A stretch of DNA of 64,000 bases, taken from Rotaria socialis (taxonomy: Eukaryota). Positions within the stretch are counted from its first letter, which is position 1. Every line of letters begins with the position of its first letter. The notes under the pieces were generated by a model. That model saw only the letters and a list, made by a program, of their open reading frames with translations, had not been told where the DNA came from and did no database searches. The stretch is from assembly GCA_905331295.1 (NCBI GenBank), contig CAJNYD010000407.1, positions 62,001 to 126,000 on the forward strand, read 5' to 3'. This document shows positions 1-64,000 of this stretch, piece by piece. A program made the position numbers and the translations under genes.

Positions 1-15028: not shown

Positions 15029-16741
15029 TTACATATCTTCAACACTCCATAAATAAGCTTCTTGAGATTTAGCATGTCGATTAGCAATTGATTCAAATAG
15101 TTTCTTTTCGTAGCCATTCGATCGATCAACGCCATCCCATCGGTGACCAGGCCAAATATCGAATCTAAATATAGATTATATGCTACATAAAATAAAATAC
15201 TAAATGATTTATTTTTATACCTATTCTTTTGAGGATCAGGCCCTCTGTAACGAGGTTTAGCTGGAGCACTATTACTATTATTAGTTCGATCACCTGTATC
15301 AGAAGTTTTATTGGAAAGATATTTGAGCATTGGATCATCTAGTAATAAAAAGATTTGACATTTTTAATTGAAAATTTCAAGAATATATCGAATGTATTTA
15401 CCTTCACGTTCTCGTTGTTTAAGCATAGCATCCAGATCTGTATCATCGCGATAACGTGCCAATGGTTTTGCTGCTAGCTCTAAATAATCCTTCACAGAAT
15501 CTTCTGCTTGTTGTACTTGAGCTAAACCACGACCCCATTTTTGATATCGTTCTGCTAGTTGTTCTTTATGTTCAGCTAAACGTCGTCGTTCTGATTTAGC
15601 TGGCTGAGATGGTGCGGACGGAAAAGATTCTTGCTTTAGTCTATCATGTTTTGACGATGATGATGTTTCTTCTTTTGGTTGACGACTCTGTACTGGTGAT
15701 TGCGATCTTTCTTGGCCAGAATGACGATCATTTCTACGGTGGGAATGTGAAGATTTATCTCGGCGTCTTGGAGGATTTGCTTTATCATCATCGTCATCAT
15801 CTCGTGATCGTCTTTTGTGATGAGAAGATGTATCACGCTGTTTTAATGAATTTGAATTATCATTCGAATTGGGTTTTCGACGAGGAGGTGAAGAATTATC
15901 AAGTTTTCGTCGTGGTGGACTAGGGTCATCATCTGATTGACGTTTTCTTCTTCGAGATGAAGAGTCATCATGTTTTTTTCGCGGCGGAGATGAATCCCGA
16001 CGTCGTGGAGGAGATATATCAGCATCATTTTGGTACTGTTTGTGGCGTGTTCGACTTGAATCGTCATTGGATTTCTGCTTGCTTTTTGTAGGAGACGGTT
16101 CGTCATATTTTATTCGCGGTGGAGATGGATCACGTCGTCGTGGTGGACTTATATCATCGTCAGATTGACACCTTCTTCGAGGAGGAGATGGATCACTATC
16201 GTTTTGATAGTTTTTTCTTCGTGTTGCAGCAAAATGAGAATTTTCATTTTTCCTTGGCGGACCTCTATCGATATCTGGATCACTATCATCAGATGAATTT
16301 TGTTTTTGGCGAGAATTTACCGATGAAGATATTTTTGTTGATTTCGGTTGAGGTCCTATAGTATCAGGCTCTGATATTTCTTCAAAAGCTGCTGTACGCC
16401 AACGCTTCGCATCATTAAAACGTTCTTTTTCACGTACATTCGATGGACGTTCATCAATAACACCTGAATGTATTAATGAAAGTTAGAAAAATTTTCATCT
16501 TTAACTTGAAAAACAAATTCATACCGACAACAGTTGGAGCATCTTCAAATGAAACAATTTCATTAGCAGCTATAATTTCAAGTTTTTCTGTTGCACCCCA
16601 CGGTACTGGTGCATCGTCATCGATAATACGCACATGTCCCGGATCGTTTGATTTTGATTTTGATTTTTTATCTTTGCTTTTTTTTTTCGGTTGTAAAGTT
16701 GATTCAATTTTAAATCCTTTACGATCAGCTAATTGATTCAT
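15029..16741 (-). CDS. BUD13: BUD13 homolog (RES complex pre-mRNA splicing factor)
   Basis: Exons 16741-16525, 16463-15402, 15338-15221, 15164-15029. N-terminal VRIIDDD, central SPPRR-type repeats, C-terminal DDPM...NRFDIWPGHRWDGVDRSNGYEKK...AYLWSVEDM*, the Bud13 signature. Confidence 0.93.
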
Positions 16742-17179
16742 ATCTTAAAATTGAAATGGAAAAAAGTTTTTAATTAGTTTTTGGTTCTTATGTGTCAAAT
16801 GAAAAATAAATGAAATGACTAACATCCCCTCTCATGCTACAATAAACATCATGGATAAAGTAAAGTGTCTAAATTGCAAAAGTTATCATAGAGAAAAGAA
16901 AATGTTATTGCACGTAATTACGACATATAATGGGTCTAAAGAAAAAATTAATACGACATACATCGGATCACAAATGTGGTTTGTTCTTATTTGATTAGAT
17001 GAACAAAAGAAAAAGAACACGCTAAATAATGTTAAGAAAAGAAAGAACCATTAGAATGACACTCAATTAAAAAGAGAAAAAATAAAATCGAGTCTACAAG
17101 ATAATGATTGCGATAAAAATGGAAACATCGACAAATGATAACAACACAGAATGCATATAAATATCGTGGAAATTCGAAA

Positions 17180-20782
<3,603 letters not shown>

Positions 20783-20901
20783 TATTGTTTGTATGATGAC
20801 AAAAAAAAGATAATTAATCTAGAATGAAAATTAAGATTTTTATAAATCGTATTAACAATAAGTACAAAGAAAAAACAAATAATAATAACAAAATATGTAA
20901 A

Positions 20902-21708
20902 TTAAGTTTTTTTCTCTTTTTTTGTTTTCTTTGTTTTTCTTTTAGACAAATTCATTTCGTCTTGATCATCATTTAAATGGCCACTAGTCGATGATAAATT
21001 TGAATTAGTTGACAATGTTGGTGTGCTTGTTGTTCGATTAAGAATGCCAGCAACAGGTGTTGTTGTTTGCGGTTGAATAATAGGCGTTATATCAGCAGGC
21101 GCTTTTCGTTTAACATCCGGAGATACACGTGACGTTGGCTCATTGATAACGCGTTGAACTTGTGGTGAAGGCCCAGGTATTGGATTTGCGACTGGTAGAG
21201 GAATAAGTGCTTCTGTTGCTGGAGCTGTACGTGGTTCTTTTGGTGAACTTGTATATATTTGGTATAAATCAGGTAGTAATGGTTCACGATGTAGACGGAA
21301 AGCACTAAGTTGCTGTTCTGTAAGTGGAATAATTTCTTTGGAAATGATAGGACCAGCTAATAACGAGCGTAATGTTCCAACACCACCATGTACATCACCA
21401 GCAAACTGGCCTGCTTTATGTTGAGCTGTTTCAGCTAATGGTATATCAGTTAGAAAATCACTTAATGATGGTGGGATAGGTTGTTTAACATATTTATCAA
21501 AATCCCGACTCAAGCCTGAATGAACAATAAGATTGGTACTGCCAGTTGGTGGTGGTTCAAGTGGATAATGACATAAGAGATAGAATGGTGGTGATGGTCG
21601 TTGTGGTTGAGATTGTTGTTGTGATGAATCAGAATCAAGTATAAGAAGATCATCATGCGACATGTTTCCATTTGTTTTTGGCATATGATATGCTCCGACT
21701 AGACTCAT
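20902..21708 (-). CDS. MED19: Mediator complex subunit 19 (single coding exon)
   Basis: 268-aa ORF with PFYLL...TGSTNLI...LSDFL...LRSLL...FRLH motifs and a Lys-rich C-terminus, as in Med19. Confidence 0.85.
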   Translation of the reverse strand: MSLVGAYHMPKTNGNMSHDDLLILDSDSSQQQSQPQRPSPPFYLLCHYPLEPPPTGSTNLIVHSGLSRDFDKYVKQPIPPSLSDFLTDIPLAETAQHKAGQFAGDVHGGVGTLRSLLAGPIISKEIIPLTEQQLSAFRLHREPLLPDLYQIYTSSPKEPRTAPATEALIPLPVANPIPGPSPQVQRVINEPTSRVSPDVKRKAPADITPIIQPQTTTPVAGILNRTTSTPTLSTNSNLSSTSGHLNDDQDEMNLSKRKTKKTKKEKKT

Positions 21709-21949
21709 CTTATATATCTATTTTTATATATAAATATCTGAAATAAAAACAAGGGAATAAATGAACAATACATGACCTTTTTCTTTCTTTTTCGCAAGAG
21801 ATTTCAGCGACATAATTAAACGAGAAAAATCTGCATAAGGTGATTTTCACATGAAAAACGAAAGTTAACCAGTGCATAGGAAAATCTTCTTAAGAAAAAT
21901 GACAAAAATGTTTATTTGAAAGACTTAAAGTTTATATCTTGTTCATTGT

Positions 21950-24900
21950 TTATGATTGCACTTTTTCTTTTGCCTTTTCCTTTTCTTTTTCTTTCTGTGA
22001 ATTGATCACTGATGCTGAACGTTCATCTTTTCGTACATATGTACCAGTAAACACATATCCATGTTTTACTGCTGCATCAAAAGCTTGAGGTAATCCCGCA
22101 GCACCAAATTTATATGGAACGACTGGAAGTTTTTTCTGATCAATTTCAGTCAATATTGGATCAACAATACGCCATGCTTCTTGTAATTCATCTGAACGAA
22201 CAAAATTGATTCTTGAACCCATAAATACATCAAGTATTAAGCGTTCATATGCATCAGGTAATTTTACACCACGATATCGTTCATTGTAAGTTAAATCTAA
22301 TTCAGTTTCTTCAATACTATAACTCATTTCACCAGGTCGTTTTGTATTGACTTTAAGATAAATAGCTTCATCGGGTTGTATACGAACCACAAGTTCATCA
22401 CGAGCTAGTGGTGCTTTCGAGCCATTTTCATCAAACATTCCACCTGGTACATCACGAAATTGAATACGAATTTCAGCTTTTTTCTCATTTAATGCTTTGC
22501 CTGAAATTTAAAATATAAATGTGAGATTCTAGGAGAATTTTTTTCTACACGTTTCTTTATCGTAGAAACAAACATAACAGTTGATAAAAGAAACGTCATT
22601 TGTAAGCATGAAAACCTTTATACTGTTTAAACAATGATATATTCTTCAAGATAATTTTTTTTATCACAATCAACAATTGGAAAGAGAAAAAATAGAACGT
22701 CACTTCTTCTCATTTGAACGCATGATTTCTCATGATTGCATAACTACAATGGCACTCCGTTTAAAAATACTAGTTCATCTTGTATTGTCTTCTAAAAACT
22801 AGAGCTATTCTACTTATGGAATAGCTTTCGTTGTTGTAATCATGAATGATGCAATTAGAATCTAAGTTAATACCTGAACATTCTGCATGAAAGTCAAAAA
22901 AATGTTGGATTTTGAAAAAAACGAATAGATCCGTCAACTCGGAATAGGAAACTTCTACATCATTAGGGTAGTTCGAAGATTTATTTATCACTAGAACTAT
23001 TTTCTTCTCATAGTTTGATTGTTGTCGTCGGTAGATAGAATTTTTACAAGCACTCAATGAGAACAATATGCATAATTTAACTAAAACTTTTCTAATCGCG
23101 TTTTGTAATTTCAGTCGACTCTAACCAAAAATAGAATTTAAAATTTAATTCACTTCTAACATACGGGTGATATTTGTGCATACACTCACTTCAATGACTA
23201 GAATATTTAAAATAGTATTCGTCGAATGAATGAATGGATTGAAGATTGAAATTGTTGTCTATATTTGTAAATATTTGTTTTTAAGTCTAACTTCATTTTT
23301 CTCTATCTTTCCAGTTCTGACTTGTATGTTGCTTTTCTTTTCTTACATGATTAAACATTTTATTAAATGGTATTTTTAGACATATTTGTTGAACAAACAA
23401 GTAATTCAAGTTTTATCGAATAATGCAAATTGTTAGAATACCGAGAGAAATCATTGTTAAACTACTTTTAATTTAAGCTTTTCCGATAATTTCCCTGTTG
23501 AACAAGATGAATAATTAACCGACAAGTTTAGCAACGCAGCCATATGACTTAAAATTTGAAATTTATTTATATCCTCCGTTACTCTCATCAGATTAATTCA
23601 AAATACTGTACTTGAAAAATATCTTTTATTGCAGTCTACGTTATTGTTGAAATTTGTCAAGAGTGTCAATGTAAAAATAAAAACAGTACTGATAAATCTT
23701 CTGTGAATTTTATTATCGTTCTATTTTTTCTAGCAGAAAATACAAGTGTAAATGTGAAGTGTGATCTCAACCATTTTACTTCTCTGTAGGACAGATTCAG
23801 CAGTAAGTGTGAACATGACTATTTAAAAATAAGAAATAAAAATAGTCTATTTTTCACTTCTAACTATGACTGCAGGTAACAAATAGTATATTAATTTGAT
23901 ATTATTATTATGTACTGATATATTGCATCATAGACTGCCAAATAGGTGTCAGTGAAAATTGTGCATTAACGTCTATTGAGTAGAGAAAATTAGAACTAGC
24001 CAGAGGTGACCTTGCATACTAATTTTTTCGTTGTCTATTAGAGGTATACTTGTTTTCTGCCTCAAAACAGTCTCTTGTTTTCCTATGCTCTTCTATATTC
24101 ATTCTTACGGAACATACGTAGAATAAAACTATTAGCATCCGAATTATATTACTAGTGAATTAGATGTAACACGCTATAAAAATTCCTTAGAATTGAAATA
24201 ATACCTGCACGAAGTATAAAAGGCACACCATCCCAACGTTCATTGTTTATGTAAAGAATTGTTTGTGCATAAGTTGGTGTTGTGGAATCTTTTGGTACAC
24301 CTGCATCATCTAGGTAACCAAGTTGACGCTCACTATCTTTTGATTCTTTATCACCTAGATATTGTCCGATCACAACATTTTCTGATTTAATTGGCGCTAT
24401 ACAACGCAATACTTTCACTTTTTCATCACGAATATCTTCACCGGTTGTTGAACGAGGTTTTTCCATTGCAACAATCGATAAAATTTGCATTAAATGATTT
24501 TGAATCACATCACTTTAAATAAAAAAGATCATACTAATAAATTTTCTTTTTTTAATAACCAGTTAATCGAATCTTTCGACAATCAACAACAATGTAGATA
24601 TTAGATGAAAAAATGAAAAATCAGATTTTGAATCATTCTGCTCATAATCTAGCTTATGGATCGCTAAACATAATTAAAAGGGTTTTTTGTTCAACTTCTT
24701 AATCTATGGTGACAATGATGTTTCTAGGAAATGTAGACACTTTTTGGATCAATCGCAAAACAAGATTTGTTAGTTTGGAATATAAAACTAGGTCCGTCTA
24801 ACAAAAACTATATATTTTTTCTGAAAGCAGAACAGCGATTGTATTCATTTTGTAAAAAGAATCATTCTTATCTTTCTTTCTTCAGGAAAACTGATGTTTC

Positions 24901-26214
24901 AACTGACGTGAGATACAAAGTTAAGGGAGAAAACATGTTTTTTCGATTAGTCAAAAGTTTCGGTTGATTCTACATGAGCCCTAAAAAATTGATCAATCAT
25001 TATAAAGTTTCTTAATTTTCTAGCATACATTTCACTCGACTAAAACTAAAGGCAAGAATTTTTTGTGACTTCCTTATGAAACGCGAGAATTTTTACAGAA
25101 AAATAAATCAGTCACATTTACTATCTACACACATTGCAGTCAGAGACTGTTTACGGAACTCTATTGTTAACTTTCATCGTCAAAATAAGAAGTACATGCA
25201 TACCGAATAATACCAAATTCATCAAAATAACCACCACGTCCCTGTGTTCCAATATCTTCTTTGAAAATAATTTTCACTGCAGCAACAGAATCACGATTCC
25301 AAACTCGTGAAAATATTCTATTGGAAAATCGAAGTACCATTATATTCTGAACCATTTCTTTTCCCAAATAATGATCGATACGATAAATTTCTTCTTCTGC
25401 ATAAAATTTACTCAAGTGACCCGATAATATATTGGAACTTTGAAGATCTTTACCAAATGGTTTTTCAACAATTAAACGTACCCAACCAGGCCTAAAAAGA
25501 TGAAGAAAAAGCAATGAAACTAACTCATGCTAATTCTCTTACGCGCCGGGTCGACAATGTGTACTGATCAATTCTGACACACTTCCATAGACACTTGGTG
25601 GCAGCGCCAAATAGAAAAATCGATGAGCACTTGTGTGCTGTGAAATTTTGTTTGCTTCATGATTTAATTTATCAAAATCTTCAGATTTGTCATAAGAACC
25701 ACAAACATAGTGATTGAGTTCAAGAAATTTTTTATAAAGATCACGTTCATGATCGTGAACCTTAATGAATAAAATTATAAAAAAATTAATGTAAAATGAA
25801 AGTCCTAGTAGCTTACTTTCATATATTTATCAGCATTTTGGAATATTTTCTCGATTGTCAATTGACTACGAGCATAACCAACAAAACAAATATGTTCTGG
25901 CAAAAAACCATCACGATAAAGCCACCTATGAAAATAAACAAGAAACATATTTTATATTTATTTTGGATTCATGGCAGACCATAGTGTTGGATAGATTTTC
26001 TTTTTAGCTAGATCGCCCTTAGAAGAAGAAAATGTAAATAAAATATACTTTTTAAATTATGCGTGCATATTAAACATACAGATGCGCCAAAGACAAAAAA
26101 TACGAATGATTGAGGACAAGCTTCTGAATCGATTGAGGTAATTTGTTTACGCAAACGTTGATAAATGTAATCTGCTTTTTCTTTCGTCAAATTTTCTGAA
26201 GTAGTATTCATCAT
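21950..26214 (-). CDS. G6PD: Glucose-6-phosphate 1-dehydrogenase
   Basis: Spliced [93 protein letters not shown] motifs across exons. Confidence 0.97.
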
Positions 26215-27337
26215 AATTCTGATTCTGATCCTTTCTACTACACCGAAGAAAATTTTGAATATCTAACCCCGATAATGTTTCAGTATGGTTAGTTAAGAAC
26301 AGAGAATGAATAAATAAAGATCTGCTGCGGCATGTTGACGTAAAAACAAATCAGATAGTGCCTTATCTGTTGATATAAAAGTCTGACGAGAAACGCGAAT
26401 CAATGTCAAATGCACTAGTCGAAGCGACATCTAAAACTCATGAAAATGTTATAAAATAAACTAAAACATAAACATGATAATCAAAATATTTATTCATGTA
26501 TTTATTTTATTTTTAAGAAATGTCACTTTCAGAACAATGGTGGCGCTGTACTCTGATGAAATTTAAAAAATAACTGGGAAAAAATAACAATACAGAACTG
26601 CATGAGATCAGACAACACTTCTCTAACGTCAGATGTCGCTAAATTTATTTTCTTAGTTTAGGTCTTTTGCAAGAACTTAACACAACAAAAAAGCTACATC
26701 ATTGATATATATCCTAGATGTTAATAATTCAAGTTTTTTCACAACGATTTCTATTCTGATTGCATTATTAAATATTCTTGATTGTAGTGTTCACTATTAC
26801 TTCCAATGAGTCATGTTTATATAATGGCTGTATGGAGTAATAGACAGTTGACCAATAGAAATCAAGATTTTCTTATAATATTAATATTGTATTTTATATT
26901 TAACCAATAAGTATAATAGGTCCTTAACACTATTGGTATTTCAGAAGGATATCGATTTTTTTTCACAATATGAAACTATTTTCTACTAAAAAGAGTTTTC
27001 CAATAGTTTTCATATAGGGAGAATAGCTTTTGTCAGAATTTTGGTTGCTTAACAACGCCCATGAAAGATTTACTGTTAATGGCGATTATATCATAGGTCT
27101 ATATTTCTTTTCTTTTTGGTTTATAAGAATTAAATTTGACAAAAAATGCAAGTCACTAATCGAACAACTCGTCGTTATATCACACCACCAGTGAAAAATC
27201 AAACGGGGAATCGTTCGAACAGCAAAAAACATTCTAATACTCCAACAGTGTAAGAAAAAAAGAACATACATGCTTTATTAGCTACACAAAAGTAGTATTT
27301 TATCTCTGTCTGTAATAACTTTCTAAGAAAAAGAAAG

Positions 27338-29316
27338 ATGAATATTCTTTTGTTACCACCATTCATTGAAGATACTTACTCTATGGTTTGTTGTTTCATG
27401 TAAAGATGAGTTAATCATTCAGGTATTGGACAAAAGCATTATTCTAACTTAACATTTATAGAATCTGAAATATTTTTTTCTTGTGAATTTATGACAGTAA
27501 AAATTTAGAGAGCACTATATGCTATAAGTTGTTTCTTTAGATCTCACATTTCACCGAAGAAAATTGTAGATATACCAGTACCAAAATCAGACGAACCGTC
27601 AACATTAAAAAAGTGTGTTATTTTATTAACATCTGTTTATATTCACAATTTATGTACTGTAGACTAGTTGATCGTTTTCGTTATGAAGAACCTGAAGCTC
27701 GACCAGAGCGAGATTCGAAGAGTTTTGGTTTTTGGTGGTTACATGGTATAGGTTCAATTGAATTTGCTCTTTTTTAAATTTTTTTTCTTAAATTTTAGAT
27801 GAACTTAAAACAAATTATACGAATACTGAGGATAATGATGAAGTGAAATCAAATATTCCAGAGTTTATTGAAGTAAATTTATTTATTCCATGATAAAAAT
27901 CTACGATTAATAAATGAATGCTTTTCTCTTGTAGATATTCCCTTCGACAGATATTGATCAAGATTTAAATAAACGAGCATCGCTACTTCTCAACCAAACA
28001 TTTAGTGCTCAGTCATCTGATATAGGCCATGTGTCAAGTACAGGTATTGGTTCGACTCCGTCTACAACATTGACAGCAACAACGGCAACAAGTATTTTTC
28101 AACCGGTTGTTTATGAAAAACCAGCTAGACCAATGTTTACTCGAAACCGTACGAAAAACGAAATTATATTATGTAGAATATTTATTTATTTTTGATGAGA
28201 TTTTTTTAGTGGATTCTAACTTTAATTTTGTAAATAATGATGGAGACGATGATATTTTATATCAATGGCGTTTACGCAGACGATTAGAACAAGCACATAA
28301 TGACGAACCAATCACATTTCCAACGAGAGTAATTATCGATTACATTCTAATAGAACATATATCATAAGTCTTTTTTATAGATTAATAATCGAACTAATGT
28401 ATCTCCAGCACGTTTAATGTTACCTTCAGTACCCATCGAAATATCTACAGTACTTCCTCGTCGTACACCTTCTCCTCCAGCTACTAAGCCGTTATCACCT
28501 AAGCGAGAAGCACAACAATCAACAATCACAACTATCGAAACAGAACATGTAAAACAACTAGTTACAACTCCAATACCGATTCGACAATATTCAGAAGCAG
28601 CTACACAAACGATACAAGTATGTTGATGATTTCTGTACAGATAAACAAAAATTTTATCATTCATTCAATCATAGGATGCTTGTATTCAAACATCTTTAAC
28701 AATTGAAAATCATCTTTCTGCATCAACAGGCATTTCCAATGAAATAGATCTACGTCCAACACGTGATAATGATCATCAGTCATCTATTTGGCATCGTCCA
28801 CCACCACGTTCAAAATGTGAAATAACACGAACGTCATCACCATCACCTGTTAAACGTCATCATCATCATCATCATCATCATCAAAAATCGATGATAAATT
28901 CTTCAAATATTGTTCAATCTTCACAAGATAGTACATTAACACAAGTTACATCCATCGTGATTCATGATAGTAATAATAATAATAATAATAATACGGCTAA
29001 TCATGGTTCTATTAAAAACAATACTAGTATTGCTACGATGGATGATTTTCATGAACAACGACAAGGTATTTGTTCTAAACTAGTACAAGAGAGAGTATTG
29101 AATTTTATCTTTAGATAATGATGACGATGATGATGGCCATATTGATTATTTGAATGATGAAATATTGAATATATTAATAAGAAAACGAGACGAACTACTA
29201 GTAGCATTTCGGTGAGATTTAATAACATAGACTTTTTATATGTCAATATCGAACTATCATTTTTTTGTCTTATGTTTAGAGAAATTGAACAAAACTTGGG
29301 ACAATCGAAATTTTAA
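27338..29316 (+). CDS. PROSER3-like (proline/serine-rich protein 3) homolog; 5' exon structure uncertain
   Basis: Short conserved-looking blocks LVDRFRYEEP...ER...FWWL (27663-27745), DDDILYQWRLRRRLEQA (~28246-28296) and C-terminal NDEILNILIRKRDELL resemble PROSER3 as recalled. Reading frame is secure from 27541; I could not cleanly splice the candidate ATG at 27338. Stop at 29314-29316. Confidence 0.65.
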
Positions 29317-29588
29317 TGAATAGAAACTGTTTTGTTTTATGCTCAGTGTTATGTGTTATGTCAGATTTATATTAAATATTCTTTCCATTTATATATGAAT
29401 CTTAATAATCTGCTTTGCTTGCTATTTCATTCATAGGATTCTCATAAATTATGTGATATAAGAAGTAGGAGACTTCAATAGAGCACAATTTTTTTTGTAA
29501 ATGTCCATCCATGAATGTTACTCTTGACATTTGAAAGTAGATCAAAAGATTTAATTAAATATATCCTAATCGAAGGCCATTGTGGACA

Positions 29589-29596
29589 CTATAAAT
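29589..29596 (+). promoter_or_regulatory. TATA-like box upstream of the cytolysin D4-like gene
   Basis: CTATAAAT about 40 nt upstream of the ATG at 29632. Confidence 0.45.
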
Positions 29597-29631
29597 TTAG
29601 CCATCATATCAATTGTAATTTCTTAAAGAGG

Positions 29632-30097
29632 ATGAAGATACAATCTTATCTTTTGATTTTAGTCATCTTGACTACTATTTATTCGAGCAAGTTTTTGTTT
29701 ATTGAATTTTTTTGTTAATATTATTTAAATATTAATATAAATTTTAGCTGAAGGTTGGATTCGGATAAGAAATAAGGGTGGCTATGTTGCACGATTCTTT
29801 GTCGATTATCATGTGCCTAATACGGAAACAGCTTCGGGTTCTCATCTTCGATTGCCGATAAGATTATTTGAACAGACAATGTCATCGGGAAATTATCCAA
29901 TAGATCAAGCAAGAGTTATTGGCCCACCACGTAACGCAGTGTCGACTCGTATTCGTGTTGAGCGTTTTATATTCTATCCTTTTTTTGGTTGGTATTGGAA
30001 AGAAATATTTCGTGAAGAAATCCGCCCTCAAGATAGAGTTTGCTATGATATTTGGGGTACAACTATTCATCCAGCTTGGTCAAGTGTCAATTGTTAA
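29632..30097 (+). CDS. Small secreted protein (134 aa): signal peptide plus cholesterol-dependent cytolysin domain-4-like fold
   Basis: Exon 1 29632-29686 (MKIQSYLLILVILTTIYS), GC-AG intron 29687-29747, exon 2 29748-30097. Mature region GWIRIRNKGGYVARFFVDY...TRIRVERFIFYPFFGWYWKEIF...CYDIWGTTIHPAWSSVNC parallels perfringolysin D4 as recalled (GKINLDHSGAYVAQFEVAW...IRIKARECTGLAWEWWR...SIWGTTLYP). Confidence 0.85.
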
Positions 30098-31720
30098 ACA
30101 AAAGACATTAATAGAAACATTTTATGTGCACTATAGGTTTTAGTACAATGTAGCTTTATGTGGGAAGAAAGTCAAATAAAGCTTAAAGTTTATTAGTAAT
30201 ACGAAATTGAATAATTGGATTGAATGCTTGATTGAAATTGACATTTACGTGTAATACTATGCGTATGAACTGAAGCAATTTCATCAAAACAACTATTGGC
30301 GCACTAAAGAATATCAAAAGAAATAACAGGATGAGTCAAATTTATTGTTTAGTATTTAAATGTTATCGATAACAGTAGCCGCTTCATTTGATTCATCGGT
30401 TGATAATGTTCTTTTGAAATGAAAAAAGCAACCGTAATTGTGATCGTTTATATCAGAAATTGATTCATTAACTCTTTCCTATTAAGAGTTAACAGACACA
30501 AACAACTAATTGATAAAGTTGTCAATTACTACCATAGGAGAAATTTTATTTTGTAATTTGTTTCATTAAAAAGAAACAACGTTATTGATTTATTATTTAA
30601 TATATCGAAATATAGAGTAAGAAATTGACAAATATTTTATTCTGTATCATATGACGAACTTCATTATTTATTTTGTATTCTTATTCAGATCATCATGATA
30701 TTTTCTTTTACATATTGATGAAAAAAATGGATTCGATCGCTTTTATAAATTGAGCGGAAGAAAATAAATGATTGATTATAGCTATTTAACAACCCTAATC
30801 AGTTAAATATGACACATGAAATAATATCAAGATTTTATTACATCGCTAAAGGGTATCAGACACTTCAACAGTTGTAAAATAATGCTTAAAAAAGCTTTTA
30901 AAAATTGAAAATTCTTTTCTTTCCAACTATCATGCGATCATTTTATATTCTTTGTAGATTGCAAAGTTAACTTCTAAATGATTACTTTGAAAACAAAACT
31001 AATCTCTTTGTATTAGTTTGTTTCTCTATCCTCATTAAATAGTCGTTTGTTCAACCGTCGTAATTCTATAATCAATATATTTTAATCCATTTGATAACTT
31101 AATGAAATATTTATCTCTTGACTTAGACTGATTGATATGTTTTATTATTATTGAACAATATTGATTAGAATTATCTATGAGAAAATTTTCTTTCATTTTT
31201 AGTCTATTCAACTTTTGAATGCGACGATTACAATCGTTTAAGATTTGCGATAGATTAAAATTTAGTTGTGCTGAACTAATGATATAATTGTAGCCAAAAG
31301 ATCTAAAGAGCATCAAATTATGATGTATTATTATTCTATAGTTGCCTCAAAAAGAAAAGTTTGTTCTAGCTCACAAACTATGGTTGTAGCCATAACATGG
31401 GCACATTTTGAAAATCACAAGAAAGAAAAGGATAATTGTTTATGCATGCATATAAAAGTTAAATGTAGCTGTTTCAAAAATGGACAACGATGAAAATTGA
31501 GCGCTTACGCACAAAGTTTGTGAAAAACAAAAGAATTTCTTCATATACGTGAAAAATATAGAAAAAAAACAGAAGTAAAATGAACAAACATAGAGAAGAA
31601 TGGTAATATTTACAGAAAATGAAAAAAAACTTATGACCATTCAAGTGGAGAAAAATGAAAAAAACATGAAAAACTATTCAAATGTTTATAATTAGTTTTT
31701 GTCTCTATCTTTTGAAAAGC

Positions 31721-33012
31721 TCAAACAGCAATAGAACAGATAGCTAAAGCAAGTAAAGAAGAAAGAAAAATACTGAACGTATTCACTTGTTGTTTTTGAC
31801 CAGCATTCCATCTGTTACCATAATAACTACTGCCTCCCATCCCTGATTGATAATTAGATGAATAACTTGGACGATTATAATTGCTTCCACTATTATAACC
31901 TGAATAGTAACCACCTGAGCTTGGATATTGATTGTAACTAGAACCATATTGTCCCAACCCTGTACCATACTGTCCTATTCCTTGACCAAACTGTCCCACT
32001 CCTTGACCAAACTGTCCCCCTCCTTGGCCATATTGCCCATCTAGAAATGAATAGAAAATAAATTTCATGTTACGGCTATGAACAATATATATCATATGAA
32101 CACGTATGAAGTAATACAATATCCATGACTGTAAAACTCTGTACTTACATTGTCCAGTTCCATATGGGTTTATATTACCGATACCCGGTTGATTATAGCC
32201 GGCACCCATTTGACCTTGATATGGATAATATTGTCGACCAGCTTGATTTTGTCCTAAGCTACCATCTTTTGGTAATCCTATTTCACTTTGACCAACATGT
32301 TGTTGACCTTGAGCATTCAAAATTTGAGAATTTGGTCTTTGTGGTAGTTGTCGAGCTTCTGGTTTAGAATTGAATTCATTTAATTGTGAGTTTGGATTAA
32401 CTGCGTGTCGTCGAAGACGACGAGCTCGATTTGCATCAGTCCCTGAAAACCAAAATAATAATATTGATAGCCAATGATTAATCAGCTTCATACTATTTAC
32501 ATATATATAGGTACTTTACATGTACATACACTTAAACATTTTCTGTTAAATTAATATATATTTTTTATTACTGAATTCGATGGTAGAAAAAAAAGGTCAT
32601 CGTCACTCTGTTGTCGTGCATTAATAAATCTGTATTATGGTGTTCTTAATCTCTGACTAACCTTTTATTTCATTTTATTTTCTTGAAGGTCAAATACTTC
32701 AAGGTACTGATTCACAGGAATTATCAATTACATTTAATCTACTAGTCGTTTACAAAATCTTCAATAGGCTTCGATTTGTGTGTTAAGATACAATTTTAAA
32801 GTAACAAAATTCATCTCACTAGCGTTATTCGAAGGTTTTGCCTACAGGTGCTTACTCACAATTCATATATTTATGAGACATTTTTCAAGGTTACTTTCTT
32901 GTTTGACACCTTCTATCAAATTCGTATAAGTTGCGAACAACAATAAAATAATATACGTACCTATAATATATAATACCGAGAGAGTGATAATCACTTTCCA
33001 AAGAATAGCCAT
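31721..33012 (-). CDS. Secreted, putatively GPI-anchored Gly/Gln/Tyr/Asn/Ser-rich protein
   Basis: Exons 33012-32961 (signal MAILWKVIITLSVIYIIG), 32442-32149, 32040-31721 in frame; RARRLRR basic site; GQ(F/Y)GQG repeats; terminal hydrophobic tail FSIFLSSLLALAICSIAV*. Confidence 0.85.
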
Positions 33013-34592
33013 TAAAATTGACTAATTTTTTTATTTTATATGAATATTAAATCTAATTGAAGAAGCAAATGACAAACCAGCTATGATATATGTTGAAAAA
33101 AAAATTATGCAAAATGTTGAAAAAAGAAACGTAGAAAAAAATTCCCCCAAGCATTCGAAATCTTTTTCTCTTGTGTTTCTTTTCTTCTCTTTTTTCTTTC
33201 TTTCTCGGTTTTAGCAATAAAACTATCGTAAAATAAATGACGACAAAAAGGAGAGAACGACAAATGACGGTAGTGAAAGGAATTGTCGGGTGTGGACACT
33301 AACATAAACTTTTCTTCTGTCCTTTTTTTTACTTTCTTTGTCGCTGTCTCTCTCTCTCTCTCTCAAATTTTCATTTTGGTACCTTCTCGCGCGGTTAGAG
33401 TTCTTTTTTTTTTTCGTTTCTTTCCTTCTTTCTTTCTGCACGCAAACTGTCTGTAATATTTCTATCAACGTAGTAGTAAAGTTTGTCATATGTTCATCTA
33501 TAATTCTGTCAGTAGTACATTTAGACGAAGAAACAAGCATGTTAGGCGTCGTCTCTATCTTGATCTGCTTCTCGGTATATATTTGATGACGTGCACTAGT
33601 CACCAAGCAGACTTGTCATCATCTTTCTTTCTACTCGTGTAGTATAGGTCAGCATTTGTGCAATGTCTCATGTGCCTGTTACCTCTACAAATATAAACAC
33701 GAAATGATAAAGCATTTGTTCTGCTTCGTTGTACGTAATATTAATGGAATTTTTCTCTCTACTACTTGTCACTGTTATGATACACTTTTTTTTTTTGTAA
33801 ACCGTACAGTCTACGTATAGTTACATTTGTCTTCCTTGTTGCGTGGTACACGAAAAGCATATATTTTATCAGCGTATGCAACACCATTGAAAACCGTAAT
33901 TTCCTTCAATGTTCTGCTTATTGAAAGGCAAATAAAATCATATTCAAGCCCAAATGTACATGCTCGATTGACGAGAAAAAAAATAGTGTTCACTTCTCTT
34001 TTTTATAATGTATTGTGAGAAAAGCTATACATATAATTTACATTTTTAACGACGTGAGAGAAGAAAAAAAACATTATAGTTTCGCCATATTGTCTAGGTT
34101 TCTGCAAGCCGTCGGCCATGAAAGCAGCAGTGACAACGAAAAACAACAGTAAAGCACTTACGAAATTAACCAAATTTTCCACAAGAGTTGGCGCCTTTTT
34201 ATCGCCGTAAGGTTTTTAAAATATGTACATGTTTCTCTTTTTTTTGTCAACGTGCGTTACGAATCAACCATATTAATAAAAACTAAATTGCCTTTTCAGT
34301 CAGTTCCTTTCTTATATAGATTATCGATATTAGTATTTTATTTTCTTATCGTTTTAAAGAACAAAACGAAAAGCCATTTGGAATGAATATTTTTTTTATC
34401 AATCATTAACATCATAGAGAACAAAAATAGAATGGCATTCGTTGAGATTTGTTACAGATTAACTATAATATTTGTTAGATACTTTTTAAGTATAATAACT
34501 CACTATTTAATTTCGATCAAACATGTGCATCAGAACTCGTATGGTATGAGTTTTTGATGAATAATTGAAAAAATGAGTAATAATATGATTAA

Positions 34593-34595
<3 letters not shown>

Positions 34596-34623
<28 letters not shown>

Positions 34624-34633
34624 CGTGATGATG
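34596..34633. repeat. (GAT)n microsatellite
   Basis: Run of gat units with one interruption. Confidence 0.85.
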
Positions 34634-35730
34634 AATCAGAATGGTTCTGATATTGAAATATAAAAAAACAGCATATGTCAATCATGACATTTATTTGATA
34701 CCACACATTTTGATGCTGAAGGTTATTCTAACAAGAGGAACAGAAGAAAACGAGGGAGACACACACAACGATCCCGTTTTATTTAAAATGCATATATGAT
34801 ACGATTGAGATCATTAATACCGAGAAATAGATAACATTTCGACAAATAAAAAAGCATCTATATATAAATTATTAGTCATAGGAACTACCTAGAAGGGCTG
34901 AAAACAATATCGACGACTATTCCTAAGAATATATCAGAAAATTATTCAGTGCATTATTAATTCTAAAATCATTATTGATCTATAGCTTCGTAAGGATATA
35001 AAACTAATGAATCAAAATTTGTTTCAAGAATTTTTTTATTACTTCTGCTGTATATATGTTGTAAGGTGATATTTTATCGACGGGTTCGATAATAATTTGA
35101 ACTTGAATTAAGAGGTGATATGAAACAGTAATCAACGAGTCCTTTTTTATGTTGATCATCGACAAATGTTAGTTTTGGAAGAATTTTTTTTCTTCTTCTA
35201 CCTTCAAGATTTATTTCGTTGACAACGAATTTGGCAAATTCAACGACCAACATCTTGAAGTATCACTTAAAAAATTAAATACAAAAATAACAAAGCATAG
35301 AAAAGAATTTAACTTGATAGCTCCTCAAAGTTTATTGAAAGTTCATTATATATGGCAAACAAAACTATTGGTTTTGTTTGTAATTCAGTTTGAATCTCAT
35401 TGCCAATAAATTGTCAAAGTTTAATTAAAATAATGATATTGATAAATTGAGTAAAACAAATCGAAATTATAACCAAATACTTTGTTTTTAATTAAGTTTT
35501 ATACAATTAAATTAAATAAAAACACAATTATTCGTTGTATTTTGAATAATAACAGACTATTGTTATTGATCGTATCGATTGAAGAAAGAAAAAGTAGAAA
35601 AAAATATGTTAACAACTATTTTAATCATTTTCGTATACATGGATCGTTGACAACATCTCTACAGGACGTCATTCTCTCTTGCTATTTCATCAATGATCAA
35701 CCTAGTTGTTTTATAGTAACAGAGTAATAC

Positions 35731-37398
35731 ATGACTGAATTAATCGAAATTCGCCAGTTAAAACCAGTAAAAGAACGTCGATCTCATGCACGTTCATATG
35801 CATTTACGGCAGCTAATGCATCATCTGACTCTTCAGAGGATGAAAGTAGTTCCAATGATGAGACGCCATTCGTTTTTAACTCAAAATCTTCAAAAACATC
35901 CAAGAGAAAGAACATAATTCAATCATTACCAGTAATTCTCAATACACAGTCAGTTGAAAAACAGAAAAAAAAGCATCACAAATATATACAACAATTTCTT
36001 ATTAATACGCAACCATCAACACCAAAACCAAAACGAAAAGAAATTGTTATCAAACAAATAATGGAACCATCGCTAATGTCAGGGATTCAATATGTACCTA
36101 TGCCGTCATCGAGACCAATGCAACCAACAATAATCGAAAGAAAACCTCTAGTTTACGAACGTGTTTATACACCGACTTTAGTTGACGAATATTCCAATTA
36201 TTTTTATAGTTTTTACGAGTCACCTTTTAGACGAGGACGATTAATGCGACCTCATCCCTCGAATACAAAAAATGTTCGTTTACCAAAACATTCTAAGACA
36301 CTAGTTAATCGTTTTCTAAGTGGAATAGAACATGCGCACGCGGGTCGAGTAAGTGGAAAATTTTGAAAAACTATTTCTTTTTCTTTATCAATATTGAAAT
36401 TTTGACCGAATTTAGTATGCTGATGAAAGTGATAGTGACTGTAGTATCAACGATTGTAAAGTATGCCGTCGACTTCGATCAGCGATGAATGAAGGAAAAC
36501 GAAGAAGTAATAGTGAAGTAAATATATATAGGGGTAGTCAAATTGTTTTCGATACAGAGGTATGCAGAAAAGAAACGTCCGACTTACAATATTTCTTATT
36601 TTCTTTCGATAAACTAGGAACCATATAGACATAAACATGCTCACTCGAAGAATTGTAAAATATGTGATTTATTAGAAGAATCTGATTTTATTATTTCAAC
36701 AAAAACCGATCGTTCAAGGGTTAGTAACAAAGTGTACCTGTCAGATTGATTTAATACGATAATATTTATTATTTGACTATGTTACAGAAGCCAGGAAAAC
36801 ATGTTCATATGGTCGAAAGTTTTCCATCAAATATTAAACCAACCGTAGAAACAACAACAACGACTACAACAACAGCAACACAACCAAAATCATTAGCTAA
36901 TGATCGATTACCAACAATTTCATCTGTTCCAATGCAACCAGCGTATTATCCAATGCCATATACAACATATGTAGACCCGAACACTGGTTTAACTTATGCC
37001 TATGATCCATCAGGAACTGGATTTAACTATGATTATTCATCTCATTATAATAATCCAGCTTATATACAAAGGTATCTACATGGAAATAGTTTCTAGATAT
37101 TGTTTTATTATCGTTTAGTAATTCACAATACGACATGTATAATAATATTGTACCACCGGTAACAGTTGCTACTAATCCAACAATACAACAACAAGAGCAG
37201 ATTCAAACGACTACAACAGTGAATCCTAATCTGTTGGCCGATAAAGGAACATTAACATATATGCCATCTGATCGAAAAAAACACAAGCGAACAAACAAAA
37301 CGGTAGTTGTTCATACGTCTCGAAATCCGACGCCACCAGCACCAAAAATTATCATTGAACAACCACATCGATCGCGATTACCCCGAAAAATTCAATAA
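35731..37398 (+). CDS. Hypothetical low-complexity protein (5 exons) with two C/H-x3-C-x2-C motifs
   Basis: Exons approximately 35731-36348, 36416-36517, 36619-36719, 36788-37071, 37119-37398 join in frame with GT-AG introns; motifs CSINDCKVC and HAHSKNCKIC; Thr/Pro/Tyr-rich. No family recognised. Confidence 0.7.
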
Positions 37399-40300
37399 AC
37401 TACTGTATTAAAAGAGCGGACTACACAAACACCATATGCAACAACTACTACATATGTTCGTACTTAACATCCTGTTCGTTCTTACTCAAAAACTGTTTTA
37501 CTGTGATTGGCAAAGGCAAGAAGCGACGCGTGATTTGTAAAACGAAAAGAAACTCTAGTAACCCATGACATGTTTACAAATACTAGCAAATATGTTTGTT
37601 GTAATTAAAATTTCATGTGTTTAATATGTATTTTTTTATGAAAACGAGACATTTTCGTAATAAACAAGATCTACCATCGTCTATTTCTATTAAATGTTTA
37701 CCTTTTGTTTTATAATGAACCTATGAATGAATCGCATACAAAACAGTATCGTACAGGTACACCTGTGAAATATTTAAATTGGCGAGTCGAGAACACAATT
37801 GGTTGTGAAAGATTTCTTACACAAATATCTTCATAGGAATACAATAGTAATTAATTTATGAAAACGTAATTCAAACCAAAGATAAATCTCATTCGAATCG
37901 AGAGCAAAAAAATATGGAATCGATTTACTAACGTTTCAGATTTTATTTGTGAACGTGACTTTAGCCGGAAAAAATACTCAGCTATGATATCTTAGACGAT
38001 GTCAATCAAAAAATAGTTTAACTTCAAATTGTTTTATTCTATCAGACTAGGCTAGTCATTTATCTATATTTCAGATTGAATCACCCGACTCGATATAATT
38101 ACCTATATAGTTTTTGTTGGAATCCTAGAGAAACATTTGTGAGTTTTTCCTCCTTAGAAACTTGATATCATACACCGAAACGATTTTAAAACGATTGTAC
38201 GTTTCTTACATCCGGCATAATTAGTTCGTTATGTTGAAATAGTTTAGTTCACTAAAAAATTCATAGCTATAAATCCAGTTTATTAAATTTTCTACAGATA
38301 TACAACAACGCCAAAAATACCATTAAAATTTAACACAATTGTGTGTCCATAAAGAAATCATACTTACTCAGTTGATGAAAATATTTTTTATTCATATAGT
38401 ATTGAAATAGGTTTTAACTTTATTTAAAAGAAAGCAAACATCAGGATTATCACTGGATAACTAATTTATTTAAAAAAATGGTACATAAACGAATGATAGC
38501 TTCTTTTATCATCAGGTATGTAAGAAAAAGTAAATCATATGGGATAACGAGTAAATAGACATAATATTAGTCTAAATTCATTTCTAATATAGACTAAAAG
38601 ATTCTTCCTCTTGCTTCGCTGCGAGTATTTATATCAGATGCAAAATCCTTTTCATAGACTACACGACACACGCTTATCGTAAGACCGAATTCTCACTTAT
38701 TCGTCAGTATATATTGAAGTCAAAATTCAAGGATAGAGTAGGAGATAAACAATATATACGTATATATTGTTAGTTCATATTGTTTGCGAGGTATTCGACA
38801 GGTAAACTTATGTAATATTGAAAGTAAAGTCACTCGAGTTAATCAGGACTACGAGTTTCATATGAAACTTTTTGGGAAGCTAGTGAGATGCATAACTACA
38901 TAAATAGTGTGATATTTTATCATCATAATGATTCATATTCATACTTTCACTGACTTTTGATAAATGTAATCTTTTAATATTATTTGAAGTGTTGGCGTTA
39001 TCTGATAATTTAGACTATTTCGGTTGCATATAATTTTGAGCCAGTATTGACCAATTGTGTTCGCCTAATACGAAAGCATTAATTCAAATATGGTGAATAT
39101 GTTAATAGAAAAAAAAAGCTTAGTCGTATCTTTCTTATTCAACTTGCAAAAAAACAAATTGATTCTAATTTGGTCATGATATTTGTACCACAGCTTAGCC
39201 CTTGTCAAAATGATGTCCACTATTTTGATTTTTCATTAACAAATATGTATCATTGTAATTGATTTTCAATTTTGTAAAGAAATATTTCCTATCAACTACT
39301 TGATTTATTATGTAAACAAATAAAGTATGATCCTAGAACATCGAATGTCTTGTAAGAATGTATGTGATATGGATAAAAGTCAAGCATTCGTATTTAAGAA
39401 ATTAGTATTGTGAACAGAAGCACTGTGATCATCTGCCAAAAAAGAAACAATCAAGTTTTTTGTTTGTATATTTCTATTAATTAAAATATTTGTTTTTCAT
39501 AATACGAGTTAATGTTACGTAGATAAATTAGACTGATCAATCTCGAAACTCTAATCGACATTAGCATATAGCTATTTTACATGACCTATAGTAGTCATAG
39601 TAAACTGTCATATGATGTCTCTAAGGTAAACTTATTTTTTCGTATACCTCTTCGAAAATAATCATTATCAATATATTTTTTACTATGCTATACTGTTGCG
39701 ATTAAAACTAGAATAAGAAATGAGAAATAATTATCTTTTCCAAAGCCAAAATTTTTACAATAGAAATCAAGAAGGTACTGATAACGTAGGTAGTATGAAT
39801 TTAAGTTTTTATGTAAACATGAAATAATTCGAACTGAGTTATCTCATCGCTACATAAATGTTTTAAAAGAGTTCAAAGAGAACAAAATTTGTTTTTTTAC
39901 GCATGATTATAAATCATTTAGATTAGCAAATGCAATTGATACAATTTTATCTAATTTCGAATTTTATTAGAAATCGTGATTATTTCATAAAAATCAAATA
40001 GATTGAATTACCGATAAAATCGATCCTTATCATTACGCGAATTATCAATAAAATCGTTATATAAAATAAAATCTAGATAAAATTGACTTGTTTTTGTATT
40101 TTGATAGTTGATTTCCAAATTATTTAGTATCTTCTATGATACCTACGGTAAGAAACAAATATCTGTTCAGATATCTTTCAGAAATTTTTAATGTAAATTA
40201 AATTTCTAGATTACAGAAGAAGATTTAATATTGATGGCAGTGATGAAGACTACATTTAACTAGACTCTTATTTTTTTTCTTTTATAAAACTAAAAAGATT

Positions 40301-40617
40301 GAAAGTAAGTTTTGCATTTCATCATATTATTCGAGTGTGAATTATGTTGAAAACGATAAATATAAGAGGTTTAATTAATTGTTTTCTCATGATAACATGA
40401 AAGATTGTTTTAATGTATTCGATTTTCCTTATGTTTATAGAAAAAAAATTGAAAAAAAAAGGACTGATTATTATTTTAAAAACGCAGTATGTAAGAAATA
40501 AGAAAAAAAATGATTTAAATGAATAGATCTAGACTAGTATTGATTTTAACACGATTTAGATAATAGAGTTCAGTTCGCTGCTTAATAGTTTCTATTGATA
40601 TACGGCTATTGTTTTGA

Positions 40618-41821
40618 TTATTTTTCATTTTCAGAATAATCTTCTGGATATTCGCTTTCATCTTCAACTTCTTCACCACCTTCTTCGTGTTGCGCAGGTG
40701 CTGGTGGAGGAGCTGGTCTTGGTGTTGTTGGTTCTACCTGATATTCATTATCATTTGAGTCATCATCTTCATGGGCGGGACCTGGTTGTGGTTGTGGTGG
40801 TGGTGGTGGGGGTGGAGTTTGAGGGTTTGGTACTGGATAGTAACCTGGTTGGTTGTATGGATATTGATTGTATGGATCATATGGAGGATATNTTGAGGTT
40901 GAGGTTGAGGTTGAGGTTGTGGTTGAGGTTGTGGTTGTGGTGGTGGTGGTGGAGGATAATAGCCGCCATCTGTTACCTGAAAGAATTTGATTTTATGAAG
41001 AAGATCCAACTAAAAATCATGAGAAGAAATCTTACTTGTAAATCGATCGAAGCTTGTTCATTAGCATTGCCTGTACCAGCGCTACATTCATATCGACCGG
41101 CTTCACTTCGGGTCGCATCTGGAACTGTAAGACGTGCGATTTTACGATTACCTGGAAGAGCTGTGCTTTGTACTTTGAATGGTAATGGCTAGAATAAAAG
41201 ATTACTTCTTAAAATAAGAATAAATTAAAATGTACTACACGTATTTACCTGGTTGCCACCTCGTGACCAACGTGGTTGAGCATATTGATTATTAGGTGCA
41301 ATGACTTCACAATCAAAGTAAATACTTTGTCCACTTGATACTCGAGCTCCTTCATCAGGTCCATAGATGTATACATCAGCACGACTTGCTTGTTGTTGAG
41401 GTTGATTGTATGCATATTGGTTGCGTGGATCATAAGTTGGCTGTGGACCTCGATTATCTTGAAGTGTTTGTGGTTCTTGTCGATATTGAATTCCCATGCT
41501 TCTAGCATATTCCCATGGTATACATCTTTCACAACATTCACCCGGTAAAGTTCCTGCTACGAAATCTTTACCACAATTAGGTATAGCACATGTACGAGGA
41601 TTACAACTTGGATCTAAATTAAATTGTTACAAGAGTTGTTGTTTTTTCTTTTACAATACTTCTCATCGATTCTCACCAGTTCGAGCCTGACGTTTGACTA
41701 ATCGTTTCAATAGGCTAGTTTCCCGACGACTTAATTGGTGTGTCGATGAAGCAAGTAGCTTCGTCGTACTGACCACGCAAACAGCCACACACAAAACAAT
41801 TGATACTAGGACGAGTTTCAT
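40618..41821 (-). CDS. Secreted protein: signal peptide, propeptide, partial VWC-like Cys module, one Ig domain, Pro/Gln/Tyr-rich linker, acidic tail
   Basis: Exons 41821-41677, 41613-~41250, ~41188-41037, ~40977-40618. MKLVLVSIVLCVAVCVVS signal, KRLVKR site, CNPRTCAIPNC...GECCERC, Ig motifs FDC...W...LTV...AGRYEC. A single N at 40892 shifts the frame; beyond it the PPYDPYNQ...EDYSENEK* frame resumes. Confidence 0.82.
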
Positions 41822-43090
41822 TCTAAAATAAATATATAAAAAAGAACAAACCTTGACTTTATATAATATTCAAAGAGAAGAATAGGACATCTTCTATATA
41901 GTCATTTTTTCTTCTCTAATGCAAACCGAAATTGAAAGGCTATTTTGTATGGTGCCTTTTTATCTTGCTTATCTCATTTTCTCCCATGCTGCAAACGTGA
42001 GCTGTAGATGAAATGAAATCCGTTCCCTTTGCCTTTCTCGCTTTTCATCTCTCTCTCTCTCTCTCTCTATACCACTTTTTGTCCTATTGTTGAGGATGGT
42101 ATAGGCCTTTTTCTTCATCATTTATTCAATTCAAGATAAATTTTTTCTCCTTCTTCCTTCATTCAGCAAGGTTATGTATACGTGTCCTATCTCGCTTGAC
42201 TAATAATTATCATCTTCTGTTTGTTCACTCTCTCTCGCTCTCACTCTCTAGTTTTTTCGATCCGGTAAAAAAAAATACATACAGCAAGTCTACTCATATT
42301 AATTTTTTTTTTTTTTTGAACTGAATAGTTTACTTATATTTTAAACTTAGGATGTACAGCGAAAAAAAGGAATCCTTTCAATACAATAAAAAAATCTTTA
42401 AGGGAGAAAGAAAGAAAAAAAAACATTTTCATCATTTTTAATCAAACAAATGCCAGTGAAAAAAAAATTATCGAACCTTGTCGACTATAGGTCGGAATGT
42501 TTATTTTGAAACAGTATAAGAGAACGTATGAAAAGCAGGTTTTGACGTTATCTTTGTAATTTAAAATTTTGTTGCCATTAAATATAAAAATAGATGTGAA
42601 ATTTAAGACATCTTCTGTCTATCGATCGGTTTGCATTGGTAAGTATCGAGAGTATTCGTGTTTCTTTCATCAAGTAACGATTGTTCTTGTAATAGTTATT
42701 TCTTTCTTTAGGTTTATCAATTTTACTTTTCATGAATACAGAGAATAAAAATCCTAATTTTTTGTGACATTAAAAGTATCTGATGCATACGGAAACAGAA
42801 AAAGGCTTATCTGAGTTGTTCTCAATGTTCATACGAAATAAATAGTTTCCAGTCAATCGAAGAGACTCTTATAGTATGAACTCTTACAGCAACATAGGAC
42901 TATTGACTATTAGTAGATTGGTTAAAAATATAAATTTCGTGATTTTTACCTTCAATTTATAGTAAAAAATAATACTTATAGGTATATGCGTGATATGCTT
43001 TAAATAGAAATACAGTATAATCAAACAGAGACGAGAAGAACAAAAATGGTTATTCAAATTCATACACGAGTTTTTGTCTGCATCATTAGT

Positions 43091-43112
43091 ATGTATATAT
43101 ATGTGTGTATAG

Positions 43113-43148
<36 letters not shown>

Positions 43149-43150
43149 AT
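43091..43150. repeat. Compound (TA)n/(TG)n microsatellite
   Basis: Alternating TA and TG dinucleotide runs. Confidence 0.85.
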
Positions 43151-46100
43151 AGAAATGTTTGAGTTTTGTTTCGCAATGGAACAGTAAGTATAGTATTAAA
43201 AAGTATTCAACAGAGAATAAGAGGTATGTTTGAAAAGAAGTGCAATAAAGCAAGGAATATAGAAAGGAAATTAAACCATTTAGATGTCATAATATATTTA
43301 GAAGCAATAAAAGTCATTCTTATTGAATTTTTTTAGATTATATTCCTAAAGAAAAAAAAAGGTTCTATTGAACGGAAAGGATGAATGAAAAGAAGGTGAG
43401 ACGATGGCTTTGATCATATGCTGAAATAAATGAATTTCAAACGAATCTATCACCAAGATGACAAATATATATATGAATGAACAGTTCAAGAAAGGCATGA
43501 ATTAACAATAGGAAAAAGAACGTTTCGATGATTATCTTTTTATAACATTTTATTTATGTACATGAAAAAATTCAGCAGAATCGAAAACGGAAACGATGAA
43601 ACGATAAAATCGCATGATATTTGATGGATTATTATTACTTTGCTCTCATAAGAATATTCCAAGTCAATTTTTGCTACTTCGAGCAGTAATTGAGAGAGAA
43701 CAAAAAAAGATACATTATATCAGTATGGCAGATAGTATCTTAAATTAATTATACAACGATCGAAATTCTCATGCAAGTACGTGCTGAATTGGCAGTGATA
43801 ACAATGGCATGCAAATAGGAACATTTTTTTTTCAAAGGCTTTGACTATATCACTAAACGAAGTGTTTTTTCTACGAATAATTATATTCGGTATGAATGAA
43901 ATCATTCGCAAATTGCTCTTTATAAACTCTTATTAATATAAGGGAAGAATCTATATGTAATATGAGATAAGGTAACATTATTCTTCTTCTTCTTTTCTCT
44001 GTCATAAAATAAAGAACTACTTATCTCTCGCGAGTAGCAAAGTGGAAGCTTTTATCACACATGACTAAAATTATGAAGTATTTGTGTAACAAAGAAATAG
44101 ATTTGAAGGGCACTTCTCATATTACTTCTTGTTAGTTGTTTATTAAGTGATCGTCCGAACTCAAATAGATTTCGAAAGTCAAATGATGTTCAATGATTTA
44201 TTCATATTATCTGAACATGTCGCCAATTTCTTTTTATATCAAAAAAAGAGCTAGTAAATTTAAATTATTATAACGAACACATTTTTTAGGTTTTGTTCAG
44301 TTTTTTTCTTCTTCTGTGATCAAGATGTATGTGCAAGTGAAATATATGTTTAACTGAACGATAAATTCTTGAAAAATCACTTGATTGTAAATATCGAATT
44401 CTTATCGATTGATTTCACTCTCAAGTTTTTCATAGCTATTAAATAGTTTCAAGTTACACTTGCATATAAAAATAGATGGTTTATATTTCTAATTGTCTTA
44501 TGCGAATGTATTTTTTTCTTATATAAGAAATTCATGCATTTAATGTCAGATTTAGATATGCATACATGTTTTTATAGCAATATCTACTGAATTGTAGATG
44601 TTAATAAAACTTAACATGGGTTTATAAAACAATTTCAAGCACATTTGTTAAACTTCATAGAGAAATAAATCGAAATCACGTAATTTATCACCACAGTTCT
44701 GTAGCAAATGACGTAGTTTCTTTTTTTTTTAATAAAGAACATTTTTTCTTGACTTTGTACCAAGCATAGTATCATGGACTTTGAATAGAATGCAAATAAC
44801 TGTGAGTAACATGTATTTTAATTAAAAAAATCTTATCTGCAACAAAGCAACTGAGAAACAAATACTTTTCAAAAAAAGAAAAAATTGCCAACTTCGATAA
44901 ATGCTCTAAATACCATAGATTTAAAAATGCATCGATGTTACTTGAGTATATGTAATGAATTATATAAATTTAGCTGTAAACATGTTGTTGAAAAGTATAG
45001 AAAAATGTTTACTGAAACAAGATTGTATAATTATTAGAGAAAAAATTGAAAAAAACAATGACGTTCCAGCAATTTTCAAAACCGTATCCTACCTTATTTA
45101 ATGAAAACTATATTCTATTCAATTAGTTATAATAATTTTAGTTTTTGAATACAATTTATTATTGATAGAAAATTTTTCTAATTAACTATTTTGTTTTCAT
45201 ACGCCAGCGAACGCTTGATGACTGATGTTATTTCTATTGAACACACTTTTTCCCTCTTCTATTTTTCATATTTTTCATTCTGAAAAACGATGATTTAACC
45301 TTTTGACAGTAGTACGTTGAACACAATAGACAATGATATGAACTAAATGTGATACATTAATCATGCTGGAAGAAATTTTCTTTCCTACTATTTGGCCACA
45401 ATATATAATAGGTTATTATACTCTATTAAGAAATGCCGTTATTGAAAAAAAAGGCATACAAATAAATGGCTATCTATTGGTAGTAGCTGTTACCATTGGT
45501 ATGACAATAAACTTGATAGTATTCTGTAGTTTCGGAAGAAAAAAAGGCCATGGAATTGTATCTAAGGAGATTGTAATCAACATTGAAAGAAAGAAATTTT
45601 TATTTATTCTACTCATAAGAAATGGTTATACACAAAAATATTCTTCCTTGCCATGACTAGTATTTGGATAGTGGTATCCAATTTTTAATTGTGAAGTGTT
45701 ATTTTATAAATTAGAAATGTTGAGATTTCATCTTTAGTTTCTGACTCTAATCTATTCTGTAGCATTCAATGCATTCATATTCAGTTTAACTTTAGATATA
45801 TTTGGATATTCAACATTATTCAAATCTCATTGATTCACTAGATCAACTAATTTAATAGATTTTAGATTATTATAAATAGATTTTTATAAAAATTCCTATT
45901 CTAGGAAATATCCGTACATTCTCTCTGTTTCATTTTTAAAATTTCTTCTGGATAAAGTAGAGCTAGAAGATATGCAACAATAATCTTTGTGATTATTGAA
46001 TTTATAACTTTCTTATTTCATGTCTCAATATATAATTAGTCAAGCCAACAATATTAAATCTGTAGGTTACCTCATAAACATTATGAAGTTTAATTATGTT

Positions 46101-47083
46101 GTATTTGATATATTCGTTCAATGTGAAACGATCAAAATAGCAGAACCAATTTCTGTGTTATCATTTTTTTCGATGTTTAAATCTATCGAAAGAAAACGGT
46201 AGAATGAATGATTCATTTGTTTTCTACTTTTTTGTTCTCAAAACGAAACGATTTCGCTCTAAGCTATTGCTAAAAGCTTTGTGTGAAGTCATTTTTAATT
46301 TGGAAGAGTCGAAAAAGTGGCTATAATATTTAAGCATACAACAATTGGCTGTCTTTTGAGCACGATTGGGAGATTAGCATAATATATTTAAGCATGGAAG
46401 CTAATGAGGCAAATCAAACCTCAACGCGCAGATAAATCACAATTGTTCAAAATGAAAGTATAATCTAAGGGACTATTCTGCTGAGTGACTAGTCTTATAA
46501 GATTGATTAGAATGAGAACTTTGGTTTATGATCTTTTTCAAAAAAGAATGAAATCCACAATATAGAAAAGTATAGTGTGAGGAAAAATTACCGATTAAGT
46601 TCCATATATGATGAATGTCTATTTGACATATTATTTGATATGCTTAAATGATAACATTCTTCAATTTGTGTTCCAAAAATCAAAATCATCCAATGGAAAC
46701 ATATGCGCACGTGCATCCAGCACTTTATATCAGTCTTGTATGATATCGTAGGGATCCTATTTATAAAACACTGATTTCATTGTATAAATTCATATTCTTA
46801 TTATTTCTCAGAGATATGTGATATGATAATTGGCTCCTGTCCAATCAACTTAATAAAATGCTAGTCACTGTAACTTATTCGTATTTAATGAAGCTAACTA
46901 CATACACTTTGTAAGTAAACGCACATATTTGTTGATTAGTAATAAAGTAGAAAAAAAAATATTCAGAAAGCTCACAAAAGAACGCTTGTTAAACAGAAGG
47001 GAAATTTTAATAGTGAAGGCATATATTCCGCAACACATACCCGAAAAAAGAATATAAATCCCTACTCAGGACAATCATTCCTA

Positions 47084-47882
47084 CCATCGAAACAAGCATC
47101 TTAAAACGCCTGAAACGCCTATAAACTGGTATAACAATAAGGCATTAATTTTCATCTTATTTGGCCTTATCCGTCCGCTCATTTTAACGACCGTTTTCTA
47201 TGATATGAGTAATCGAAAGCTCATGTCGTAGAGAACGGCCCATAAACGGTCTTCAACGATCGGAAAACGGTGTGATACGGCGGGAAGCGACGGCCTCACA
47301 TTTACCCGTTTTCGTGTTGCAGGAAACTACTATCGTTGAAGACCAACGGTTTTCTGTCGTTTTACAACTCTTTTACTCTGAAATGTTAAGTAGACGCTCA
47401 GACACCACCGGAGGAAGATTCGTTCCAACTTTTGATAATTTCTATCTATTTTTTATGTTATGTCTAATTTAATTTATATTCCTCTATTTATACTATTTTA
47501 TTGTATTTATTAAATTTATATTATTTCTTAGTTATTTTATTGTACTCTTTTTTGATTGAAATAGATTTATTTCATTGTAATTAACTTTACTTTATCCTAT
47601 TTATTTTTGCTGCTTAAAATTTTAGTTCTTGTATTACATTTTTTCCATTTATTTTATATTATTTTATTTTATTTTATTTCATCTTATATTTTTTTAATTT
47701 TAATCTTAGTTATTTAATTATGTTTTATTTTGAGCAATGAAATATGAATGACGAACGTAATATTCATTTTAAATGATGGAAAACGGTCCGTAATCCGAGC
47801 TGACAGAAAATGGTGGTCTTTGCTCATCGTTTAGGAGATTGATTACGCCGTTTCAGTCAGTTTAATGCTATCTTTTAGGCGG
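47084..47882. mobile_element. Degenerate non-autonomous TIR element (putative)
   Basis: CG-richer ends around a very T-rich core (~47440-47730); the ends are imperfectly inverted (tacc...agcat..aaa....ctgaaacg) and flanked by TA; contains AAACGG/CCGTTT motifs also seen in the 49439 element. Confidence 0.4.
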
Positions 47883-48926
47883 TATGAATGATGAACCTGG
47901 TGTTGCACATTAGCCGATGATTAGTATTATTTTACTTTCTATTTAGATCGATGATATAGTAGCCAAATTTAATAACGGCTTTCATATAATCTCATAGGAA
48001 TTTTTGAAAAAATTATTCCGGTCAAGTACTAAACGAGAGTATGTATATAATGTTTCATATTCTCAGTTTTCTTTTTTTTATTAATGCAATGAGAAACACA
48101 GCTTTTCTGCAGTCAATCACTAGTTTTCTTTATTTTTTCATATACGTATGCAAGTAAACTTGAGAATACTTGAAGCCACGATTTCGAGAACGGAAATTCA
48201 GAAAATATTCTCTTAAAGGAGAGATGAACGTATCGAGATCAAATCGGTAACACTCATTTTAGATTTAAAAGAAAATTCTGTTGTTTTACAAACAACGTTT
48301 CAAAAACACGAATTTACCAGCATTTCTATTGTTTTATGTTTCGTGATAATTAAAATGGCGGCATCAACATATGTTAGTCATTAGTCTATTCGCTTGTAAC
48401 TGATCTAAGATAATGAATCATAGAGATAATTAATCGTTCAATCGATATCGTTTTCTATGAACATGTTGATCAGCTTGAATAGAGTTTTCACTATCATGAA
48501 TTTCACTGTGACCACCTAGGGAGTTCAATAATTCAAAAGAAACTTCTCTTTTCTAAACTCTTGAATCGAATAAGAGAAGTAAATCTACAAGACTATGAAA
48601 ATCACGTGTGGCATACTACTTTCTATTGAATTAACGCATCGATTATTCGTTTTTCGTTCTATTTTTGATTTCATCACAGATTCGAGTAAAGATTCGATAC
48701 CACCTAGTGTAATTCGTTGATATAAATGTAAGGCGAAATAAAAAATATTAGAAAATCTTGACTAGATGAAGGGTTCCAATTAATTGTGAAGACAATCATT
48801 CATTTTTAATCCTAAAATATTATCTTCGCATGGCGTTTGTATATAGGTGAAACTCCAATATCATTCAGTTATCTCTATGATTTATTATCTATCAATAAAG
48901 CAATCATTGAGAAATTCATCATCACG

Positions 48927-48930
<4 letters not shown>

Positions 48931-48959
<29 letters not shown>
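48931..48959. repeat. (CT)n microsatellite
   Basis: About 14 perfect CT units. Confidence 0.9.
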
Positions 48960-48962
<3 letters not shown>

Positions 48963-49438
48963 GTGTATCAACATGTTTACTGAGATAGCTATCGATTGAA
49001 CGGTTAATTATTTTCATGATTCATTATCTTGGATCAGTTGTAAACAAATAGACTAATGGCTAACATATGTTGATGGCATCATTTTAATGATCAGAAAAGA
49101 AAAAAAACAGCATAAATGCTTGTAAATTCCTGCTTTTGGAAAAATATTGATAAGGGCACTGAATGCACTACAGACGATTCGAAAACAAATGGTGAGTAGT
49201 TCGATCTCGAAACTCCCCTATCACATTTGAATGAGTAATTTCGAATCTTTCGTTTCCGAGATTATTGAGCTACAAAATGACGAATTTAATGTGTATCTCG
49301 AGAAATTGTATAAACTATTGGTACTTTTAACTAGCAAATATTCTATGTCAATCACGATTGCTATTCAACAATTAATAGAAGCAGCAATATTCGAAGAAGA
49401 ATAATTGAAATTCTATTGCAAAAGAGTGTTTGATCTTA

Positions 49439-49667
49439 CCCAGGTCGAGTATTACACAGTGATCAGAAACGGCCGAAAATGCTAACGTATACTATTTTTT
49501 ATTGCCGTTTCCGACCGTAAATCGCCGTAAGTTAACATTTTGGCATGCACCATATTACGGTCGTATTTTGTCGTGCCGTAAACGGCTAAACACGGCCATA
49601 ATACGATCACAAAAATTGAGTATCCGACTGATTACGATCGTTTACGACCGTTTATATTTCACCTGGG
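49439..49667. mobile_element. MITE-like element with short TIR and TA target duplication
   Basis: ta|CCCAGGT ... ACCTGGG|ta; CG-rich interior with repeated AAACGG/CCGTAA/TTACG motifs; 229 bp. Confidence 0.7.
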
Positions 49668-49942
49668 TATTAATGATCTCACGTTAAATTCAACAATGAA
49701 CACTATCGGAAATAGTGTAGGACGAAGAATTTTCAATCCGTGCGCTAAGAAACGCTGAATTTGGATTGGTTTTGTTGTTATACAACATTTTTTTAAATAA
49801 AAGAATCGTTTTGTTGTGCAACGTTTTCTGAATGTGTCATCATCTAGTTGTAGATCTCACAGAAACTATACTTATAAGAAGAAAGATTTATTATCAATAT
49901 AGCGTAAAGTCAGATTTGAGTATTATACTTTTTATGAAAGTA

Positions 49943-50159
49943 CCCATGTCACGAAAATCGGCNNNNNNNNNATTTTGCCGATTTTTATAGAATCCGTGAA
50001 TAAAGCGCGATTTTTCTGCTGCATTTCTATGGTAATTCTAGCGCACAATTAATCGGCGATTTTTTTGGCTTGTTACCATAGAAATGCAGCAGAAAAATCG
50101 CGATTTATTCACCGATTCTATAGAAATCGGCAAAATCACGCCGATTTTCGCGACATGGG
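49943..50159. mobile_element. Fold-back MITE with ~90 bp terminal inverted repeats and TA target duplication
   Basis: ta|CCCATGTCACGAAAATCGGC...TTTCTATGGTAA, ~35 nt spacer, TTACCATAGAAA...GCCGATTTTCGCGACATGGG|ta; near-perfect arms; a 9-N gap lies in the left arm. Confidence 0.9.
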
Positions 50160-53100
50160 TAATCCTTGCCAATCGCAAAAATACTACAGGGGAAGGTTGA
50201 CTTGCGAAAATCTGGAATATATGTCTTCAAAGAAATGAATCCTTCATAAATCGGTATTGGTGTCCGTATTCTGAAAATATTTGAAAGTAGATTATATCCT
50301 GTACACTTGAAGCATATGTATAAGAAAAGCAACTAGACAACTATCTTGTTTGTAATAAATTTCGCACACAACCGCCAAACAAAAGCTTAGGTCTTCAGCA
50401 AAGTATCTCATAGCAAGGACTGTGCTTCAACAATATTCATGATATTATCACCTTTTTAATGTTAACAGAAATTAGTTTGTTGGCTGAAAAAAATCATAAA
50501 GCATCAAGAGAGTTCCAAATTCACAAATTTTATTAGTTATGCGTGAAGAAACGATCAAAGTAATTCTGTTCGCAGAAGGTAAAAAGAAAGTACACAGAAA
50601 AGACTTCATGTGCAAAATTGTTTTTTTCGTATAAATTAAAAGATAGATGATCGTTGAAAGTATTGTTCTATATACTTGCAGTCGGTTTGGTTCTCTGTTT
50701 ACTAAAATATCATTGACCACATATGGTGTTCTTTTGTTTTTAATTAATAATCAATTCTCATTCTAACTTGCAACTACAGTTGCGGCTACATACAAAATGT
50801 TAGATAGGAATCAAAAAAATTGACTGCAGAACAATCTTGCTCGTATGCATGAATTTCATTTGTATACAAAATGAATTAAAAAAGAATTATTAAATTTATC
50901 TCAAAGAAGTGTATGAAAAAATCGTCTTATTGAATGAAAAAAGTAAAGAATCTACTTCTTTCAAAATTTAATTTTCATACTGGTTTTCTATTATTTTCTG
51001 CTAGTTTTATGTCAATTTTAATATCATATTTTTTCAATTGTTTTTTCAGACATTTTCATTCAAATATCTATTTATTCGACAACAAAATACTTTTCGATTA
51101 CAGATAATAGACTTTATCTACAAGAAACAATTGTGTAAATTCCATTCAAGATACAAGATTCGTTAAACGATTTTCAAAAGATAATGGTTTTGAATTTATT
51201 AAACAAGATAAGAATCGAAATGATCTCGTTGTACCTTATCAATCAATTCTTGGTAGCTGGTTTTAAAACACTTAAAGTAACAGAAGAATGAGTTTGATTT
51301 TCGCTAATTAACGATGTTCTTTGAGGACGGTCGACCAGTTGAATTAAATTATTTATGATTTGGTTTTGCTCCTCGAACATAGAATGAAAGTGATCTATTT
51401 TTTCATGTAAGATCACAAAAAGATAGCCCTTAAAAATTACGAATTGATCAAAAGTTTCGATTTTCAATACAGCAAAAGGGAAAAGCATGATTTTTTTCTA
51501 TCATTTAAATTTATGTTTCATACGAATTGTTCTTTTCTAGAGTGAGGAAGCATACAATGTATAATTAATTAAAGACAAAGTGCACTAAAAGAATTCTTGA
51601 TGAAGAAATCTAATATTCGGAAGAAAATAAAAATCAATGATTTCCTTCATTATGCGAAATATTGAATTATGCGCAAGAATGATCAGATTGTATTTATTAA
51701 ATCAACGAATATTTATTTCAAGTTTATTGAAAGTTATTTTTGTATTTCAAATGAATTAAATAAGTGTTCGGTAAGCTCCTAATGGTTCAATATTATTAAC
51801 AGACATTTTCATCAAAACGTTTTTCTGATCGACATCCCACATCCACATCTTAATGACAAACTAATGATGTACTTTTTAATTCTTCATATATCGATTCAGG
51901 GCTATTAACAAGTGCAGCAATCATAATTAATTTTACATTTTTTCATTTTCGTATAGCTCAGTGAAGCCGAGTTATTTCGACTCTGAAAATTTGATTTCAA
52001 GCAGCATATACAGGAGCTATAAAAATTAGTTATGCTGATTTTATTTCAATATTATTTCATAATGCTGTATGGCATAATGAATCCACACGGTGAACTTTAT
52101 AGAGAGGAATGACGACACTACCATTAACTAAAATCTACATGCATATTTTGTTTACTAGGCTACGATTAATTGAATTCAAAATGATAGTTTTCGCGTATTT
52201 ATCGATTTTCAATATTGAAATCAAATATCTACGAAATGAACGAACGTGACAAGTCTAATTCAAATAAAGATCCTTTTAGAAATACGAACAAAATTTTATC
52301 TGCTGAAAAGAAATAGTTAGTGTGAATGAATTAATATATTCATTCATTCAACTAGTATTCCAAAGTTAGAAGATTCTTAAATGAATATTCCCAAATAAAA
52401 TGATCTCTTCATACGCAATATATATATAATAGTCCTTTTATTTTACTTCATAAATATAACACTCGTAATTGGTTATATGATATACTCCACAGTTTCAATG
52501 TTCAAAACGAATTAATACTCTGCTAATCTTGAACCAACACTACCTAAACAATTGCATGATATTAATGAACACGCAAAGCGTCTTAATCTGCTCTGTTTTC
52601 ACGACCAAAAAGATTGAGGACATTCAGTTTTCACAATGTTTGAAAAAGAACTTTGAGTGTTGAACATGATGAAATGCTCTCTTTGGTAGTTTCGGTAATG
52701 TACTATGTTCAAGTTTTCATGATAATGAAAATAAATTGTATTGAAAAAAAAGCAGAACAAGGCCACAACAGCGAAGTATATATTGTAAAATTGCATAAAC
52801 TTGCTCTTGCTCCATAATCAATTACTTCTTTTGAATGCATCAAACGGAATCTGATATTATATTAGTCAAAGCTAAGTTCATCAATCATTGTTATCAAAGT
52901 AATAGAACTCGCGTATGAGTAAGACATCAAAGAGATCAAAATCACAACATAGTCCATGCCTACCAATCAACGACCTCTATCAAATGAAGAATTGTTGAAG
53001 ATGAAAATGATATCTTTTTAAACCAATCATAATCGTTGAATACAAGGCTAGAATGATTATTCAATCTCTATTCATGACATTTTGTTCAAATTACTTCCTT

Positions 53101-53167
53101 AAACAGTGAATGTTGATATGTGGTCGAGCAAGCTAAATTGATGGTCGATCGCTAGAACAATTTAGAA

Positions 53168-56100
53168 ATGTTTCTCATGTTTTTATTTACTTTATCTATC
53201 TGTTCCTATATACCGGTGGTCAAAACATTCAATCTTGATATAATTTCTCCAACTCTACGAACAGGTCCTCCAAAATCTCTTTTTGGTTTTGCTGTGGTAT
53301 CATCTTCAACTAAACAACATTGGTAAAATTTTATACCAGTACCATCATTCTTAATTATCAATCATATTTTTATAGGACTTATGTTGGTGCACCTCGAGCA
53401 TTACTTACTCGACAACCACCATCTTCCGTAGTAGCATTGAACAGTACTGAAATTATACCAAATGGTCGTATATTTGGTAATATATTTGAATGTCCAAATG
53501 GTACAGATGAATGCCGACCGATTCTTATTGAGAGTAAAATTTATTTGAGATTTTGCTATTTAAACTTAATTTCAATATGTTTCATTTCTAGAACAATTAT
53601 CCGAAGCGATGCCGTCATTTCATAATGTACTCGATGATGCTTGGCTTGGTTCATCACTTATAGCGACGTCCGATGATTCACTTGTTGTACGTGTTAAAAC
53701 TGATTTTCAGAAAAACAAATATTAATAACATTAAAATTTTGTTTCTTTTTTAGACATGTGGTTATCGCTTAATGCGCAATATTAGTATAGATCGATATGA
53801 TACACGCGGTGCTTGCTATAAAGTTTCATCTGATCAAGTAAATAACTAGAGTCATACAATGAATATCTGTGTTGATTGTTTCTATTTTTTAAATTTTTAG
53901 CAAGATGTGTCTTATTATGATTTTTGTGAACAAAATTCTGAAACCGAATTATTACATGAAGGTAGTGCTCTATGTCAAAGTGGCCTTAGTTTAGCATATA
54001 TACCATCGGGCGGAGTAAGATATTTATTTTAAATTAAATCTAGAAAAATCTAAAATTTATGTTTAATTAAAGCGATCAGATATAATTGCATTTGGTGAAC
54101 CGGGTGCCTTCCAATGGTCTGGTCGAATTGAAGCTGATTATTCTGATACTCTTTTACGACAATTGCATGCATACAAATCAGCTTCTTCAACACCATTACC
54201 ATATAGTTATCTAGGTATATAAAAGTCAAAAATATTCATCGAATAATGCAAAACAAAATACTTTTTGCTTTTATCTAATAGGTTATTCAGTACTAATTAT
54301 CAAAAGTAAAACTCGAGATTTCAATGATAGATCATATATATTTGTTGCATCAGCACCACGAGCATCAAATGGTCTAGGAGAAATTCGTTTTTATACCAAA
54401 CGTTTTGTATCAACAAATAATTTTGGTTATGATACGCTACAATTAATATTTCAACTCAATAATACTAATCATTCCATACCATTTATTCTAACTGGAGAAC
54501 AGATAGGAAGTTATTTTGGACATTCAATGACAGCTGGAGATCTAAATGGTGATGGCTATACAGATCTTGTTGTAAGTGCACCATTCTACTATTCGAAAAA
54601 GCCGTCATATGGTGGTGCTGTTTATATTTATTATGGATTAAATGGAAAGGTACGTAACAAAAAAACAAATCATTTTTAAAACATCAATTCATTTCGTTTC
54701 CCCTCTAGTATTCCAATGATCGACGTCAGGTATTATTTGAGCCACCGATCCATTCGCGTTTTGGTTTTGCTATTGCTTGTATACCTGATCTAAATAAAGA
54801 TGGAATCGATGGTAAGTCTAAAAAAACAAATCAAATTTTTTCGATTTTTATGCCATAAAAATTGCAAAAATTATTTTTAGATTTAGCAATATCGGCACCA
54901 GGAGAAAAAGATGATATACACACAGGTAGTGTCTACATTTATCTTGGCTCTAGAACAAGTCAATTAACAAAGTATACGCAAAAAATTGTACCAACTCAAT
55001 TATTAATTAATTCGAAACAAACAACAATTATAAACGATTTTGGATTTTCACTAGCTACACAATCACCATTTAAGTCTTCCATATTGTCATCATCTATAGT
55101 GTCATCGAATTCAACAATTCTAATCTACTATCCATCCTTAATTATTGGTATACCTAAAGCAGATATGATTGTTTATTTAAAGTAATTTTTTTTCTCACGT
55201 TATTTTAAATAAAAGAACATATCCATATTTTATATCTCTGAATTTATAGATCGCATCCATTAGTAAATGTTAATGTACGTATTGAAAATATGAAAGAATT
55301 ACAATCAATTCGTTATAGCGCAGAAAATCGTCGATGTAAAACAATAGACGGAACACCTGTCGTTTGGTAAATACAATCCTTTTTTTGTTTTAAATATTTT
55401 ATCGATTTCCTTTCATAGTTTTGACGTGCGATTATGTTTTGAATCAAATGATAAATTAGCACAAAATTTAATTATTATTTATACATTAACAGCTGATGCT
55501 TTATCAACAATTCGAAGAATTTTATCAACTGTCAATCATTTACCTACAATAACAAATAAACAAATTTTAAATACATGTGAAAATCAAACATTCATTACTA
55601 AGGTTTGCTTTGATCGATTTTTATTTTATTTTAATCGAATTCGAGATAGCTCAATTGAAATTCATCATCGATTGTATATTCGCAAAATTTCAAATATTTG
55701 GATGTAGCTAACATTTTCGATAGGTACATAATCGCATATGAATATGATACAGTCATCGTAATTCATAAATATAGATATATGTCGATTGTCTTTCTTATCC
55801 CATTTAAATAAATATAATCAATCGTTAACAATGAATAAATCTTATTATAAAAATCTAATTTAATATTACAAAAAAAGTCAAGCGGTATTCTGATTTGTCC
55901 TATTCATGCATTATTCTCAAGAGATGAAGTGTCTTGATTCATCTGTTGCCTTTTCTTTTTGCTCTTCTATGACATAATTCAATAAAATAATTCTTCAGAA
56001 AACAGAAACAATGGCATGTACTATTTCCTTGAACAGTTAACTGAGCACTTTGTTTTATTCTTCTCTAATTGATTTTTACAGTATGATTACGAATAGAAAT

Positions 56101-59100
56101 TTGATATCTCATTGAGAAATATTCAAGGACATGAACTATTTTAAGGATATAGATACTTAATTAGAAGTTGTAATATGAAACGATAGAAACATTAAAAAGA
56201 ACTCGATCACCTCCGTTTTTTTCCTTCTAATTTTAGAGTGGCAATGATGATTTTTTAACTCCAATTCATTTTTCACTTGTTTACAATATATCTCAAGATA
56301 GAAATGATCTTCGAGGCAAACCATTTATTCTCGAAGGAAATATTCCCATGATTAATGCAACTGACGAAGAACGAACAAAAAAATTTCAAGTAATAAATAT
56401 TTTATATTTGCATAACAGAAAAAAAAACATACTGAACCATTATGATAATTTTTAGGCAAATTTTTATAAGGGATGTGGAAATGACGATAAATGCATAACT
56501 GATCTTCAATTAACAGCTGAATTTATCAATGGGCAAAAGTAAGAATTAGCATTATTTTTCTTTTTAAAACAAAAATAATTGTTATTGATTAATCTATATT
56601 CATTTATCAAGCAAATTCCTCTTCAATGATTCGTAAGATTTCACGCCTACAGCTTTTAACACACAAAACTATTTAAATAGGATTTCCTTTTTCTTTTCTA
56701 ATTGAATTTTCTTTTTACATTTAGAACATTAAACCTTTCGGTACTTGGCATTGATTCTGAAATCCGTATACGTCTGAATTTATCAAATGTACCATCAGAG
56801 CCAAGTCGTCGTAAGGCTGATCCAGCATTTGGAACGAAAATCGATGTTTATTTCCCAACATCATTTGTTCAATTTTCACAAGCAATTATGGTTAATAAGA
56901 AAAGTTATTTTTTATTTTAATTTAATGTTTTTTCTTCTTCCCATAAAAGGATGATAAAAGTTATTCATGTCAACCAATACATCGTAATCATGTTCGTTGT
57001 AAAATGACAGATTTTTTTAATAATCCATTTCCGCCAGAAAAATATTCTATAACAGAACTTGTATTTACGTTATCCAATGTATCATTAAGTAATATTTTAC
57101 GCTTTGAATTTAATTCAACAACATTAACTGATGAAACAAATTTGGACAATAATAATGTTACTCTCGTAGCAAAAGTTTTATTAAAAACTGATTTAAATCT
57201 ACGTGCTGGGCATGAACCTGAACAAGTTTCAGTTAGTGGTGAAGGAATTCTTGGCTTGAGTTCACTTAAAAATCTTGATCAATTCGGAATGGAAGTTACG
57301 CATATTTACACAGTAAGATATGAAGAAATAGATATTCAAAGATATTTTGATTTGAAAAATTGCAAAGACCATTTAAATTTTTCATTAACTACCTGATGAA
57401 TGTTACAAGCTACTTAGATTCAAAATAGATGTATGATAGGTCGCTAATTGAAAATTTTCGACAAAAAAATTAAGACATAAAATCTGAGGTGGTTTATTTT
57501 CAGTGTAAAGAAACAAGTTCCAATAATGATATCGTGTTCAGCCTGTCAGTGTTATCCTTTTTCTTTTATCAAAGCAAATTATTCATATTTTATCTGTTGT
57601 AGTAGAAACAAATAGTTCAAGACATAATGACCGTCGTATATCATACGTTATCATAGTTGGAGTACATGAAAGAGAATTTGCTAAGGTTAATGAACAAAAC
57701 GAAGGAGAATATCTTAATATTCAATGATATAAAATATATATTATCTAATGAATTCTATTCATCAGAAATGTAATTCAAGAACGATAGTCCCACAAAAGTG
57801 TTAGTCATAGGCTACATAAATTTAAAAAAAATGAAGATTGAAGACTATTTTTTAAAATATGTGACACATTGAATTGAGTCAAGAAAATATCTATTCACAA
57901 GTAACAGACGAATATTAAATTTTATTTTCATCATTCAGATAATTAATAGTGGCCCCAACAATGTTCGCTCACATAATGTAACTATACTATGGCCCTACGA
58001 AACGTTAGAGAATGAATGGGAAAATGGAAAAATTTTATTATATCTTGTTGAAGAGCCCATTATTGAAATTTCATCAACACTAACTAGTACAGGTACTAAA
58101 ATCGATGGTCAATGTGAACGATTACCTAAATGGCGTGATCATATTCACATACTTGATTCACTTAATCGAACGTCGTCTAATACTCGACAACGTCGTGATG
58201 AACAAAATGTTGAGGGCACTAGTGATTCTAAAATATCAGCAGCAGTAACAACAATAACACCAACAACATCATCATTCTCGATACGTTCACTAACATTAAC
58301 ATGCGATCCGAATTCTCCAACTGTTCGTTGCTATCCAATATATTGCCATATTAATGGTCTTTCAGCACAAAGCTATTATTTTATAAAGCTTCGTGCTCGA
58401 TTATGGAATAGTACTTTGATTGAAAACTATTTTGACGGATATGATCGCGTTGATATACAATCATTTGCATCAATACATATCAATGATCTACTGATATTTC
58501 AAACATCAACAGATAATGATAATGCGACAGTAAGTAATAATCTTCTTATTTTTTTGCAAACGAAACGAAATGAATTAAACGTTTATTTTCTTTATTTTTA
58601 AGGCTACAACACCTGCAGAATTTGCAAATCGATCAGATAAAATAATTGTACCACGTTTACCTCTTTGGGTTCCATTAGTTGGAGCAATGGCTGGTCTTAT
58701 CCTTCTTGTTTTCATAGTTATTGTTTGTTGTTTGGTATGTTATATACTAGTGGAGAACTTTTTTTCTATTAGAAAAAACGAAAAAAGAATTAAACGAGAA
58801 ACATTAGACATCATTCATCTTCTCTTGCCTAGGTCGGTTTTTTTCAACGTGTTCGACCACCATCATCTCTTCTTCTTCTTTAAATAGTTATCCTCTGATC
58901 TTTTATAGCCGGTATAATTGCTCGTTGTGTTTGTCTTTTTTTTGTGTTTATCTGATTATTCGACATCTGCTTATTTTTTATTTTTATTTATTTTTTTGAA
59001 ATTTCCCTTTTAGCTGGGTTTTTTTCAACGAACAAAAGCACTGCCATTGAAAAAAAAATCGACAGCACTTACACTTGATGGTACAACAACAAATAGTTCA

Positions 59101-59439
59101 AGTGATGAACATCAACGAATACTTCTTCGGCAAGCATATCGTCAACCCATACTAATTCCATCGTCGACAACAAATTCATTTAATAATGAAAACTATCATT
59201 CACAACAAGCAACAACACCATTAATACATTCAATACCTGAAGTGCCATCGGCCGATAATCATGATCAAGATATTGATGAAGATGAAGAAGATGATGAATT
59301 AATACAAAATAATCTTGGTAATCAATCTGATATTGACGAAGAAGCACGTTTTCCAGTTGAAGATGATGATGACGAATATTCATCGAAAATGAATGAGCGC
59401 TTAGTAGATACAGAATCAATCAATCATTCAATGAAATGA
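53168..59439 (+). CDS. Integrin alpha subunit
   Basis: Signal peptide followed by FNLD, LFGFAV, FG-GAP/Ca-binding motifs (YFGHSMTAGDLNGDGYTDLVVSAP; DLNKDGIDDLAISAP), CGNDDKCITDL, RQRR cleavage site (~58185), RARLWNSTL, TM exon 58603-58734, GFFQR cytoplasmic motif. Many short introns. Confidence 0.95.
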
Positions 59440-60018
59440 AACTTTTCTTTTATAACAGTGCATGATTCCTTTTCTCTTTCTTTTGTAAATCACCTATTCA
59501 CGCATAGTTTCTTCCGTTTCTTTTTATTTTTAAATTTAGTAGTCAGATAGACTTTTAATTGAATGTATTTTTCACAATTTTTATTGGCAATACGAATGGT
59601 GGTTTTTGCTAGAGAGAATGATGCTTCCTTTCCTTTTCTTTCCTGACAATCGTCTATATAGCATTTACATATTAAATTAATCTCAGTTTTTTGTCCGGTT
59701 TTGTGTCGACGTATTCGTAATGCTCAAAACGTTTTTCTTTTATTTCTTTTTTTAAATGTTACTTGTTTTGTAGTCTATTTTAAAATATCTCACCCTTCTT
59801 CACACCTATAGTCAGATGATGTTATGCTCACTAAATAAAATATGCTCACAGTTTCTATCGAATAAAAAATACAATGAAAATATTGTCAAACCATCTGTTG
59901 CAATTGCTTTTCAAAAGATATTCTTGTAGTATATATATATAGACTTGTATGCTTTTATTCTCCTTCAGATTCTTTATTTCTTAGTTTGTGGTCTTGTGTA
60001 TTAATAAGAAAAAACAAA

Positions 60019-61983
60019 ATGTCGGCCGAACAACGTAGAGCTGAGCTCGAAGTTAAACGAGCTAAATTGGAAAAGATGCGACAAGAAAAATCACAAAAAC
60101 CAGGTGCAACAACGCCAATGACGCCAAATATATCTTCGATATCAATGGCTGGATTATCAGCACCGAGAGAAGATGCTGATCCTGATAAAATATTAAAAGA
60201 AGTAGGTATTCATCAAGCAGCATCATTACCGATGAGTTCACCGTCGGTATCACCAGCAACAGCATCCTCACAACAAAAACGTCGACCGCCAGCAAATATT
60301 GCATTACAAATATGTCAGCAACCAGCGGCAACAATAAGTGTACCACCAAAAGAATTAGTTACATATTCAAAAGAAGTTCAAACGATAGAATCTGGTGAAA
60401 AAGATCCAACAGCAAGTCCAATTCAACATGATCATTTACAGTGGGACGATGAATTTCAACCATCAACAACAGGCGAACATAATCGTCTTGTTTATGTTAG
60501 TGATGATGATACAATGAGTTTTGATGAGACTTCAAAAGCATCGATTGGTATGACATTACCACCAGCAATAGAATTAAAACGTGCACGTTCACTTAAACAA
60601 CAACATAAACAGCAAAGTTTACAAGGTCAAGCATCATTAACGAAACATGAATTAACAAATGATGAACGTGATCAAATATTAAAGAGTGATCCTTTTCAAG
60701 ATTTTTTTTCTCGTACATCACGTTTAATTGAGCGTTCATTGTGGGAAAGTCCAAAAGCATTCGATATATTTAAAGATTATAGTGGAAGAGATTTAGATGG
60801 ACAAAACGAAAAAATGGATGTTGGAGAAATCATTAAATTTGACCGAGAATTTTTCGATGAACGTTGGACACGTCATCGTATTGTGACATGTATTGATACA
60901 TCAACTTACCATCCTGAATTAGTTCTTGCGTCATATTCACAAAATGATGAATCATCACATGAGTCAGACGGTGTGGTACTTATTTGGAATTCAAAATATA
61001 AATCGAAACCAACACCTGAAGTAAGCATTATGTTATTTTAAAATACAATTCACAGGCGAAAACAGTAATAGAGGAGATTGTTGATTTTCCTTTTCGATAA
61101 GAATTCGATAAAAAAAAAGACTTTATACACTGCACGATAGAGTTTATTTTACAATGAAAAATAGAAAATCTAGCCATTTTAACAGATGTAACAGCTGTTA
61201 CAATCATCAATCAAGACAGCCTTTCTTTTATATCATATTTCAAAAAAAAGAACGATAACGAATTGTTGTTGATTTCTTAAGAATAAAAAACAAATGTCAA
61301 CGTACTCTGTCTATGATTCAAACGTAATACACGAAGTAGTTAGTGTTGCTAATGACAGGGATTGCGTTTTATTCTATTTATCTTTGAATACATTTATTTA
61401 CTTAAGCATCTTGGCATACAGTAACAAAATCATTCTTATTTTCGAACGAGATATCATTAGTGTATTATCAGTGATTATAGAAAAAAGCAAGGTATCTCAC
61501 AATCCACAGGAAGAGAGGTTCAGAAACTTCTCTCTATACTCACGCAGTTTTTTTAAATCATATTTCAGAATAAAATATAATTTCATTTCAACGAAGATTC
61601 AATAACAATAGAATAGCTACCAAAGCAATTCGATATAAAATATTTCAAAATGCAATGAGGTTAAACTCATTGATTTTTCATTTTTAATCAGATTTATTAA
61701 TCTTGTAGACGTTGCGAGAGAGTGTGCACATGTCACTGGTGTCAAATTAAAAGAAAGATGTGAGTCAAATTGACTATAAATGTTATGGATTAACAATTCA
61801 GAACTTTTCTCAGACTTGACATCCGTATATAAATATCTTGTGCGAAAAGCGTCAATTTCGAATCGAAATTTCAGAGGAAATCTTTTCTACACTCAATAAA
61901 TTTATGTTATACAAATTTATATTTAATATTGAAAAAACCTTATAAAACTTCCTGTTTATTACGATCTAATAAATAAAAATGTG

Positions 61984-62028
<45 letters not shown>

Positions 62029-63135
62029 GTTGTATCAAGGTCAACATACTTCCTATCTATTTTAATTCATCTTTAATTTTTAGTATGTATTCAATTGTCA
62101 ATCATGGGTTACATCATGTGCATTTAGTAAATTTCATCCAAATATTGTCTTAGGTGGTACATATAGTGGCCAAATTGTTGTTTGGGACACTCGGACAAAT
62201 AAACGAACACCTGTACAACGTACAGCCTTATCAGCTTCATCACATACTCACCCGGTCTATTGTTTGCAAGTTATTGGTACACAAAATGCAAATAATTTAA
62301 TTTCAATATCGAATGAAGGCAAAATGTGTTCATGGAATATTGAAATGATGACACAACCACAAGAGAGTATGGATTTAGCCTATCGAACAAAGCCTGTTGC
62401 AGCAACACGAATGGTTTTCCCGGGTGTTGAAGTAAATAATTTTATCATTGGAAGTGAAGAAGGACAAGCCTATTCAGGTTCAAGACATGGAAATAAAGCA
62501 GGAATTCAAGAAAGTTATGAAGGACATTTTGGTCCAATCACAGGTTTGTTTTACTTTCGATAGAAAGAAAAATAATTATAGTAAATATGAATGCATTACA
62601 TTTGTCTTTGTTTTTTTTTAATTATTATAAAGGTCTCAGTTGTCATAATGTCAATGGTTCAATAGATTTCTCACCGTTATTTTTAACTTCTTCATTTGAT
62701 TGGAGTGTCAAGTTGTGGTCATTGAAAGAATCTAAACCATTAAATTCATTTGAAGTTAATAGTGATTATGTTACCGATGTACGTTGGTCACCAGTACATC
62801 CAAGTGTATTTTTAACATGTGATATCACTGGTCGTTTTGATATATGGAATTTGAATCATGATTCAGAATTGCCATTGTTAAGTACAACACTTGATGGAAA
62901 TGTTGCTTTGAACAAATGTTTATGGGCTCATAATGGTCAACAAATTATATTAGGTGATGATCAAGGTAAATTACGTTTATATGGTGTTAATGAATTTTTA
63001 ACAAATCCAAAACAAGATGATTTTAATAAATTGAGCAATACATTACAAGACTTTAAACGAAATACACTAGATGCATTCGATGATAATCATCCTACAAATG
63101 CAGCAACAGCTACAGCAACGACAACAACGAGTTAA
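60019..63135 (+). CDS. DYNC1I: Cytoplasmic dynein 1 intermediate chain
   Basis: Exons 60019-61020, 62084-62543, 62633-63135. N-terminal [16 protein letters not shown] coil, TYSKEVQT light-chain site, WD40 repeats ([50 protein letters not shown]). Confidence 0.96.
61984..62028. repeat. (ATT)n microsatellite in dynein IC intron 1
   Basis: About 15 ATT units. Confidence 0.9.
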
Positions 63136-63259
63136 AAATCTGCTATTCATAGTTCATACATGAACAAAAAACAAAAAAATAATACATTTCGTTCAATTTC
63201 TTATCTTCTTTGTTAAATATGTATTCGCGATATATAATGGCAAACTTATATCTTTTATT

Positions 63260-64000
63260 TCAGTTTTTTTTCTTCATTAAAAAAACAGAGTTTAAAACTT
63301 TAAAATTTATTGCATTAAATCCATTTCCATAATAATGATTCCAATCAAAATCAGACGATTGCTTATTTTCAGCACTAAATGCATGTAACATATTTTCTTC
63401 GTCATGGTCAAATTCTAATTCTTCTTCTTCTTCTTCTAATTGATGTTTTGTTTTACAACGTGCACCTTGTCCATATAATTTTCCTGTTCGACGATTACGA
63501 AAAGTAGCAATCGTGCGAAATGTTAATGATATACGTTGACTAGAAAAAGCTAATTCATCCGTATCTTTATCCATATCTAATCGATTATCTTGTTTAATTG
63601 AATGAAACCATTCACGATTGGTTCTCCAACCTAATACAAATAATGAATTATGAGGTAATTTAAAACGTTGTTTTAAGCCACTTTGAGTTTTATGTTTGAG
63701 AATCATAGTTCGAGTGGCACCTAAACTATAATTAAGTATATTTGAATCAATTAATACATCTAATGTTTTATCAGAATGTTCACCAATAAAATCTTTTCCA
63801 TTGCGATAATATTGTACTAAAGCATGATTTAAGTTTTGCTCCATAATTTCTTCAATTCTTTGTTTTATAATTAACGCTGTTGGCGTCCACGGTACAAGTT
63901 CAGGTTGCTCATCGGCTGGATGACGATAAAGTGGTTCATATTCATCTTTATCTTCAATATGTAGGGCACCTTGAATAGAGATATCACGTGGCACACGTCC
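63260..64000 (-). CDS. AlkB-like 2OG-Fe(II) dioxygenase domain protein (5' end beyond window)
   Basis: Open from the window edge, no intron in 740 bp. LNHALVQYYRNGKDFIGEHSD (HxD), SLGATR, LPHNSLFVLG, WFHSI (distal His), RISLTFR (2OG-binding arginines). Confidence 0.9.
   Translation of the reverse strand, partial: GRVPRDISIQGALHIEDKDEYEPLYRHPADEQPELVPWTPTALIIKQRIEEIMEQNLNHALVQYYRNGKDFIGEHSDKTLDVLIDSNILNYSLGATRTMILKHKTQSGLKQRFKLPHNSLFVLGWRTNREWFHSIKQDNRLDMDKDTDELAFSSQRISLTFRTIATFRNRRTGKLYGQGARCKTKHQLEEEEEELEFDHDEENMLHAFSAENKQSSDFDWNHYYGNGFNAINFKVLNSVFLMKKKN

Follow-up and report, generated by a model that had tools for sequence, protein, structure and literature searches.

A likely secreted, stand-alone protein with a predicted cytolysin domain 4-like fold is encoded by a conserved gene of bdelloid rotifers

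The window analysed in this study is a 64-kb stretch of DNA from the bdelloid rotifer Rotaria socialis. A first-pass annotation of this window described a small gene whose product was proposed to be a secreted, free-standing version of domain 4 (D4) of the cholesterol-dependent cytolysins (CDCs). The gene, its sequence motifs and its upstream neighbour are located as follows.

27146..29316, forward strand: separate, multi-exon upstream neighbour gene with a precomputed PF27936 assignment, which we take to be PROSER3-like; a marker of the conserved locus
29525..29553, forward strand: non-coding element (TGACATTT ... AGATCA..AAGA), aligned in all five bdelloid sequences compared and likely promoter-proximal
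29590..29596, forward strand: TATA box, TATAAAT
29632..30097, forward strand: spliced D4-like gene, with its ATG at 29632
29632..29686, forward strand: first coding exon (residues 1-18 and one further base), the bulk of the predicted signal peptide
29687..29747, forward strand: predicted intron of 61 nt, phase 1, with a non-canonical GC donor and an AG acceptor
29748..30097, forward strand: coding exon 2, the end of the signal peptide and the 113-aa mature, predicted CDC-D4-like beta-sandwich (Trp22-Cys134)
29777..29797, forward strand: loop L2 equivalent GGYVARF (residues 29-35), nearly invariant and aligned to SGAYVAQF of perfringolysin O
29960..30004, forward strand: aromatic hairpin ERFIFYPFFGWYWKE (residues 90-104), standing where CDCs have the undecapeptide
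30041..30043, forward strand: Cys117, first of a predicted disulfide pair, invariant in the orthologue alignment and co-occurring with the terminal cysteine
30053..30073, forward strand: loop L1 equivalent WGTTIHP, with Thr124-Ile125 at the position of Thr490-Leu491, the cholesterol recognition motif of perfringolysin O
30092..30094, forward strand: Cys134, C-terminal, second of the predicted disulfide pair
30175..30180, forward strand: candidate polyadenylation signal AATAAA

The spliced product of 134 amino acids matches, at every letter, a Rotaria socialis protein annotated as 'unnamed' (P0021). The codon position and phase of the intron are the same in all four distinct loci that include upstream flank (L001-L004), each of which has a GT donor. 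The proposed two-exon gene, its motifs and its coordinates are confirmed by the public protein and by the conserved intron position, and the TATA-like box by the invariance of TATAAAT in the five aligned sequences, all of which also have the upstream element. A rival public gene model (P0023) encodes a 123-aa protein with a different first exon and no signal peptide. This alternative first exon (P0022 and P0023) is disfavoured, given that the matching stretch of the orthologues has stops or a shifted ATG and that the leader exon is conserved. The originally proposed signal peptide agrees with a strongly hydrophobic N-terminus (Kyte-Doolittle nine-residue mean of 3.0 from residue 7) and with a hydrophobic leader in every aligned rotifer orthologue, while the cleavage site, which we place after Gly21, is a prediction. 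The mature part, Trp22-Cys134, would have a mass of 13.5 kDa and a pI of 9.6, with 15 Lys/Arg versus 10 Asp/Glu residues.

Neighbours of the gene within the window include G6PD, a homeobox gene, BUD13 and an FG-GAP (integrin-like) gene. Orthologues at 55-90% identity are present in Rotaria magnacalcarata, R. sordida, Rotaria Silwood1 and Silwood2, Adineta vaga and Didymodactylos carnosus, the last of which is the first branch within the bdelloid orthologues of our tree. A metagenome scan recovered 11 loci, comprising nine true orthologues (L004-L007 being one and the same sequence around the D4-like gene) and two chance pattern matches. The upstream neighbour gene is conserved in L001, L002 and L004-L007, and in L003 similarity to its end is seen at the DNA level only; L008 and L009, sequences that contain no upstream flank, share a downstream flank with each other and with the window. 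Pairwise dN/dS values for exon 2 (Nei-Gojobori) range from 0.23 to 0.46 in all 10 pairs. The D4-like gene is an old bdelloid orthologue, found in five Rotaria, Adineta and Didymodactylos, and it is under purifying selection. Contamination as its source is ruled out by synteny and the intron, and these two features together with the dN/dS values also indicate that the gene is not a decaying relic, in agreement with the earlier view of a domesticated gene fixed in its host.

In four public gene models, the D4 exon is fused to this upstream neighbour (P0169 of Adineta vaga, P0170 of Rotaria Silwood1, and P0171 and P0178 of Silwood2). We reject this fusion protein as a gene-model artefact because the four junctions differ, one of them running across the promoter and the entire signal peptide, and because the neighbour ends with a last exon and a stop of its own in all four loci checked. 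Read-through splicing with the upstream gene may occur. Several other features of these loci deserve mention. The downstream neighbour (window:31721-32515, reverse strand) is a low-complexity gene, rich in Gly/Gln/Tyr, whose product has a likely leader, a hydrophobic tail and no Pfam match; the gene is syntenic in L001, L004-L006, L008 and L009. The D4 gene of L003 is directly flanked by a segment (L003:1705-2123) resembling window:14934-15341, the BUD13 region, which points to either a rearrangement or a homoeologous second copy. A long intron-free frame for an AlkB-type 2OG-Fe(II) oxygenase (PF13532) at window:63263-64000 on the reverse strand is possibly another foreign gene.

Likeness of the protein to CDC D4 is weak at the level of sequence. 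The Pfam profile PF17440 aligns with the spliced protein over essentially its full span (positions 2-101 of 102), as expected from the first-pass annotation, but the score of 14.5 bits (E 0.04) lies below the curated cut-off of 23 bits. This profile matches 11 of 13 orthologues at E <= 0.5, the best at 6.8e-4, and no other family is matched. Perfringolysin O is the top PDB sequence match (phmmer E 0.22); in this alignment, the L2, undecapeptide and L1 segments are in register. The likeness is far clearer in the predicted structure. An AlphaFold2 model of exon 2 (pLDDT 84) has eight strands, and Foldseek returned 32 matches at E <= 0.001, of which all 27 listed are CDCs (top E 2e-6, TM about 0.7); the next fold appears at 6e-3. 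When the model was compared with 48,161 chains, pneumolysin D4 ranked first (Z 12.9, rmsd 2.9 Å over 107 residues), followed by pneumolysin again (12.7), a Gram-negative CDC (11.9) and then a score of 8.8. Thus, the modelled protein has the D4 beta-sandwich fold, with a likeness that is beyond chance by fold, and the proposal of a stand-alone D4 fold is well supported.

The eight-stranded beta-sandwich and the register of the GGYVA (L2-like) and WGTT..P (L1-like) motifs are common to the rotifer protein and the D4 of perfringolysin O, pneumolysin and listeriolysin O (PF17440). In other respects the two differ. The rotifer protein lacks domains 1-3 and has its own signal peptide and intron; the undecapeptide ECTGLAWEWWR is replaced by a longer and more aromatic hairpin; the leucine of the Thr-Leu motif is absent; and a cysteine pair is present that six classical CDC rows lack. 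A tblastn search for the pore-forming domains 1-3 (PF01289) gave no match in the 64-kb window or in rotifer loci L001-L009, although the control locus, L012, was positive. The rotifer protein therefore resembles CDC D4 by fold, yet it is not a CDC. The rotifer orthogroup alone has a variable insertion, about 15 residues long (window:29812-29860, pLDDT 61-66), which would sit opposite the membrane tip.

According to passages of PMC5744101, the membrane-inserting tip of a CDC is made up of the undecapeptide together with L1 and L2. The rotifer hairpin ERFIFYPFFGWYWKE shows no change in 15 of the 26 orthologue rows, and the others differ at 1-3 positions, mostly at one. It comprises strands E65-76 and E80-91 of the model, with the undecapeptide equivalent at the tip of this long hairpin. 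Eight of 13 residues are aromatic versus three of 10 in two CDC loops, and the interfacial hydrophobicity sum is -8.2 versus -3.2 and -3.6 for those loops. Such near-invariant, exposed aromatic residues, together with a stable locus, would also suit a fixed host partner, in which case the hairpin might bind a protein or glycan, or self-assemble to build a coat, mucus or adhesive layer outside the cell; entry titles indicate that some CDC D4 structures were solved with CD59 or mannose bound. We consider this explanation unlikely, given that conservation is concentrated at the end which enters membranes in CDCs and that the hairpin exceeds the compared CDC loops in hydrophobicity.

The L1 equivalent behaves differently from the hairpin. 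At the position of the motif leucine, the 26 orthologue rows have Ala (9), Val (7), Ile (6), Glu (3) or Asp (1), but never Leu, and Leu is still absent from all 24 rows that remain when those at 90% identity or more are dropped. The preceding threonine is kept in 25 rows and is Ser in one, and the WGT frame is invariant. PMC11416283 reports that Thr490 and Leu491 of perfringolysin D4 tolerate few changes. The first-pass annotation took the Thr-Ile pair as a hint of altered specificity, but a tuned sterol motif is not supported, because the second residue can change freely, with Asp and Glu among the substitutes. The same freedom argues against the classical motif serving to scavenge sterols or to recognise ergosterol. 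A broader version of this idea is that the protein is a sensor or carrier of cholesterol, ergosterol or a dietary sterol whose bigger hairpin compensates for the lost leucine. Sterol binding is conceivable because, according to PMC11416283, laboratory-evolved perfringolysin D4 variants without Thr-Leu still bind cholesterol if nearby hydrophobic changes compensate, and because the Ile of the window copy is a mild change. The retained threonine and WGT frame also fit this explanation, as does the Thr-Leu pair kept by most relatives (71 of 103 domains outside the orthogroup, a few rows of which are possibly mis-registered by the pattern). However, Asp or Glu in four of 26 rows suits a sterol-facing site badly, and the evolved variants carry aromatics or proline there rather than Ala, Asp or Glu (PMC11416283, in part). 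On balance, a sterol-binding role appears doubtful, and the protein, if it binds membranes, is probably not cholesterol-specific.

The absence of Thr-Leu from all 26 rows also bears on the suggestion that the protein is a decoy, occupying sterol-rich host membranes and thereby blocking bacterial cytolysins. Its fold is that of the toxins' binding domain, and isolated D4 fragments serve as membrane probes, but a decoy would be expected to retain the pair, and we judge this role to be highly improbable.

The two C-terminal cysteines were previously taken both as a possible disulfide and as a sign of altered specificity. Among the 103 parsed domains outside the orthogroup (one more was unparsed), both cysteines occur in 83, neither in 17 and one in 3, giving a Fisher p of 3e-16 that overstates the co-occurrence because the rows are related. 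A Cys117-Cys134 disulfide inherited from the family is thus probable, whereas its value as a mark of altered specificity is lost, since the pair is the family norm.

This family is considerably wider than rotifers. When 1.84 billion representatives were searched with a profile, 56 matches were obtained at E <= 0.001, of which 54 lie outside the rotifer orthogroup and at least two look spurious (P0057 and P0091). The rotifer protein belongs to this two-cysteine family by its profile match and its C-x4-GTT-x2-P...C ending. Most family matches are stand-alone proteins of about 100-125 aa. Others carry the D4-like domain, often in tandem, on papain, metalloprotease (M10/M12), ricin-type lectin, PLAT or tectonin proteins, as well as on PASTA, oxidase and full-length CDC-family proteins. 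Varied enzyme and lectin carriers of this kind fit what would be expected of a portable targeting module. As particular examples, P0039, P0040, P0042, P0064, P0067, P0071, P0081, P0089, P0046, P0175 and P0077 have between one and five D4-like copies, on papain, M10/M12, ricin-lectin, PLAT, tectonin, PASTA, FAD-oxidase and metallophosphoesterase proteins and in the interior of a TcB-like protein; P0071 consists of four D4-like domains and nothing else.

Among the 29 proteins whose names were looked up, stand-alone members come from Didymodactylos, Parthenolecanium corni, Bemisia tabaci and Streptomyces niveiscabiei. The rotifer protein is like P0090 (Streptomyces niveiscabiei), P0099, P0111 (Parthenolecanium corni), P0128 (Bemisia tabaci) and genes on Clostridium novyi plasmids in being a stand-alone protein of this 100-125 aa class, and the model of P0099 also matches CDC D4. 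The bacterial and insect two-cysteine proteins share the C-x4-GTT-x2-P...C ending with it, and many of them have hydrophobic leaders. However, they are only about 25-35% identical to it, mostly retain Thr-Leu, and have a shorter, less aromatic loop without the variable insertion seen in rotifers.

The scale insect Parthenolecanium corni has at least seven copies (P0111, P0112, P0114, P0116, P0119, P0120 and P0044), which, like P0128 of the whitefly Bemisia tabaci, are stand-alone proteins with hydrophobic leaders. The insect proteins mostly have an intact Thr-Leu, and the three tested group with Streptomyces P0090 (97/92). Excerpts of PMC5426028 and PMC12848113 describe a whitefly 'thiol-activated cytolysin' gene, Bta13457, that responds to virus feeding, and a firebug saliva protein bears the same label in PMC12825922. 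These whitefly and firebug entries may belong to the two-cysteine family, and their labels indicate that annotators have touched such genes. Rotifers also have distant D4-like paralogues (P0041, P0047 and P0056 of Didymodactylos carnosus, and P0054 of Brachionus calyciflorus, whose model has an extra C-terminal stretch). Three of these four fall in a weak clade (82/81) with the orthogroup, hinting at a presence that predates the split of bdelloids and monogononts. In the ESM Atlas, the best-scoring named cluster (0.92; 118 aa; 112 members) has an 89% eukaryotic make-up, with Mucoromycota the commonest, and might represent a fungal branch or a donor.

Bacterial members of the family were viewed in their genomic context. 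A scan of a genome collection with P0099 recovered one locus, a full-length CDC-like gene, and eight of 401 genomes of one phylum were matched in the bacterial context scan. Full-length CDC-family proteins with a two-cysteine-type D4 and without the classical undecapeptide are encoded at L012:3732-5291 and represented by P0051, P0055, P0173 and P0176. Small hypothetical genes whose products end like D4 are found on Clostridium novyi plasmids (L013:2339-4306 and L014:1991-5700), two in L013 and, as judged by eye, up to five in L014, with no pore-forming genes nearby. At L016:1492-2378, a stand-alone D4-like gene adjoins a small, beta-rich, cysteine-containing gene whose product resembles, by eye, the domain to which D4 is joined in P0126 and P0172, and which is a possible recurring partner.

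These contexts bear on the suggestion that the rotifer protein supplies the targeting component of a bipartite pore former by recruiting an unlinked CDC-like or MACPF protein. Precedent exists in the aegerolysin/MACPF pairs. Moreover, CDC-like pairs are described in passages concerning Bacteroidota (PMC11169675), and rotifers have MPEG1-type MACPF genes (PMC10781884). Nevertheless, no gene for domains 1-3 was found in the window or the rotifer loci, and no CDC or MACPF neighbour was evident, by annotation or ORF listing, in 1.5-4 kb flanks of the bacterial stand-alone genes in L013, L014, L016 and L021/L024. The anchor subunit of the known CDC-like pair has its own domains 1-3 (PMC11169675, in part). 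A two-component role is therefore very unlikely.

Given the patchy distribution of the family, with named animal matches (29 proteins named) only in rotifers and two sternorrhynchan insects, the rotifer gene was likely acquired horizontally, as earlier suggested. The gene lies on a host chromosome among animal neighbour genes and has a host-type intron. A viral origin was rejected, there being no match in phages, viral contigs or BFVD at E <= 0.001. The phylogeny was estimated from 44 rows and 102 columns, a subset of 123 domains that were themselves chosen from 208. In this tree, a 100/99 branch splits the classical D4 domains and P0176 from the remainder, within which the rotifer group is placed, outside the classical clade. 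Forcing the rotifer proteins to group with classical D4 is rejected (AU p = 5.3e-6; 44 rows, 102 columns), with the proviso that this hypothesis came from the first-pass annotation and that the rows were picked after the larger 123-domain tree. That scenario, in which a classical CDC was stripped of domains 1-3 within an animal, is further undercut by the existence of stand-alone bacterial genes. Instead, the ancestor would have been a two-cysteine D4-like module of a type already free-standing in bacteria. Loss of domains 1-3 from a full-length two-cysteine CDC is also possible, because two full-length CDCs with a two-cysteine D4 are sister to the clade that contains the rotifers (91/91). The alternative that every animal copy, whether named or presumed, goes back to one origin is not rejected by the AU test (p = 0.10), and the deep branches are weak.

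Known systems offer partial parallels. According to portions of PMC13670155, the leafhopper proteins RdCDC3 and RdCDC9 are CDC-derived, intron-containing genes domesticated in an animal, as in rotifers, but they are full-length (490-680 aa) and nested within the classical Gram-positive CDCs; RdCDC9 has a mutated motif and has lost both cholesterol binding and toxicity. The words 'rotifer' and 'domain 4' are absent from that paper. The CDCL toxins of Bacteroidota also use CDC parts separately, although they form the mirror case, in which domains 1-3 are kept and D4 is dropped or replaced by binding domains unlike it (sections of PMC11169675 and PMC7527733). Transfer of aerolysin-type toxins to eukaryotes is likewise reported (PMC3424411). 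In the literature searched, which mostly excludes subscription papers, we found no account of a D4-only rotifer gene or of the two-cysteine family. Similarly, no cytolysin-domain gene is named in the passages and most supplements of a bdelloid infection study (PMC11258130), where the gene would probably be unannotated, and the supplement portions of PMC12220480 and PMC12510726 contain no relevant match. Standard annotation overlooks the D4-like gene because its Pfam score falls below the cut-off and because gene models frequently fuse it to its neighbour.

With these observations in mind, the interpretation we favour, to which we give about an even chance of being correct, is that this conserved and likely horizontally acquired bdelloid gene encodes a likely secreted, cationic 13-kDa protein with a predicted D4 fold and no pore domains that anchors to lipid via its enlarged aromatic hairpin and no longer via the cholesterol motif of CDCs. 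After secretion, the hairpin tip (F94, Y95, F97, F98, W100 and W102) and loops L1 and L2 would enter one leaflet, aided by the net positive charge. The protein might thereby coat or tag extracellular membranes or lipid particles, and no CDC pore would be made. The target membranes would most plausibly be those of microbes eaten or met by the rotifer. This microbe-facing role is the softest step, weakened by the stable locus and by dN/dS values well below 1, which fit a housekeeping extracellular job equally well. The same aromatic hairpin might equally bind glycans or protein, or drive the formation of oligomers.

A more far-reaching possibility, which we offer tentatively and regard as less probable, is that CDC D4 is one branch of a much larger family of disulfide-stapled, membrane-targeting, free-standing modules that animals captured more than once (in rotifers, in scale insects and whitefly, and possibly in fungi's case as well), and that in bdelloids the eight-aromatic hairpin has taken over from the Thr-Leu sterol sensor and turned the module towards a non-cholesterol microbial lipid, giving a defence protein of toxin ancestry that acts in pattern recognition or coats membranes.

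Domain 4 has been treated as part of a toxin, and engineered versions of it are in wide use as cholesterol probes. The two-cysteine mobile family appears to be undescribed, and the rotifer gene is a variant of the known D4 module. Natural D4-only proteins in animals and bacteria indicate that D4 is an independent, mobile module in its own right. Because the rotifer orthologues vary the recognition leucine and fix the hairpin, they would allow the share of each loop in membrane binding to be tested directly, and the series could supply probes for other lipids. For bdelloids themselves, the repertoire gains an old, conserved and probably foreign gene.
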